From a virus (Duplodnaviria > Caudoviricetes): a DNA stretch of 64,000 nucleotides. The notes beneath the pieces are model-generated. The model was not told where the DNA came from. It saw nothing but the letters and a program-made list of their open reading frames with translations, and ran no database searches. Below, in pieces: positions 1 to 64,000 of this stretch. The first letter of the stretch is position 1; the number at the start of each line of letters is the position of its first letter. The stretch lies in the IMG/VR virus record IMGVR_UViG_3300021959_007005. One strand, written 5' to 3'. A program made the translations under genes and the position numbers.

Positions 1-54
1 ACTAGCTTTAAAAAGCCAAGCACTATAAAAGTCGTAATATACACTATTATATTA

Positions 55-82
55 TTGACATTAATATTTCCAGTGCTACTAT
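55..82 (+). promoter_or_regulatory. sigma70-type early promoter
   Basis: TTGACA (55-60), 16 nt, TGc-TACTAT (74-82), upstream of ORF 111. Confidence 0.7.
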
Positions 83-110
83 AAAAATAAGAAAAAACAA
101 GGATAAGAAA

Positions 111-803
111 ATGACAAAGCGACAAAAACCAACATATAACACTCAGCAGATCCTTCAATTAGCCATCTATGTTGATAAAGCACAAGGTTTTGTTAAGAGC
201 GGTTATGGTTATTATGATCAAGAAAATGCTACTATGATATATGATAATAAAACAACTATTATGAATTATATCAATGGCGAAGCAGAAATGCCAGAAATTG
301 ATCAGGATATAATGACACAAGTTGAAGAAATTATTGAAAGTTTTAAATTAGAATTAATTGGCAAGAAAATGTCAGGACGCATCAATGACTTTGAAACAAA
401 TGTTTTACAAAGCATCAGTAATGAAACTGTTGAGGCATTTGGTGTTGCTGTACTAGCAAGTTTGCCTAATAGTTTTAGAGTACAGTCTAAACGACAAACA
501 CTTGATGAATGGTTTGATGCACATCGTAAAACTAGTGAATTCGTTGGTGTTATTGGGGATCGTATTAAGCTCGCTGTACATATTAAAGATGTTAAATTCA
601 TTAGTAAGTATTCAATACACTTGGTAACTTGTGTTGATAATAATAAAAATATTATTAAATTCTTCTTTAATAAAGAGCCTGATATTTCAGGTATTATTGA
701 AGGGAAAGATGCTATGCTTACTGGTAAAGTTAAAACACATGATATTAGTAAATTTAGTGACTGTAAAGAAACAGTATTCAATTATGTTAGGATACAGCAA
801 TGA
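111..803 (+). CDS. hypothetical protein, C-terminal OB-fold-like segment
   Basis: 230 aa ORF with SD (AGGA); C-terminal FVGVIGDRIKL..beta-rich segment. Confidence 0.6.
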   Translation: MTKRQKPTYNTQQILQLAIYVDKAQGFVKSGYGYYDQENATMIYDNKTTIMNYINGEAEMPEIDQDIMTQVEEIIESFKLELIGKKMSGRINDFETNVLQSISNETVEAFGVAVLASLPNSFRVQSKRQTLDEWFDAHRKTSEFVGVIGDRIKLAVHIKDVKFISKYSIHLVTCVDNNKNIIKFFFNKEPDISGIIEGKDAMLTGKVKTHDISKFSDCKETVFNYVRIQQ

Positions 804-1354
804 AACAAGAAATTATTAATACCAGAGATGGTTTAAAAATAATTGTCATTGATGATTTGTTCAATTTCAATGATAGAACCTTAATGATGAATATAATATA
901 CCAATCTGATTTTAGGTTTGCCACATCCTGGGATAGCCAAGTTACTGACTTTAAAAGTGCAAGTACATTGGGCGTCCAGTGGAATAAAGAAAAATGGGAT
1001 AACTTTGGATTAGAACGTCATCCTAACTGGAAACATATAAGGTCACATCTTGATAGTAGAACACAACAACGTGCTTGGATAAACTTACATACTGGCAGGG
1101 AATTATATCGATATCATGTAGACCATATTGAGCCAAATTCAATGAGTATGCTGTTTTATCCAAATTTAAAATGGGATCCAGACTGGGACGGTCAAACTAT
1201 TTTTAAATCTAAGGATTTAAAAAATATAGAATACTGTAGTGAATATGTTCCTGGAAGAATGGTATTATTTGATACTCGTATACCACACAAAGCCGTGCAT
1301 CCTAATTATGAAGCGGTGGGATTTAGAGCAATAATTAATGCAGTTTTTTATTAA
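800..1354 (+). CDS. 2OG-Fe(II) oxygenase superfamily protein
   Basis: HxD (YHVDH), WDPDWDGQT, GRMVLFD..H, terminal R; ATGA overlap with upstream gene. Confidence 0.75.
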   Translation: MKQEIINTRDGLKIIVIDDLFNFNDRTLMMNIIYQSDFRFATSWDSQVTDFKSASTLGVQWNKEKWDNFGLERHPNWKHIRSHLDSRTQQRAWINLHTGRELYRYHVDHIEPNSMSMLFYPNLKWDPDWDGQTIFKSKDLKNIEYCSEYVPGRMVLFDTRIPHKAVHPNYEAVGFRAIINAVFY

Positions 1355-1368
1355 AATACAAAAAACAG

Positions 1369-1396
1369 TTGACATATAATACAGTGATGCTATTAT
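1369..1396 (+). promoter_or_regulatory. sigma70-type early promoter
   Basis: TTGACA (1369-74), 16 nt, TGc-TATTAT (1388-96). Confidence 0.7.
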
Positions 1397-1430
1397 ATAC
1401 ATATAGTTAATGCAAAACGGAGTGAGAACC

Positions 1431-2447
1431 ATGCAGCAAGTGTTAGTACATAACGGAACATATCGTAACGAACCAGTAACTGAACGAGTTTTTAATCTAA
1501 CAAAAGATTTTCGTAACGGCGCAAACGGTGCGTATATTACAGTAGACGGAACTGACCAAATTAATATGCCAGATCGTAATGTAAGAATTGGCGTGTCAGA
1601 TAAAACTTGTTTTTCTTTAATGTCAGAAACTGGAGAGCCACAAGTAACTGTTCCAGAAATAACTGAAACAGATGATCAAATAATTGAACGTCTGCGTGAG
1701 CGTTTTCAAGTACTAGAAGATATGAGCTATGCATCATGTGATGGTGTAGTACGTGGAATGGTTGTTACAGGCCCTCCAGGCGTAGGCAAATCATACGGTG
1801 TTGAAAAAGTAATGCGTGAAGCTGAAACTATGAACAAACTAAGTGGAGGTGCAGAATCAACTGGACGCAAGTTTGGAATGGAAAAAGGTGCAGCAAGTGC
1901 CATTGGTTTGTACAAGCTACTATTTGAATATGCAAATGCAGGAAGTGTACTTGTACTAGATGATTGCGATAGTGTACTGTATGATGAAACTTCGCTTAAC
2001 TTGTTAAAGGCAGCATTAGACAGTAGCCCAAAGCGGTTCCTAAGCTGGCGTAGCGAAAGCCGTGTACTGCATAACGAAGGAATTCCAGATAAGTTCGAAT
2101 TTAAAGGAAGTATTATCTTTATTACTAACCTTAAGTTTGAGAAAACACGTGGTAAGATTAAGGATCACTTAGATGCTATTATGTCACGTTGCCACTATTT
2201 GGACCTTACACTGGACACAATGCACGAAAAGTGGTTGCGTTGTAAGCAGATTGTTTCAGATGGCATGCTAGATGAATACAACTTCCCTCAAGACGAAAAG
2301 CAGGACATGTTGAATCACATACATGATAACCGTACTAAGCTACGTGAGATGAGCTTGCGTATGGTACTTAAAATTGCCGATCTCAAGAAGATGAACGGTG
2401 TAAAGTGGAAACGTTATGTGGAAATGACCTGCATGAAGCGAGGTTAA
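1431..2447 (+). CDS. AAA+ family ATPase
   Basis: Walker A GPPGVGKS, Walker B VLVLDDCD, sensor ITN; start chosen at ATG 1431 with GGAG SD (track start 1410). Confidence 0.8.
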   Translation: MQQVLVHNGTYRNEPVTERVFNLTKDFRNGANGAYITVDGTDQINMPDRNVRIGVSDKTCFSLMSETGEPQVTVPEITETDDQIIERLRERFQVLEDMSYASCDGVVRGMVVTGPPGVGKSYGVEKVMREAETMNKLSGGAESTGRKFGMEKGAASAIGLYKLLFEYANAGSVLVLDDCDSVLYDETSLNLLKAALDSSPKRFLSWRSESRVLHNEGIPDKFEFKGSIIFITNLKFEKTRGKIKDHLDAIMSRCHYLDLTLDTMHEKWLRCKQIVSDGMLDEYNFPQDEKQDMLNHIHDNRTKLREMSLRMVLKIADLKKMNGVKWKRYVEMTCMKRG

Positions 2448-2453
2448 CGGAAA

Positions 2454-2541
2454 ATACTAATTGACTAGGACTCCTCTGTCTGCACTCTCACTCAAGTCAA
2501 TTAGTATAAGGAGGGGGCTAGTATTAAATACTAGTCCCCTC
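2454..2541 (+). terminator. tandem strong hairpins (13 bp with 28-nt loop; 14 bp with 3-nt loop)
   Basis: atactaattgact 2454-66 / agtcaattagtat 2495-2507; gagggggctagtat 2511-24 / atactagtcccctc 2528-41; no U-tract, so role uncertain. Confidence 0.55.
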
Positions 2542-2554
2542 ATCTTATTAACGA

Positions 2555-2583
2555 TTGACACATTTATTTAAAAAGCGTATAAT
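2555..2583 (+). promoter_or_regulatory. consensus sigma70 promoter of uvsW-like gene
   Basis: TTGACA-17-TATAAT, ATG 6 nt downstream. Confidence 0.85.
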
Positions 2584-2589
2584 AATATT

Positions 2590-4044
2590 ATGAAAACTAA
2601 ACTGATTATCAAAGACGAAGTAAATTGTAAGTTTGAAGGTCTTGAGCTCAGCACTCGTAAGAAGTTAGAAAAAGAACTTAAATTTATGTTGCCACATGCC
2701 AGACATGTTCCTGCTTACAAACTAGGACGTTGGGATGGTTGTGTTGGGTATTTTACTATGGGAGGAAATACATTTATTAGTTGCCTTCCCAAGTGTTTGC
2801 CAATTATTCAAAATGAGGGTTATGAAATTGAAATACAAGACGAACGTGAAGCTCATGATTTGTCTTTTGAATTAGTAACAGAAGAATTGTTTTCAGATAG
2901 AGTATGGCCAGATAAACATCCAGCGGCTGGTCAGCCTATTACACTCAGAGACTATCAGGTTGAGATAATTAATCAGTTTTTACAAACACCACAATGTTTA
3001 CAAGAGATTGCCACAGGTGCAGGCAAGACCTTAATTACAGCGGCTCTGAGTTACAAAATTGAAGCATACGGACGCAGTATTGTTATCGTGCCCAACAAGG
3101 ATCTAGTAACACAGACAGAAGCTGACTACATTAACTTAGGTTTAGATGTAGGTGTGTACTTTGGTGACCGTAAAGAGTTTGGTAAAACACATACCATTTG
3201 TACTTGGCAAAGTTTAAACATTATGGAAAAGCGTTTCCGCGATGGTGAACAAGACTGGGGGTTGCATGCATTTGCAGAAGGTGTAGTATGTGTTATGGTA
3301 GACGAAGTACACCAAGCAAAAGCAGATGTACTTAAAAAACTACTAACAGGTGCATTTAGTAATGTTCCAATACGTTGGGGGTTAACTGGTACAATACCCA
3401 AAGCAGAACTTGAACGACTGAGCTTAGAGGTAAGTTTGGGGGAAGTGGTAAATAAACTTAGTGCAGCTGAATTACAAGACATGGGTGTGCTAGCACAATG
3501 TGAAGTTAATGTATTACAACTTCAGGATACTGTAGCGTATGGCGATTATCAAAGTGAGCTTACTTACTTAACTACTAATAAAGAACGATTAGACTATATG
3601 TCAGGTATTATTAAAACAATGTCCGAGTCAGGAAATACACTTGTATTAGTTGACAGAATCAAAGCAGGTGAAGGACTAGTTGAACGACTGGGAGATGATG
3701 TTGTGTTTATTAGTGGTAGTATGAAAAGTAAGGATAGAAAAGACGAATATGATGAAGTAGCTGATGCAACTGGTAAAATTATCGTTGCAACCTATGGGGT
3801 TGCCGCTGTTGGTATTAACATCCCTAGGATTTTTAATTTAGTCCTTTTTGAACCTGGAAAATCTTTTGTTCGTGTAATTCAAAGTATCGGTAGAGGTATT
3901 CGAAAAGCACAAGATAAAGACAGTGTTCAAATCTGGGATATAACGAGTAGTGCAAAATTTAGCAAGAGACATTTGACTGAGCGAAAGAAATTTTATCGAG
4001 AAGCCAAGTATCCCTTTCATATAGAAAAGGTGAATTATAAATGA
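2590..4044 (+). CDS. uvsW: UvsW-like superfamily 2 DNA helicase
   Basis: LRDYQ Q-motif, ATGAGKT, DEVH, GLTGT, QSIGRGIR. Confidence 0.85.
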   Translation: MKTKLIIKDEVNCKFEGLELSTRKKLEKELKFMLPHARHVPAYKLGRWDGCVGYFTMGGNTFISCLPKCLPIIQNEGYEIEIQDEREAHDLSFELVTEELFSDRVWPDKHPAAGQPITLRDYQVEIINQFLQTPQCLQEIATGAGKTLITAALSYKIEAYGRSIVIVPNKDLVTQTEADYINLGLDVGVYFGDRKEFGKTHTICTWQSLNIMEKRFRDGEQDWGLHAFAEGVVCVMVDEVHQAKADVLKKLLTGAFSNVPIRWGLTGTIPKAELERLSLEVSLGEVVNKLSAAELQDMGVLAQCEVNVLQLQDTVAYGDYQSELTYLTTNKERLDYMSGIIKTMSESGNTLVLVDRIKAGEGLVERLGDDVVFISGSMKSKDRKDEYDEVADATGKIIVATYGVAAVGINIPRIFNLVLFEPGKSFVRVIQSIGRGIRKAQDKDSVQIWDITSSAKFSKRHLTERKKFYREAKYPFHIEKVNYK

Positions 4045-4544
4045 CAAAAATACTAACTGTGGAAAATCAAATGTATGATTTAGATTTCGTACCAGAAGAA
4101 ATCGACGACATACGTTACTGTGTATTAGATTATAGTGATGCAAAAAATGCTGATTATATTTTTGTGCCATTGGTATTCTTAGAAAGTTTCAATAGCCCAG
4201 CCGCAGTTTTAAAGATTGGACAACGTACTGTTAAAATACCATTAGATTGGAGTTTAATTGTATGTGACCCAATGGTAGGTGATCCAGAAATATTACCAGT
4301 TACTAGCTTAAATGATAGAGGATTTAAAGCATTTGTTTTTAATCCAATTACTGGGTTCCTACCGAGCTTTGATCAAGTTGAAATTGTTAACTTGTATCAG
4401 GAAGTCAAGTGGTATTTCCCTAAACTAAAGTTTGGGCATATCCTTGCAATTCCACTTGAAGAAGGCGACAATCCACAATGTGCCTACTTTGTAAAAGACA
4501 CCAACAAGGTACCTGATGTACTGAGTACAGAAGACCTTTGGTAA
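4041..4544 (+). CDS. conserved phage hypothetical protein (beta-rich, possibly Hint-like fold)
   Basis: 167 aa ORF coupled (ATGA-type overlap) to helicase; fold is inference. Confidence 0.55.
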   Translation: MTKILTVENQMYDLDFVPEEIDDIRYCVLDYSDAKNADYIFVPLVFLESFNSPAAVLKIGQRTVKIPLDWSLIVCDPMVGDPEILPVTSLNDRGFKAFVFNPITGFLPSFDQVEIVNLYQEVKWYFPKLKFGHILAIPLEEGDNPQCAYFVKDTNKVPDVLSTEDLW

Positions 4545-4571
4545 AACAAATGATGTTATAAGGAGAAAAAA

Positions 4572-4760
4572 ATGACAAATCATGAAAAAATTGAAGAAGC
4601 ATTTCGTACATATCTAGCAGAATCTGAAAACTTTGAAGTAAAAGGTGTTAAGGCATCATCTGCTCGTGCTCGTAAAGCACTAAGTGAAATGGGAAAATTA
4701 GCTAAAGAAAGACGAGCAGAAATCCAAGCAACTGTTAATGCTCGCGCCGAGCCCTACTAA
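4572..4760 (+). CDS. small basic Hc1/histone H1-like DNA-binding protein
   Basis: strong SD AGGAG; KGVKASSARARKALSEMGKLAKERR pattern. Confidence 0.6.
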   Translation: MTNHEKIEEAFRTYLAESENFEVKGVKASSARARKALSEMGKLAKERRAEIQATVNARAEPY

Positions 4761-4762
4761 AA

Positions 4763-4972
4763 ATGAGTGGGCAAAGACGATGGCTTAAATTGTGGGCGAG
4801 AACAGTGGGCATGCCTGTTGGACTCAATGACGACGACAAGCCGGAGTTTTTGCCTATTACACAAACAGACGTTTTAAAAGCACTTGCTTTTAGAACGTTC
4901 TGGATTGTCTTGCATATTGTCACATGTGGCTTTATAATAGTAGGTAACAGTAAAACAATTGGATTATGGTAA
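4763..4972 (+). CDS. small membrane protein, paralogue of 41485..41655
   Basis: W..LWA..G..VG..D and RTFW.V.HI.TC..I motifs shared with 41485 ORF. Confidence 0.6.
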   Translation: MSGQRRWLKLWARTVGMPVGLNDDDKPEFLPITQTDVLKALAFRTFWIVLHIVTCGFIIVGNSKTIGLW

Positions 4973-5136
4973 TGACAAAAAAGACATGTGATGCATTCTT
5001 TTGTAGTAATAAAACACCAAAGAAATATCGCTATTGCTACGATTGTGCTAGAAGTAGAGGGCTAGTAGGAAATAATGGTATAGGTATTTTTGGCTGGTTT
5101 GTGATTATTGTAATTGTAATAACGGTGTTTGGATGA
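4972..5136 (+). CDS. 54 aa Zn-finger plus TM helix protein (not in ORF track)
   Basis: MTKKTCDAFFC..YCYDC..then hydrophobic tail; TAATG and ATGA overlaps on both sides. Confidence 0.6.
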   Translation: MTKKTCDAFFCSNKTPKKYRYCYDCARSRGLVGNNGIGIFGWFVIIVIVITVFG

Positions 5137-5603
5137 GTAAACTATCTATCAAAGAAGAGATGCGGGCAATTGATTGTCGTGTTAAAGGTTGGTGGGAAAG
5201 TCTTACTGAAGAAGAAGTTAAAAAAATTAGTCCATTTGTCTTAATGCGTTGGACCAGTGCAGTACAATCTTCTAATTCAGATATCGAATTTCATTATATT
5301 GCATTAGTAAATGAACTAGTAAACAAGCATTATAATATTGTACGTCATCATCCTGAATTACAGTTTAAGTTGTTACAGTGTGTTGGTCTTGGGGTGTCAC
5401 AATACCATAAATGGATACCTCCTGGAAAACAAAAGAAACAGTCAATGGGTAAGTTATATAATTGGTTAAGTGAATTATACCCAACATATAACGATGATGA
5501 ACTTGAGCTACTAGTGAGCACAAATGAAATATCTGATTTTAAAAATATAGCAGAACAACTGGGATTAACCAAAAAACAAATTAAAGAGATCTTTAAAAAA
5601 TGA
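5133..5603 (+). CDS. probable clamp-loader subunit A (T4 gp62-like)
   Basis: SPFVLMRW..VNELVN..HPELQ..YHKWIP pattern; next to polymerase gene. Confidence 0.55.
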   Translation: MSKLSIKEEMRAIDCRVKGWWESLTEEEVKKISPFVLMRWTSAVQSSNSDIEFHYIALVNELVNKHYNIVRHHPELQFKLLQCVGLGVSQYHKWIPPGKQKKQSMGKLYNWLSELYPTYNDDELELLVSTNEISDFKNIAEQLGLTKKQIKEIFKK

Positions 5604-6313
5604 ATATTAGTGCAGAGGAGTTAGTTGCGTTGGCAGGATCTATAAAAAATACTCCTGGTGCATTTAAGTGCGAATACTGTAATAAAAGTTTTAAAAGAGA
5701 AGGAACTATGTTAGCTCATAGTTGTGAGAAAAAGAGGCGTTGGCAACAAAAAGACGATAAGGAAACACTTGCAGGGTTTTCAGCATTTGATTTATTTTAT
5801 CGTATTAGTATGGGAAGCAAAGGAAAAGATTACAAGTCTTTTGTAGATAGCCAATACTATACAGCGTTTATTAAATACGGAAACTGGTGCTATAATAGTA
5901 ATGTTATTGATATTGAAGCATATACTAGATGGCTAATAAATAAAGAAGTTAAATTACGTGATTGGGCAAGTGAACGTTTTTATTTAATGTTTATCAAAGA
6001 CTTTGTTAAACGTGAAAGTGTAGAACGTGCATTAGAACGTTTTGTTGAGTATGCTATAGCCACTGGGTACTTTGAAGAATTTTGGGAACGTGCAAGCGGT
6101 TACTTAATTGCAGATTGGATCGAGGGTGGAAAAATATCTCCTTGGATTATAATATGTAGTCAACGAGCACAAACCGCACTAGGTAATATGCCAAGTGAAT
6201 GTTTCGAGAGAATTGCCAATTGTATAGATGCAGATTATTGGGGGAATAAAAGAACAATGAATCCTAAAGATGCATATTTTGTAGAAGAAATGATAGATGG
6301 AATTAAATTTTAA
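5600..6313 (+). CDS. C2H2 zinc-finger hypothetical protein
   Basis: FKCEYCNKSFKREGTMLAHSC. Confidence 0.65.
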   Translation: MNISAEELVALAGSIKNTPGAFKCEYCNKSFKREGTMLAHSCEKKRRWQQKDDKETLAGFSAFDLFYRISMGSKGKDYKSFVDSQYYTAFIKYGNWCYNSNVIDIEAYTRWLINKEVKLRDWASERFYLMFIKDFVKRESVERALERFVEYAIATGYFEEFWERASGYLIADWIEGGKISPWIIICSQRAQTALGNMPSECFERIANCIDADYWGNKRTMNPKDAYFVEEMIDGIKF

Positions 6314-6867
6314 TGGATATTGATATTGATTTTGCAGATAGACAGTTAGCGTTAGATGTTCTTAGGAACACACCAGCTAGGCTTAAGAACAAAAAACATA
6401 ATACAGGTGTGTACTTTCATAATGTTCCAACAGATCCATTTACTGGCTTGTGTACTGTTGAACACACAAAAGCAGACGAAGCTGGATTTTTTAAACTTGA
6501 TATGTTAAATGTCAGTATATATAAAGACGTCAAAGATGATGACCACTTGACGCATTTAATAGAAAGGGAAACAGTATGGCAACTACTGGAGCACAAGGAC
6601 TTCGTCGACAAAGTATTTCATCTGTCAGGGCACGATATGCTCTTAAAACAATTGAAGCCGCAATCGGTAGAACAATTGGCGGCAGCACTAGCGATTATAC
6701 GACCAGCGAAAAGACACCTGGCAAGCAAGCCTTGGCCGTATATAATGGAACACGTTTGGCTAAAGCCAAAAAATAATGACTATTATTTTAAAAAAGCCCA
6801 TGCAGTAAGTTATGCAATGGCAGTTATCGTGCATATAAATCTTATATGCGAACAGTTAGGATATTAA
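6313..6867 (+). CDS. dnaE: family C DNA polymerase (DnaE-like) catalytic palm fragment
   Basis: starts MDIDIDF (catalytic DxD), KHNTGV, FFKLDMLN, IIRP, FKKAHAVSYA (cf. FNKSHAAAY). Confidence 0.8.
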   Translation: MDIDIDFADRQLALDVLRNTPARLKNKKHNTGVYFHNVPTDPFTGLCTVEHTKADEAGFFKLDMLNVSIYKDVKDDDHLTHLIERETVWQLLEHKDFVDKVFHLSGHDMLLKQLKPQSVEQLAAALAIIRPAKRHLASKPWPYIMEHVWLKPKNNDYYFKKAHAVSYAMAVIVHINLICEQLGY

Positions 6868-6868
6868 T

Positions 6869-7630
6869 ATGGATCAAACTAGATTTGTAGATGACATCAA
6901 TGATGTGGGGTTCACTGTACATCAAGATGTGTTTGATAAAGATTGTATTTCTGAACTCAATCAATACGCAAGTACATTTGCACCTGAGCGTGGACATACA
7001 AAAGATTTAAAGTGGTGGGGCTGGAATCAGATTTCTGAACAAATTGAAAAAGGTAAAGATCCACATAACGAAATTGATTGGGCTTACTTCTGGACAGCTG
7101 AACCCAAGGGCAACAATTTTATTGACAATATTATTAAGCCTGAGTTAGGTAAATGTGCAGATGCTGCATTTGGAGAAAATAATTGGGAATGGTATATGTG
7201 TGACTTTATTGTGTTACATCCTGGCATGAACTTTATTAGGCCACACATTGATACACCGTATAGGTTTAAAGAATTTAAATATGCAAAAGGATTATTAGGA
7301 TTACAGTTTATGGTAATGCTATGTGATTTCACACCGGATAATGGTGCAACTGGTTATGTTCCTGGATCACACAAATACATTTATGATTATTATCAAGACC
7401 TATATGTAAAAAATGCACATTTTGATATATTCTTTCAGGATAATTATAAACAACATACTGCACCTAAAGGAAGTTTTGTATGCTGGCATCCACGAGTTTT
7501 GCACAGTAGTATGCCCAATAAATCGGATGGCATCCGACGTGGATTGCTTCTACATGCTGCTGAAAAACAGACTGCTAGACATCTTAAAACAGTTGATCCT
7601 CAAAAGAATCAGAGTTTGCGTACTAGCTGA
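6869..7630 (+). CDS. phytanoyl-CoA dioxygenase (PhyH)-family 2OG-Fe(II) oxygenase
   Basis: PHID, FTPDNGATGYVPGSH, WHPRVLHSS..N.S..R. Confidence 0.8.
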   Translation: MDQTRFVDDINDVGFTVHQDVFDKDCISELNQYASTFAPERGHTKDLKWWGWNQISEQIEKGKDPHNEIDWAYFWTAEPKGNNFIDNIIKPELGKCADAAFGENNWEWYMCDFIVLHPGMNFIRPHIDTPYRFKEFKYAKGLLGLQFMVMLCDFTPDNGATGYVPGSHKYIYDYYQDLYVKNAHFDIFFQDNYKQHTAPKGSFVCWHPRVLHSSMPNKSDGIRRGLLLHAAEKQTARHLKTVDPQKNQSLRTS

Positions 7631-7989
7631 ATATTTCTTCGTTTAATACGTTTTTGTATGATGTTACTTAAACTTATTATTGGACCGTGCATAACTTCAA
7701 AATCTTTACCGCTAAATGTAACTAGTGAACTCCTATAATGTTCAAATGCTGATTTAAAAATAATGTTAATGGGGATCATTCTATTTGTTCCCCACCACCA
7801 TTCGTCTCCTAGATCTAAAAAATTTTGTTTAAGTTCTAGAGTTTTAATTTTATTATAATCATACATACTAGCTAAGTTATTGTCAATATTTTGAATAATT
7901 CCGATATATTCATTTCCACCATATTTAACTAGCGTTAAAAATGGAAAATCGTCTAATAAGTGTTGATACTTTATTGGTATTTGGCTCAT
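7609..7989 (-). CDS. conserved phage hypothetical protein
   Basis: start moved to ATG 7989 (MSQIPIKY), preceded by TAAGTA-N5. Confidence 0.65.
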   Translation of the reverse strand: MSQIPIKYQHLLDDFPFLTLVKYGGNEYIGIIQNIDNNLASMYDYNKIKTLELKQNFLDLGDEWWWGTNRMIPINIIFKSAFEHYRSSLVTFSGKDFEVMHGPIISLSNIIQKRIKRRNIQLVRKL

Positions 7990-8021
7990 ACTAATACTTA
8001 GCACATAAATAATAGTGGAGA

Positions 8022-8807
8022 ATGTCAATGAGTTATCAAGCAACAGCATACAAATATAATCAAAGAGGCGAAGTATTCGTTCCTAATAGAACAGGTACAA
8101 CATATAATATACCTAGCAATCATAAAAATTTTATAGTTTACGCAGGTTATGATTCTGATATAGAATTTTTTGTAATTGGATCTGACAGAAAGCCAGTTGA
8201 TGTTAACAATATAACATTAAATGTAAAAATTATTCATCGTACAAGCCGTGTCGTAGTACTTACAAAAGCACTACAAATTACTTCTTATGAAGATGGACGA
8301 GCTTTATTAAAATTAACCGCAGCCGAAACATCAATACTTGGGTCTGCATTATATGATATGGTATTAACATTCACAGATAGTGCAAATAGAACATTTAGTA
8401 TGCAAAGCGATCAAAATAACAGAATTGGTTATGTATTAGAAAGTAAATTAAATCCAGCGGCTGGTGCTAGAACTACTGTGGAAAATACTTTTTTTGCTTC
8501 CAATGGTAATGAGTATTGGGGAGGGGATCTTGCTTCAACAACTCAATCTTTTAATACCATTGGTAACCAGAATATGGTAGTTTCTTCAACTTCTTATACT
8601 GGCGTACTAAAAGTACAAGCTACGTTAGCTCCAACTCCACAACCAGCTGATTGGCTTGATGTTCCAAATATCAATGATACATTAACTTCATTTACTGGGG
8701 ATACATTATTTCAATGGACGGGAAGATATGCATGGGTTCGATTAGTTCATACTCCTGATTCAGAAAATAATACAGGAACAGTTGACAAAGTAACTTATTC
8801 AAACTAG
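8022..8807 (+). CDS. putative virion/baseplate structural protein
   Basis: late motif ATAAATA 8005-11, SD GGAG, T/S/N-rich Ig-like beta composition. Confidence 0.5.
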   Translation: MSMSYQATAYKYNQRGEVFVPNRTGTTYNIPSNHKNFIVYAGYDSDIEFFVIGSDRKPVDVNNITLNVKIIHRTSRVVVLTKALQITSYEDGRALLKLTAAETSILGSALYDMVLTFTDSANRTFSMQSDQNNRIGYVLESKLNPAAGARTTVENTFFASNGNEYWGGDLASTTQSFNTIGNQNMVVSSTSYTGVLKVQATLAPTPQPADWLDVPNINDTLTSFTGDTLFQWTGRYAWVRLVHTPDSENNTGTVDKVTYSN

Positions 8808-8810
8808 AAT
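8782..8810 (+). promoter_or_regulatory. sigma70 promoter of primase
   Basis: TTGACA-17-TAGAAT, ATG 6 nt downstream. Confidence 0.75.
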
Positions 8811-8816
8811 ACAACT

Positions 8817-9833
8817 ATGGAAGTATTAACTTTTTTAAAGCAACAGATACCGTCTGGCTGGAAACAAACTCCTAGTGGGTGGATAAGTGGCAACTGTACC
8901 ATGTGTAATAAACGTGGGCATAGTCCAGATAAGCGCAAACGTGGCGGTATTATATTCAGTGAAGATAAGTTTAGCTATAATTGTTTTAACTGTGGCTTTA
9001 AAACTGGCTGGAGTGTTGGGTCACGTATTGGTGATAAACTTGCTGAATTACTACAAACATTTGGTACAGACATGGCTCAGATTCAGCGTGTTAACTTTGA
9101 AATACTTAAACAGGAAAAAGAATCAGATATAGCTGGACAATTTTTAAATACACAAAAAGAAAAAGTTGTTTGTCTAGATTGGCAGTTAAAAGATTTGCCC
9201 ATGGATGCAGTTCGTATTGGTGAGGTTGATGTCGCTAAGTTAAATGATGATAAGTTAGATAAATTAACCCGAGCATGCACTTATCTAGTAGAACGTGGCC
9301 TGGATCATTATGAACATTGGTATTGGTCTCCACATATGCATTTTGCAAGTAGAGTAATTTTACCATTTTATTATAAAGGAAAGATAGTAGGATACACAGC
9401 AAGATGGTGTGGGAACGATCGACCAGATAAAATGCCAAAATACTATAACCAAATGCCTAGTAATTTTGTATATAATTTGGATGAGCAAGAAAAACATCAA
9501 TATGTTATTGTAACAGAAGGACAACTTGATGCACTTCAAGTTGGCGGAGTTGCGCTAGCTGGAAACACACCTAATGACACGCAATGCGCTATTATTAATC
9601 AATTAGGTAAACAAGTTGTGTTGTTGCCAGATTTTGACGCTGCTGGTAAAGAAACAATTGAAATAGCAATTAAACACGGCTGGGCTGTAAGTTTTCCTCC
9701 CTGGGAAGATGTTAAAGATGCATGTGATGCAGTAAACAAATATGGAAGATTATTCACAGTTAGGAGTGTATTAGAAAGTGTCGAGACAAGTAGCACGAAG
9801 ATTAAGATCTTGGCAAAGTCAAGATGCAAATAG
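8817..9833 (+). CDS. DNA primase (Zn ribbon plus TOPRIM)
   Basis: CTMC..YNCFNC; IVGYTAR; VTEGQLDA; PDFD; KDACDA. Confidence 0.85.
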   Translation: MEVLTFLKQQIPSGWKQTPSGWISGNCTMCNKRGHSPDKRKRGGIIFSEDKFSYNCFNCGFKTGWSVGSRIGDKLAELLQTFGTDMAQIQRVNFEILKQEKESDIAGQFLNTQKEKVVCLDWQLKDLPMDAVRIGEVDVAKLNDDKLDKLTRACTYLVERGLDHYEHWYWSPHMHFASRVILPFYYKGKIVGYTARWCGNDRPDKMPKYYNQMPSNFVYNLDEQEKHQYVIVTEGQLDALQVGGVALAGNTPNDTQCAIINQLGKQVVLLPDFDAAGKETIEIAIKHGWAVSFPPWEDVKDACDAVNKYGRLFTVRSVLESVETSSTKIKILAKSRCK

Positions 9834-9849
9834 TATAGAGTATTTAGAT

Positions 9850-10083
9850 ATGAAACATGTTAGTGCGTACACTGATTTACAAAGTTGTTGGACTAAATAT
9901 TTTGCTTGGTTACCAAAGCGTAGCAATGGTAACGACAAGTTTATTTGGTTGACATCTTACTACGAATACGCTATAACTATGGATATGAATGGCGCAGTGC
10001 CAATTAAAGGCACCGCTTGGCGGATGATCTATACTCGGGAAGAATACATCACAAAGAAGTTGCAAGGAGATATGAATGAGTGA
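9850..10083 (+). CDS. hypothetical protein
   Basis: W..YFAWLP..W pattern; start moved to ATG 9850. Confidence 0.5.
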   Translation: MKHVSAYTDLQSCWTKYFAWLPKRSNGNDKFIWLTSYYEYAITMDMNGAVPIKGTAWRMIYTREEYITKKLQGDMNE

Positions 10084-11470
10084 AGATTACAGCGCAGACC
10101 TACAACAGTTATACTTGGAGTTCTTATTGGCTGACAAGGATCTGTTTGTGCGGTGTAATGCTATCTTAGAAAGCAGTTACTTTGACAGACAATTCAGAGA
10201 CACAGTAGATTTTATACAAAAACATGCAGATGAATACAACGATGTTCCCATGCTAGAGCAAGTTAAAGGCGTAGCTGGTGTTGAAATATCTGATGTGCGA
10301 GACAAACTAACCACAGAACATAAAAATTGGTTTATGGATAACTTTGAACAGTTCTGTAGACACAAAGCGTTGGAAGCAGCAATTCTAAAAAGTGCTGATA
10401 TGTTAGAGAACAAAGAGTATGGTACAGTAGAAGGCATCATCAAAGCGGCAACAGAGATTGGACTTGCTAAGAACTTTGGTACAAACTATTGGGATGATCC
10501 TGCAGGACGCATTCAAAGCATCAAAGACAACAGAGGACAGAATAGTAGTGGCTGGGAGACATTTGATAGAGTATTGTATGGTGGATTTAATCCAGGCGAA
10601 TTAAACATCTTTGCAGGTGGTAGTGGTAGTGGTAAGAGTTTGTTTATGCAGAACTTAGCACTAAACTGGGCGTTGCAAGGTAAAAACGTTGTGTACATCA
10701 GTTTAGAACTTAGTGAAGAACTGTGTGCTATGAGATTGGATGCTATGCTTACAGGCATGAGCACCAAAGACGTAATGAAGAATAGTAGCGATGTTGAGTT
10801 ACAAGTTAAGATGGCCAGTAAGAAAGCAGGTAAACTACAAGTAATACAAATGAAGAATGGTACTACTGTTAACGACATCAAAGCATACATGAGAGAATAT
10901 CAGATACAGCACAACTTGCATGTTGATGCACTACTGGTTGACTATTTGGATCTTATGATGCCAGTTACAGTTAAAGTTAATCCAAGCGATCAATTTATTA
11001 AAGATAAATTTGTTAGTGAAGAATTGCGCAATTTAGCAACTGAGCTGGGCATATTATTTGTAACTGCATCACAGTTAAACCGTGGTGCTGTTGATGAGAT
11101 TGAATTTGATCATAGCCATATTGCTGGAGGTATTAGTAAGATCAATACAGCAGATAACTTAATTGGTATCTTTAGTAGCAGGCCAATGCGAGAGCGTGGT
11201 AGAGTACAAATACAATTTATGAAAACACGTAGTAGTAGTGGAGTTGGTAGTAAACTAGATTTATCGTTTAATATTGATAGTTTACGGATACAGGATTTAG
11301 ATGAAAGTGAACGTGATGATCCAAATAGTGACACTACAAGCATATATCAAAAATTAAAAACAAAATCAACTATTGAAGCAGGGGAAAGCGTAACAGAAAA
11401 TAATATGACAGCTGATCCACAAATAAATCCAACTGACAGACTTAAAAGTTTATTAAGAAAGAGCGAGTAA
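10076..11470 (+). CDS. replicative DNA helicase (DnaB/T4 gp41-like)
   Basis: GGSGSGKS, ISLELSEE, LVDYLDL, TASQLNR, MKTRSS; no intein. Confidence 0.9.
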   Translation: MSEDYSADLQQLYLEFLLADKDLFVRCNAILESSYFDRQFRDTVDFIQKHADEYNDVPMLEQVKGVAGVEISDVRDKLTTEHKNWFMDNFEQFCRHKALEAAILKSADMLENKEYGTVEGIIKAATEIGLAKNFGTNYWDDPAGRIQSIKDNRGQNSSGWETFDRVLYGGFNPGELNIFAGGSGSGKSLFMQNLALNWALQGKNVVYISLELSEELCAMRLDAMLTGMSTKDVMKNSSDVELQVKMASKKAGKLQVIQMKNGTTVNDIKAYMREYQIQHNLHVDALLVDYLDLMMPVTVKVNPSDQFIKDKFVSEELRNLATELGILFVTASQLNRGAVDEIEFDHSHIAGGISKINTADNLIGIFSSRPMRERGRVQIQFMKTRSSSGVGSKLDLSFNIDSLRIQDLDESERDDPNSDTTSIYQKLKTKSTIEAGESVTENNMTADPQINPTDRLKSLLRKSE

Positions 11471-11471
11471 T

Positions 11472-11873
11472 ATGAGATTGATCAGCAACACTGAACTAGA
11501 TTTACTTAATAATGATCCAGTAAGACCTCATATTAATAAAATAGACATAGGTAAACAAGTATATGTATTAGATGACTTGACAGCCGTAATATGTATATGC
11601 TACTGTACGGGCATACCAACTAATGAGTTAGAGTTGGAAGAATATCGTGACGATACTGGAACGGTTGCAGTAGCATATACCGTATGGAGTAGTAAAAAAG
11701 GTGCAGGTAGAACCATCGTTAATAATTTATTGGGTATAGTAAAGGAAAAACATGTAAAAAAATTGGTTACATTAAGCCCATTAACAGATATGGCGGAACA
11801 TTTTCATATTAGTAATGGTGCAAAGTTAATTGGCAAAAGTGATACTTGCCAAAACTTTGAATACGCAGTTTAG
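11472..11873 (+). CDS. hypothetical protein, possible GNAT-like fold
   Basis: KKGAGR..VTLSP..A.HFH..NGA pattern. Confidence 0.5.
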   Translation: MRLISNTELDLLNNDPVRPHINKIDIGKQVYVLDDLTAVICICYCTGIPTNELELEEYRDDTGTVAVAYTVWSSKKGAGRTIVNNLLGIVKEKHVKKLVTLSPLTDMAEHFHISNGAKLIGKSDTCQNFEYAV

Positions 11874-11874
11874 T

Positions 11875-12042
11875 GTTGAAGCAAAGGTGCAGTGTACCTT
11901 ATCTTTTATATATGTGGTCCTGAACTATTAACCTGTAGTAGGCCAATTTAAGCGTTGGTGAATTAATCTTATCGTTAACGGATCCTATGTTCTAATACCA
12001 GTTTCTGCAATTGCCATAAGTGCTAATCACCAATGCCTCAAC
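11875..12042. ncRNA. candidate structured element (168 nt)
   Basis: closing stem gttgaagca/tgcctcaac, stacked ttggtga/tcaccaa, hairpin aaggtgc/gtacctt; strand ambiguous. Confidence 0.4.
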
Positions 12043-12067
12043 TAAACTTATTTAACTTAACTTTAAC

Positions 12068-12073
12068 TAAATA
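12068..12073 (+). promoter_or_regulatory. T4-type late promoter motif TAAATA (representative)
   Basis: same motif just upstream of starts at 8006, 14209, 15424, 15877, 17241 (TATAAATA), 19763, 24964, 32264, 37066, 39493, 43003, 48283, 51200, 53504, 58781. Confidence 0.65.
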
Positions 12074-12081
12074 GTGTTACA

Positions 12082-12321
12082 ATGAAAAGAAAAACTAGAT
12101 CTTTACTGGAAGAAATTAATTCTATGTCACCCAAGCGTGACAAGAAGCAAATTGTTGAGAGTAATGCACAACAAGTAATTGGTACAGCAATACATCTTAT
12201 TGATTTAATAAATGAATCGTTCGACGAAGAAACAGCTAACGACCTTAACAAACGTTTAATTAACAGTATTAGGGCAAAAGACCCACGTAAGTTTCAACGA
12301 GGTATTGGTAAAGTATTATGA
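12082..12321 (+). CDS. hypothetical late protein
   Basis: 79 aa ORF behind TAAATA. Confidence 0.6.
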   Translation: MKRKTRSLLEEINSMSPKRDKKQIVESNAQQVIGTAIHLIDLINESFDEETANDLNKRLINSIRAKDPRKFQRGIGKVL

Positions 12322-13151
12322 AAGTATCTGATATAATTGTTGGCGAAAAGTCACGTAAAATACGTAACAAGCGCCAAGTAAGAATTAATGGAAATAGTTT
12401 ACTGGCTAAAAGTGGTAAACATGCTATTAAACGTCTTAGTGAAAAAAATGCAATACCTGGTTCACTAGAAGTACCACATGAAATTATGCCAAGTTTGGTA
12501 AAAATAATTAACAGCGTTCTAGCAAAAACCAATAGCACAGGCATACCCATTGGAAGTGGCGCAACTCCTATACCCGGAGAGACCAGTGGTGATATAGACA
12601 TAATTGTTGATGTTAATGATCTTAAAAAGCACTTTAAGATGGAAGACCAAACTGATGGAGTTATTAGAAAAAAGCTAAAACAATTATTTGATTTAGCTGG
12701 ATTTCAAACAGTACAAACTGGTGTTATTGTTCATGTTGGACTTAACGTAAAAGGTAACTTATATCAAGCAGATGTTATGGTTGTACCTAATGCAGCCAAT
12801 GCGGCACAATTTCATACACACAATATTCCAAAAGGCAGTCCTTTCAAAGGTACTAACAAGCATCAGCTGCTGAGTATTATTGCTAGAGAAAAAGGTATGC
12901 TGTGGAGTAACTATGTTGGATTGTTTAAACGTTTACCAAACGGTAAAAAAGATCCCAACGGATTTATTACCAGTGATATTAATAAAATTGCACAATTATT
13001 ATTGGGTCCAAACGCAAAACCACTTGACATGGGGAGCGTAGAAGCTATAGTATCAGCATTAGGCGATGCAGGACAAGACCTGTTAGCAAACATTAGAGCA
13101 AATGATCCTAACTGGAAAGAAAAAACTAATGAGACTGCAATCAATCCTTAA
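12318..13151 (+). CDS. Pol-beta superfamily nucleotidyltransferase
   Basis: IPIGSGA..SGDIDIIVD motif, third Asp in YQADVM. Confidence 0.65.
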   Translation: MKVSDIIVGEKSRKIRNKRQVRINGNSLLAKSGKHAIKRLSEKNAIPGSLEVPHEIMPSLVKIINSVLAKTNSTGIPIGSGATPIPGETSGDIDIIVDVNDLKKHFKMEDQTDGVIRKKLKQLFDLAGFQTVQTGVIVHVGLNVKGNLYQADVMVVPNAANAAQFHTHNIPKGSPFKGTNKHQLLSIIAREKGMLWSNYVGLFKRLPNGKKDPNGFITSDINKIAQLLLGPNAKPLDMGSVEAIVSALGDAGQDLLANIRANDPNWKEKTNETAINP

Positions 13152-14211
13152 AGAATCTACCTCTAAAGGTAGAGAGTATAATCATTTAGAAGACCTTGTA
13201 TTTTTTGAAGGATCCAGTGGTGCATTTAAAGCAGCACAGTTACTAACACGTCTTGGACAGGATACTGGTGATGTTAGTATTAAATGGGATGGCAGTCCAA
13301 CTATATTTTGGGGACGTCAACCAAATGGTACATTTGTATTAGTAGGCAAAAATGGTTGGGGTAAGCGTATGAGTACCACACCAGAAGATTTATCAGATTA
13401 TATTTTAAATACTGGAAAAGGTGAAGATTGGCGTAAAGAATTTGCAGCAGGCATGAGTTCTCTTTTTGCTATTATGGAAGATAGTACTCCTGCTGATATG
13501 CGTGGATATGTGTATGGAGATCTATTGTTCCATCCAGGAAAGCCAGCAGTTAAAAATAAAGATAGTATAACATTTAAGCCTAATAATGTAACATATACTG
13601 TTGACAGTCAAAGCCCATTGGGACAAAAAATGTCTAAAAGTAGTGTTTGTGTAGTAGTACATACTTGGCATGATGCATTTGGTGACAAGGTTGGAACACC
13701 AATTAAAGCACCAAAAAAACTTAATAGTGAGTTAGTAACAGTATTAGGACAAACATATGTTACCCAAACTCCTGCTATAGATACTAGTGCAGTTGAAAAT
13801 ATTGTAAACACAACACGAAACAATAGCACTAAGATTGATAATTGGCTAGCACCAGAACAAGGATTGAGTAGGAAAGATCAAATACTTTATACCTATGTTA
13901 ATCAAATGACTAAGATGGGCAAACTAGACCAGATACGTAGTGGATTTTTTGATTGGCTTAAACAAAGTAAAGTAAGTCCAGGCCAACAAACTAAGTTAAT
14001 GTCTAATGACAGTCAAGGACTTGATATTATATTAGATTTAGTTGCACAAATACAGACAGCAAAAAATAATATAATTGATCAATTAGATGCTACTAGCACT
14101 GATGTTAAAGCAGTGACTGGTAATAAGCCAGGCGGCGAAGGATATGTAGTTACTAGGGATAAAATTAAGCTAGTACCTAGAGATAGATGGACACCAGTTC
14201 AAGTTGGATAA
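13129..14211 (+). CDS. ATP-dependent ligase-like (RNA ligase fold) protein
   Basis: motif I SIKWDG, III YGDLLF, IV GEGYVV, V IKLV; start moved to ATG 13129. Confidence 0.6.
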   Translation: MRLQSILKESTSKGREYNHLEDLVFFEGSSGAFKAAQLLTRLGQDTGDVSIKWDGSPTIFWGRQPNGTFVLVGKNGWGKRMSTTPEDLSDYILNTGKGEDWRKEFAAGMSSLFAIMEDSTPADMRGYVYGDLLFHPGKPAVKNKDSITFKPNNVTYTVDSQSPLGQKMSKSSVCVVVHTWHDAFGDKVGTPIKAPKKLNSELVTVLGQTYVTQTPAIDTSAVENIVNTTRNNSTKIDNWLAPEQGLSRKDQILYTYVNQMTKMGKLDQIRSGFFDWLKQSKVSPGQQTKLMSNDSQGLDIILDLVAQIQTAKNNIIDQLDATSTDVKAVTGNKPGGEGYVVTRDKIKLVPRDRWTPVQVG

Positions 14212-14219
14212 ATATTATT

Positions 14220-15005
14220 ATGGAAAAATATACAGCAAAACAATGGTCTGAAATTCAAGGTGGACATACTATGTCCAATAATCAAGAAACTAAATTTGGA
14301 TTTATATCAAACCTTAATGAAAGTAGAATGTATCGTACTAAGCAAAGCGTAGTTGGTACTAATGCCAGAGATATGGCAGATTTTGCTTTTATGAATATGT
14401 TAGCTGTTTATATTCTAAGTAAAGAATACGATTTTGCTCCAGCTATGCAAGGATATGCTAAACGTACTATGATGTTTGGTAATTTTTCTGCATATAGACA
14501 GACTGGTACAGATCTATATATTGCTCTTAATAGCCTACAAAATAATAGTAGCGGTACTAGCGATAAAGATAAAATACAAAATAATAAAATTAGTTTGCCT
14601 GATCAAAAAATTAAAGTATTTTTAAGACAAATAATGACTGGCAGACCAGTGTTGAACCCATCAGCATTTTTTCTTGCATTAGAACGAGGACTTGATATAC
14701 AAAGTTCTAACTATAGAAGTGTTAGAAGATTAGCACAAGACTGGGACAGATTAAACGGTATGCAAAAAAGTTTAGTAGTTACTCGAATGTTACAGTTTTT
14801 TAGAGCTAAAGCATTGCGCAGTGAGCTATACACATATATAAGAGATATGTCAAGAACACAGGGCTTAGAAATTAAAGGTGCAGGTAATGCAGAAGACCCC
14901 AAAGCAAGAGGAGTTGACACACTTAAAAGTGTAGCAGCAAATGTTGCTGTGGCGGCTGGGGGGTTTGCTGCTGGTAGAGCATTTGGTAGACGTATAGCCA
15001 AATAA
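14220..15005 (+). CDS. hypothetical late protein
   Basis: TAAATA-N5-ATG; 261 aa. Confidence 0.6.
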   Translation: MEKYTAKQWSEIQGGHTMSNNQETKFGFISNLNESRMYRTKQSVVGTNARDMADFAFMNMLAVYILSKEYDFAPAMQGYAKRTMMFGNFSAYRQTGTDLYIALNSLQNNSSGTSDKDKIQNNKISLPDQKIKVFLRQIMTGRPVLNPSAFFLALERGLDIQSSNYRSVRRLAQDWDRLNGMQKSLVVTRMLQFFRAKALRSELYTYIRDMSRTQGLEIKGAGNAEDPKARGVDTLKSVAANVAVAAGGFAAGRAFGRRIAK

Positions 15006-15409
15006 TGAATACCTTTATTGCGTACACGCTGGTTGATATTACCAACAGTGGAATTACTAGACCGTTTAATAATATTTTAGCATATAATCAACAACAAAAT
15101 TTAAACACCTTAATACAGACAATTGGGATTAGGAGTCAGCCATTATCGCCAATAGTTGTAGTTGAATCTACACAAGATCTAGTTAAATATCAGTTCGGAA
15201 AGCAGTATAAAGGACTACATACTGTATGGAAAATAAAATTTAGTATAGAACATAGTGACGTTTTTAGTTATAAGGGTAATAGATTACATCATTTATATAA
15301 TGATTCTGATGGTATTGCTATTATATCTAATTTATCAGAAACAGCAAATATTAATACTGGATGTTTTGAAACTACTGACCAGTATAAAATTAACCTGTAC
15401 TTTAAATAG
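15005..15409 (+). CDS. hypothetical protein
   Basis: 134 aa, TAATG coupling. Confidence 0.6.
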   Translation: MNTFIAYTLVDITNSGITRPFNNILAYNQQQNLNTLIQTIGIRSQPLSPIVVVESTQDLVKYQFGKQYKGLHTVWKIKFSIEHSDVFSYKGNRLHHLYNDSDGIAIISNLSETANINTGCFETTDQYKINLYFK

Positions 15410-15568
15410 TCTAAGAATTTTACTAAATAGACGTACGGCAACAAATACTTAGGCAAATGCGGAGTTAGTCACAAGCCTCCGATATCAAAAGGCATTAATA
15501 TTAATTAATTCAATATCAAGATCCATCAACAGTTAAGACACTGGATGAATATAGAGAAGCAATAAATT

Positions 15569-15862
15569 ATGTCCGTAGGATTAGTAACCACCGCTTTAGA
15601 GCGCACAAATTTAGAAGCACATGTTGATCTGTGCGCTGAGAGGTATCGGGTATTGGAAGAAAAAGTTAATAATATTGATCGACGATTAGACGCCATGGCT
15701 GAAAACATGTATGCATTTAGAGACGAAACAAAACAATCTATTGCTGAAATGCGAGAAGAAAATATCAAATCAAATGCGGCGGCAAACAGAATAATAATTA
15801 CTGCGGCGGCAACCGTAGTAGCTGGTGTATTGAGTACACTAGTTGTACTAGTAATGTCCTAA
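15569..15862 (+). CDS. coiled-coil protein with C-terminal TM helix
   Basis: LEAHVDLCAERY, heptads, hydrophobic C-terminus. Confidence 0.6.
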   Translation: MSVGLVTTALERTNLEAHVDLCAERYRVLEEKVNNIDRRLDAMAENMYAFRDETKQSIAEMREENIKSNAAANRIIITAAATVVAGVLSTLVVLVMS

Positions 15863-15887
15863 TAATCTTTCCCACATAAATAGTATT

Positions 15888-16181
15888 ATGAATTTAAATG
15901 AATTACATAATGACACTGTGATTGAAGCACAACTTGTTTGGGCGAGGAAAGGTAATCAACTTACTCGTAAATACAGATGCACAGTAGGACAACGTGCTGG
16001 TAGGCTAGTTTCTAAGCCTGGTCAGTGTAGCGCACCTATTGATATCAAAAAAAGAATGACATTAAAAAGAACTAAAGCTAAGTTTGGAAAGAAAATGGCA
16101 CGTAAAGCAGCCAAGACAAAAAAGTTTAATCCAGCAAGCAAAGCACTGAAACGTTTAAACAAACCAGCGAGAAGAAAATGA
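15888..16181 (+). CDS. very basic late protein
   Basis: K/R-rich C-half, TAAATA-N5-ATG. Confidence 0.6.
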   Translation: MNLNELHNDTVIEAQLVWARKGNQLTRKYRCTVGQRAGRLVSKPGQCSAPIDIKKRMTLKRTKAKFGKKMARKAAKTKKFNPASKALKRLNKPARRK

Positions 16182-16537
16182 AGATATTTGAAGTTATTGC
16201 AGAAGATAAAAAGACTTGGATGAAGGATGGCGTTGAAATGTGCAGCAAAGACTGTTGCGGTCAACCTGTTACTGAATGCGAATGCGGTCCAGATTGCAAA
16301 CATTGTGATTGTTATAAAGTAAATGAAGGATATGGTATGCGTAAGGGCACAGCAATGGCACGTACCCAAACTAGTACTAGTATAAATTCTAATAAGCGGG
16401 CAAATAATAGTGCTAGAAATAATGCAGACGAGATTAATATTTCTACAAAAAGACAACAAAGAAAAATAGACCGAAATGCAAAAGTACAGCCAACTGGAAT
16501 ACCTATTAGAGCAATAGAACCGGAAGCAGGTGTATAA
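16178..16537 (+). CDS. Cys-cluster hypothetical late protein
   Basis: CSKDCCGQPVTECECGPDCKHCDC; MKIFEVI N-terminus. Confidence 0.6.
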   Translation: MKIFEVIAEDKKTWMKDGVEMCSKDCCGQPVTECECGPDCKHCDCYKVNEGYGMRKGTAMARTQTSTSINSNKRANNSARNNADEINISTKRQQRKIDRNAKVQPTGIPIRAIEPEAGV

Positions 16538-16761
16538 TGCGTAGTATGGTAACCAAAGGCGGGATACTTACTTGGATCAATGTCGTTGAAAGCGAATTCA
16601 TTGAGTCCCACTTTTCTGGAGATGTTTTACTAGAACAAACAAATTTAAATGAGCGTGAAAAATATATTGCACAAACACTCGTTGGACGAGGCGTCCTAGA
16701 TAAAGTAGTTAGTGGCAAACAAGTCAATTATAAACTAAACATTAATAAATTTGGACAATAA
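16537..16761 (+). CDS. small winged-helix-like hypothetical protein
   Basis: LNEREKYIAQTLVGRGVL pattern. Confidence 0.5.
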   Translation: MRSMVTKGGILTWINVVESEFIESHFSGDVLLEQTNLNEREKYIAQTLVGRGVLDKVVSGKQVNYKLNINKFGQ

Positions 16762-16763
16762 TT

Positions 16764-17243
16764 ATGCAGATGCGAGAAATTATAGATACACTATCAAAAA
16801 TAGACTTAGTTACTCAACAACTTGTTGAAGAATCGTATAATGATATGGATCTTGAAGTAGCAATTACTAGTAAAATTACAGAAAATAGTATCACTATACA
16901 AAAATATAGAATTGATATTATTTTAAATGAATTTGCCAGTAAACAAAAGAAATTTTATAATATTGTAGATACTACTAATAATGAAATAATTTATGAACAC
17001 TTGGGACTATTTGAAACTGCTAAAGGAATAGTTAAAAAATTATTGTCTGGATCTAACACTGGGTCGCAAGAATTGCGCCAATTAAAATTATTAGATGACG
17101 CATATAGTAATGCCTTATATGAAGTTTGGATGTATAAGAATAAAGCTAGCACAGGTATCAATGAAGACGTTATGATTGCTAAAATGAGTAATGCAAAACA
17201 CAAATTACAAGAAACAAAACGAAAAATATTAAAGAACTTATAA
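16764..17243 (+). CDS. hypothetical late protein
   Basis: 159 aa ORF in operon. Confidence 0.55.
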   Translation: MQMREIIDTLSKIDLVTQQLVEESYNDMDLEVAITSKITENSITIQKYRIDIILNEFASKQKKFYNIVDTTNNEIIYEHLGLFETAKGIVKKLLSGSNTGSQELRQLKLLDDAYSNALYEVWMYKNKASTGINEDVMIAKMSNAKHKLQETKRKILKNL

Positions 17244-17269
17244 ATATACTAAAGGATGGGAATGGTAAC

Positions 17270-18115
17270 ATGTACTTAAACGATTTAAATTCAGCACAGC
17301 ATAGTGTGCAAAAACTAAACAAGGTTCTAGCTGATAGTTTTGACCATGAGGTTAACTTGGCAGAAATGAGCTTTGGTAGCTTAGAGAAAATGTTAAACAC
17401 AACAAACGCTAAAATTCAATCAATTAAAGAAAGCAATGCAACATATTGGGAAAATCCACAATATAATAAATTAAGTTTAATCTCGCATACACTTTCAACA
17501 TATATTACTGAAATTGCACCAGGGCGTTCAGATGGTAAAACCAAAAGAACAATGGAAAGCACAGTAATGGAAGCAGATTTGGAACAAGCAGAAGTATTAT
17601 TGGCAGCAAGAGAATTGGTTGATCAACTTCAAGATATGGCAGAGGATATTGCTAAAATGCAAGTTCAAGAATTAATGCCAATTGTTGATGCAATGAAGGA
17701 TCAACTTGGATTCGAGCAAGCTGAAGCATACAATGCAGTAGCAGATGCAACATTGGGTGCCTTACTTGATGCAGCAAAAGCAGCAAAAACATCACTAGAT
17801 GATGCAACACTTAGTGCAGAAGGCAAACCAACATCAGGTGCAACTGACATGGCTATGGAACCAGACATGGATATGGACATGGACATGGATACTGATGAGG
17901 ACGAGTTTGCAGGAGATGAAGCCGCAGCAGGTGAAGAAAACGCTGTAGGTCGAGAACTTAAAGACGAAAGTGTTCTTTCTAATATGGAAGGCGAAGCATT
18001 AGCTGAGAAAAAGTTTTTAGAGAGTAAAGATAAACTTTTCACTATGGTAAAAGAAGGTAAACTAACACAAGAGCAGTTTATTAATATTATTAGTGAGTTT
18101 GATAAGGCAAAGTAA
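17270..18115 (+). CDS. acidic helical late protein (scaffold/internal head-like)
   Basis: TATAAATA upstream; acidic, (DM)n linker, many Glu. Confidence 0.5.
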   Translation: MYLNDLNSAQHSVQKLNKVLADSFDHEVNLAEMSFGSLEKMLNTTNAKIQSIKESNATYWENPQYNKLSLISHTLSTYITEIAPGRSDGKTKRTMESTVMEADLEQAEVLLAARELVDQLQDMAEDIAKMQVQELMPIVDAMKDQLGFEQAEAYNAVADATLGALLDAAKAAKTSLDDATLSAEGKPTSGATDMAMEPDMDMDMDMDTDEDEFAGDEAAAGEENAVGRELKDESVLSNMEGEALAEKKFLESKDKLFTMVKEGKLTQEQFINIISEFDKAK

Positions 18116-18432
18116 TGAAGATATTTGAAGTCATAGGCGGAACATTACCACAGGATGACATTATTGATGCTATTCAAGAATTTGTGGCTAGAGCAAAAGC
18201 AAGAAATTTGGCAAAGATTAGTACACCAATGTTATTGGGAAAACTCCAGTCTCAAGGCTTCAGCATTGAAATGGAAACATTAATTCCTATACTCAGTTCA
18301 ATATCAAGTGTAGGGTCAGCAAATGAAAAAACAGTCACTCTGGATATCGCAATCCCCCCATCCGTTGATGATCCAGAGGATGATACCGTTAGTAAGCTAG
18401 CTAGTAGACAAATGAAGAAAGATATGAAATGA
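18115..18432 (+). CDS. hypothetical late protein
   Basis: MKIFEVI N-terminus, coupled start. Confidence 0.55.
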   Translation: MKIFEVIGGTLPQDDIIDAIQEFVARAKARNLAKISTPMLLGKLQSQGFSIEMETLIPILSSISSVGSANEKTVTLDIAIPPSVDDPEDDTVSKLASRQMKKDMK

Positions 18433-19046
18433 GTTATTATATTAATAAAAATGAAGCAAGGGCTACTGCTAGAAATGACCTAACAATTTTTAATGAAGTA
18501 CAGGCATTAATGAAACAAGTAATCACAGATGCTGGAAATGGGTTGTACCAAACAACTATATCAGATGCTACAACGATGACTGAATCTACCCCATCAGTGA
18601 CAGTTATTGGTGCGTCTGATCCTACAATTACTGGAACGCCAACTCTTATAATAGCAGGACACACAACTACATTAGGTGCAACTGGAACAAATTTAAATTC
18701 TATTATTGCAGACATCAATGATGCATCAATTTCTGGATTGGTTGCTAGTAAGAATACAAATAATAATTTAATATTAACATATCAAGCACCAGCATCTACG
18801 ACTTGGAGTGTAGAAGTTGGATCTGGTACAGCTAATACTGAACTGGGTCTTACGTCAGGTATTACATATGCTACTGATCCGTCAAGTGTCAGTTACAATA
18901 GTGTATGGCAAGGCAACGTTGCTGATAGAGCTAAGACAGACCAAATGAATCAAGTTGAATTATATTTTAAAAACTTAGGATATTCAATTGACCGTGTTAC
19001 AAATTCAGTTACTGGAAAAACATTTAAATGGGTAATTAGTTATTAA
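18429..19046 (+). CDS. putative virion structural protein
   Basis: T/S/G-rich beta composition. Confidence 0.5.
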   Translation: MSYYINKNEARATARNDLTIFNEVQALMKQVITDAGNGLYQTTISDATTMTESTPSVTVIGASDPTITGTPTLIIAGHTTTLGATGTNLNSIIADINDASISGLVASKNTNNNLILTYQAPASTTWSVEVGSGTANTELGLTSGITYATDPSSVSYNSVWQGNVADRAKTDQMNQVELYFKNLGYSIDRVTNSVTGKTFKWVISY

Positions 19047-19055
19047 TCATTACTA

Positions 19056-19084
19056 TTGACAAAACATATTATTAATGTTATTTT
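19056..19084 (+). promoter_or_regulatory. sigma70 promoter of exonuclease
   Basis: TTGACA-17-TGt-TATTTT, ATG 6 nt downstream. Confidence 0.65.
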
Positions 19085-19090
19085 AACTAT

Positions 19091-19765
19091 ATGTTAAAAA
19101 TCACATCACCTTATCAATATCAGGAATTAAAGCGTAAAAGTGTAGAAGGTAAACGCCTTTATGCAAACCCGTGGGGAGATCCTGTACCTAGTGTTACTAC
19201 CATTCTAGATAAAACAAAGCCACGTGAAAAACGTGAGGCGCTTAATAACTGGAAAAAACGGGTAGGCGAAAAGAAAGCACAGGAAATAACAACTGAAGCC
19301 GCGAATGTAGGCACAATCATGCATAACATGTTAGAGTCGTGGAGCCTTAATGAGGAATACACGGGCACTAATATGCTACAAGCCAAGATGATGGCAGACA
19401 CTGTTATTAAAAATGTAGAAGATGATATTGACGAAGTTTGGGGAAGTGAAGTAAACTTGTGTTATCCAGGACTATATGCAGGTACTACAGATTTAGTAGG
19501 TATATATAAAGGCCGTCCTACAATTATGGATTTCAAACAAACCAATCGTCCAAAGAAACGTGAATGGATTGATGATTATTTCATGCAAGCTGCCGCTTAT
19601 GGAATGGCACATAACGAATTATATGAAACTAAAATTGAAAATGCTGCTATCTTTATGTGTAGCAGAGATTGTGATTGGCAATTATGGGAAGTAGGGCCAG
19701 AAGAATTTAAACAATGGACAGAAAAATGGGCTTTACGGGTTGCAGAGTTTTATAATTTGTCATAA
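19091..19765 (+). CDS. PD-(D/E)xK exonuclease (Cas4/MGME1-like)
   Basis: PSVTTIL, GTIMH, YAGTTDL, IMDFKQT, Q..AY. Confidence 0.8.
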   Translation: MLKITSPYQYQELKRKSVEGKRLYANPWGDPVPSVTTILDKTKPREKREALNNWKKRVGEKKAQEITTEAANVGTIMHNMLESWSLNEEYTGTNMLQAKMMADTVIKNVEDDIDEVWGSEVNLCYPGLYAGTTDLVGIYKGRPTIMDFKQTNRPKKREWIDDYFMQAAAYGMAHNELYETKIENAAIFMCSRDCDWQLWEVGPEEFKQWTEKWALRVAEFYNLS

Positions 19766-19787
19766 ATATAGTATAGAGGAAAAATAG

Positions 19788-20447
19788 ATGGCAGATACAC
19801 GAATTAGTAAAATACAAGTACGACAAGGAAATTATTCAGACTTACCAGTTTTAGATGCAGGAGAGTTTGGGTATGCAAAAGATACTCGTCAACTTTATAT
19901 TGGTAATGACTCAGTGTCAATTGCTACTGGTAATGGTGTTTTAACTGCATTTACTGTACCAATTAGTTTAGGCAACCCAAGTTTAATAACAGTATATGTT
20001 GATGGAACCGCAATTTCAGCTGGAGATTATTCTGTTTCAGGAACTACCTTGACTTTTAATAGTGCACCAACAGGTGTAATTACTGCTAGATTTAATAATG
20101 AACTAGAAATATATAATAACGGTGTAAGACCAACGTCAGTATCGTTAGCAGCTAATGCTAGTGCCGCTGAAACTGGATTTCAGGTTGACACTACTACATA
20201 TAATGTAGTGATTATGAATTATACATTGGAAAGTACTAATGGCGTCAGAGTTGGTGAATTGCGTTTCGCAACAGATGTCAGTGCAAGTACTAGCACAATC
20301 GACGATGTTATGACGGAAACTGCCGCAGTAGGCATTACGTTTAGTGTAGACATTGCAACTGCAAATACTATGAAACTAAAATACACTGATGCTGATAATT
20401 TAATTTCAACCTTTAAATATACGTATAAACTTTGGAACAGCAATTAA
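19788..20447 (+). CDS. tail fibre/tail-associated protein (Mtd-N/hyaluronidase-N-like start)
   Basis: IQVRQG..LPVLDAGEFGYAKDTRQLYIGN. Confidence 0.65.
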   Translation: MADTRISKIQVRQGNYSDLPVLDAGEFGYAKDTRQLYIGNDSVSIATGNGVLTAFTVPISLGNPSLITVYVDGTAISAGDYSVSGTTLTFNSAPTGVITARFNNELEIYNNGVRPTSVSLAANASAAETGFQVDTTTYNVVIMNYTLESTNGVRVGELRFATDVSASTSTIDDVMTETAAVGITFSVDIATANTMKLKYTDADNLISTFKYTYKLWNSN

Positions 20448-20884
20448 ACCATAGAGCTTGGTTCGAATCCCCAAAAACTCGACTGAGTATGTGGAGACAA
20501 TTTAGGCAAAGTCTAGATACAAGCGATACTCATGAAGTATGTAATACAGTAATAACTTGGTGGAAAACTGCTCCTATTAGTAGTATGACCATCGACCCAG
20601 TAAACTGGTCAGCTTGGCCAACTCCCTGGGAGATGTTACATAGTGGAAATTTTTGTGAAAATAGTTTAGCATTAGGTATGAGTTATACGATTTATTATGC
20701 TAATCCAAATATTAAAAATGAACTATTGTACATAACTGACAGAAAAAATAGTAAGGAAATATTATGTTCGTTGATAGGGGATAAACACTTGCTTAACTAC
20801 GAACACGGCGTAATAAGTAGATTACCAGCCAGTGAAATTGATATAACAAATCAAATTAGTGTTGATGATATAGTTAATAGATGA
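20432..20884 (+). CDS. hypothetical protein, possible transglutaminase/papain-like fold
   Basis: WPTPWE..FCENSLALGM motif. Confidence 0.45.
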   Translation: MEQQLNHRAWFESPKTRLSMWRQFRQSLDTSDTHEVCNTVITWWKTAPISSMTIDPVNWSAWPTPWEMLHSGNFCENSLALGMSYTIYYANPNIKNELLYITDRKNSKEILCSLIGDKHLLNYEHGVISRLPASEIDITNQISVDDIVNR

Positions 20885-20934
20885 CGGCCAGTCAGGTAAG
20901 AATAATATATAAATGATAGATAGGATAGGAAAAC

Positions 20935-23244
20935 ATGAGTGAAATTCAAGTAACAAAACGAGACGGCACTAAAGACAAACTAGATTTAGAAAAATTACAC
21001 AAAGTAGTATTTCATGCCTGTGAAGGAATTAATAGCGTAAGTGCAAGCGAAGTAGAAATTAAAAGTCATTTACAATTTTACAATGGTATTACTAGCAGTG
21101 AAATTCAAGAAACTTTAATTAAAAGCGCCGCCGATTTGATTACTGAAGATACACCAAATTACCAATGGGTTGCTGGCAGACTTATAGTTTATCATTTACG
21201 TAAAATGGTATATGGACAATATGATCCGTGGCCATTAATTGATATTGTAAAACATAATACTGATAGTGGATTTTATGACAGTGAATTAATAACCAATTAT
21301 TCAGAATCTGAATGGCAAGAATTGGAAGATCATATTAAACATGATCGTGATGAAACAATGACATACGCTGCAATGGAGCAATGGAGAGGTAAATACCTAG
21401 TACAAAATCGTGTTACTGGTGTTATTCATGAAACTCCACAAGTGGCGTATATGTTAATTGCAGCAACTTTATTCGCAGACTATCCTGTGGAAACGAGAAT
21501 GAAATGGGTAAAAGGTTATTATGATAGCGTCTCAACTTTTGACATTAGTTTGCCTACTCCTGTTATGGCTGGCGTCAGAACTCCGCAGAGACAGTTCTCG
21601 AGCTGCGTCCTTATTGAAACTGGCGATAGTCTTGATAGCATCAATGCTACTACTAGCAGTATTGTTAAGTATGTTAGTCAAAAAGCAGGGATTGGTATCG
21701 GAGCAGGAAGTATACGAGCTCTCGGATCCCCCATACGTAAGGGTGACGCCTATCATACAGGAGTAGTGCCCTTCTACAAAATGTTTCAAAGTGCTACAAG
21801 ATCTTGTTCACAAGGTGGTGTACGAAACGGCGCTGCAACCTTATATTACCCTATATGGCATTATGAAGTAGAAGATTTACTTGTGCTAAAGAATAACAAA
21901 GGTACAGAAGAAAATCGAGTGCGTCATATGGACTATGGTGTGCAGTTTAGTAAATTGTTTTACGAAAGACTAATCAGCAACGGAAATATTACTTTGTTTA
22001 GTCCACATGATGTTCCAGGATTGTATGATGCTTTTTTTGCTGACCAAGATAAATTTCGTGAACTATATGAAGCAGCAGAACGTAAAACTAGCATCCGTAA
22101 AAAAGTAGTAAGCGCAACTGAACTATTCAGTAGTTTTATGGAAGAGCGTAAAAACACAGGACGCATTTACTTACAAAACGTAGATAACTCAAATGATCAT
22201 AGTAGTTTTAAAGCAGATATTGCACCAGTAAAACAAAGTAATCTATGTTGTGAAATTAATTTACCTACTAAGCCACTTAACGACTTCAATGACGAAGAAG
22301 GTGAGATTGCACTGTGTACACTGAGTGCAATTAATTGGGGCAATATGCGTAGTCCAGCAGATTTTGAAAAAGCATGTACATATGCAGTACGTGGTCTTGA
22401 TGCACTTTTAACATATCAGAATTATCCAGTTAAAGCAGCGGAACGAGCTACAATGGGAAGACGACCATTAGGCGTAGGTATTATTAACCTTGCGTATTGG
22501 ATGGCCAAGAATGATATGACTTATTCCAATCCAGACTTGGTTAAAATTGATGAGTATGCAGAAGCATGGAGTTACTATCTAATCAAAGCAAGTGCAGACC
22601 TAGCAGCAGAAAAAGGTGCATGTTTGTGGAATGACCAAACAAAATATAGTGATGGATTACTTCCCATTGACACATACAAAAGAGATGTTGATGATTTATG
22701 TGCGCCAGTAGAGCGTATGGACTGGGCAGGATTGCGTGAACAATTAAAAGAAACAGGCATTCGTAATAGTACACTGATGGCACTCATGCCCGCTGAAACA
22801 TCAGCACAAATTAGTAATGCTACAAACGGTATTGAACCGCCACGTAGCCTAGTAAGTGTCAAGCAAAGTAAACACGGTGTATTACGGCAAGTTGTTCCTG
22901 GCATTCATAAACTGAAAAACAAATATGAACTACTATGGGATCAGTCTAGTCCTGAAGGTTATATGAGTATCATGGCAATACTACAAAAGTATATTGATCA
23001 AGGAATTAGTGTTAATACAAGTTATAATCCTACATTTTTTGATGATGAGAAAATACCAATGAGTACAATGTTACAGCATTTAATGATATTTTACAAATAT
23101 GGTGGTAAACAATTATATTATTTCAATACTTACGATGGTCAAGGTGAAATAGATATTGACAAATTAAATGAATCTAGTAATATAACTATATCTAGTGAGC
23201 TAGAAATATTAGAAGAAGAAGACTGCGAAAGCTGTGTACTGTAA
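20935..23244 (+). CDS. nrdA: ribonucleotide reductase class Ia alpha subunit
   Basis: ATP cone VTKRDG, SSCVL, SNLCCE, ALCTL, MPAETS, C-terminal CESC. Confidence 0.97.
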   Translation: MSEIQVTKRDGTKDKLDLEKLHKVVFHACEGINSVSASEVEIKSHLQFYNGITSSEIQETLIKSAADLITEDTPNYQWVAGRLIVYHLRKMVYGQYDPWPLIDIVKHNTDSGFYDSELITNYSESEWQELEDHIKHDRDETMTYAAMEQWRGKYLVQNRVTGVIHETPQVAYMLIAATLFADYPVETRMKWVKGYYDSVSTFDISLPTPVMAGVRTPQRQFSSCVLIETGDSLDSINATTSSIVKYVSQKAGIGIGAGSIRALGSPIRKGDAYHTGVVPFYKMFQSATRSCSQGGVRNGAATLYYPIWHYEVEDLLVLKNNKGTEENRVRHMDYGVQFSKLFYERLISNGNITLFSPHDVPGLYDAFFADQDKFRELYEAAERKTSIRKKVVSATELFSSFMEERKNTGRIYLQNVDNSNDHSSFKADIAPVKQSNLCCEINLPTKPLNDFNDEEGEIALCTLSAINWGNMRSPADFEKACTYAVRGLDALLTYQNYPVKAAERATMGRRPLGVGIINLAYWMAKNDMTYSNPDLVKIDEYAEAWSYYLIKASADLAAEKGACLWNDQTKYSDGLLPIDTYKRDVDDLCAPVERMDWAGLREQLKETGIRNSTLMALMPAETSAQISNATNGIEPPRSLVSVKQSKHGVLRQVVPGIHKLKNKYELLWDQSSPEGYMSIMAILQKYIDQGISVNTSYNPTFFDDEKIPMSTMLQHLMIFYKYGGKQLYYFNTYDGQGEIDIDKLNESSNITISSELEILEEEDCESCVL

Positions 23245-23259
23245 TAAGAGAGAGAATTA

Positions 23260-24387
23260 ATGAGCGTACTAAATCAAAATCAACGAAATAAACACATGGA
23301 AAGTCTGATGTTTCTCGACCCAAACGGTGGGGTAGATATTCAGCGTTATGATACATTAAAGTATCGTCAGTTTGATAAATTAACTGACAAGCAGTTGGGA
23401 TTCTTTTGGCGTCCTGAAGAAGTGGATGTAACTAAGGACAGTAAAGACTTTAAAGCATTAACTGATCATGAACAGCATATTTTTAGTAGTAACTTAAAAC
23501 GGCAGATTCTATTAGATAGTGTACAAGGCCGAGCACCAGCTGACAGTTTTAATCCACTTGTTAGTTTACCTGAATTAGAGAATTGGGTAACAACATGGAC
23601 GTTCAATGAAACGATCCACAGTCGCAGTTACACACATATTATTCGTAATATCTACACTAATCCAAGTATCATCTTTGATGAAATGATGGACATTGCACCC
23701 ATTATGGATTGTGCAGGCGATATTAGTAAGCACTACGATGATCTTATTGAAATGGGTATGTGGTATAACCTATTAGGTGAAGGAACACATACAGTTAACG
23801 GTAAGAAAATTACAGTGGACAAATATGAACTTAAAAAACTAATCTGGAAAGCTATGATGAGTGTAAACATACTTGAAGGCGTTCGCTTTTATGTATCGTT
23901 TGCATGTAGTTGGGCATTTGCTGAACTTAAAAAGATGGAAGGCAATGCTAAGATTATTAAACTTATTTGTAGAGATGAGAATGTACACTTGGGTAGTACC
24001 CAAACGTTACTTAAACTGATGCCCAAAGATGATCCTGACTTTGCTCGTATCCAACAAGAAACTCAGGACGAAATGGTACAACTATTTGTAGATGCAGTAG
24101 ACCAAGAAAAGGCTTGGGCAGATTACTTGTTTAAAGATGGATCGATGATTGGTCTTAATGCACAACTTTTAGCTGAGTACGTAGAATGGATTGCAAACAA
24201 GCGTATGATTGCTGTTGGTTTACCGAGTCCGTATAAAGGGAGTAGTAACCCATTACCATGGACACAGAAATGGATTGCTGGTGCAGAAGTACAAGTGGCA
24301 CCACAAGAAACAGAAATTAGTAGCTATGTAATCGGCGGTACTAAACAAGATGTAAATGGAAGTACGTTTGCGGGTATGAAATTGTGA
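23260..24387 (+). CDS. nrdB: ribonucleotide reductase class Ia beta subunit
   Basis: FWRPEE, DSVQ, ETIHSRSY, EGVRFY, DENVH, APQETE. Confidence 0.97.
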   Translation: MSVLNQNQRNKHMESLMFLDPNGGVDIQRYDTLKYRQFDKLTDKQLGFFWRPEEVDVTKDSKDFKALTDHEQHIFSSNLKRQILLDSVQGRAPADSFNPLVSLPELENWVTTWTFNETIHSRSYTHIIRNIYTNPSIIFDEMMDIAPIMDCAGDISKHYDDLIEMGMWYNLLGEGTHTVNGKKITVDKYELKKLIWKAMMSVNILEGVRFYVSFACSWAFAELKKMEGNAKIIKLICRDENVHLGSTQTLLKLMPKDDPDFARIQQETQDEMVQLFVDAVDQEKAWADYLFKDGSMIGLNAQLLAEYVEWIANKRMIAVGLPSPYKGSSNPLPWTQKWIAGAEVQVAPQETEISSYVIGGTKQDVNGSTFAGMKL

Positions 24388-24662
24388 TAACTCTTTATAC
24401 TAAGCCGTTATGCCATTATTGTACAATGGCAAAAAACTACCTAAATCAGCACGGATTTAAATTTGAAGAAATCCGTGCTGATAATAATCCAGAAGTGAGA
24501 AACTTTCTAATAGAGAAAGGACATAAATCAATGCCGCAGATTTATCACAACGGAACATTATTAGTGTCTGGCGGGGGACAAGCACTTGTCCGACTTGATC
24601 CAGGATATGTAAGAAAATTAATAGGAGATGAACAAATAGATGTTAGTGACTTCAAACTTTAA
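24384..24662 (+). CDS. glutaredoxin
   Basis: CHYC, MPQIY; GTG start coupled to nrdB. Confidence 0.85.
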   Translation: MITLYTKPLCHYCTMAKNYLNQHGFKFEEIRADNNPEVRNFLIEKGHKSMPQIYHNGTLLVSGGGQALVRLDPGYVRKLIGDEQIDVSDFKL

Positions 24663-24963
24663 GAAAAATAATGCAATATCAATTAAACTTGGTACAGGAG
24701 AGGAAGTCGTAGCTAGATTTCATACAAGTACACGAGATGAACTCAAGGTAACCAAAGCAAAAGTACTGACTTTAAATCCACAAACTGGTGCTGCAATGCT
24801 TATACCTTGGTTAATGAGTACTGATGCAGAAAATAATGATGTTGTTACGATTAATAATGCACAAGTTGTTGCACTTGCAAAGCCTAGTGAAGGACTTGCG
24901 ACTAGTTATATTAACAGTACTAGTTCAGTTAAAATGCAAGAGAAATCTACTCTACTAATTTAA
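24640..24963 (+). CDS. Sm-like-fold conserved phage protein
   Basis: IKLGTGEEVVARF..PWL..SYINST pattern. Confidence 0.5.
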   Translation: MLVTSNFKKNNAISIKLGTGEEVVARFHTSTRDELKVTKAKVLTLNPQTGAAMLIPWLMSTDAENNDVVTINNAQVVALAKPSEGLATSYINSTSSVKMQEKSTLLI

Positions 24964-24974
24964 TAAATACTGGT

Positions 24975-25274
24975 ATGACAAATTATGTACACCGAAATAA
25001 TGACGCACGAGCTTGTGGTGCTAGAACAGTAGCTACAAGTCCAAATGTTAGAGTAAATTACGAGCCAATAAGCACACAAGGTAACCCTAATACCCATGGT
25101 GGCGGTGCATTAAAAGCCACGGAAACATTAGGAAAAGTTAGGGCAAATAACATTTCAGTTATAATCCTTAATGATCCAGCTAGTCCAGACTCATTATGTC
25201 CGACGGCTGGCGGCGCTCATTGTGGACCAAAAGCATCTAGCGCAAGTCCAAATGTTAGAGCAGGGAGTGGTTAA
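24975..25274 (+). CDS. PAAR-like tail spike tip protein
   Basis: VHRNNDARACGA, SPNVRVN, HGGG, AHC..ASPNV. Confidence 0.75.
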   Translation: MTNYVHRNNDARACGARTVATSPNVRVNYEPISTQGNPNTHGGGALKATETLGKVRANNISVIILNDPASPDSLCPTAGGAHCGPKASSASPNVRAGSG

Positions 25275-27805
25275 TGGCATTAACAGATTTTACAAGTGGT
25301 TTACAAAGTGCTAGTGATTACCTCGATACTCGGCACCATTTAAGTGGAACAACTGCACTAGGAAGTGATGCACTTCGTGTAGTGGCAAATGCTGAATACA
25401 GTTTTTCTCTCAGAGAAATTTTGTGTGGAGTACTAGGCGGTAATGGCTTAAAAATGCCTAACTTGCAAATATGCATGAGTAGTAATATTAATGCATTATT
25501 AAACATACCAGGAATACAATCTGAATTATTCGACGCACTTAGTAATCTTGATTCGTCAATGAATAATTTTATGGAGCATACTAAACTTGATAGTGTGTTA
25601 GGAAGACTTAACGGTATATTAGCAGAAGCACAACAGGTCGCAAATTTAATTAATTTCTGTAGCGCACCAGTTGATCCAATTGCTATACCAAATATGTTAG
25701 AACGTGCATTTGGTAGTTTTCTTGGTGCTGGTAAATCAATTATTGACGATATTGGTTCTATTGCTCCTGAAAACGTGTGTGCATGTTTAAGTCTTGATGG
25801 TGGATTTAACGCCAATGTATTCAATGGCGGCGTACTAGGACGTATTGCAAACAATATTAACGATATTACTAGTGGAAATTTACTGCAAAGTGAACTAGAT
25901 GCAATCACAAATGATATTTCTAGTATTGGAGACGCAGTATCAGGTTTACTAGCATTTGAAAATAATATTAGCGGAAGTTATTCTAGTGGCGGAAGTCAAT
26001 TTGCCACACCAGACGGATCGTGTAATAGTGAAGTAGGTGTATTACATAATCCAACCAGTGGCAATATTGCAGATAATGCAAGACTTACGAGTAGTTTAAA
26101 GAGCTTATATGACAGAATGGCTGGATATCCAGTACAATATAGTTTAGGAGCAAGTACAGGCGGCAGCGGTACTGGACACCAATTTGATTCAAATGGTAAA
26201 CGTATTTTATCTGGTGATGTAGTTGAATATCCTAATATATTCCATTTATTACTTGATCCGGAAATGATTGCTCTATTAGATACATTAGATGATCCCCAAC
26301 CTGAAATTAATAACCAAGTACCAGTATATGACTACTGTGGGAATATAATTGGATATACTAGCAATTTAAGTCAGCGTGACTTAGATGAAAAAAGTCAAGG
26401 CACAAATCCATCTGTGCCAAATAGCCCAGGATATCTAGCAGGAGGATTACCAACAAGTACTTCTGGTACGACATCAACAGGTGGTGATGTCACTGTTATC
26501 AATAATTTTACCAGTGGTGGTGCTACGTTATATATTGTAAGCAGTGAAGCTGGACAACTTTCTTTGTCTGTTAATACCAATGATCTTGTAGTCAGATCTG
26601 ATCAGTTAGCAACATATGTTAGATTAGATACAGCAACATTTAATACTGGAACAATGGCTGATTATCAACCTAGTACACCAATATTAAATCCGTTTGTGGC
26701 AGATTTAAATACTACAAACAATAGTGGAATTATCATTAAAGATGGAAATACTAGTCGTGCAAGAGCATTAGAAGGCCAAGCTGGACAGATATCTATTGCC
26801 AACCCAACAGGACAAGGTGGTAATATAAAAGTTGAGATAGCTGAAAATGCAAGGATGCCAGGAACAGAAGCTATAAAAATACCAACTGGTTCAACAAGTC
26901 AACGTCCTAACACTGAAATCGGTGAAATAAGATATAATACAGATAGTGATAGAATTGAAGGATATTTTGGTGATACTAATTCTTGGAAAAGTATTGCGTT
27001 ACTTCCTGATATTGTAACAGCAAGTGTTAATAACGCAAACATTGGATCTGGTACTGGTATATTTAAACAAACTGCTGGAACAGTACAACAGTTTAAAAGT
27101 CTCACACCAGATGGTGCAATTACAATTGCAGATGGTGATCAAATTACCATTGGTGATAGTATTACTGCTAGTAATCAAGGATCTGGTGCTGGCGTATTTA
27201 AACAACGTAACGGGAATGATTTACAATTTAAATCATTAACAAGTACAGATAATAGTGTAGTGATTACAAATAATGCTGATACTATTGACGTAAGTGGAGA
27301 TCCAAATGTTCTTAAAGCGACACTTACTACTACAAACAATAACGTAACTGAAGTGTTATTTAATTCAGCGTCACTTAATATACCTACTGGAAAAACATGG
27401 TTATTTAATGCGTTAGTTTTAGCAAAAAATGGGACAGAAAATCAAGGTTGGAAACTTGAAGGTATGGTGCAGGATAACAGTGGAGCAGCGAGTCTAATTG
27501 GCAGTGTAAGTAAAGTGTATTATCAAAGAAATACTGCAGATGCGCAACCATTGGGAGTATGGGATGCAATGCAGACATATAATACAAGTGATTTAGTAGA
27601 ATATGATCTCAATGTATATCAAGCTAACACTGCGATTACTGGTGGTGGATTATCTCCTGATCAAGCAGGATCTAATTGGCAGGTAACATATACTGGTTGG
27701 AATGCTAGTGCAGATATAAATTCATCTGCTTTTAAAATAAGAGTTAAAGGAGAAATATCAACAACTGTAAACTGGAGCATACGATTAACGTATGTTGAGG
27801 CATAA
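25274..27805 (+). CDS. large virion protein (baseplate/tail fibre-like)
   Basis: 843 aa, G/S/T/N-rich; IKIPTGSTSQRP..GEIRYN repeat type; FKSL repeats; carbohydrate-binding-like W..Y...D.V.Y. Confidence 0.6.
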   Translation: MALTDFTSGLQSASDYLDTRHHLSGTTALGSDALRVVANAEYSFSLREILCGVLGGNGLKMPNLQICMSSNINALLNIPGIQSELFDALSNLDSSMNNFMEHTKLDSVLGRLNGILAEAQQVANLINFCSAPVDPIAIPNMLERAFGSFLGAGKSIIDDIGSIAPENVCACLSLDGGFNANVFNGGVLGRIANNINDITSGNLLQSELDAITNDISSIGDAVSGLLAFENNISGSYSSGGSQFATPDGSCNSEVGVLHNPTSGNIADNARLTSSLKSLYDRMAGYPVQYSLGASTGGSGTGHQFDSNGKRILSGDVVEYPNIFHLLLDPEMIALLDTLDDPQPEINNQVPVYDYCGNIIGYTSNLSQRDLDEKSQGTNPSVPNSPGYLAGGLPTSTSGTTSTGGDVTVINNFTSGGATLYIVSSEAGQLSLSVNTNDLVVRSDQLATYVRLDTATFNTGTMADYQPSTPILNPFVADLNTTNNSGIIIKDGNTSRARALEGQAGQISIANPTGQGGNIKVEIAENARMPGTEAIKIPTGSTSQRPNTEIGEIRYNTDSDRIEGYFGDTNSWKSIALLPDIVTASVNNANIGSGTGIFKQTAGTVQQFKSLTPDGAITIADGDQITIGDSITASNQGSGAGVFKQRNGNDLQFKSLTSTDNSVVITNNADTIDVSGDPNVLKATLTTTNNNVTEVLFNSASLNIPTGKTWLFNALVLAKNGTENQGWKLEGMVQDNSGAASLIGSVSKVYYQRNTADAQPLGVWDAMQTYNTSDLVEYDLNVYQANTAITGGGLSPDQAGSNWQVTYTGWNASADINSSAFKIRVKGEISTTVNWSIRLTYVEA

Positions 27806-27825
27806 TTAATAAAAAGTAAAACTTT

Positions 27826-27866
27826 TTACTTGACAAGTAAGTCGTCTTACCATAAACTTTTACTAT
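27826..27866 (+). promoter_or_regulatory. early promoter with palindrome centred on -35
   Basis: ttacttg-a-caagtaa (27826-40) contains TTGACA. Confidence 0.45.
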
Positions 27867-27927
27867 ATGGTTAGACGTCATGGCACATCTAAAATAGAAT
27901 ATTTTGGCATAAAGAAAGGCAAACAAA

Positions 27928-28215
27928 ATGAGGTCCAAAGATACTGGTGACGGTAGAAAAATTATAGCAAAGGTGGAAGTTCCACTAGGAGTAGATGATA
28001 TTGCAATATATGCATTACGTTACTTAACGGAGATGGAAGATAAAAAACCTTGCAAAACTGCTGATAGCAGTCAAAAACGTGAGATATTTAATATGGCGAA
28101 AACAGCTATACGAAATTGGGGGATAGAAGAACCCAAGATGTATATTACGAAAAACAATAAAGATTTACCGCATTTTCATGCTGTAATCAAAAATAAATTT
28201 CCGGAGTGTGATTAA
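27928..28215 (+). CDS. hypothetical protein
   Basis: 95 aa ORF with SD. Confidence 0.55.
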   Translation: MRSKDTGDGRKIIAKVEVPLGVDDIAIYALRYLTEMEDKKPCKTADSSQKREIFNMAKTAIRNWGIEEPKMYITKNNKDLPHFHAVIKNKFPECD

Positions 28216-28544
28216 TGGCTGATGATATTATTGACTTTAAATTTGAAAAAGCAAAGCGTAAGAGCGGAATAACTGATACAGCATTAATTAAGGATATGCT
28301 GGATAATGGTTATGATCCGTGTAATTCCATAGATGGAGTTAATTATTTTAACGAGCAGGAATTCAATGCAATGGTTCAAAATATGGAAACACCAGGAAGT
28401 ATACAAAACTGGTCTGATGAATCAATAAAACGATTGTTTAGAGATATCATGTCATCAGATCCTGAGAACATTCAAACTGAAACTGTGTCGTATACATTTG
28501 ATAGTAATGATTCTTACACATTTAATACAGACGATTATAATTAA
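28215..28544 (+). CDS. acidic hypothetical protein
   Basis: 109 aa, TAATG coupling. Confidence 0.55.
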   Translation: MADDIIDFKFEKAKRKSGITDTALIKDMLDNGYDPCNSIDGVNYFNEQEFNAMVQNMETPGSIQNWSDESIKRLFRDIMSSDPENIQTETVSYTFDSNDSYTFNTDDYN

Positions 28545-28759
28545 TGACACCAGTAGAAATGTTTGAATATAAACTAAATTGGAAACCAGGTTATAGTGTT
28601 AAATTACATAGTGACTGGGTTGACAAAGGTAAGACTTGGTGTCGAAAAAACTTAAAAAGGCATCAATGGAGTATGACACAATGGACTGACGTCTATGAGC
28701 ATACATTCCATTTTGAAGATCCAAGTGCTGGAAAAGAATTTAAAATAGATATGGCTTGA
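28544..28759 (+). CDS. hypothetical protein
   Basis: 71 aa, W-rich, coupled. Confidence 0.55.
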   Translation: MTPVEMFEYKLNWKPGYSVKLHSDWVDKGKTWCRKNLKRHQWSMTQWTDVYEHTFHFEDPSAGKEFKIDMA

Positions 28760-28809
28760 CAATGTATCCTTATTCCTATACGATATTCTAGTATAACAAG
28801 GAGAGTAAC

Positions 28810-28995
28810 ATGCAAACATATGACATAGACGGCTTAACCTATATGCAAATTGTAATGCTAGAGCATATGCAAGAATTAGAAACAGCAAAAGAATGTTCAG
28901 ATTTCATTGCTAGCCTAACTCCAGCACAGCTCAAAATGGCTAAGTGTTTGCAAACACTTCTAAAGCAAATATACTCAGAAGTAGAAGAATTGTAA
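28810..28995 (+). CDS. hypothetical protein
   Basis: SD AGGAG, own TTGACA promoter. Confidence 0.55.
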   Translation: MQTYDIDGLTYMQIVMLEHMQELETAKECSDFIASLTPAQLKMAKCLQTLLKQIYSEVEEL

Positions 28996-30044
28996 TGTCT
29001 AATCAAAACATACAGCGTATCGGATTTGCATGTAAATATATGCACCCGGACCAAACACAAAAACCTAAAATACTTAAAGAAATACAATCTCAGTATACTG
29101 AGCGTAGTACAACTATTACATGGCTTAACAGACAGACACGTGAGGTAGCTGAAGAACGTCTATATGAGATTGCATTTGATAATATTGCAAACTTAGAAAG
29201 GCTAGTCAGATATGTTGGATCTTTACCACCACAATTACGTATGGTACGTATTGGTAGTAATCTTTTACCTGCTTATACTCACCATGATTGGTCTTATTTT
29301 TATAGGCAAAGAAGTCTCCAAGAAAGGCTCGAGAAAGGATACTCAGCAATCGGCACTCTTGCTCGCGAGCTTGATGTACGCCTGTCTATGCACCCTGGTC
29401 AGTTTACTGTGCTGGCAAGTGATAGTCCTGATATTGTAAATAGAAGTATAGAGGAGTTTGAATACCATGCGGATATCATCAGGTGGATGGGCTACGGTCA
29501 AAAGTGGCAAGATTTCAAATGTAACGTCCACATCTCAGGACGCCAAGGTCCAGCCGGTATCAAAGCCGTCCTTCCGAGACTCTCTCCAGAAGCAAGAAAC
29601 TGTATTACTATCGAAAACGACGAAAACGCCTGGGGTCTCGAAGCTAGCTTAGAACTAGAAAAAGATGTTGCACTAGTTGTAGATATCCATCACCATTGGG
29701 TAAACAGTGGTGGCGAATATATATCTCCTACAGATGACCGTATCAAGCGTGTACGTGACAGTTGGCGTGGTGTACGTCCTACTATGCACTACAGCGTAAG
29801 CCGTGAAGACTTATTAGTAGATCATAATGCATCCATAAAGCCAGATTATCAACAGTTGCTAGAAGCAGGATATAAGAAAGCAAAGATGCGAGCACACAGT
29901 GATTACATGTGGAATACTGCGGTTAACGATTGGGCCTTAAGTTTCTGGAACGACTTTGATATTATGGTCGAGGCTAAACACAAAAACTTAGCCAGTAATC
30001 AATTATTCAAACAATCTCAAATAAAAAGTAGTCTAGCGGCATAA
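28995..30044 (+). CDS. uvsE: UV damage endonuclease
   Basis: RIGFACKY, RLSMHPGQF, TIENDE, DIHHHW, MHYS, RAHSD, MVEAK; start moved to 28995. Confidence 0.92.
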   Translation: MSNQNIQRIGFACKYMHPDQTQKPKILKEIQSQYTERSTTITWLNRQTREVAEERLYEIAFDNIANLERLVRYVGSLPPQLRMVRIGSNLLPAYTHHDWSYFYRQRSLQERLEKGYSAIGTLARELDVRLSMHPGQFTVLASDSPDIVNRSIEEFEYHADIIRWMGYGQKWQDFKCNVHISGRQGPAGIKAVLPRLSPEARNCITIENDENAWGLEASLELEKDVALVVDIHHHWVNSGGEYISPTDDRIKRVRDSWRGVRPTMHYSVSREDLLVDHNASIKPDYQQLLEAGYKKAKMRAHSDYMWNTAVNDWALSFWNDFDIMVEAKHKNLASNQLFKQSQIKSSLAA

Positions 30045-30109
30045 AACTGTTGACATTAACATGCTATGATGCTATAAATTAAGAGTAAGTTAACACAGAG
30101 GAACATAAA

Positions 30110-30493
30110 ATGGCTTTTGCAAACACTGGTTGGAACCCAAAAAATGCATCATGGGGATGCACTACTGAAACCAAACAACTAGCAGAAGGTCTTACTTCTC
30201 TTAGTACTTGGCCATCGGCTGGCGAAGTTGAAGATAAGAAAAATAATCCTGCTATGGAAAAGTTTCGTAAAGCACAAAATGTTGTCTATGATATCTTTAA
30301 CAATGGGTTAGGCAATCGTGCTTATCAATGCAGACATGCATTAGATGGACTTACCAAAGCAGAACTTGCGTTTGCAACATATATTAATGGTCGGTTTTGT
30401 TATCCTGCAAATTGGGACCAGATTGAAGAAAAAGTTGAAGAAAAGTTTACGCCAATTGTAATGGCAGCGGCCCGGGAACAGGGTCTAATATAA
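30110..30493 (+). CDS. early hypothetical protein
   Basis: TTGACA..TGcTATAAA promoter at about 30049-30078, SD GAGG. Confidence 0.6.
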   Translation: MAFANTGWNPKNASWGCTTETKQLAEGLTSLSTWPSAGEVEDKKNNPAMEKFRKAQNVVYDIFNNGLGNRAYQCRHALDGLTKAELAFATYINGRFCYPANWDQIEEKVEEKFTPIVMAAAREQGLI

Positions 30494-30559
30494 AATAATT
30501 TTGGGAGGCAAAATTACCACCTGGGCAATAATGCCCCGCTCAACATAAAGGAGATCCCA

Positions 30560-30811
30560 ATGAGTGAAAAAACTGAAACTGTTGTTGAAGCAACAAAAAT
30601 TGTAGGCAAATTTGCATTTATATTTGTTGTATTAATGGCTAGCATCACTGCTTTTACATGGCTATATAAACAATATGGCGTAGAAGGAACACTAGCAGAA
30701 ATGTATGGAATTGGCACATTTGCAGTACCATTTTTTGTATACATGATTGCAAGTATGGTGTGGGGCGAAGCCAAACACCGTGTTTGGATGCGTAACAACA
30801 ACATAGAATAA
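30560..30811 (+). CDS. two-TM membrane protein
   Basis: SD AGGAG, two hydrophobic helices. Confidence 0.6.
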   Translation: MSEKTETVVEATKIVGKFAFIFVVLMASITAFTWLYKQYGVEGTLAEMYGIGTFAVPFFVYMIASMVWGEAKHRVWMRNNNIE

Positions 30812-30816
30812 ACTAT

Positions 30817-30845
30817 AAAAGGATGCAGTAAAATGCATCCTTTTT
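30817..30845 (+). terminator. intrinsic terminator
   Basis: aaaaggatgca-gtaaaa-tgcatcctttt then T. Confidence 0.75.
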
Positions 30846-30858
30846 AAAGGAGAAGGAA

Positions 30859-30978
30859 ATGAACAATTTACCAGATTATATTGCGGCACGATTTGCCCAA
30901 GTCGCGATTATTGTAATATTTTTAATGGGCATGATTGGTTTAGGTATTGAACTTTATACAGGGAGTCTTCCACTATGA
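30859..30978 (+). CDS. 39 aa membrane peptide (not in ORF track)
   Basis: SD AGGAG/AAGG; MNNLPDYIAARFAQVAIIVIFLMGMIGLGIELYTGSLPL; ATGA overlap. Confidence 0.5.
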   Translation: MNNLPDYIAARFAQVAIIVIFLMGMIGLGIELYTGSLPL

Positions 30979-31184
30979 GCGTAGAAAATTTTATTGCAGA
31001 TGAAGTGTCTAAGATTAATGCTACATCCAAACAAGGAGAGCAAGCCGAGATGGTACAACTTGACATGAATGTGTGGGCAAAACAAAATGGTTATGAAGAC
31101 CGTACAAGTGCAATTTCTGTATATGCACAACAACGAGGTTGGTTACAGAAAAATATTAATGGAATGGAAATTGTGAATCTGTAA
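30975..31184 (+). CDS. hypothetical protein
   Basis: 69 aa coupled ORF. Confidence 0.5.
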   Translation: MSVENFIADEVSKINATSKQGEQAEMVQLDMNVWAKQNGYEDRTSAISVYAQQRGWLQKNINGMEIVNL

Positions 31185-31187
31185 AGA

Positions 31188-31226
31188 TTGACTAATCGTA
31201 TATAATCGTATATAATCGTATATAAT
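31188..31226 (+). repeat. 10-bp tandem repeat x3.4 inside a sigma70 promoter
   Basis: (taatcgtata)3 taat 31193-31226; TTGACT 31188-93; TATAAT at 31201, 31211, 31221. Confidence 0.85.
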
Positions 31227-31245
31227 TTAGTTGTAAAGGTAGACT

Positions 31246-31437
31246 ATGGGATTTAATAATAAAGAAGATATTACTGAATGGGCAATGGTGCAAATAAACA
31301 AATATGGTATCAGACATCCTGATACATTTACTGAAAATGAGATTGCATATGCATGTCCAGAAATTCCAGTGCAAGTTATTAAAAATCACGTACATCAACG
31401 TGATATAGAAGAATATGAAATGGATGACGGGTCATAA
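31246..31437 (+). CDS. hypothetical protein
   Basis: 63 aa ORF downstream of repeat promoter. Confidence 0.5.
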   Translation: MGFNNKEDITEWAMVQINKYGIRHPDTFTENEIAYACPEIPVQVIKNHVHQRDIEEYEMDDGS

Positions 31438-31461
31438 CCCTCCAGAAAGATACGGCAATAA

Positions 31462-31701
31462 ATGACATACGAGATTGAAACTATTTTTTATAACAACTTA
31501 GGAGGAATTCGTACGAAGGAATGTGAGTTGTTTGATACTAAACAAAAAGCTATCAAGCATATGCATTATAAAGCATCTAAACGAGAACACCTAAAAAAAC
31601 AAGGTGCAGTTAAAGAGGGATGCATAAAATTTGTAGATGAACGAGGTGTCGTTAGAGAGGAAATTAAAATAGGTACTTTGTTATCTACACGTGAAACTTA
31701 A
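31462..31701 (+). CDS. hypothetical protein
   Basis: 79 aa ORF. Confidence 0.5.
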   Translation: MTYEIETIFYNNLGGIRTKECELFDTKQKAIKHMHYKASKREHLKKQGAVKEGCIKFVDERGVVREEIKIGTLLSTRET

Positions 31702-31728
31702 TCATAATTATTACGAGGCAGAGTAAAA

Positions 31729-32262
31729 ATGAAGGCAGTTTTAATAGTAGTATCAATTGGGCTATTGTGGGCACAAGAATCGTTCGCAGAAACGATTACC
31801 CGTCCAAAGTCAAAAATACATCCAACTGTTGTTTTTGATCCAATAACATATCCTGAAGAACACTGTTTAGCTCTTAATGTATATTACGAAGCAAGAAGCA
31901 GTAATTTAGCAGATAAGTATGCAGTATCAGATGTTGTTCTTAATCGGGTATTAGATAGCAGATATCCAAACACTGTATGTGAAGTAATTAAGCAAGGGCC
32001 TGTTGCTAACAACGGATACCCTAAACTTCATAAATGTCAGTTTAGTTGGTGGTGTGATGGTAAATCAGATATTCCAAAACCAGGCGATGCATGGATTGAA
32101 GCACAAACAATTGCATTTAATTTATATAATTTCGCCAATTATAGAGGAATTACTGAAGGTTCAACACATTATCATGCTAATTATATTTCCAGTCCAGTAT
32201 GGGTGAAAGAACTACAGCTAGTAGGTCGCATTGGTTCACACATATATTATAGGTGGGAATAG
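31729..32262 (+). CDS. SleB-like cell wall hydrolase (Hydrolase_2)
   Basis: signal peptide; CLALNVYYEAR, VVLNRV..YPNTVCEV, CQFSW, HYHA, IGSHIYY. Confidence 0.9.
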   Translation: MKAVLIVVSIGLLWAQESFAETITRPKSKIHPTVVFDPITYPEEHCLALNVYYEARSSNLADKYAVSDVVLNRVLDSRYPNTVCEVIKQGPVANNGYPKLHKCQFSWWCDGKSDIPKPGDAWIEAQTIAFNLYNFANYRGITEGSTHYHANYISSPVWVKELQLVGRIGSHIYYRWE

Positions 32263-32274
32263 CTAAATACATAC

Positions 32275-32964
32275 ATGAAAATAAATGAAATAGTATTATC
32301 ACAGCTTGATGAGGGTCCACACGACCCTCATATTTTTAAAGCAATATTCCTTTCTGGTGGGCCAGGTAGCGGTAAAAGCTATGTGGCTCGACAAATCTTG
32401 CAAGGCTATGGTCTTAAATTTGTAAACAGTGATGATATATATGAATACCTTGCTAACAAGAATGATTTGGACATGTCTGATCCGTCACAAATTATTAGTA
32501 AACAAGGGCAAGAAATTAGAGGAAAAGCTAAAGATATAACCAACAATAAAAAAGGTAGTCATTTACGTGGCCGCTTAGGTATGGTGATTGACGGTACTGG
32601 AAAAAATCTTAACACTGTTTCCAAACAAGTTATCGGTCTTAGAGCTATTGGATATGATTGTATGATGGTTATGGTTAATACAGATTTAGACGTGGCACAA
32701 GGACGAAATGCAAAAAGAGCAAGACGTGTGCCAACAGAACTTGTAACTCAGATGTGGAATAAAGTCCAATCTAATTTAATGAAGTTTCAACAAGTATTTG
32801 GTGCTAGTAATTTTCATATTGTTGATAACAGCGGTGGATTAGAAGATCCAGACCGAAAAGAAAATATTCTTAATGTAGAAAAAGCAGTTAGAAATTTTCT
32901 TACAAAAAACCCCACACATAGAGCAGCAACTCAGTGGATTAACTCTCACAGAAAAAGTACTTAA
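32275..32964 (+). CDS. P-loop kinase (zeta-toxin/AAA_33-like)
   Basis: AIFLSGGPGSGKS, VNSDD, VIDGTG, RNAKRAR lid. Confidence 0.7.
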   Translation: MKINEIVLSQLDEGPHDPHIFKAIFLSGGPGSGKSYVARQILQGYGLKFVNSDDIYEYLANKNDLDMSDPSQIISKQGQEIRGKAKDITNNKKGSHLRGRLGMVIDGTGKNLNTVSKQVIGLRAIGYDCMMVMVNTDLDVAQGRNAKRARRVPTELVTQMWNKVQSNLMKFQQVFGASNFHIVDNSGGLEDPDRKENILNVEKAVRNFLTKNPTHRAATQWINSHRKST

Positions 32965-32990
32965 CATCAGTGAGAAAAGGAATAACTGAA

Positions 32991-33338
32991 ATGCACACCT
33001 ATAAATGTCAAACAATAAGAGTGGTAGATGGAAATACTGTTGATGCTATCATTGATCTTGGATTTAATGTAACTATATCTCAGCGTATAAAGTTATATGG
33101 TGTTTATGTGGAAGATATTAAAAGCACTGACAGTGAAATTAAGAATATGGCAATTAAATCAAAAGAAAAATTGTCAGAAATATTAGGAAAAGAATTTGTA
33201 TGTGAAACTATTATGAATAAACGTGGCAGAGCAGGTAGAATTATGGGAAAAATTAATACTACTGATGCCAGTGGAAATAAGATAGATGTCAATGATATGC
33301 TAATTCAACAAGGCTTTGCAAAGCATTTTGGAGAATAG
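32991..33338 (+). CDS. thermonuclease (SNase)-like protein, probably catalytically degenerate
   Basis: RVVDGNTVD, IKLYGVYVED in place of DGDT and RLxGIDTPE; start at 32991. Confidence 0.7.
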   Translation: MHTYKCQTIRVVDGNTVDAIIDLGFNVTISQRIKLYGVYVEDIKSTDSEIKNMAIKSKEKLSEILGKEFVCETIMNKRGRAGRIMGKINTTDASGNKIDVNDMLIQQGFAKHFGE

Positions 33339-33341
33339 GAC

Positions 33342-35507
33342 ATGTTTTTAGGTATATTAACATTAATAATAGCACTAACTATTAGTGCAGTGGCTATCTA
33401 CTATAGTGTAGCAGGACTAGTTGCAATATTTGCCGCAGCCGCCCTACCAATTATAATTATGGGTGGTGCCCTTGAGATTGGTAAATTGGTAACAGCATTA
33501 TGGCTACATAAAAATTGGGCAAAAGCAAAATGGTGGCTTAAAGGTTATCTAAGTATTGCTGTATTTGTATTAATGTTTATCACAAGTATGGGAATTTTTG
33601 GATTCTTGTCTAAAGCACATATTGAACAAACTTCTGGTGCAGAAGAAGGGTTAGCACAAATTGAAAGAATCGATCAAGATGTACTGCGTCAAGAAGCTAT
33701 TATTGAACGAGCAGAAACTCGTATAATTAAAGCAGAAAATAATGCTGACAAACAAGATACAGGTATACAAGAAAAAATTGATAAAGAGCAAGAAAGAATT
33801 GATAGTGCTTATAATCGACGTGAACCTGCCATTGCAGAACAAAATGCAATAATTTTAGCACAAGCTACTGCATTAGAAGATCGTGTCACAGTATATGAAA
33901 ATGAAATTAAAGACTTAGGCGATGAATTAACAAGGTTAAATGAACTAGTTAATGAATATCGTACACAACTTGATAGTACAACTGTTGCAAGTGTAGAAGA
34001 ACAAATACAACCTTATCAAGATCAAATTGCACAACTAGATGTAGATTTAGAACGTATTAACACACAAGCAAATGAATATGAAGCTCGTATTAGTCAAGTA
34101 CAAGTGGATAATACCGCAATACAAAGTTTACAAGAACAAATTACAAATGTTGAAGAAGCAATTGTAGTAACTACAAATAAATTGCAAAGTACAGAACGAG
34201 ATCAAATTAAGGCCGGTCAGGCTGTTATTGGTGTAACTAGTGACGGACTATTTGGGGGCAATACTCGTCGAGCATTAGCAACTTGGGTAGAAGCACAACA
34301 AGAACGTATTGCACAACTACAAGCACAAGAGTCGGAATTAAGAACGCAAGCACAAAATACAGTTAATAATGAACGTGCAAGACTAACTGACCTTGTTAAA
34401 GACTTGCGTGGCACAAAAACTGAGCAAGCAAATAGTCGTAAGCAAGGCTTGCTCGACACCATTGCATCATTACGCAATGATGCGGCAAGTGGTTTACAAA
34501 CAACTCGTAATACCATTCAAGAAAAGATTGATTATATCCTTGCCACCGATATACCAGATGTTAGACAAGATAGAACAATTGCGCAAAATAAAATAACAGA
34601 ATTAAGAAATGCACCTAATGTTATTGTTGAATCAGCTCGAGAAGAAATTACTAGACAACGTAATAGTGCTGATAGTGAAATAGCCGCTGCACAAAGTATT
34701 ATTAACAAGTTACGTAATGAAATACAAATTGGTGATAATGTGGACTTAGACGATATTATCCGCCAACAAAATACAATCATACGTGATGCCAATGATGCAA
34801 CTGACATATTAATTGAACAAAAATATGAATTACAAGCAGAGTATAGAAAACTTGAGGCAGAAGTAGGGCCGATTAAATATCTAGCAGAGTTTGTTTATGG
34901 TGATGTAGCAGATCAAGACATCCTTGAACAAGCCGTACGATGGGTTATTTTAGTCATTATATTTGTATTTGATCCACTAGCGGTATTATTATTAATAGCA
35001 AGCCAATATACATTTGAATGGCGTAGACAAGAAAAGGTAACACACAATGTACACACAGATGATAGACCTATACCTCCAGAACCTAAAAACGATGGACCGG
35101 ATAATGGGGACAAACTACCAGAAGATATGCAAGATGATGATATGGGACATAATGAACGAGATAGAGAAACCGTTGATGAGGAAAGTTTATCAGGACGGAG
35201 CAAATTGGAATCTGCACAAGAACAAGTTCTTAACAGTGGAGAAGCCAAGGAGCAAACTGATACCGAACAGGACACCGGAGGAAGTTCTGGAGAGATACCA
35301 GAGCAAGAAGCGACCGATTTAATAGTTGACAAGAAAGCATATAACCCGTATACTGATGATAGACCTGACGAAGAATTAACAAAAATTCAATTATCAGCTA
35401 GACATGATATGAAACTATATAGCCCTAGTGGGGTGTTAGTTTCTAATAGAGGCAAGGCTATTAAAAAAGTAACCATTAAATCGAAAGAGGACAAGAACAC
35501 CCAATGA
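33342..35507 (+). CDS. membrane-anchored long coiled-coil protein
   Basis: 3-4 N-terminal TM helices, about 450 aa heptads, TM with FVFDPLAVLLL, acidic tail. Confidence 0.7.
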   Translation: MFLGILTLIIALTISAVAIYYSVAGLVAIFAAAALPIIIMGGALEIGKLVTALWLHKNWAKAKWWLKGYLSIAVFVLMFITSMGIFGFLSKAHIEQTSGAEEGLAQIERIDQDVLRQEAIIERAETRIIKAENNADKQDTGIQEKIDKEQERIDSAYNRREPAIAEQNAIILAQATALEDRVTVYENEIKDLGDELTRLNELVNEYRTQLDSTTVASVEEQIQPYQDQIAQLDVDLERINTQANEYEARISQVQVDNTAIQSLQEQITNVEEAIVVTTNKLQSTERDQIKAGQAVIGVTSDGLFGGNTRRALATWVEAQQERIAQLQAQESELRTQAQNTVNNERARLTDLVKDLRGTKTEQANSRKQGLLDTIASLRNDAASGLQTTRNTIQEKIDYILATDIPDVRQDRTIAQNKITELRNAPNVIVESAREEITRQRNSADSEIAAAQSIINKLRNEIQIGDNVDLDDIIRQQNTIIRDANDATDILIEQKYELQAEYRKLEAEVGPIKYLAEFVYGDVADQDILEQAVRWVILVIIFVFDPLAVLLLIASQYTFEWRRQEKVTHNVHTDDRPIPPEPKNDGPDNGDKLPEDMQDDDMGHNERDRETVDEESLSGRSKLESAQEQVLNSGEAKEQTDTEQDTGGSSGEIPEQEATDLIVDKKAYNPYTDDRPDEELTKIQLSARHDMKLYSPSGVLVSNRGKAIKKVTIKSKEDKNTQ

Positions 35508-35932
35508 GGGAAAATCCAATCTACACAGTAACTCCACCAGATATGATGCTACCTGATCGTGGACCGATTATTACATTATTAACCACAGAACAATCATTTG
35601 TTGATCAAGTAGAAACACTTTATGAGAACTTATTTAAAAGTGTTCCAATTACATTGTATCACCCTGGCGGCATTGTAAATGATTCAAACAGTGGGTGGCT
35701 AATGTCAATGGCTCGTTTTAGTGATACACTATACATTGATCTTGATAGTATAAATGAATTAGGTATAGTAGTAAGTTTAATGGCTAATACTAATAAAGTG
35801 TTTATTACTAAAACCAATAAGCGTAAAAGTATTGTAAAATTACTTAATACCAAACAGAGCTCTAAGTGTGCTGTTTTTGAAGACTTAAATGAATATGCAG
35901 AAATGATGCTGGATTCGATGCACTATGAATAG
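35504..35932 (+). CDS. hypothetical protein
   Basis: 142 aa, overlapping both neighbours. Confidence 0.55.
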   Translation: MRENPIYTVTPPDMMLPDRGPIITLLTTEQSFVDQVETLYENLFKSVPITLYHPGGIVNDSNSGWLMSMARFSDTLYIDLDSINELGIVVSLMANTNKVFITKTNKRKSIVKLLNTKQSSKCAVFEDLNEYAEMMLDSMHYE

Positions 35933-36464
35933 ATCAGCATTTAAACAAGAAAATAAGACGGCACCCATTAACAATTATATACGTCAATCTAAGTTGAGAT
36001 TAATTGATCAAAATGGAATACAACATGGGATAATTGATAAGCATCGAGCATTACAAATGGCTGATGCAATTAATTTAGATTTAGTACTTATTAATGAAAA
36101 AGCAGATCCTCCTATTGCAAAATTGTTAGATGCGGGTAAATACTTTTACGAGCAAAAACGCAAAGAAAAAGACCTACAACGTAAGCAGCGTGAAAGCACA
36201 ACTGTAATTAAAGAAATGCAATTTAAATTAGGTATTGGAGATAATGATTTCAATACAAAATTAAGACATATTGAAAAATTTCTTAGTAAAGATTGTAAAG
36301 TTAAATGTGTTATCAAGTATCGTGGAAGAGAAAACGCTAATAAACAAATAGGATTTGAAATAATGGAACGCATTATTGAAAACACTACATCAACTGAATG
36401 GGACATTAAGCCTAGTTTAAATGGTAATAGACTAATAGGCATATTAAAAACGAGGAAAGAATGA
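35925..36464 (+). CDS. infC: translation initiation factor IF-3
   Basis: INNYIR..LRLID..G, DLVLI..PPIAKLLDAGKYFYE, IKEMQF, KVKCVIKYRGRE. Confidence 0.92.
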   Translation: MNRSAFKQENKTAPINNYIRQSKLRLIDQNGIQHGIIDKHRALQMADAINLDLVLINEKADPPIAKLLDAGKYFYEQKRKEKDLQRKQRESTTVIKEMQFKLGIGDNDFNTKLRHIEKFLSKDCKVKCVIKYRGRENANKQIGFEIMERIIENTTSTEWDIKPSLNGNRLIGILKTRKE

Positions 36465-36691
36465 GAGAACCTAAAAGAGAATATCAAAAACGTGGGCTTT
36501 ATGTTGAAGTTAGGAATAACGATGTAACTCGTGCTTTACGCAAGTTAAAAAAATTAGTGAATACTGAAGGGTTAGTTAAAGAACTTCGAGACAAAGAATA
36601 TTACGAAAAGCCTAGCTTAAAGAAAAAGAAAGCTAAAGCAGCCGCCAGAAAACGACACCTTAAAGAATTAGAAAAGAAAAAAGAAAAATAA
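36461..36691 (+). CDS. rpsU: 30S ribosomal protein bS21
   Basis: VEVRNNDVTRALRKLKK..EG..EYYEKPS..K..A..R. Confidence 0.92.
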   Translation: MREPKREYQKRGLYVEVRNNDVTRALRKLKKLVNTEGLVKELRDKEYYEKPSLKKKKAKAAARKRHLKELEKKKEK

Positions 36692-36694
36692 CTC

Positions 36695-36723
36695 TTGACT
36701 TTGCAAGTGAAACGTACTATATT
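36695..36723 (+). promoter_or_regulatory. sigma70 promoter with no ORF behind it
   Basis: TTGACT-17-TATATT. Confidence 0.7.
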
Positions 36724-36729
36724 ATATAC

Positions 36730-37060
36730 ATAGCTTGGGAGATATCCCAGAGTTAGATAGTGCAAGGAAATGTTGTTTTGTAAGGACAATAACTTGGCTA
36801 GTAGCCGTAGTGGCAGCGTATGAGCATGGAGACATGAAGATACGTATTTCGAACGTAACTGTTTGATACTAGGCGCAACTGAAGGTATGAAATACTTACT
36901 AGGTTGTTGGAGGTAGACTGCAATCCTCCCTATCACTTTATATCCTAACTGTAACAAGAAAGGATCCCACTAGATAAGAATTATAGTGTCACTACAAGAA
37001 AAACAACGTAGTAGGGGTTGCGCCATAATACGCACGTTAGGGACCACGGTTAGTCCCTAA
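36730..37060 (+). ncRNA. candidate large structured ncRNA
   Basis: GC-enriched, no + strand ORF, at least 8 hairpins plus long-range pairings 36751-56/36945-50 and 36770-79/37000-09. Confidence 0.6.
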
Positions 37061-37076
37061 ATTACTAAATAAACAT

Positions 37077-37129
37077 GTAGATGCCAATAGGGTCTACTTT
37101 TACCAATCTTGCTTTAAAAGGAGATTATT
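37077..37129 (+). promoter_or_regulatory. ROSE-like RNA thermometer leader
   Basis: hairpin gtagat..cc-aata-gg..gtctac then aatcttGctt-taa-aaggagatt masking SD with bulged G (UUGCU motif). Confidence 0.6.
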
Positions 37130-37327
37130 ATGAAAGCAAATTATATCAACGGACTAGTGGACCAAATCCACACACAAACAAAAACTTTCCTCAACACAAT
37201 TGATCCAAGTGAACAGTACACAACGCCTCTACGGGCAATGGCTGACGCAAACACAGAGTTTGCTAAATCTTGGGCAACTGCAACAGAATCAATGACCACT
37301 GCTTATACAGCGGCATTGAAAGTGTAA
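37130..37327 (+). CDS. small helical protein, phasin-like
   Basis: 65 aa amphipathic, PL..MADANTEFAK; perfect SD. Confidence 0.55.
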   Translation: MKANYINGLVDQIHTQTKTFLNTIDPSEQYTTPLRAMADANTEFAKSWATATESMTTAYTAALKV

Positions 37328-37338
37328 GGGGGATGGAT

Positions 37339-37773
37339 ATGAATAGATTAACAACATTAGACATCAATAAACTTACTCCATATGCTGTTGGCTTTGATAG
37401 AGTATTTGACGATATGTTCAAATATGCAAATCATAACCAAAATAGTACAGGGGGATATCCACCTTACAACATTGTACGTGATGGTGAGAAGTTTCAAATT
37501 GAAATTGCACTAGCTGGTATTGCCAAAGAAGATTTGGATATTACAGTAGCAGAGGGTGTACTTACAGTTGAACACACACCGGAAGGCGAAGTAGAGTCTA
37601 GCGGATGGGAATGGTTACACAAAGGCATCAGCCAGCGTCATTTCAAACGCAACTTTACACTTAGCGACGACATTGTAGTAAATGGATCTAGAATGGAAAA
37701 TGGTATGCTATTCATCGAACTAGAGCGTATTATTCCAGAAGAGAAGAAACCACGCACTATTCAAATTAAATAA
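37339..37773 (+). CDS. small heat shock protein Hsp20 (IbpA-like)
   Basis: GFDRVFD, YPPYNI, IEIALAG, LHKGISQRHF, NGMLFI; start moved to 37339 (37333 possible). Confidence 0.93.
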   Translation: MNRLTTLDINKLTPYAVGFDRVFDDMFKYANHNQNSTGGYPPYNIVRDGEKFQIEIALAGIAKEDLDITVAEGVLTVEHTPEGEVESSGWEWLHKGISQRHFKRNFTLSDDIVVNGSRMENGMLFIELERIIPEEKKPRTIQIK

Positions 37774-37779
37774 GTAATA

Positions 37780-37803
37780 CTTGGGGAGGAATTCCTCCCC
37801 AAG
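37780..37803. terminator. perfect 24-bp palindrome between hsp20 and clpS
   Basis: cttggggaggaattcctccccaag; no U-tract. Confidence 0.5.
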
Positions 37804-37821
37804 AACTTTATAGGTAAATGT

Positions 37822-38121
37822 ATGAGCACTCAAGAAAATCTACAACAGAAAGAAAAGATAAACCTAGCAACCCCAAAAAAATACAAAGTTATAGTACATA
37901 ATGATGATGCTACTCCAATGGAGTTCGTTATCGAATTATTAGTAAACACATTTCAACACACAAGAGAAAGTGCAGAAAAAATTACATTATCTATACATGT
38001 AGAAGGTTCTGGTATAGCTGGTGTGTATTTTTATGAAATTGCTGAACAAAAAGTAGCAGAAGGTATTCTTGCAAGTAGATCCTTGGGATATCCATTAGTT
38101 CTTGAGATTGAAGAAACTTAG
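37822..38121 (+). CDS. clpS: ClpS adaptor protein
   Basis: [34 protein letters not shown]. Confidence 0.92.
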
Positions 38122-38132
38122 AAAGGAATTTT

Positions 38133-39266
38133 ATGCGAATCGATCCAGAAATTCGTCTTGACTATAAAGATGTTCTTATACGTCCAAAACGTAGTACACT
38201 ACAAAGCAGACGCCAAGTAAAACTAGAGCGTAAGTTTGAATTTAGAAATTATATTCCAGATCCGATGAGTATAGAGTTTATTAAGGGTAGACCATCTTAT
38301 GAGGGTATTCCTATTATGGCTGCTAACATGGATGGTGTTGGTACTATGCATATGGCCGATAAACTTACTGAACAAAAAATCTTTACCTGCCTAGTAAAGA
38401 CATACAGTGCAGAACAACTTTCAAAATTCTTTAACAGTGATTATCCAGACAGCAGACGTCGAGAAAATGTTGCTATGAGTATTGGTACAAGCGATGCTGA
38501 CTTTTTAAAATTAGTTGAAGTTCAAGCACAAGTTGGTAGCAACTTAAAATATGTATGTATGGATATTGCAAATGGTTATAGTGACCATTTTGCAGCAAGA
38601 GTACGTAAAGTACGTGACCAGTTTCCAAGACTGGTAATTATAGCAGGTAATGTAGTAACCGGAGAAATGACAGAGGAGTTAATTTTAAGTGGAGCAGATA
38701 TTATTAAAGTGGGCATTGGTCCCGGCTCTGTTTGCACTACTAGGATACAAACTGGTGTTGGATATCCGCAGTTATCTGCGGTTATCGAGTGTGCAGATGC
38801 CGCCCATGGACTTGGGGGTCACATTATTGCTGACGGTGGGTGTACTTGCCCTGGCGATGTCGCTAAGGCCTTTGCAGGTGGAGCAGATTTTGTTATGCTC
38901 GGTGGTATGCTTGCTGGCCATGATGAAGGCGGCGGCGAAGTAATTGAAAAATTTTATGAAACTAACCAGTTAGAAGATTTACATGGCAAACGTGTAATCG
39001 AAAGAAAACAGTTTGTACAATTCTACGGTATGAGTAGTGATGCGGCTAACACAAAACATTTTGGTGGACTTAAAGACTATCGTTCATCAGAAGGGCGTGA
39101 AGTACTTGTTCCTTATAGAGGGAATGTAGAAGCCACAATACAAGATTTACTTGGTGGTATTCGTAGTACATGTACATATGCTGGTGCCATGAAGTTAAAA
39201 CAACTTAGTAAGTGTACCACGTTTATTAGATGCACTCAACAATTTAATGCAATTTATGCAAAATAA
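38133..39266 (+). CDS. guaC: GMP reductase
   Basis: [59 protein letters not shown]. Confidence 0.95.
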
Positions 39267-39299
39267 CTGTTGACTATGATCTTTTAATACGCTACAACA

Positions 39300-39403
39300 G
39301 TCGTATAGCAACTATGCTAGAGCAGAGGTGTAACACACAGGCTTAAAATAGTATCACAACCCAGAGACGGCGTTAAGGGAGGACATTTTGTTCTCCCTTT
39401 TCT
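39300..39403 (+). ncRNA. candidate small RNA (promoter to terminator, no ORF)
   Basis: TTGACT 39270-75 with weak -10; 10-bp terminator stem 39375-99 plus U-tract. Confidence 0.4.
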
Positions 39404-39510
39404 TATGTGCAGATACGCACAGTTGCACAAAACGCATATCGTCTTTGCGCATACAGCACTAGTAAACCATGGTTTTTAGTGTTATATTAAAATAAATAAA
39501 AGTACAACAA

Positions 39511-39609
39511 CAAGCGTCCTCAGCTTGCAAAAAATGAGGGGCAGGCGCAGACTGCCATATCAAGCGAATGACGCCAGGAAAAGACCTGGGGTATTGCTTT
39601 CCTCAAGCA
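39511..39609 (+). ncRNA. structured leader/sRNA: H-type pseudoknot plus three hairpins
   Basis: caagc/gcttg with loop gtcctca pairing to tgaggg; ggcag/ctgcc; ccagg/cctgg; tgctt-tcctc-aagca. Confidence 0.6.
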
Positions 39610-39637
39610 TCCACAAAACTGAATATGGAGATTCAAA

Positions 39638-39808
39638 ATGGTTAATATACTATACAATAACCTTGCGAGCTTGTTTGCGAGGAAAAATAAGCACTCTGAT
39701 GATATGCGACTATACGCAAAAACAGAATACAAAAGTGATTGGCAGTTTGCTTATCACTATATGATGACACACAACGGCGCTGGGCCACGAATGGGAGTAC
39801 ACAACTAA
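39638..39808 (+). CDS. 56 aa protein (not in ORF track)
   Basis: SD GGAG; MVNILYNNLASLFARKNKHSDDMRLYAKTEYKSDWQFAYHYMMTHNGAGPRMGVHN; TAATG coupling. Confidence 0.65.
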   Translation: MVNILYNNLASLFARKNKHSDDMRLYAKTEYKSDWQFAYHYMMTHNGAGPRMGVHN

Positions 39809-40068
39809 TGACACAAGCAATTTTAACAGCATCAACTATCTTAACAGACGCAGTACAAGGACTAATGGACCTTATACATGACATGAAAATTAAATCACAA
39901 AAACGTGCATTGGTACGTAAAACAAAAATTGAACTGTCAAGACTTTCAGACTATGAGTTAAAAGACTTGGGCATTGGTCGCAGTGATATTACTTCAATTG
40001 CTAATGGAACCTTTCACGATAACAGAAGTGTTGTAGAAGCAAACCGCAACTTGAGAGGTTGGGTATAA
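39808..40068 (+). CDS. DUF1127 (YjiS-like) protein
   Basis: RKTKIELSRLSDYELKDLGIGRSDI; start moved to 39808. Confidence 0.88.
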   Translation: MTQAILTASTILTDAVQGLMDLIHDMKIKSQKRALVRKTKIELSRLSDYELKDLGIGRSDITSIANGTFHDNRSVVEANRNLRGWV

Positions 40069-40262
40069 TGGAAGCAGTAGGAAACACACCAGTAGAAACA
40101 CCAACATTTATCAAAACACTCAACAAGTACGCCGTTGCATTTGCTATGGGCGTATGGGCATTTGGTGAATCAGCAGGTAGAGCCAGGGCTGCCGCTGAAC
40201 TACATCGTCAAGGCTACTACAAAGAAGCCAAAGCACTTATGCTTGGAGATAAAGATGTTTAA
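40068..40262 (+). CDS. small protein, DUF1127-like array member
   Basis: GRARAAAELHRQGYYKEAKAL; TAATG coupling. Confidence 0.65.
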   Translation: MEAVGNTPVETPTFIKTLNKYAVAFAMGVWAFGESAGRARAAAELHRQGYYKEAKALMLGDKDV

Positions 40263-40389
40263 GAGATTTTTGAAAGCAATGGAATATCGTTCATACTGCA
40301 TGGCAATTCGTGAATTGCGCAACAAAGGTATGTTTAAAGAAGCTAATAAGATTTCTGAGTACAAGCATACCATGTACCCAACACACTAA
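40255..40389 (+). CDS. 44 aa protein, paralogue of 40068 ORF
   Basis: AIRELRNKGMFKEANKI; SD GGAG. Confidence 0.6.
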   Translation: MFKRFLKAMEYRSYCMAIRELRNKGMFKEANKISEYKHTMYPTH

Positions 40390-40421
40390 GACTGCTACGT
40401 TTTAGCGCACTAAAAAATACA

Positions 40422-40458
40422 ATAGCAGGCTTGATTTTTGTTCAAAGCCTGCTATATA
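40422..40458 (+). promoter_or_regulatory. 11-bp inverted repeat overlapping a sigma70-like promoter
   Basis: atagcaggctt/aagcctgctat; TTGATT 40431-36, TGc-TATATA 40450-58. Confidence 0.45.
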
Positions 40459-40479
40459 CATTATATGGAGGCACTAATA

Positions 40480-40641
40480 ATGAGCGAACAAACTAACTAT
40501 TGTACTACAAAAGGATTAGGATTAGCTTTCTTGATTATTATTATCGGGATGGTAGGTATGCCTATTCTTGGATCGGCGATTGCTTATCCAGACAACTGTA
40601 AACAAAGTATACTAATTCCTTGCTTAGGATTAGGCGAATAA
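40480..40641 (+). CDS. small single-TM protein
   Basis: SD GGAGG; start moved to 40480. Confidence 0.6.
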   Translation: MSEQTNYCTTKGLGLAFLIIIIGMVGMPILGSAIAYPDNCKQSILIPCLGLGE

Positions 40642-40657
40642 ATTTTAAGGATAGAAA

Positions 40658-41077
40658 ATGAAAAAATTACTAGCTACTATAGCAGTACTAACTGCTTTCA
40701 CAACTACTGCCTTTGCCGCAGACACTACAGTCGAAATGTTAAACAAACGTGATGACGGCGCCAAAATGGTGTACTCAGAAGATATCACACGTATTGATGT
40801 AGGCGATACGATTACTTGGGTACCAACAGCAAAAGGTCACAATGTAGAATTCATTGCTGGTCCAGATGGCTGGGATGCACCACGTAAATCAAAACTCAAC
40901 AAAGAAGTTGCGATTACATTTGACACACCAGGCGTATATCTATATCAGTGTTCACCACACAAGTCAATGGGTATGATTGCTATTGTTGTCGTAGGTGACG
41001 GAGACAATGATGTATCCAAAGCCAAAGTAAAAGGCAAGTCAAAGAAAAAACTAAAGGCATTGTTGAAAGAGTTATAA
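40658..41077 (+). CDS. pseudoazurin (type 1 blue copper protein)
   Basis: signal peptide; VEMLNK, GHNVEF, YQCSPHKSMGM (H,C,H,M ligands). Confidence 0.93.
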   Translation: MKKLLATIAVLTAFTTTAFAADTTVEMLNKRDDGAKMVYSEDITRIDVGDTITWVPTAKGHNVEFIAGPDGWDAPRKSKLNKEVAITFDTPGVYLYQCSPHKSMGMIAIVVVGDGDNDVSKAKVKGKSKKKLKALLKEL

Positions 41078-41080
41078 GTT

Positions 41081-41488
41081 ATGCTTAAAAACTTGGTAAA
41101 CAAAATCCCAGAGTTTTGTATGACTCATTGGTTGCTACGCTTACCGCTTATTGTTGTATTTGTACAGCAAGGAATGGACAAGTGGCCAATCGACGTAAAC
41201 GACTCACCAGTAGAATTAACTCTACTGGTGTGGTCAGTTGTTGTATTAGGTGAACTGGGCGCCGCATTAGGTTTAGTAGTTGGCGGTGTAATTGGACTGC
41301 AAAAGCGTATTAAAGAGCTTGGCGATATGATTACACGATTCTCGGGCATTACTATTGCCAGTATTATGACAGGTGTTATATGGACTGGCGAGCCTGAAAG
41401 TTTCACAGACGTTATACTATATGATCACTTTCATGTCCTACTATGGGTAGGTGGAATGTACTTCGCTCTGCGAGGAAACAGAACTTGA
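41081..41488 (+). CDS. DoxX-family membrane protein
   Basis: LLRLPL..F.QQG.DK, V.GELG, R.SG. Confidence 0.7.
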   Translation: MLKNLVNKIPEFCMTHWLLRLPLIVVFVQQGMDKWPIDVNDSPVELTLLVWSVVVLGELGAALGLVVGGVIGLQKRIKELGDMITRFSGITIASIMTGVIWTGEPESFTDVILYDHFHVLLWVGGMYFALRGNRT

Positions 41489-41675
41489 TTAAAAGATGGT
41501 GGCGGATATGGGCTAAAAGCCTTGGCGAAAAAGTTGGTGAAACTGATGCGCAAGCAAATGCAGTAGCAGCAATTCGAACGTTTTGGTGGGTAGTACACAT
41601 CCTCACTTGCTTTGCAATTATTATACACAACACCAAAAAATTAGGATGGTGGTAATGAGAGGAAACAGAACATGA
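41472..41675 (+). repeat. 13-bp direct repeat (16 of 17 with extension) flanking one small gene
   Basis: gaggaaacagaac[t/a]tga at 41472-88 and 41659-75. Confidence 0.8.
41485..41655 (+). CDS. small membrane protein, paralogue of 4763..4972
   Basis: TTG start with GAGGA SD; RWWRIWAKSLGEKVG..RTFWWVVHILTC. Confidence 0.6.
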   Translation: MIKRWWRIWAKSLGEKVGETDAQANAVAAIRTFWWVVHILTCFAIIIHNTKKLGWW

Positions 41676-41875
41676 CCGACGAAGAAATGAGAGCCTCACT
41701 ACAAGCCGAAGCAGAGAAAACATTTGCTGGATTTATCTTGTGGAGTAAGCGAGGATCATATGCGGCAATTGCGGCTTTGTTGGTTGCAGCATCGTGTAAC
41801 TTCGGTGTCGACGAAAGTAAGTACTCGGGATACAATGGCGCACAGTATAACCCTTCAGGACTAAGTACAAAGTAA
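41672..41875 (+). CDS. aa3-type cytochrome c oxidase subunit IV-like protein
   Basis: AEKTFAGFI followed by one TM helix, as in alphaproteobacterial CtaH/CoxIV. Confidence 0.55.
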   Translation: MTDEEMRASLQAEAEKTFAGFILWSKRGSYAAIAALLVAASCNFGVDESKYSGYNGAQYNPSGLSTK

Positions 41876-41982
41876 TGCATGGCGACAGAGGCAATCCTAA
41901 AATAGTTATATTAATGCTTGCCTTATGCGTTGTATTACATATAGTCGTTATACCAATTTGGATGTGGAGTTTAGGATTATGA
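41875..41982 (+). CDS. 35 aa membrane peptide (not in ORF track)
   Basis: MHGDRGNPKIVILMLALCVVLHIVVIPIWMWSLGL; coupled at both ends. Confidence 0.5.
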   Translation: MHGDRGNPKIVILMLALCVVLHIVVIPIWMWSLGL

Positions 41983-42194
41983 AACCAAATAACAACTTTG
42001 ACTTATCAGTTCGTGACATTGAAGTCATTGAATCAGCACTAAGAGCAAAAGCTGGACGCAGAGGAATGGCTATTGCTCAAGGTGATACATCAACCCAACT
42101 CCATTCGGAGATGACAGAGATACAAGCACTACTCGGACGTATTCATGATCAAAAAGTATGGTACAGGCCTAAAGGTAAATTTGTAAGCGGTTAG
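41979..42194 (+). CDS. hypothetical protein
   Basis: start moved to 41979; FDLSVRDIEVIESAL..WYRPK. Confidence 0.55.
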   Translation: MKPNNNFDLSVRDIEVIESALRAKAGRRGMAIAQGDTSTQLHSEMTEIQALLGRIHDQKVWYRPKGKFVSG

Positions 42195-42952
42195 GCTTCG
42201 ATTTTATTTGATATGTGTTTAACATAGTGGGTCATACTATGATCACTTAAACTATCAAAAAATTGGCGCTGTTTCCACGCTGCACGATATCCCCTAAACC
42301 TGTCTTTAAATCGTTGCCATAACGTAGCATTACGAATATTTCCATATGTATTAATGTAATGTAAATTTCCAGCATGTTTAAAGAATAATGAAGCTGGAGG
42401 AACACGAGTTACAATATCATTATTGTTTACAAAACGATGTATTGTAAAATTTTTATTAACTTCCTTGACCCAACTTTTAGTGCCAGTTCTTGGACTTCCA
42501 AAGTTATAACATATTGTTCCAGCAGGCAGTCTACTAGTTGCAATAGTACTCATTGCTGCACCCAAACTATGCCCACAGGTATATGCTTGTTTATATGGTT
42601 TTTTCAATAACCATTTTTCAATTTCTGGCCAAAGATGATTTACTTGATTTTTAAATCCTTTATGTACTCTTCCTATACCTAGTTCGTTCTTTACATGAAA
42701 TGCTCTGAGATCTGCTTTTATATCACTAAACTGTGTGGGCTCAGTTCCTCTAAATGCTAATATAACATAATCCTTAAATCTTATACCATATGCTTGCGCA
42801 CCATTTTTGTCAAAAAACATAATATCTTTATATCCTAATGATTTGACACTTTTTGTAAAATTGACTTTGTCCTTGTATGCCCATTCGCTTAATTTTGCAA
42901 AATGAGCGGCGTTAGCATAACTAAAATTATTTGTTATGTTATAATTTGTCAT
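42191..42952 (-). CDS. class 3 lipase (alpha/beta hydrolase)
   Basis: AFRGT, VHKGF, GHSLG, NFGSPR, RFVNNNDIVTRVP, DHSM. Confidence 0.9.
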   Translation of the reverse strand: MTNYNITNNFSYANAAHFAKLSEWAYKDKVNFTKSVKSLGYKDIMFFDKNGAQAYGIRFKDYVILAFRGTEPTQFSDIKADLRAFHVKNELGIGRVHKGFKNQVNHLWPEIEKWLLKKPYKQAYTCGHSLGAAMSTIATSRLPAGTICYNFGSPRTGTKSWVKEVNKNFTIHRFVNNNDIVTRVPPASLFFKHAGNLHYINTYGNIRNATLWQRFKDRFRGYRAAWKQRQFFDSLSDHSMTHYVKHISNKIEA

Positions 42953-43034
42953 CTTAGACTCCCTGTATTACTCTCTCATACTATATTTATTGGTAAACTG
43001 GGTAAATATATTAAAGTACCTAAAGGGATAGTAT

Positions 43035-43583
43035 ATGAATTTAAGTAAAGACTTTTTAATTAGTTTGCCTACCATGGCAACTAAAAAATTCAGTAATAGT
43101 TTGATTTATATGCATGAACATAATGGTAACGGAGCAGCTGGATGGATAATTAATAAGCCGCTTGATGATAAGAGTAGTGCTAGTGTATCACAAGAAATGG
43201 GGCTAAAGGAAAAAAACCAACCTATTTATTTCGGTGGTCCAGTTAATGTAGAGCAAGCATATGTGTTGCATACTCCTGATTTAAGGCTTAGTAACACTAT
43301 TGAATTAACTGAAAATTTGTGCCTAACTAGAGAAAAGCATATAATCAATATGCTTAATTTAGGAAATTTCCCATCTAAATGGAAGATTGTAATTGGTCAA
43401 AGTCAATGGGGACCTGGTCAATTAGAAAGTGAAATTTATGGAAGTAGAACACAGGGTAAAAGTTTATGGACAAATATACCGTATAGAGAAGATCTTATGT
43501 GGAATACTATCAGTAGTTACCAATGGAGTACTGGATTAAAAGCCAGTGCATCTAATAAAGTAAAGAGCTTGATTACTTTTTAG
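43035..43583 (+). CDS. YqgE/AlgH (DUF179) family protein
   Basis: FLISLP, IYMHEH..GAAGWIINKP, YFGGPV, WGPGQLESE. Confidence 0.85.
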   Translation: MNLSKDFLISLPTMATKKFSNSLIYMHEHNGNGAAGWIINKPLDDKSSASVSQEMGLKEKNQPIYFGGPVNVEQAYVLHTPDLRLSNTIELTENLCLTREKHIINMLNLGNFPSKWKIVIGQSQWGPGQLESEIYGSRTQGKSLWTNIPYREDLMWNTISSYQWSTGLKASASNKVKSLITF

Positions 43584-43626
43584 TAGTGTTAGCGCACAAC
43601 ATTTGAGGTACAGATTAAATAGACTT

Positions 43627-43881
43627 ATGAAACATTTCATCAATTCTTATAGTGCATATTTACCAGTTACTATCAAAGAAGCCAATTGGATGTTTTGGAA
43701 AGTTAATGGTCATCTAATACCTGAAAACTGGAACAACACGGACATTATAAATATGTACGATACATATTTCGCTGAAACATGGGGAAATGAAGACATATCA
43801 TCAATCAGTGAAGATAATTTTGTAATAGCATGGGAAACCAAAAATGGTAATAAGCAACAAAATACAATCTCTATCCAATGA
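43627..43881 (+). CDS. hypothetical protein
   Basis: start moved to ATG 43627. Confidence 0.5.
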   Translation: MKHFINSYSAYLPVTIKEANWMFWKVNGHLIPENWNNTDIINMYDTYFAETWGNEDISSISEDNFVIAWETKNGNKQQNTISIQ

Positions 43882-44068
43882 AGAACTTAAATTTATTGAA
43901 AAATTAGCAAGATCACAAATGGCATTAGAGGCGGATAAACGTAAAACATATAGTGGATTTTTAACCAAAGGTATGGTCGATAATTCACCAGTAGATACAT
44001 GTCGTAAAATTATCGATGCTGTTCAAAGTCAACAACAACTTAATGTTACAATGTCAACCAAGTGGTAG
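43844..44068 (+). CDS. hypothetical protein
   Basis: 74 aa ORF. Confidence 0.5.
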   Translation: MVISNKIQSLSNEELKFIEKLARSQMALEADKRKTYSGFLTKGMVDNSPVDTCRKIIDAVQSQQQLNVTMSTKW

Positions 44069-44073
44069 TTAGT

Positions 44074-44289
44074 TTACTTTATATATTTTTTTAATAATAG
44101 ATAAGCAGTATAACACACAAACAAATATATTGTTGCTACTCCTACGTCTACTAGATGTTCTCGCATATGATAGATGAACTCTATTCCTGCTTGAACATCA
44201 CCCATAGACGATGGATCGACGGTAATTGCTTCGACTGTGCCATCTGCACTAAACTCTATAGCAGTTCTTTCTGTTTCATTTGGTTCCAT
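44074..44289 (-). CDS. small membrane protein
   Basis: C-terminal TM helix; coupled to upstream minus gene. Confidence 0.6.
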   Translation of the reverse strand: MEPNETERTAIEFSADGTVEAITVDPSSMGDVQAGIEFIYHMREHLVDVGVATIYLFVCYTAYLLLKKYIK

Positions 44290-44627
44290 TATAAGTTACT
44301 CCCCCAACCTTGACCCCATTCTTCCATTACAAATTCTCCAAACGCCTGACCAAAGATCCATATTAATACAAGTATACATGCTGCCACACATATTGTAAGC
44401 GTCCATATCCAAATTTGTAGTACTGGATGTTTTCCCATTGTCCAATATATTAATTTTTTTATTTTACTCTTTAATCCGTCCAATATATATTTTCCCACAG
44501 TCCATCTCAGTAATCGCATCACTATTAATATTGGTGATGATACAACTTCAATCAGTAGTAAAAATAAGTCAACAGATAGATCCACAACATGGTCTATATT
44601 CAACCATTTGCGAAACCGTTGCCACAT
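44289..44627 (-). CDS. membrane protein
   Basis: two hydrophobic segments. Confidence 0.6.
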   Translation of the reverse strand: MWQRFRKWLNIDHVVDLSVDLFLLLIEVVSSPILIVMRLLRWTVGKYILDGLKSKIKKLIYWTMGKHPVLQIWIWTLTICVAACILVLIWIFGQAFGEFVMEEWGQGWGSNL

Positions 44628-44761
44628 TAGTTCTTTCTGTTATGATTTATTTTATCAATCATTTCCTTCTGCTGTTTGATTAATTCTCGCTGTTTATCTA
44701 AAATAATAAATTGTTTGTCCAGCTCACTTAGTTCTGGAAATTTTAATACATTGTCTGACAT
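44627..44761 (-). CDS. 44 aa protein (not in ORF track)
   Basis: MSDNVLKFPELSELDKQFIILDKQRELIKQQKEMIDKINHNRKN; TAATG coupling. Confidence 0.55.
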   Translation of the reverse strand: MSDNVLKFPELSELDKQFIILDKQRELIKQQKEMIDKINHNRKN

Positions 44762-44799
44762 TTATTTTCCCTTACATATTAATATTTATTTAATAAAGA

Positions 44800-44830
44800 T
44801 TGACATCGTTATATACTACTGTTATAAATA
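44800..44830 (+). promoter_or_regulatory. tmRNA promoter, overlapping sigma70 and late motifs
   Basis: TTGACA-17-TGt-TATAAA; the -10 is also TATAAATA (44823-30). Confidence 0.8.
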
Positions 44831-44835
44831 ATATT

Positions 44836-44897
44836 GTAAACGTTGAAGCAACGTGAACGCATACTGGACCGCGGGGCAGTACCGCGCATCTCCACCA
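44836..44897 (+). ncRNA. ssrA: two-piece tmRNA, acceptor piece
   Basis: T-arm cgcgg-GGCAGUA-ccgcg (alphaproteobacterial loop), acceptor strand CAUCUCC, discriminator A, encoded CCA (44895-97); 5' end approximate. Confidence 0.92.
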
Positions 44898-44911
44898 TAA
44901 GGACATTGAGA

Positions 44912-45100
44912 ATGGAAATTATCTGGCACATACTATTAACAGTTTGTTCTGGCACAACCTGCTTAGAACAAGATGTACAACAGTTTGAAACTAAAGCACA
45001 GTGTAAAACTATGCTTGTAGAATATACAGAAATGCCAGCGGACGGACATTGGGATACAGTTGAATATATCTGTAAACCTTTAGATTCAGTGTCTTTATGA
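44912..45100 (+). CDS. 62 aa Cys-containing protein inside the tmRNA intervening segment
   Basis: AAGGA SD; MEIIWHILLTVCSGTTCLEQ..C..YICKP; stop 1 nt before mature tmRNA 5' G. Confidence 0.7.
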   Translation: MEIIWHILLTVCSGTTCLEQDVQQFETKAQCKTMLVEYTEMPADGHWDTVEYICKPLDSVSL

Positions 45101-45101
45101 T

Positions 45102-45266
45102 GGGGATGAAATAGGATCGACAGGTGTGGTAGTGAAGTGGAGTTTACCGGATGACTGCGTTATTGGTCAACATTTCTAAATGCAAACGCAAATAGAGCGC
45201 CAGAAATGGCATTAGCAGCCTAAGGGTATGTGGGGGCGGGTACTGCCTAGCAACAGAAGTGCCACT
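45102..45266 (+). ncRNA. ssrA: two-piece tmRNA, coding piece; tag ANANRAPEMALAA (45182-45223)
   Basis: GGGGAUG pairs 7/7 with CAUCUCC including G3-U70; GAAAUAGGAUCGAC D-region; UAAAU-GCA resume codon; 3' end approximate. Confidence 0.92.
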
Positions 45267-45285
45267 CTAATGTAAAGGACATCTA

Positions 45286-46071
45286 ATGACAGAGAAATAT
45301 AAAATACAAATCGTTGCACCTGGTCGAACTGGCAGTACTTTTCTTCATCAAGTTTTAAGTGATGAATTGGTGGGCGATAGTGTATATCGTTTCAATGAGC
45401 CAATTGGAGTACCTTATGACGATCTACTATTAGGAGGAGAACTTTTCGACGAAGAGGATTTATCTGATGCACAATATGTTATTGAAAATTCAAAATTTTT
45501 CGATTCGTTAAACAGTGACAATGTAGTGGTAAAGAATGTAGTAGTGCCACTAAAAGAAATGAAAGACTCCCATCCTATTTTATGGGAAGAATACATAAAA
45601 CATAATTGGAATACTGTAATACTATATAGACAAGATCTTTTTTCTACAATAATTAGTTACTGTATAGCAGAATATAAAAATAAAAATGATGATGACATTA
45701 ATCATTTTCAAACTCATACTGCTAAACTAAGCAACCAACTTACATTTGATCAAGAATACTTTACTGAAAAGTTTATGTTCTATGTAGAACAATATAAGAT
45801 TCTTGTAGAGTTTATGAATGAATTTAAAAACCACATTGTATTAGCATATGAAGACTTTTCAGATGATCATGTTGATATTAAACGTAAAGTGCATGGGTTT
45901 GCAGATTTAAATAACGAAGATCAAGTACAACATGTTTTGACAAAAAATATTGATAATAAAGATATGATAGAGAACTATGAAGAATTACATACTTTATTTT
46001 TAACTTTAGTAGAAGAATTTATTGTTGATGGAATTGAAATATCTGAAGATGGAATGTTAAGTATAGACTAG
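45286..46071 (+). CDS. sulfotransferase-like P-loop protein
   Basis: APGRTGSTFL PAPS-binding loop, FNEP, ILYRQD..IS, YED. Confidence 0.65.
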   Translation: MTEKYKIQIVAPGRTGSTFLHQVLSDELVGDSVYRFNEPIGVPYDDLLLGGELFDEEDLSDAQYVIENSKFFDSLNSDNVVVKNVVVPLKEMKDSHPILWEEYIKHNWNTVILYRQDLFSTIISYCIAEYKNKNDDDINHFQTHTAKLSNQLTFDQEYFTEKFMFYVEQYKILVEFMNEFKNHIVLAYEDFSDDHVDIKRKVHGFADLNNEDQVQHVLTKNIDNKDMIENYEELHTLFLTLVEEFIVDGIEISEDGMLSID

Positions 46072-46073
46072 AC

Positions 46074-46997
46074 ATGAGTAAAGATATGACTTCTAAAAAA
46101 CAATGTGTTTTTTCTTGCTTTATAGATATATTTCAAGAGAACAGTGGCTTTTTCCTTCAGCAGCCTGTACGTTTTCCAGGTGAGTTTTTTCCTTATCAAG
46201 AAGAAACTTCTACTCAAGGATATAGAGGTAAACATACAGATTACGTATGTGCAAAACAAAATGCGTATGCAGACCATGTAGGAGCAGACTACAAGTTTTT
46301 TAACGATATAGATTTCTTAAACAGCCTTTGGGAAAAACATAATTTAAAAAGAACTGGATTTGAAGATGTGTATCATTATGCATTTTTGCTGATAGATTAT
46401 CTTTTTAATGAACTGGGTTATGACCAAGTAGCTTATTTAGACATAGACGTAGTTCCGTTTATTTTTAAAAAAGATTCTTATAAATCTATTTTTACAGATA
46501 GTTATAAATTACAAGTAACTTATGACAAACCGAGATCTCCTAAATATGATTTACTTAATCAGTATTATAAAAGTAGGTATGAAGAACACTCTAGATATAA
46601 ACAGATCAGTAATTGTGTACAGTGTAATACAGGTGTGGTTTCATTTGACAAAACATTTTGGAACAAAACTAAATTTTTGTTAAGATATATACAATGTCAG
46701 CAACATGGATTTAAAGCAGATGACGAAGTATTATTTTGTGAAGTAATTTCACAATTAGCAGAATACGATTCTCTCCCAGAGTTACTTAACTGGTCTAGTA
46801 ATATCATAGTAAGAAATAATTCTGAATTGGACCATGCGATATTTGATAAATCAAAATATGATTGGTTACCAATTAGCTTCATCCATTTCACAACATCAGT
46901 GGGTAAAGATTTTTTATGTTCTATTGCTGACAATACAGATAATACAATGGAAAATAGAATAGATCGTGTAATAGATTTTTATAAAAAAATAAGTTAG
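46074..46997 (+). CDS. GT-A glycosyltransferase-like protein
   Basis: YLDIDVV (DxD), CNTGVV, DDEVLF, FIHF. Confidence 0.55.
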   Translation: MSKDMTSKKQCVFSCFIDIFQENSGFFLQQPVRFPGEFFPYQEETSTQGYRGKHTDYVCAKQNAYADHVGADYKFFNDIDFLNSLWEKHNLKRTGFEDVYHYAFLLIDYLFNELGYDQVAYLDIDVVPFIFKKDSYKSIFTDSYKLQVTYDKPRSPKYDLLNQYYKSRYEEHSRYKQISNCVQCNTGVVSFDKTFWNKTKFLLRYIQCQQHGFKADDEVLFCEVISQLAEYDSLPELLNWSSNIIVRNNSELDHAIFDKSKYDWLPISFIHFTTSVGKDFLCSIADNTDNTMENRIDRVIDFYKKIS

Positions 46998-47148
46998 TGA
47001 TAATTGGTAATGTATCAGTAACACAGGCGTTGCATATTTGCAACAAACTTTAGTTAACTTACTATGAAAGTTGACTTTTAACCAAGAAAGTGTTAAATAT
47101 ATATGAAGCAACTGATTACCAGTTGTTTTTTTTACGAACAGGGAAAAT

Positions 47149-47919
47149 ATGATGAATCGTGTATTAGCAATTTTAACAGCAGGCACAATGGTACTCAGTA
47201 CTAATGTATTTGCACAAGATGCTACAATCGGCGGAGAAGTTTCACTAGACTTTAGTGAACAGACTTCAGGCGACTGGGGCGGAAAAATGGGAGTCGACGT
47301 TGATGTTGACTCAGCATTAGGCGGCGTAGCACTGGACTTTAGTGCTACAGATGGCGGCAACCTAAAACTTGACAACTGGACAGTTGGAACGTCAGTAAGT
47401 GGCGTATCAATGGCATTTGGTGATGACAATAGTCTTATGCCAGGTGCAGAAGGCGAACAAACACTAGCAGCGCCAGCAATGACTGAATCACTACAATTAT
47501 CAGTAGGTGCAGCAAGTGTAGCAATTGGTTTTACTGACTGGACAAGCGATATCACAGATATCAGCAACGTTCAAGGTGCTTACACATTAGGCGATGTAGT
47601 AACAGCAAGTGTTGATATGAATCTCGATACAGATAATGTTGTACTAGGTGCGGAAGTTGCAGACCAAGATCTTGGTGTAGCATTAATCGGCGGCGCTGCA
47701 ACATATGACATGGATGCAGAAATGTTTGGCTTTGAAACAGTAGCAAAAACAGGTAGCATCGAATCTTACCTAAATGGTGATCAAGATGACCTATTACAGA
47801 ACATTGGTGCTGAGTATACATATACTATGTCTGAAGGTGTAGAATTTTCAGCAGGCACAAACTACAATTTGGATAGTGAAGATTTAACTCCAACAGTTGG
47901 ACTTAGCTTTAACTTCTAA
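47149..47919 (+). CDS. outer-membrane porin-like beta-barrel
   Basis: signal peptide (AFA-type), alternating strands, acidic, C-terminal VGLSFNF. Confidence 0.75.
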   Translation: MMNRVLAILTAGTMVLSTNVFAQDATIGGEVSLDFSEQTSGDWGGKMGVDVDVDSALGGVALDFSATDGGNLKLDNWTVGTSVSGVSMAFGDDNSLMPGAEGEQTLAAPAMTESLQLSVGAASVAIGFTDWTSDITDISNVQGAYTLGDVVTASVDMNLDTDNVVLGAEVADQDLGVALIGGAATYDMDAEMFGFETVAKTGSIESYLNGDQDDLLQNIGAEYTYTMSEGVEFSAGTNYNLDSEDLTPTVGLSFNF

Positions 47920-47941
47920 GTTAAAAACATAAAATAAATTA

Positions 47942-47963
47942 AGGCTCTTCGGAGCCTTTTTTT
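47942..47963 (+). terminator. intrinsic terminator
   Basis: aggctc-UUCG-gagcct plus T-run. Confidence 0.9.
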
Positions 47964-48042
47964 ACGGCTATCTCTTGACTTATACGGATAAGTATACTAT
48001 ATTAGATGTATAACAAATAACATAATGAGTTAGGATGATTAA

Positions 48043-48216
48043 ATGGCTGGATATGAACCATATATTGGATGTGCATTGGCATTATTAATATGTTACATGG
48101 GTTACCGAAAAGGAATTCGTGACGGCATTGAAGCTGCTATTGATGGGATGATAGCACAAAATGTATTAGCTATTGATAATAACGGTGAAATTACAGCTGG
48201 ATCTAAAATTAAATAG
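48043..48216 (+). CDS. 57 aa single-TM protein (not in ORF track)
   Basis: own TTGACT promoter, AGGA SD; MAGYEPYIGCALALLICYMGYRKGIRDG. Confidence 0.6.
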   Translation: MAGYEPYIGCALALLICYMGYRKGIRDGIEAAIDGMIAQNVLAIDNNGEITAGSKIK

Positions 48217-48238
48217 TAAATCAGAACTACTCGACTAC

Positions 48239-48268
48239 AAGGCATTACTTCGGTAATGTCTTTTTTTT
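48239..48268 (+). terminator. intrinsic terminator
   Basis: aaggcattac-UUCG-gtaatgtctt plus T-run. Confidence 0.9.
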
Positions 48269-48293
48269 GAGTAAATTTTAAATAAATACGATT

Positions 48294-48581
48294 ATGTTCA
48301 ACTGGTTTAAACCTACCCCAATTGATAGGAGTGATATTGATAGACTGGAACAGCGAGTACGTGATATACGAGGACGCATCTGGGAAGCACAAAATCCCCA
48401 GAAGCCAGTTCTTCCCACACCGAGGATGGACGAAACCAAAGAAATCCAAAGACTCCGTATCAAAAGTGCTGACCTCAGAAGAAGCCTTACTCAAGGACCA
48501 ACGGTATCTAAAGAGTCTCAAATCAAATCAGAAATCACAGAAGCAGAGAGACTCAAAGCAAAGCTCCTTGGAAAAACCTGA
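48294..48581 (+). CDS. hypothetical protein (overlapped by second long frame 48322..48642)
   Basis: TAAATA-N5-ATG; ends AERLKAKLLGKT. Confidence 0.55.
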   Translation: MFNWFKPTPIDRSDIDRLEQRVRDIRGRIWEAQNPQKPVLPTPRMDETKEIQRLRIKSADLRRSLTQGPTVSKESQIKSEITEAERLKAKLLGKT

Positions 48582-48670
48582 ACCAAAACAGCCAGAGCCT
48601 GCCAAGCCCAAAAAAGAAAAGTATAGCAGTCCTTGGGATTAGAAACTAATGAAAGATAAGTTAAAGAAAT

Positions 48671-49030
48671 TTACAAAGCCACAATAACATAAAACAAGTA
48701 ACAGACCATATGTGCAATTTGATCAATACTTTGCAAAGTCCAAAATTTCTGAGATTTCATTGTTAATTTCTTACGGTTTATGTAAGTTGTTTTTGCATAG
48801 TCTATAACAAAATGTAACACAAAATCTAGTAAAGAAAGGGCAATAGCAGTGGGCAGCCCTACTAGAACTAGTACTACTAATCCGGTCAGTACTGCATGGT
48901 CCAGAGCATGTAGATAATTTCTACTATCTTTAAGTGACCCCTTGTCTCCTTTATTATAATGTCGATGTTGTAATGCTAAGTCTGCTATTGCATGCTTTAT
49001 CATTAAGAGGAATAATAATATTGTACTCAT
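48671..49030 (-). CDS. DUF3307-family membrane protein
   Basis: KHAIADLALQ, LHALDH, HFVIDYAK, DQIAH. Confidence 0.8.
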   Translation of the reverse strand: MSTILLFLLMIKHAIADLALQHRHYNKGDKGSLKDSRNYLHALDHAVLTGLVVLVLVGLPTAIALSLLDFVLHFVIDYAKTTYINRKKLTMKSQKFWTLQSIDQIAHMVCYLFYVIVAL

Positions 49031-49103
49031 ATATAACTTTCTATTGACTATTTAATTATAGTAGTGTATTACTATATGTCTATTTAACATTAAATAAAGA
49101 ACG

Positions 49104-49196
49104 ATGAATCGTGATAGTGAGGACTACATAATTACTGATAAAAATTGGCGAGATGATCCGTGCGATGACTGCACACACTGGATTACAGGGTTATGA
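49104..49196 (+). CDS. 30 aa peptide with CxxC (not in ORF track)
   Basis: MNRDSEDYIITDKNWRDDPCDDCTHWITGL; stop abuts next ATG. Confidence 0.35.
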   Translation: MNRDSEDYIITDKNWRDDPCDDCTHWITGL

Positions 49197-49197
49197 A

Positions 49198-49395
49198 ATG
49201 TTTGATATATATCAAATAAAACAAACTTCAACAAGCAAAATTTTATATGAGTGTTTGCCGGATAAGGATACTGCATTAGCGATAATGGAGAAACTAATTT
49301 CCCGGAATAGCAGCCTTGCGGACGATTTAGAAATTACCACTGATTTTCAAGAGCCTGTGTATAATAAAACAAAATATGTTGACAAAGACTTATAG
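49198..49395 (+). CDS. hypothetical protein
   Basis: start moved to 49198. Confidence 0.5.
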   Translation: MFDIYQIKQTSTSKILYECLPDKDTALAIMEKLISRNSSLADDLEITTDFQEPVYNKTKYVDKDL

Positions 49396-49425
49396 TAGTG
49401 TTAAGTTAGTTTTATAGGAGAAAAA

Positions 49426-49599
49426 ATGTATAGTGTTGTTGATACCTCAAACAAAGTATTTGCTATGGCTAGTGAATTACATGATGCTATTGCATTATGT
49501 CAAGGTCCATTTAAAATTGATGAACCTCTACGACATGTTATTGACGATACTGGTAAGATGGTGTATCCAATTCAAGGAGAAGAAAATGAAAGTAGTTAA
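49426..49599 (+). CDS. 57 aa protein (not in ORF track)
   Basis: SD AGGAG, TTGACA promoter at 49379. Confidence 0.55.
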   Translation: MYSVVDTSNKVFAMASELHDAIALCQGPFKIDEPLRHVIDDTGKMVYPIQGEENESS

Positions 49600-50131
49600 A
49601 ACATTATTAGCAATGTCATTTTTGACAGTAGCAGGATGTACAACAATGCCATTGTCTGCAATGGCAAATAGTAGTTATCAAACACAGGGTATTGTAAAAC
49701 ATATTACACCAGTATATACTCAAGTACGACAACAACAGCCACAACAAAGTTGTCAAAATGTTGATGTACCAATTTACGGTCAAGCTGGCGGCGGTGATGC
49801 TGGTGCCAATGCACTTGCAGGCATGATTATTGGTGGATTACTTGGTAAAGGTGTTACTGGAAAAGATAAAGGCGCCGCTGCAGGTGCAGTAATTGGTGGT
49901 ATTGTAGGGGCCAATAATTCACAAGGACAGCGTGTAATTACTGGATATCGTACGCAGAGACAATGTAATACTACCTATCAATATGTTAGTACCAGGGTTA
50001 TTAATGAGTATGATATCACTTATAATATTGACGGTAGAAATGTTAGCTTTCGTGTTAACCGAGCACAAGGTGAACGGTTACGTGTAGGGCAATGGAAAAC
50101 CTTTCGTATTCGCTATCAAATGTTAAATTAA
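49586..50131 (+). CDS. glycine-zipper 2TM lipoprotein-like protein
   Basis: lipobox-like VAGC; GALAGMIIGGLLG..GAAAGAVIGG; start moved to 49586 with AGGAG SD. Confidence 0.75.
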   Translation: MKVVKTLLAMSFLTVAGCTTMPLSAMANSSYQTQGIVKHITPVYTQVRQQQPQQSCQNVDVPIYGQAGGGDAGANALAGMIIGGLLGKGVTGKDKGAAAGAVIGGIVGANNSQGQRVITGYRTQRQCNTTYQYVSTRVINEYDITYNIDGRNVSFRVNRAQGERLRVGQWKTFRIRYQMLN

Positions 50132-50179
50132 CATTTACGCTATACCGTAAGAAACAATAATTTACGCTGGAGAGTAAAC

Positions 50180-50530
50180 ATGAGTATGCATTTAGTTGGT
50201 CCATACATGACCACTACACAGTACAATCGTAAAAAGAAAAAAGTCAACGCCAAAACAATAAAGGCAAACGCAGAGCATGAAAAATGGTTAGCTAAAATGG
50301 GCGTGGGTAAATCTAAAACCAAACACACTAACGAAATACCTGATTACAGTACTACACAAGAAGTAGAGCTTAGTAATCAGATTGCTGGACATGGTCCTGC
50401 TAAAGAAAGTATGACATACAGTGGAGAGAGACAGTTACTTGGTATTGCCACGATGCATAAATCAAATATGGTTCCTATCTTCGCCGATAAAAAAGAAGAT
50501 GCAAAAGATATTGCGAGTATGAGACGATAA
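50180..50530 (+). CDS. conserved phage hypothetical protein
   Basis: YSGERQLLGIATMHKSNMVPIF. Confidence 0.6.
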   Translation: MSMHLVGPYMTTTQYNRKKKKVNAKTIKANAEHEKWLAKMGVGKSKTKHTNEIPDYSTTQEVELSNQIAGHGPAKESMTYSGERQLLGIATMHKSNMVPIFADKKEDAKDIASMRR

Positions 50531-50682
50531 TGAAATGGTGGGACTATCCAGTTTGCATATTCTTTGCCTTTAATCTTTGGATAAGTTTGTTATCTTTTAA
50601 CTTGCTTTCTTTAGCAATACATTGTATACTATGGATACAATATGAAAACTGGAGGAAAAATGCCAATTCACGCAATGATTGA
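50530..50682 (+). CDS. 50 aa membrane peptide (not in ORF track)
   Basis: MKWWDYPVCIFFAFNLWISLL..; TAATG coupling. Confidence 0.4.
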   Translation: MKWWDYPVCIFFAFNLWISLLSFNLLSLAIHCILWIQYENWRKNANSRND

Positions 50683-51202
50683 TTTAGAAACATTGGCAAC
50701 CGACCCACACTGTACAGTGCTGACAGTTGGCGGTGTTAAGTTTAATCCGAATAACGATAATGAACCATATGACGAGTTTTACTATAAATTAGATATTGAC
50801 GAACAAGACGCTCTTGGTCGAACAGTTACCGACTCAACAATTGAATGGTGGGGTAAACAAGATCCCAAAGTAAAAGAAGAAGCATTTGGTGATAATGGTG
50901 ACCGAGTTAGTATGGAGGCAATGTTAACTGCTCTTAGTAAATGGCTTGTTGGTGCTGATACAATCTGGGGGTGGGGATATGGATTTGATTTAACTATTAT
51001 TGAAGATATGTACCGATCAAAAGGTATTCCAATTCCTTATAACTTCTGGCAAGTAAAAGATGCAAGAACATTTATCAGTATATTGCCAAGTGATCCACGT
51101 AAAACTATGCAACAAGATTTACATAATGCACTTGCTGATAGTTACTATCAAGCAAAAGCAATTCAAATAGCACATCAAAAACTACTATGTGTACAGCAAT
51201 AA
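50660..51202 (+). CDS. DEDDh 3'-5' exo(ribo)nuclease (Rv2179c-like)
   Basis: MIDLETL, FDLTII, DART, HNALADSYYQA; GGAGG SD before 50660. Confidence 0.85.
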   Translation: MPIHAMIDLETLATDPHCTVLTVGGVKFNPNNDNEPYDEFYYKLDIDEQDALGRTVTDSTIEWWGKQDPKVKEEAFGDNGDRVSMEAMLTALSKWLVGADTIWGWGYGFDLTIIEDMYRSKGIPIPYNFWQVKDARTFISILPSDPRKTMQQDLHNALADSYYQAKAIQIAHQKLLCVQQ

Positions 51203-51211
51203 ATATAGTAC

Positions 51212-51271
51212 AGTGGACTAAAAAAGGATCGACCCACTATAAAGACTCCGCTCCTAACACATCATAAGGAG
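51212..51271 (+). promoter_or_regulatory. candidate pseudoknot switch in queD leader
   Basis: agtgg/ccact stem; loop AGGAuCG can pair CGcUCCU; CUCCU alternatively pairs SD AGGAG. Confidence 0.45.
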
Positions 51272-51276
51272 AAATT

Positions 51277-51729
51277 ATGGCTTATTATAGCACAAAAACA
51301 TACGGACACAACATTGGACTAAGTGCAGTATTCCGTCAACCACATGCAGATCATTCACATTGCAAGTTTTTACATGGATATAGTTTGGCATTCAAGTTTA
51401 CGTTTGGATGCGACGAACTAGATAACAAAAACTGGGCTGTTGACTTCGGTGGATTGAAGCCACTCAAGAAGTGGTTGGAAGATACATTTGATCACAAGAC
51501 AGTAATTGATCGTGAAGATCCATACTTATATAAGTTTTCTGAACTTGAGAGTATGGGGTTATGTGAAGTTACGGTTCTAGATGGAGTTGGTGCAGAAAAG
51601 TTTGCAGAACACGCATGTAAATTTGCAGATAAATTAATACGTGAAGCCACAGACAATCGTTGTTATTGTGTGAGTGCTGAATGTAGTGAACACGGCGCAA
51701 ACTCAGCAATTTATGAAATGGAGAAATAA
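51277..51729 (+). CDS. queD: 6-carboxy-5,6,7,8-tetrahydropterin synthase (QueD/PTPS family)
   Basis: HCKFLHGY, WAVDFGGLK, FDHKT, GAEKFAE, EHGANSA. Confidence 0.88.
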   Translation: MAYYSTKTYGHNIGLSAVFRQPHADHSHCKFLHGYSLAFKFTFGCDELDNKNWAVDFGGLKPLKKWLEDTFDHKTVIDREDPYLYKFSELESMGLCEVTVLDGVGAEKFAEHACKFADKLIREATDNRCYCVSAECSEHGANSAIYEMEK

Positions 51730-52178
51730 TGCCACATTTTCAAGTTAAAACTTATGGTGATGAGTATAATTTGTCAGTTGCATTTCGAGTATTCGAAAAT
51801 ATGGAAACTGAAAATCCAAAAAGACACCTAACTGGTCACACTTTAAACTTTAAAATTACAATTGCATGCCATGATGTTGATGAAAATCTTGAAGTTATAA
51901 GCAGTTTTAACTGGTTGGAAGACTGGTTATTCACCAGATGGCGTAACACTGTAATAGTAGACATAGCAGATCCTTATCTTGACGAGTTTCGAAATATGGA
52001 AAAGTTAGACCTGCTAAAACTTTTTGAAGTAGACGGCACTGGTGTACATGCGTTTGCAAAAGAAGTTCTGAGTTATGGAAGCATCTATATTAAAAGAAAT
52101 ACTGATAATCGTTGTTGGATTGCATCTGTAGAATGTACTGTTGGTAATGAAACTGGCGTATACATGGGCGATATATAA
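51729..52178 (+). CDS. degenerate QueD paralogue
   Basis: co-linear with queD (KTYG..LSVAFR, TDNRCW..EC) but lacks Cys, LHG, FDH and final Glu motifs. Confidence 0.7.
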   Translation: MPHFQVKTYGDEYNLSVAFRVFENMETENPKRHLTGHTLNFKITIACHDVDENLEVISSFNWLEDWLFTRWRNTVIVDIADPYLDEFRNMEKLDLLKLFEVDGTGVHAFAKEVLSYGSIYIKRNTDNRCWIASVECTVGNETGVYMGDI

Positions 52179-52190
52179 AGGAAAAATATT

Positions 52191-52484
52191 ATGAAATGGA
52201 TTAACAAACTCTTTGGTTATAATTCAACAGAATCTAATCAAAAAGAAGCAATGGATGAAGTAGTTAATGTATTTAAAAATGCCACGGCTACTAACGCATT
52301 GGTTATTAGTCCAAGAGAAAAAATTACTAACGAATCTAACAAACATACTGTACGTAGCTTAAATAAGTTAAATAAAAAACAGCTAATTGATCTAGCTACA
52401 GATGAATTGGGAATAGAAATAGATCAAAGAAATAAAAAAGTTGATATTATAAATCAGTTTTTAGCAGAAGCAAGTAAGGATTAA
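52191..52484 (+). CDS. hypothetical protein with HeH/Rho-N-like C-terminus
   Basis: LNKLNKKQLIDLA..LGIEID..K.DII. Confidence 0.55.
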   Translation: MKWINKLFGYNSTESNQKEAMDEVVNVFKNATATNALVISPREKITNESNKHTVRSLNKLNKKQLIDLATDELGIEIDQRNKKVDIINQFLAEASKD

Positions 52485-52490
52485 ACTTAA

Positions 52491-52847
52491 TTGACGTATA
52501 TTGTTAACGATGCTTGTATTTTGTGTAAGCATACAGATTGTGTAGAGGTTTGTCCTGTAGACTGCTTTTACGAAGGCGAAAACACTCTTGTAATTAATCC
52601 AGTTGAATGTATCGACTGTGGGGTATGTGAGCCAGAATGCCCAGAGGGTGCAATATTTCCAGATACTGCACCAGAATCTGAAGGATGGGTTGAAATTAAT
52701 CAAAGATATGCTGATATATGGCCAGTAATTACTGAAAAAAGAGAACCACTACCTGACCACAAATACTATGGTCCCAAAGGTGGTACATGGGATCCATTAA
52801 AATCAAAACTACATTTGTTCAGTAAAAATCCAGGAGAAGGCAGTTGA
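52491..52847 (+). CDS. fdxA: 7Fe/8Fe ferredoxin (FdxA type)
   Basis: [29 protein letters not shown]; TTG start. Confidence 0.93.
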
Positions 52848-53506
52848 GTAAAATTATTGTCGCATTAGATTATACTAATCCATTAGATGCATTAGAAATG
52901 GCGGCAAAATTAAGACACCATGTAGACGGATTTAAAACTAATCACACACTGTGGAGTCAAAGTGTTTACATTAAAGATTATACAGAAGGTAAAGAACTAT
53001 TTGTTGACTGTAAACTATGGGACACACCAAATACTGTAAAGCAAGTTGTACAGAAAATTGTAGACAAGGGCGCTACAATGACAACTATATGCACACACAA
53101 TAATGAAGCAGTATTTGAAGAACTTAAACAATTTTCAAATCAAATTAAACTACTGGGCGTTACATATCTCACCAGTTGGAGCGGCAGTGACTTGTTAAAC
53201 ATATTGCACTATTTGCCTAAAGGTGTAGACGCAATGTGGAGAGACAACATCGAACGAGTACAAAAGCACGGTTTTAGTGGTATGATATGTAGCCCTGCAG
53301 ACTTAGCAATAGTAAAGCCCTTAGCACAAGATATGATAACAGTCTGTCCTGGCATTGGAAGCAATAAAGGACAAGTGAGAGCAGTTACGGCCCAAGAAGC
53401 ATATAACATGGGCGCTGACTATTTGGTTATTGGTAGAACTATTACTGAAAGTGACGATCCTATTAGGGCTATTGAACAAATTAAGGAAAGCATGAGTTGC
53501 TCATAA
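52844..53506 (+). CDS. pyrF: orotidine 5'-phosphate decarboxylase
   Basis: [16 protein letters not shown] (DxKxxD), [20 protein letters not shown]. Confidence 0.92.
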
Positions 53507-53528
53507 ATACTCCATAGAGGAGTACACA

Positions 53529-53975
53529 ATGAGTAAAGAAATTGAATTATATAACTTTCGGGTTAAACAAGTAACAAGAGTGGTTGACGGTGACACATTT
53601 GACTGTATACTAGATTTAGGATTCGACGTATTACTAGCAGGAAGAGTTAGGATGTTGGGTATAGATACTCCGGAGAGCCGTACACGAGATTTAGAAGAAA
53701 AAGCATACGGATTACTTGCAAAAGACTGGTTATATGAAAACATTAAAGGCGAAGAAATTATTGTGCAAACTGTAGTAGACAATGAAAAAGGTAAGTTCGG
53801 ACGTATATTAGGAACAGTACTAGTAGACGGAGTAGACATTAATGCTAAGATGATTACTGAAGGACATGCAACAGCATATCATGGACAGTCAAAAGATGAT
53901 ATTGCACAAGCACACTTAAATAACAGAGCAATGCTAACAGAGCGTGGCATTATACCAGAACCAATAGAGAAGTAA
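53529..53975 (+). CDS. thermonuclease (SNase) family nuclease
   Basis: VVDGDT, VRMLGIDTPE, KFGRILG intact. Confidence 0.9.
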   Translation: MSKEIELYNFRVKQVTRVVDGDTFDCILDLGFDVLLAGRVRMLGIDTPESRTRDLEEKAYGLLAKDWLYENIKGEEIIVQTVVDNEKGKFGRILGTVLVDGVDINAKMITEGHATAYHGQSKDDIAQAHLNNRAMLTERGIIPEPIEK

Positions 53976-53976
53976 A

Positions 53977-54288
53977 ATGCAGATACCATTAACAGTTACC
54001 GAATCAGCTAAAAGTTACTTGCAAGAAATGTTGCTACAAAACAAAAAGCAATATGTAAGGTTGGCAGTTCAAGGCGGCGGCTGTAGTGGATTTAAGTATG
54101 ATTGGGACTTTACAGATGAGCCAGAAGGAAAAGTAATAGACGATATTCTAGAACTTGATCCAATGAGCGAAATGTTTGTTTTCGGTTGTACAGTTGATTA
54201 TATAAGAGAACTTGGCGGCAACTATCTAGTTGTCAAAAATCCAAACGCGACAGCTTCATGTGGCTGTGGCGAAAGTTTTAACGTTTAA
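53977..54288 (+). CDS. iscA: HesB/IscA family Fe-S assembly protein
   Basis: GGGCSG, NPNATASCGCGESF. Confidence 0.92.
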   Translation: MQIPLTVTESAKSYLQEMLLQNKKQYVRLAVQGGGCSGFKYDWDFTDEPEGKVIDDILELDPMSEMFVFGCTVDYIRELGGNYLVVKNPNATASCGCGESFNV

Positions 54289-54303
54289 CCATAAGAGGAA
54301 ATA

Positions 54304-55236
54304 ATGACTGTAAAAATCTTGAGCGGTAATAGTAATTTACCTTTTGCTACTAATGTAGCCACCCACTGTTTTACCGATTTGGTACCATCCAATATTAAAC
54401 AATTTGCAGACGGAGAAATATGTACAGAAGTACTTGAAAATATCCGTGGAAAAGATTTATTTTTAATTCAAAGCACTTGTACTCCAGTTAATGATAACTT
54501 AATGGAATTATTAATTATGATAGACACTGCAAAACGATCAAGTGCAAAAAGAATTACCGCAGTTATTCCTTATTTTGGTTATGCGAGACAAGATCGTAAA
54601 AGTGCAAGTCGTACACCTATTACTGCAAAACTAGTAGCAGATTTACTAACAACAGCAGGTGCAGATAGAGTCCTTACAATGGATCTACATGCAGGACAGA
54701 TACAAGGATTTTTTGATATTCCAGTAGATGATTTAACAAGCCGTGTAGTATTTGCTAAAGACATTGAACAACATATTAATGTAAGTGAAGGGACAGTATT
54801 TGTATCTCCAGACGCAGGTGGTGTTGTGAGAGCTCGTAAATTTGCTGATACATTTGCTGGTGATATTGCTATCGTAGACAAGGTTCGTCCAGAAGCAGGA
54901 AAATCTGAAGTAATGAATTTAATTGGGGAGGTAAAAAACAAACACGCAATTTTAGTAGATGATATCGTAGACAGCGGAGGAACGTTATGTAATGCAGCTC
55001 AAGCAATTATAGATGCAGGTGCATTAAGTGTTCGTGCTTATATTACACATGGGGTGTTAAGTGGTACAGCTAGTGAAAAGATTCAAAAAAGTGTATTGGA
55101 AGAACTTGTTATTAGTGATACAATTCAATATACTGGAAAAACCAAAAAGATTAGAACTGTAACAGTAAGCAAACTATTTGGTGAAGCTATTAGACGCATC
55201 ACTAATGAAGAATCAGTCTCAAGTCTATTTCAATGA
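54304..55236 (+). CDS. prs: ribose-phosphate pyrophosphokinase
   Basis: FADGE, YARQDR, DLHAGQIQGFF, SPDAGG, DDIVDSGGT. Confidence 0.97.
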   Translation: MTVKILSGNSNLPFATNVATHCFTDLVPSNIKQFADGEICTEVLENIRGKDLFLIQSTCTPVNDNLMELLIMIDTAKRSSAKRITAVIPYFGYARQDRKSASRTPITAKLVADLLTTAGADRVLTMDLHAGQIQGFFDIPVDDLTSRVVFAKDIEQHINVSEGTVFVSPDAGGVVRARKFADTFAGDIAIVDKVRPEAGKSEVMNLIGEVKNKHAILVDDIVDSGGTLCNAAQAIIDAGALSVRAYITHGVLSGTASEKIQKSVLEELVISDTIQYTGKTKKIRTVTVSKLFGEAIRRITNEESVSSLFQ

Positions 55237-56198
55237 CAGTTAAAGTAGGCATTAATGGATTTGGAAGAATAGGTCGGTGCGTAGCTCGTCATATACTTGA
55301 CGAGAGAGATGATCTGACTCTAGTAAAAATAAACGCAAGTGGTGATGTTGAATCTAATATCCATTTGTTACATTACGATAGTATTCACGGTCGTTGGGCC
55401 GGACAACTAAGCGACAAGCTAAAATGGAGTCATACTAGGGACATAGAAATGATAGATTGGTCCGGTGTTGATGTTGTACTGGAATGTACAGGCGCATTTA
55501 ACGATGGAGAAGTATCAAAAGTACACATTGAGAACGGAGCAAAGAAAGTTCTTATTAGTGCGCCTGCTAAGAATGTAGACAAAACAATTGTATATGGAGT
55601 TAACCATGAAGAAGCCACCAGTAGTGACAAAATTATCAGCAATGCAAGTTGCACAACAAATTGTCTTGGGCCAATGGCAAAGATATTGCATCAAGAGTTT
55701 GGGATTAAAAGGGGAATAATGACAACAGTACACAGTTACACTGGTGACCAAAGTACAGTTGACCGACGACATAAAGATCCCTATCGTGCTAGAACAGCAG
55801 GCATGAGTATGATACCCACCAGCACAGGTGCAACAAAAAACATAGGATTAATTATTCCCGAATTAGAAGGAAAATTAACAGGCAGTGCAATTAGAGTACC
55901 AACCGCAAATGTAAGTTGTGTTGATTTTACTTTTGAAAGTGATACAGATACTTCAGTTGATGATATTAATACGGCATTATACAATGCAAGTGTGAATGAT
56001 ATGAACGGAGTACTTGGATATGAAATTGCACCATTAGTTAGTATAGATTATAACCATACTAGTGAAAGCTGTATTGTTGCAGCCGACCAAACAAAAGTAG
56101 TAGACAAAAGGATGGTTCGTGTGTTAGGATGGTATGATAATGAATGGGGGTTTTCATGTCGCATGGCTGATAATGCCGCACATATAGCTAAACTATGA
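55233..56198 (+). CDS. gap: glyceraldehyde-3-phosphate dehydrogenase (type I)
   Basis: GINGFGRIGR, NASCTTNC, TVHSYT, RVPT, WYDNEWG. Confidence 0.95.
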   Translation: MTVKVGINGFGRIGRCVARHILDERDDLTLVKINASGDVESNIHLLHYDSIHGRWAGQLSDKLKWSHTRDIEMIDWSGVDVVLECTGAFNDGEVSKVHIENGAKKVLISAPAKNVDKTIVYGVNHEEATSSDKIISNASCTTNCLGPMAKILHQEFGIKRGIMTTVHSYTGDQSTVDRRHKDPYRARTAGMSMIPTSTGATKNIGLIIPELEGKLTGSAIRVPTANVSCVDFTFESDTDTSVDDINTALYNASVNDMNGVLGYEIAPLVSIDYNHTSESCIVAADQTKVVDKRMVRVLGWYDNEWGFSCRMADNAAHIAKL

Positions 56199-56557
56199 AC
56201 TGCATATGTCGCAACAGAGAACTTGTAATGGAGTTACCTAGTAGCGCATTTTCAGTACGATGCGCCGGCTGTCATGGAACAGTATACGGCTTAGAGAAAG
56301 AAGATTGTAGGCAAGTTAGGTTACCAAATATGTACAAAGCAGTAATAACATTAAAATTGGGTATACTAGATAATGCAGGAAATGCTGTTACCCATGCACT
56401 AAAATATTTAGGATTTCCAGAAGTAAACAGTGTACGTATTGGAAAGATATTAGAATACAATGCAGACAGTCTAGAACAGGCTTGTGCAATTGCTGAAAGT
56501 CAAACTAACGAAGTAATGGAAGACTATGAAGTTAGTGAAATAACGGAAAACAATTAG
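56195..56557 (+). CDS. purS: PurS homologue with N-terminal Cys-rich extension
   Basis: LKLGILDNAG.AV..AL..LGF..V..VRIGK, NEVMEDY; residues 1-45 carry CxC..CxxC. Confidence 0.8.
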   Translation: MNCICRNRELVMELPSSAFSVRCAGCHGTVYGLEKEDCRQVRLPNMYKAVITLKLGILDNAGNAVTHALKYLGFPEVNSVRIGKILEYNADSLEQACAIAESQTNEVMEDYEVSEITENN

Positions 56558-57421
56558 ATGGCAGTGGGTAGACATTTATCATCAATGAATAAACATAGGA
56601 GTAAATGGAAAGATATGACATTTATCGCAGCAATGGATCACAGTGGTGGTTCAACAGGTGGCGTACTAGAACGCTACGGACAAGAATATACTGAAGAAAA
56701 TAAAATGGATCTTGTGCATGATATGAGATTGCGCATGATTAACAATCATAATTTTAATAGTAGTTACATTCAGGCGGCTATTGTATATAAAGATAGTGTT
56801 GATCGGGGAATTGTTAACGTACTAGAAAGAAAGGGTATTAAAACATATCTTAAAATAGATAGTGGATGCAATGAAGACGGAACACTTAAACAGTTTCCAG
56901 TAAAACAGATGATTTCATATGCTAAAAACTATGGATGCATTGGAACAAAGATGCGTAGTATTGTAAAAACTACAGAAATATTGGATAAGGTGTTAGAGCA
57001 ACAATTTACACTTGCTACTACTATCTACAAGGCAGGACTAATGCCAATTATTGAACCTGAAATTCCAATTGATCATCCAAAAAAAGATCTATTAGAAAAA
57101 TTATTAGACGCTAGACTTAGAGCATTTTTAGAAAAGTATACTGGAATGTGTATTCTTAAATTAACACTTCCTGAAGAGTCTAACCAGTATTTACATACAT
57201 CCAAGTCTCCTAAAGTACACAAACTAGTAGGGTTATCTGGCGGATACGATAATAAAGAAGCATGTGAGAGACTTTCAAAAAATAGCAATATGACAGCAAG
57301 TTTTAGTAGAGCACTTAGTGAACATCTTTATTATACTGACAGCGAAGAATATTTTGATGTTGCTATTACAAAAAATATAACCAATATTTATAAAGCAGCG
57401 AATTCAGGAAATGAAAGTTAA
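56558..57421 (+). CDS. fructose-bisphosphate aldolase class I (bacterial)
   Basis: FIAAMDHSGGST, YLKIDSG, GTKMRS, PIIEPE, LKLTLP, LSGGY, ASFSRAL; true start may be 56615. Confidence 0.92.
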   Translation: MAVGRHLSSMNKHRSKWKDMTFIAAMDHSGGSTGGVLERYGQEYTEENKMDLVHDMRLRMINNHNFNSSYIQAAIVYKDSVDRGIVNVLERKGIKTYLKIDSGCNEDGTLKQFPVKQMISYAKNYGCIGTKMRSIVKTTEILDKVLEQQFTLATTIYKAGLMPIIEPEIPIDHPKKDLLEKLLDARLRAFLEKYTGMCILKLTLPEESNQYLHTSKSPKVHKLVGLSGGYDNKEACERLSKNSNMTASFSRALSEHLYYTDSEEYFDVAITKNITNIYKAANSGNES

Positions 57422-57434
57422 AAGGAAATCATGT

Positions 57435-57716
57435 ATGACTGAAATTAAACAAGCGATACAAGCAAGTCAATACGGACACCCTAATGTATATCCTAACAGC
57501 GAACACATTAAACCGCCGATGGAAAAAGAACGTATTCGAGTTATAGAAGCAGCTACACGAGCAGATCTAAAATTAGATCAAACTAGGAAAGTTGAAGAAC
57601 GAATGTTAGAGATTCAACAACTAAGAGATCAAGCTGCTACTCGCTACGACCGAAGCGGTAAAACTGTAAGCCCAGGAGAAACTCAAGGGCAGTTTATAGA
57701 TTTAGAAGTAAAATGA
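57435..57716 (+). CDS. hypothetical protein
   Basis: start moved to 57435 (AAGGA SD). Confidence 0.5.
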   Translation: MTEIKQAIQASQYGHPNVYPNSEHIKPPMEKERIRVIEAATRADLKLDQTRKVEERMLEIQQLRDQAATRYDRSGKTVSPGETQGQFIDLEVK

Positions 57717-58423
57717 GTACTAAACAAGAATGGTCTTTTATACACGGCTTAATTAAACTACAACGTCCTAGAATAGCAATAGAAATAGGAGTTGCTGAAG
57801 GACGTATGGCTAATGCAATATACAGTGCATTAAATGAAAACACACAAGATACAGATATTGAATCTTGGTATACAGGATTTGATATTTGGGATACACATGG
57901 CGTAAGTGGTCAATTTTCACAAATGGGATCATTTGAACACGTCGATGAAAAATTAAAACATATTGGAGATCGTTATTCACTTGTCAAATTAGACACACAA
58001 AAAGATCAAGACACATTTAGGAAAGAACTTACTAGTCGTTTTACACTTGGTATTGATTTTGCATTTATAGATGGCTGTCATAGTTATGAAGGAATTAAAA
58101 ATGATTTCTTTAATGTATGGACGCATATGAATCCACAAGGTATAATAGTATTTCATGATACCGCAGTAATAGATGGATGTAGAGAATTTATTGCAGATCT
58201 ACGCATACATAATAATGGAAGTTATGATATTAGCGACTATCCATACGGAACAGACGAACGTAATTGTGGCATTACATTAATAACAACCCCAGGATTTGGT
58301 GATGTTAAAATAGATGAAATATGTACAAGTATTAGTACTCCATCTGAAATATATGAGAAAGAAAAAAATCCATTAACACCAACTAGTCAATGGTGGCTAG
58401 ATAATTTAAAAGAAAGAATATAA
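57713..58423 (+). CDS. class I SAM-dependent methyltransferase (Methyltransf_24-like)
   Basis: IEIGVAEG, GFDIW, FAFIDGCHSYE..D, IVFHD. Confidence 0.85.
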   Translation: MSTKQEWSFIHGLIKLQRPRIAIEIGVAEGRMANAIYSALNENTQDTDIESWYTGFDIWDTHGVSGQFSQMGSFEHVDEKLKHIGDRYSLVKLDTQKDQDTFRKELTSRFTLGIDFAFIDGCHSYEGIKNDFFNVWTHMNPQGIIVFHDTAVIDGCREFIADLRIHNNGSYDISDYPYGTDERNCGITLITTPGFGDVKIDEICTSISTPSEIYEKEKNPLTPTSQWWLDNLKERI

Positions 58424-58780
58424 ATGACAAACCCATTTAAAGATATTGAAACATTTGGCACAGCATGTGACCAACCACCCAGTGAAGCAAATTACAAGAT
58501 GTATCTAAGTCTTGTAGATGAAGAAATGGATGAGCTATTAGAAGCTGTTGCTGCAAATGATAAAGTAGAACAACTAGATGCACTAATTGATATTCTTGTT
58601 GTTACTATGGGTGCTATTCGTGCCGCAGGTTGGGATGGCGAAGCGGCCTGGAAAGAAGTAATGGACACAAACTTTGCTAAGATTGATCCAGACACAGGCA
58701 AAGTACGCAAACGTGAAGACGGAAAAGTACTAAAGCCAGAAGGTTGGAAAGCACCACAACTAGCACAGTTTGTTGAGTAA
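58424..58780 (+). CDS. MazG-like NTP pyrophosphohydrolase (PRA-PH/Cof-like family)
   Basis: EEMDEL, LDALIDIL, EVMDTNFAK, REDGKVLKP. Confidence 0.85.
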   Translation: MTNPFKDIETFGTACDQPPSEANYKMYLSLVDEEMDELLEAVAANDKVEQLDALIDILVVTMGAIRAAGWDGEAAWKEVMDTNFAKIDPDTGKVRKREDGKVLKPEGWKAPQLAQFVE

Positions 58781-58854
58781 TAAATAATTTTTGTAATACA
58801 AAAGTATTATATTTGTGAGCGACGGGGTAAAGCCGTCAAGCAAAGGAGATTATT

Positions 58855-59826
58855 ATGGACGCACTCACTTTATGGAGCCTACTTGGCTTCTTATTAGCTG
58901 CCTATGCAGTTATAGCAAACGATTCAGTACAAACGCTCGGTACTTGGATGGCATCAAACAATGAGCGATTCAACTACAAAGTATTATGGGGAGCCGCAAG
59001 TGCAGTGTTACTTGCAACCTTATGGTACGGTTGGACAGTAAATGGTGGGGACATCAGTTACGGAAGACTAAACAAAATACCGTGGCAAGAAGTACAATGG
59101 TATCACGCAGCCGCACCTGCTATTCTTGTAGCACTTACAAGGATGGGTGTACCAGTTAGCACAAGTTTCTTGGTGCTAAGTGTATTCGCAAGTACCTTTG
59201 TACTAGAGAAGATGCTGATGAAATCAATCATGGGCTACGGCGTTGCGGCGGGTTTTGCATATGTAGTATGGTTTGCAATACACAAGTACTTTGGACGCTG
59301 GTATGATGAAACTGCTCCAGTCACTGAAAGCAATAAGAAGTTCTGGCGCATCGCACAATGGGTAGCCACAGGTGGCTTATGGTGGACTTGGTTGTCACAT
59401 GATATGGCTAACATAGCTGTGTTCCTTCCAAGAGTCATTCCAGTTGATCTAATGTTAATGATCAGCGTAGTATTTGTTGCTGGTCTATTCTTTATGTTCA
59501 GAGAGCGTGGTGGTAAGATTCAACAGATTGTTTTAGAAAAACATAACACAAGATATGTTCGATCAGCAACATTGATTGACTTGTTCTATTGGTTGTGTCT
59601 TTACTTCTTCAAAGAGTTGAATGACATTCCTATGAGTACTACTTGGGTGTTTGTAGGCTTGTTAGCAGGACGTGAGTTGGCTATGGCGACATACTTTGGT
59701 AAGAAGAAAACTAAGTCTGTATTCCCATTGGTAGCAAAGGACTTTGGTAAGATGATGGTAGGCCTAGGTGCAAGTGTTGCACTAGTGCTGATGATCCATT
59801 ATATTATTGTACCTAACGGATTATAA
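58855..59826 (+). CDS. multi-pass membrane protein, PiT/PHO4 transporter-like
   Basis: IANDSVQ and HDMAN resemble the two PiT signature motifs; GVPVSTS, IPMSTT. Confidence 0.6.
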   Translation: MDALTLWSLLGFLLAAYAVIANDSVQTLGTWMASNNERFNYKVLWGAASAVLLATLWYGWTVNGGDISYGRLNKIPWQEVQWYHAAAPAILVALTRMGVPVSTSFLVLSVFASTFVLEKMLMKSIMGYGVAAGFAYVVWFAIHKYFGRWYDETAPVTESNKKFWRIAQWVATGGLWWTWLSHDMANIAVFLPRVIPVDLMLMISVVFVAGLFFMFRERGGKIQQIVLEKHNTRYVRSATLIDLFYWLCLYFFKELNDIPMSTTWVFVGLLAGRELAMATYFGKKKTKSVFPLVAKDFGKMMVGLGASVALVLMIHYIIVPNGL

Positions 59827-59842
59827 TTAATAAACATAGACT

Positions 59843-59870
59843 AAAAAGGCTCTTTAATAGGGCCTTTTTT
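59843..59870 (+). terminator. intrinsic terminator followed by TTGACT..TATAAT promoter
   Basis: aaggctct/agggcctt stem plus T-run. Confidence 0.75.
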
Positions 59871-59928
59871 CTTGACTTACGGTTATTATAGCGTATAATA
59901 AAAGTTGTTAATACTAGTAGGAATATGA

Positions 59929-60675
59929 ATGAAAATTGGAATAGCAGGTTATGGATTTGTTGGTAAAGCACACCATAATGTTTTAAAATCTCACCATGAT
60001 ATTGAAATATATGACCCAGCATTAAAGTATAAGAATTTTAATCAACCTGATGCAGTAATTATATGTGTGAGTACACCACAAGGTTCACATGGCGGCTGTC
60101 ATATGGACAATGTATATGATGTGGTTAGACTTGCACCTAATGTTCCAATACTGATTAAAAGTACAATTAGTTTAGAAGGTTGGCAAACACTAAAACATAT
60201 GTTTCCAAACAACAATTTTACATTTAGTCCAGAATTTCTTCGTGCAGATACTGCATTACAAGATTTCGCAAATACTAAAGAAATAATGATGGGTGGTGAC
60301 GATGTTACGTTTTGGGCAAACCTGTTTACAGGTGCCATGGATGTTAACGTTAATATTTTTAAACCTGAAGAGCTTATTCTTATAAAATACTTCCGCAACA
60401 GTTTCTTAGCAACTAAAGTTGCATTCTTTAATCAGATATCTGATTTGTGTAAAGTAACTAATATTGATTATAAAATAGTATCAGAATATATTGGAGCAGA
60501 TGAAAGAATTGGCAAAAGCCATACACAAGTAACATCAGAACGTGGATTTGGTGGACATTGTTTTCCTAAAGATACATTTGCTTTAGTAACTACAGCTAAA
60601 AAGAATGGATATAATTTATCTATCTTACAAGAAGCAATCAACTATAACAATAGCATACGAAAGGATGATACTTGA
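59929..60675 (+). CDS. UDP-glucose/GDP-mannose dehydrogenase family (short form)
   Basis: GYGFVG, ICVSTP, IKSTI, SPEFLR, KYFRNSFLA, DERIG, GFGGHCFPKD. Confidence 0.88.
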   Translation: MKIGIAGYGFVGKAHHNVLKSHHDIEIYDPALKYKNFNQPDAVIICVSTPQGSHGGCHMDNVYDVVRLAPNVPILIKSTISLEGWQTLKHMFPNNNFTFSPEFLRADTALQDFANTKEIMMGGDDVTFWANLFTGAMDVNVNIFKPEELILIKYFRNSFLATKVAFFNQISDLCKVTNIDYKIVSEYIGADERIGKSHTQVTSERGFGGHCFPKDTFALVTTAKKNGYNLSILQEAINYNNSIRKDDT

Positions 60676-60705
60676 CAAATTTATGTCATAGTGTTATATT
60701 TAAAC

Positions 60706-60942
60706 ATGTTTACAGATTATACAGGAATGTCACAAGATCAACTAACAGAGAAATTATTAGAACTTCGAAAAAAACATAGTATAGCATACCAGACTGGTAT
60801 GTCACAGGATGTTGTAGATCAAATTCAGAATATGATAGATTATTTGCAGATACATATGAGATCTGAATTAGCAAGTGATGATTTACGCAAAGCACAAGAC
60901 GATGGTAAAGACCCTGATGAAGATGTGTTAAATATAGGATGA
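60706..60942 (+). CDS. hypothetical protein
   Basis: TTGACA-17-TATATT promoter, ATG 5 nt later; start moved to 60706. Confidence 0.55.
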   Translation: MFTDYTGMSQDQLTEKLLELRKKHSIAYQTGMSQDVVDQIQNMIDYLQIHMRSELASDDLRKAQDDGKDPDEDVLNIG

Positions 60943-61448
60943 AATTGAATAACTATAATGAAATTGTTGTTAAGGAAAATGATCTAGTGGAAGCAATGCT
61001 AGAAGGAAAAACCTTTGAAAAGGTTATAACTTATAACCCTGAAATTATTGACCAATTTAATCATTTTAGTACCTTATTTAAATTTGGTGATGAAATTGAA
61101 GTATCTAATCCTAGTAGAAATGGTGAGGATAAGTATAGTTATAAAAATGCTGACAATTGGTGGATACCAGAAGAATTTAAACAACTAAACATCGTGGATT
61201 ATATACTAGGACTAAGTCCTAGAGAAAATTATGACAGATGCGTTGAGGAACTTGAAGAATTTAAAAAGCGTGATATGTTTCCTGTACTAAAGTTTCTAGT
61301 ATATATGGTAGCTGAATTAAAAAGTAACAATATCTTGTGGGGTGTTGGCAGAGGAAGTAGCGTTTCAAGCTATATCTTGTATTTAATTGGTGTACATAAA
61401 GTTGATAGTATTAAATACGATTTAGACTATAAGGAGTTTTTAAGATGA
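60939..61448 (+). CDS. dnaE: family C DNA polymerase (DnaE-like) N-terminal fragment
   Basis: WGVGRGSSVSSYILYLIGVHKVDSIKYDLDYKEFLR (cf. GPGRGSAAGSLVAY.LGIT.VDP..Y.LLFERFL). Confidence 0.82.
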   Translation: MKLNNYNEIVVKENDLVEAMLEGKTFEKVITYNPEIIDQFNHFSTLFKFGDEIEVSNPSRNGEDKYSYKNADNWWIPEEFKQLNIVDYILGLSPRENYDRCVEELEEFKKRDMFPVLKFLVYMVAELKSNNILWGVGRGSSVSSYILYLIGVHKVDSIKYDLDYKEFLR

Positions 61449-61870
61449 GTAGAGGAGTTAAAACAGCCCGTGGCAGAATTATTGACATGGCTAGTATGGC
61501 TATGAAGCATGAACAAACTAGAGCAGTGAGTAATGTTCTTATGAATGCTCGTGGTGACCGTCTTAATAATGACGGTAGTGTTAAAGTTAAAGTAGAAGAT
61601 ATTGCAGTAGCTCATCAAAATATGGTAGAGCCACCGCAACAACAACCCATTAGTGATACAAAGCCAATTGTACAAAAGACTACCCCACAGCCTGAACCAG
61701 AAGTAGAAACACCAACTATGCCTGATTTAGATGAAGAATTTGAACAAGAAAATATTCCAGAACCCGTAAGTAAAATTACTAGAACTAGACAAGACGGAAC
61801 AAAGTATGTCGAAATTGAATTCGATGACGGAAGCATCGAAACTTTAGAAATATCATTAGATGAGGAATAA
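61445..61870 (+). CDS. hypothetical protein
   Basis: VKTARGRIIDM..NARGD.L; Pro/Glu-rich linker. Confidence 0.6.
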   Translation: MSRGVKTARGRIIDMASMAMKHEQTRAVSNVLMNARGDRLNNDGSVKVKVEDIAVAHQNMVEPPQQQPISDTKPIVQKTTPQPEPEVETPTMPDLDEEFEQENIPEPVSKITRTRQDGTKYVEIEFDDGSIETLEISLDEE

Positions 61871-63063
61871 TGACCAACATTAGCATAACCACCAGTCCAA
61901 CTGGTCGCAGTCCTGAGAACAAATACTTCTTTGGACATAAAACAAAATACTTAGACATGTCGAGGCCTAAGTATAATAAAATTGGTAAAGAACAAGACTT
62001 CAAAGACTTTCATAACGAAATGTATGAACTAGAATATAATCATAATCTTGTGTTTTATACATGTGGAATATGCTTTAGAGTAGAAACAAATGATGACAGA
62101 CATGCACAGTTTGTACGCAACATGTTTACTGTAGAGGAAAACGGATTAGAACACACAGCTGACTGGACAATACTACATAACACAGACCTAGTAGTTACTG
62201 AGCCCAAGATACATGTACACTTAAATGAACAAGTGATGCTTATTGCAGGCACTACTTTCTTAGGTGAGATTAAAAAAGGTGTGTTTGGTATTATTAGTTT
62301 TATGTTACCCGACAGTGGCTCACTTCCTATGCATTGTAGTGCATTTACCTACAATGATACAACAAACTTAATGTTTGGACTTAGTGGCACAGGCAAAACA
62401 ACACTTAGTAGTGATCCTGATTATCAGCTTATTAGTGATGACGAAGTTGCATGGGAACAAGACGGCATTCAAATGATTGAAACAGGATGCTATGCAAAGT
62501 CAGAAGGCCTTACACCAGAAACGCATCCAACTATTTTTAATGCAGTAGAACTTGCCCGTGAACGTGATACATTGGTTGTAGAAAACCCAGGTGTGTCAAA
62601 TGCTAGACTAAGTTATCCAATTGACTGTGTAGAAAATGCATATCACACATCAAAAATGTTCGACCATCCAACTAATATTTTCTTTTTAACAATGGATGCT
62701 AAAGGTGTATTTCCACCAGTAAGTAAAATTACAAACGGAACTATTAGACGTTTCTTTGAAACAGGATATACCAGTCAAATGCCAGGTACAGAAGCAGGAA
62801 CAGATGAAATTAAACCTTTGTTCTCACCTTGCTATGGTTCGCCATTTATGCCAAGAGCAGTAAAAGAGTATAGTGATTTATTAATACAAAAAGTACATGC
62901 CAACGACTGTAATGTGTATTTGATTAATACAGGCATGGATAGAGACGGTGTACGTTTTCCATTAGACTTTACTAGAGAATGTGTTAAAATGGCTATTAAC
63001 GAAGGTGCGCCTGATAATAGCAGTGCATGTTTAGAAATATTAGAAGAATTAATTAAGGAGTAA
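61870..63063 (+). CDS. pckA: phosphoenolpyruvate carboxykinase (ATP), compact form
   Basis: TGRSP, GEIKKGVF, MHCSA, GLSGTGKTTLS, DDE, GCYAK, PCYGSPF, YLINTG. Confidence 0.9.
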   Translation: MTNISITTSPTGRSPENKYFFGHKTKYLDMSRPKYNKIGKEQDFKDFHNEMYELEYNHNLVFYTCGICFRVETNDDRHAQFVRNMFTVEENGLEHTADWTILHNTDLVVTEPKIHVHLNEQVMLIAGTTFLGEIKKGVFGIISFMLPDSGSLPMHCSAFTYNDTTNLMFGLSGTGKTTLSSDPDYQLISDDEVAWEQDGIQMIETGCYAKSEGLTPETHPTIFNAVELARERDTLVVENPGVSNARLSYPIDCVENAYHTSKMFDHPTNIFFLTMDAKGVFPPVSKITNGTIRRFFETGYTSQMPGTEAGTDEIKPLFSPCYGSPFMPRAVKEYSDLLIQKVHANDCNVYLINTGMDRDGVRFPLDFTRECVKMAINEGAPDNSSACLEILEELIKE

Positions 63064-63066
63064 ACG

Positions 63067-63390
63067 ATGAAAAATATTAGAGCAATTAGACATAGTGTGT
63101 TAGGATTTTTTGTTAACAAGCCAGGAGAATCAACAACAAAAGGCGGGGTTATTGTTTTAGACGATGACGGAAAAACTAGAGGAATTAAAAGCAGGTACTT
63201 TATTGTTCATAGTGTAGGTGACGACAACATAGTAACAAATGACATCAAAGAAGGTGATATTATTTGTGTAGCGCACGGACGTTGGACTCGTGGATTTGAT
63301 ATAGATCATCCTGAAGGTAAAAAGTTATACGGAATCGATCCCAAAGATATTATGGGAGTATATCACGGAAGTGTGGACGAGATTTATTAA
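63067..63390 (+). CDS. groES: GroES-like co-chaperonin
   Basis: TTKGGVIV mobile loop, VHSVG, IKEGD, DIMGV. Confidence 0.7.
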   Translation: MKNIRAIRHSVLGFFVNKPGESTTKGGVIVLDDDGKTRGIKSRYFIVHSVGDDNIVTNDIKEGDIICVAHGRWTRGFDIDHPEGKKLYGIDPKDIMGVYHGSVDEIY

Positions 63391-63624
63391 ATGATAACTG
63401 CCGAACAGCTCGCTGATTTAGCTTTGGAAATTGACAAACGTGACCAAATTGATTGGGGCGAACTAGCTATTGACGAGCATACGGCATTTAAACTAATGGC
63501 AATGCATGTGCTTGATATGGATAATTGTCCATTGACAAATAAAGCAGTCATTGTTAAACTGTTAGTTGAAAACTTTGTTTTAAATCTTAAACTATTACAA
63601 AATTCTAAAAATTTAAGGCTATAA
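63391..63624 (+). CDS. hypothetical protein
   Basis: 77 aa ORF in operon. Confidence 0.55.
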   Translation: MITAEQLADLALEIDKRDQIDWGELAIDEHTAFKLMAMHVLDMDNCPLTNKAVIVKLLVENFVLNLKLLQNSKNLRL

Positions 63625-63625
63625 T

Positions 63626-64000
63626 ATGAAAGACATTTGGGTAGAAAAGTATCGCCCCGATACAGTTGAAGATTATGTATTTAAAGATAATGCACAAAAA
63701 AATCAAGTAAAGAGCTGGATTGCAGATGGGGGAATACCACATCTATTGTTTAGTGGCAGTGCTGGCACAGGTAAAACAACATTAGCAAAAGTGCTTATTA
63801 ATGACTTGGACGTACAGCCTGCTGATGTGCTTGTTATTAACGCAAGTCGCACAAATAGTGTTGATGATGTTAGAGAATCGATTATCAATTTTATACAAAC
63901 CATGCCTTGGGGTGACTTTAAGGTTGTGTTGCTTGATGAAGCTGATTATCTGTCACACCAAGCACAGGCAGCATTACGTGGAGTAATGGAAGAATACCAT
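63626..64000 (+). CDS. clamp-loader small subunit (RFC/T4 gp44-like), runs off window end
   Basis: own translation: WVEKYRP, PHLLFSGSAGTGKTT, INAS, KVVLLDEAD, QAALR..MEEY. Confidence 0.92.
   Translation, partial: MKDIWVEKYRPDTVEDYVFKDNAQKNQVKSWIADGGIPHLLFSGSAGTGKTTLAKVLINDLDVQPADVLVINASRTNSVDDVRESIINFIQTMPWGDFKVVLLDEADYLSHQAQAALRGVMEEYH

Follow-up and report, generated by a model that had tools for sequence, protein, structure and literature searches.

What is a 62-codon open reading frame (ORF) doing inside the spacer of a two-piece tmRNA gene, and how might a single transcript serve both? The question arises from a 64,000-nt stretch of viral DNA (Caudoviricetes; IMG/VR record IMGVR_UViG_3300021959_007005), hereafter the window, in which a preliminary description, made from the sequence alone, had noticed a circularly permuted tmRNA whose intervening segment (IVS, or spacer) holds an entire gene and is closed by a helix that hides the ribosome-binding site of that gene. 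Permuted tmRNAs are already known from marine phages, Methylophilales phage Melnitz among them (PMC9004378), and the maturation of two-piece tmRNAs by RNase P and 3' processing is the standard model (PMC3985003). The paper on Melnitz leaves its spacer undiscussed (PMC9004378), a 2025 tmRNA database paper lists, as contents of spacers of this kind, a tRNA-Ala gene and a repetitive element and nothing else (PMC11915505), and our literature searches on coding spacers of permuted tmRNAs found no published description.

The tmRNA gene occupies positions 44836-45268 of the plus strand, on which all the features below lie. The preliminary description had proposed ARAGORN and the alpha_tmRNA covariance model as checks, and both recover the gene: ARAGORN calls a permuted tmRNA with the tag ANANRAPEMALAA followed by a stop, and the Rfam models alpha_tmRNA (RF01849) and tmRNA_permuted (RF04321) match with 106.4 and 109.8 bits, against gathering thresholds of 50 and 47, respectively. 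The CCA-ended acceptor piece comes first (44836-44897), with a T-arm at 44870-44886 bearing the loop GGCAGUA, the acceptor 3' strand CAUCUCC at 44887-44893, the discriminator A at 44894 and the CCA itself at 44895-44897. The spacer of 204 nt (44898-45101) fills the interval between this CCA and G1, and the coding piece follows (45102-45268), opening with GGGGAUG, the G1 of which, at 45102, is the expected RNase P site. The acceptor stem has 7 bp and includes the G3-U70 pair of alanine identity, here G3 at 45104 with the U at 44891; the tag reading frame (45182-45223) has a GCA resume codon and ends in ALAA and a stop. Compensatory changes are seen in both the T-arm and the acceptor stem across 16 relatives aligned for RNAalifold. 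Upstream of the acceptor piece lies a promoter-like arrangement of TTGACA (44800-44805), a 17-nt gap and TATAAA (44823-44828); the same TTGACA-N17-TATAAA precedes the acceptor piece in Melnitz and in a further relative, L029. Our consensus promoter scan skipped this TATAAA because its rule accepts a -10 hexamer only if the sixth base is T. By all these marks we are dealing with a two-piece tmRNA gene of the alpha type, functional in appearance, in a marine T4-like phage. We infer the removal of the spacer from the mature RNA from what is known of tmRNA biology. A group I intron was considered as an alternative identity of the segment and rejected: no intron family exceeds its Rfam threshold in the window, and the segment occupies the interval from the CCA to G1 instead of interrupting the T-loop. 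A different kind of departure is seen at another locus (L051:621-652), where the T-loop of the acceptor piece is canonical and tRNA-like, of the GCGAUUC type, and not the GGCAGUA of the other phage tmRNAs considered here; this may reflect exchange with a tRNA gene.

The ORF in the spacer runs from its ATG to its TGA over positions 44912-45100. It begins after a gap of 14 nt from the CCA, is preceded at a distance of 8 nt by the Shine-Dalgarno (SD) motif AAGGA (44899-44903), and stops 1 nt ahead of G1. A scan of IMG/VR yielded 61 viral loci that encode relatives with 55-85% identity, and the homologue in Melnitz is 59% identical. The length of 62 codons is held in all copies but a few, which have N-terminal extensions, and 20 columns are invariant in homologues down to 55% identity, among them four cysteines and the motifs P.DG.W and CKP. 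Pairwise dN/dS ranges overall from 0.15 to 0.24, with 0.15 for stand-alone copies and 0.20 for copies inside an IVS; the latter, taken by themselves at a dS of about 0.85, retain the 62-codon frame intact. AlphaFold2 (AF2), supplied with the homologue alignment, predicts a beta-beta-alpha-beta fold with a pLDDT of 89.6, in which the tail (residues 57-62) is disordered. Because the ORF has these 61 homologues, this range of dN/dS, a constant length and a confidently predicted fold, comparative evidence shows it to be a genuine protein-coding gene under purifying selection. The central claim of the preliminary description, a permuted tmRNA that encloses an entire selected gene in its spacer, is hence upheld by ARAGORN, Rfam and dN/dS, the last of which it had itself suggested and which comes out at about 0.2; its coordinates for the tmRNA, the ORF and the closing helix were each re-read correctly in the sequence.

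The function of the protein is less readily approached. Searches of Pfam and PHROGs returned no family for it, and fold searches of the PDB and BFVD with its model returned nothing significant; the BFVD matches are numerous uncharacterised small phage proteins with E-values of 0.03 or worse, and the protein atlas places it with viral hypothetical clusters only. The top PDB match is 8g9s_A, which at E 0.26 and TM 0.66 is not significant. This chain of about 70 aa belongs to an entry on the inactivation of type I-C CRISPR-Cas3; the match is too weak for a function to be assigned, and we mention the resemblance of the predicted model as a possible lead towards a small inhibitor-like protein. The hydrophobic N-terminus had also raised the candidacy of a signal peptide or lipoprotein, which we rejected: the segment forms the first beta-strand in the confident model, and a basic n-region is absent.

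Is this gene a singular guest, or are the spacers of phage tmRNAs generally occupied? We surveyed spacers by anchoring on the coding piece alone, via exact 14-mers, so that the frequencies given here are rough; an earlier, first sample of spacers was skewed to AAGGA. The tmRNA pieces of the relatives were located with motif patterns of our own, ARAGORN having detected just 14 of 64 there. Viral spacers in the survey are 9-291 nt long. Among the 32 with lengths of 95-300 nt, 13 have an ORF that begins within the first 30 nt and takes up at least 85% of the length; the shuffle control averages 1.48 such spacers and never exceeds 6. In the matching cellular sample the spacers measure 3-83 nt, with a median of about 30, and none falls between 95 and 300 nt; that of Pelagibacter measures 12 nt. 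Divergent copies mark at least seven ORF families, unrelated to one another, as recurrent in spacers. These counts show phage tmRNA spacers to be, as far as sequence can tell, a general slot for unrelated small genes. SD-like motifs are present in 9 of 14 ORF-bearing spacers, compared with 15 of 66 (p = 0.004), and in many ORF-bearing spacers the SD falls just outside the core of the helix. The stops of spacer ORFs are found at a few places relative to G1: at -1, within a UGAU leader; at +13; from +30 onwards; or 7-15 nt ahead of G1. The stop at +13 is a UAG within the conserved GAAAUAGG of the 5' end of the mature tmRNA. One family, which we call E (GGDEFD...GERK..KR.YNKR), has both free-standing copies and copies in spacers, and inside spacers its tails are swapped for residues encoded by the closing helix and by the tmRNA. 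Fifteen other spacer ORFs were likewise compared with Pfam and PHROGs: none could be assigned, the matches being two weak ones to PHROGs of unknown function and a sub-threshold one to a holin.

Melnitz (MZ577097) offers an instance of the same slot with a different occupant. Its spacer, which together with the start of the coding piece makes up L001:3281-3461, is 142 nt long and bears an SD-led ORF of another family (MFKW...PKYL), also found in L277; this ORF extends beyond G1 into the mature tmRNA, and GenBank annotates the tmRNA alone there. Directly 3' of the Melnitz tmRNA (L001:3602-3650) lies a glutamine riboswitch (RF01739, 52.8 bits), which is given in the paper on that phage (PMC9004378); in the window RF01739 has no match above its Rfam threshold.

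The helix that closes the spacer, which we term the clamp, pairs the 5' strand 44898-44910 with the 3' strand 45085-45097. The former includes the SD, and the latter is at the same time codons 58-62 of the gene, a dual coding indicated by codon conservation and by the disordered tail of the protein. Between the 3' strand and G1 stands the UGAU leader (45098-45101), the UGA of which is the stop codon of the gene and which is complementary to A73-C-C-A76 but for one C.A mismatch. The clamp proposed in the preliminary description is borne out by folding, with 12-13 bp, and the minimum free energy (MFE) structure of the spacer closes its ends (z = -3.43; not one of 200 shuffled sequences reaches as good a fold). 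In the full precursor it has a predicted pair probability of 0.99; the duplex is worth -14.0 kcal/mol, and clamp and acceptor stem together -31.1 kcal/mol. When 16 homologous gene-bearing precursors were given to RNAalifold unguided, the result was one continuous stem, passing from the acceptor stem through the leader to the clamp, with the leader paired as A73-U(-1), C75-G(-3) and A76-U(-4) (alignment pairs 29-239, 31-237 and 32-236).

The wider sample of phage spacers agrees with this structure. Our own pair counts over 100 unique phage spacers ending in UGA-N show that, in 86-100% of the sequences, positions 2-10 counted from the CCA are paired with their mirror counterparts on the 5' side of UGAU. 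Mean pairing in this register is 0.93; it is 0.34-0.66 when the register is slid, and 0.72 (maximum 0.746) when the partners are shuffled. Several Watson-Crick types occur at each position, as at position 5, with GC in 39, CG in 26, UA in 18 and AU in 5, and the covariation that was to be looked for in the clamp is thereby found. TGAT ends 96 of the 128 unique phage IVS. The frequency of UGAU before G1 is explained by its being the complement, with one mismatch, of ACCA in the precursor stem; since UGAU is an element of the precursor structure, the gene would have taken its stop codon from that structure. Two functional roles proposed for the clamp also fit: the conserved, covarying helix runs on into the acceptor stem and would permit the tRNA-like domain to fold, and the SD is sequestered, its AAGGA lying in the 5' strand with a predicted unpaired probability of 0.00 in the full precursor.

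One part of the earlier picture has to be turned around. The clamp is real and it covaries, but it did not evolve for this gene, in that the same helix closes spacers without an ORF and spacers with unrelated ORFs. In L016, where the gene lies outside the tmRNA, the spacer is a bare 28-nt hairpin of the same clamp sequence, AAGGA included, and spacers of 29-37 nt that consist of the hairpin alone, with the same clamp helix, are found in L172, L031 and L146. By this comparison the clamp is shown to be a stem that is ancestral in the tmRNA precursors of this phage lineage and that extends the acceptor stem. The gene bears the imprint of its surroundings: codons 61-62 are TCT TTA in 14 of 14 unique in-IVS copies and variable in stand-alone copies, and unrelated spacer ORFs that share the UGAU stop have similar tails dictated by the clamp, namely VSL, MCL and VSF. 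From the alignments, then, the gene is seen to occupy the loop of the stem, with the AAGGA of the stem as its SD, the 3' strand as its last codons and UGAU as its stop.

The family is not confined to tmRNA. Next to tmRNA, the 62-codon gene is found immediately upstream of the whole tmRNA gene in Melnitz, L029 and L016, and immediately downstream in L031. Elsewhere its neighbours are tRNA genes: in 12 of 42 stand-alone loci the ATG follows the end of a tRNA by 13-20 nt (this tRNA is Thr-UGU, or in L056 Ala-UGC), and in 13 of 42 a tRNA-Leu starts between -1 and +2 from the stop. In eight loci (L033:1410-1772, L035, L036, L037, L040, L041, L024 and L055) the gene, with a TAG stop, is wedged between tRNA-Thr(UGU) and tRNA-Leu. 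Where the stop is TAG, its G is also G1 of tRNA-Leu, with 7 of 7 acceptor pairs formed in this register against 2-4 of 7 when shifted by one; RNase P would hence cut within the stop codon. In the window and in these relatives alike, the ORF has a tRNA-type 3' end as its immediate neighbour on one side and a predicted RNase P site on the other. The gene neighbourhoods show the usual home of the family to be a spacer bounded by a tRNA-type CCA end and a putative RNase P site, provided either by tRNA-Thr and tRNA-Leu or by tmRNA. The source contig of the window (107.6 kb; 107,580 bases) has a single copy of the gene, this tmRNA as its only tmRNA and, by ARAGORN, zero tRNA genes, so that the tmRNA spacer is the sole tRNA-type spacer open to a gene there.

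Movement between these homes can be read from the gene tree, which is built on 171 nt and unrooted and leaves the direction of the moves unproven. Copies inside an IVS are spread over two or more separate clades, in every one of which outside relatives are also present, and L016 is nested in an in-spacer clade (98/85) while retaining fossils of both clamp strands. The tree topology shows the gene to have moved, on this reading, at least twice between the tmRNA spacer and other tRNA-type spacers. RNA data add to this: the metatranscriptome run X5 contains the joints 44897>45098 and 44907>45088, that is, co-occurring relatives without the ORF and with the clamp strands joined, from which it follows that natural populations mix spacers with and without the gene.

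Six metatranscriptomes contain the tmRNA stretch. Contigs 100% identical to the window cover 44876-45228 (X16), 44883-45158 (X5) and 44870-45043 (the DNase-treated X18); those of X16 and X5 span both processing junctions, and every RNA contig that holds the spacer crosses at least one junction. RNA-run contigs upstream of about 44787, ahead of the promoter, were not found. These data are assembled contigs, devoid of transcript ends, strand or level. Over 14 kb the contig coverage ranges from about 2 to 268, and two DNase-treated runs yield only 5-10 contigs in this 14-kb region, one of them on the stretch from acceptor piece to spacer; coverage so uneven, together with the sparse contigs of the DNase-treated runs, fits transcripts and not DNA. 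RNA spanning both expected cleavage sites is thus present in nature. The highest contig depths, up to 268, lie elsewhere in the window, at 39400-40860 and 47150-48230, in four marine metatranscriptomes, and these two regions are also among the few sites detected in the DNase-treated runs.

How, then, could a gene be expressed from an RNA that buries its ribosome-binding site? Predictions that describe equilibrium and not kinetics leave the SD unpaired with a probability of 0.60-0.76 in nascent RNA that holds only the 5' part of the spacer, and of 0.00 once the 3' strand is present. We think it probable, with some reserve, that a selected gene has come to lie in the ancestral precursor stem of a tmRNA, and that the RNA is used as messenger first and as tmRNA afterwards. 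The gene would be transcribed from the tmRNA promoter within the precursor; ribosomes would load on the nascent RNA with the SD open and the 3' clamp strand still unmade; when translation stops, the clamp would close, shutting the ribosome-binding site and drawing both pieces of the tmRNA close to each other; maturation of the tmRNA by RNase P and 3' trimming would follow. For any single molecule messenger use would precede tmRNA use, and the two would be mutually exclusive. The preliminary description had put translation at a different stage, with the released, end-clamped spacer as a stand-alone mini-mRNA whose translation is tied to maturation, and the layout lends itself to this: ORF, SD and stop fit exactly between both expected cuts, the clamp would shield both ends of the excised RNA and leave a 4-nt 3' overhang, and spacer RNA is detectable in metatranscriptomes. 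We consider such a working mini-mRNA unlikely in general, given that after excision the predicted probability is 0.01 for an unpaired SD and 0.98 for a formed clamp, and that each RNA contig with the spacer extends over one junction or both. On these models the more likely course is translation on the nascent precursor, because the SD is closed in the completed and the excised forms alike, because several other families of spacer ORFs, ending at +13 or +30, need sequence past G1 and hence an uncut precursor, and because the predicted RNase P cut in the tRNA arrays falls within the gene's own stop codon, where again the uncut precursor is required.

The position of so many stops at -1, overlapping G1 or past G1, in independent cases and in an RNA that is tmRNA itself, could be taken to mean that processing decides the fate of the product: ribosomes on a spacer cut by RNase P would be subject to trans-translation, their product would receive the tag of the phage tmRNA, and only protein made from uncut precursor would survive. 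This we regard as improbable, for it is pure inference, the window has a complete UGA at -4 to -2 on which release factor 2 could still act, and tight packing in dense genomes could alone account for abutting stops. More improbable still is a mere passenger, a selfish or relic ORF that is transcribed without being translated. The spacer is indeed dispensable, in that relatives make do with 28-nt hairpin spacers, the SD is buried, and there is a precedent in the IVS of the 23S rRNA of Coxiella burnetii, whose ORF product S23p is apparently not made in vivo (PMC4990558); but a passenger would not be expected to show the dN/dS of 0.20 of the in-IVS copies at their dS of about 0.85, an unbroken frame of 62 codons, 20 invariant residues, or the enrichment of SD motifs in ORF-bearing spacers (9/14 versus 15/66). 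On a broader and rather doubtful reading, the tRNA and tmRNA precursors of marine T4-like phages would be dual-use RNAs with small genes punctuated by tRNA-type processing sites, translation would race against RNase P, and processing, since the stop is at, on or past its site, would pick between normal release and trans-translation by the very tmRNA in which the gene resides.

One close likeness is with the tRNA punctuation of mitochondrial transcripts, reportedly set out by Ojala, Montoya and Attardi in 1981. There, too, coding sequence is bounded by tRNA-type sites, and a stop may abut or overlap the first base of the next tRNA. The window differs in belonging to a bacterial virus, and its two 'tRNAs' are the halves of the tRNA-like domain of one tmRNA; we know of no polyadenylation in bacterial viruses that would complete stop codons. 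With the two-piece tmRNAs of alphaproteobacteria and Melnitz it shares the acceptor-IVS-coding order, the G3-U70 pair and a tag of the form ANxN...LAA, and it differs from the alphaproteobacterial ones in its 204-nt spacer with a selected gene, the sampled cellular spacers being 3-83 nt long and non-coding. The 23S IVS of Coxiella is likewise a stem-closed segment of a stable-RNA precursor with an ORF, dispensable and patchy in occurrence (PMC4990558); the spacer of the window differs in its host RNA, in the nuclease expected to act, and in having an ORF with an SD and under purifying selection. Group I introns with homing-endonuclease genes occur in the T-loop of tmRNA genes (PMC11915505) and are similarly removable interruptions of a tmRNA gene able to carry a protein gene, whereas the phage spacers are not self-splicing, lie between permuted ends and hold ORFs for diverse small proteins that are not endonucleases.

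The spacer of the two-piece tmRNA, so far regarded as disposable, is in marine phages a recurrent home of selected small genes, whose translation signals are built from the structure of the tmRNA precursor itself; members of the same family are also found between tRNA genes, where the stop codon falls on the RNase P site. This gives a bacterial counterpart to tRNA punctuation and a concrete, testable case of an RNA of a bacterial virus that would be messenger first and stable RNA second. Annotation pipelines mask such genes beneath tmRNA features, and the finding suggests that dozens of small phage proteins, expressed from strong early promoters, go unannotated in some of the most abundant virus-host systems of the ocean. 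In these phages, tRNA and tmRNA precursors with genes in their spacers appear to double as messenger RNAs.
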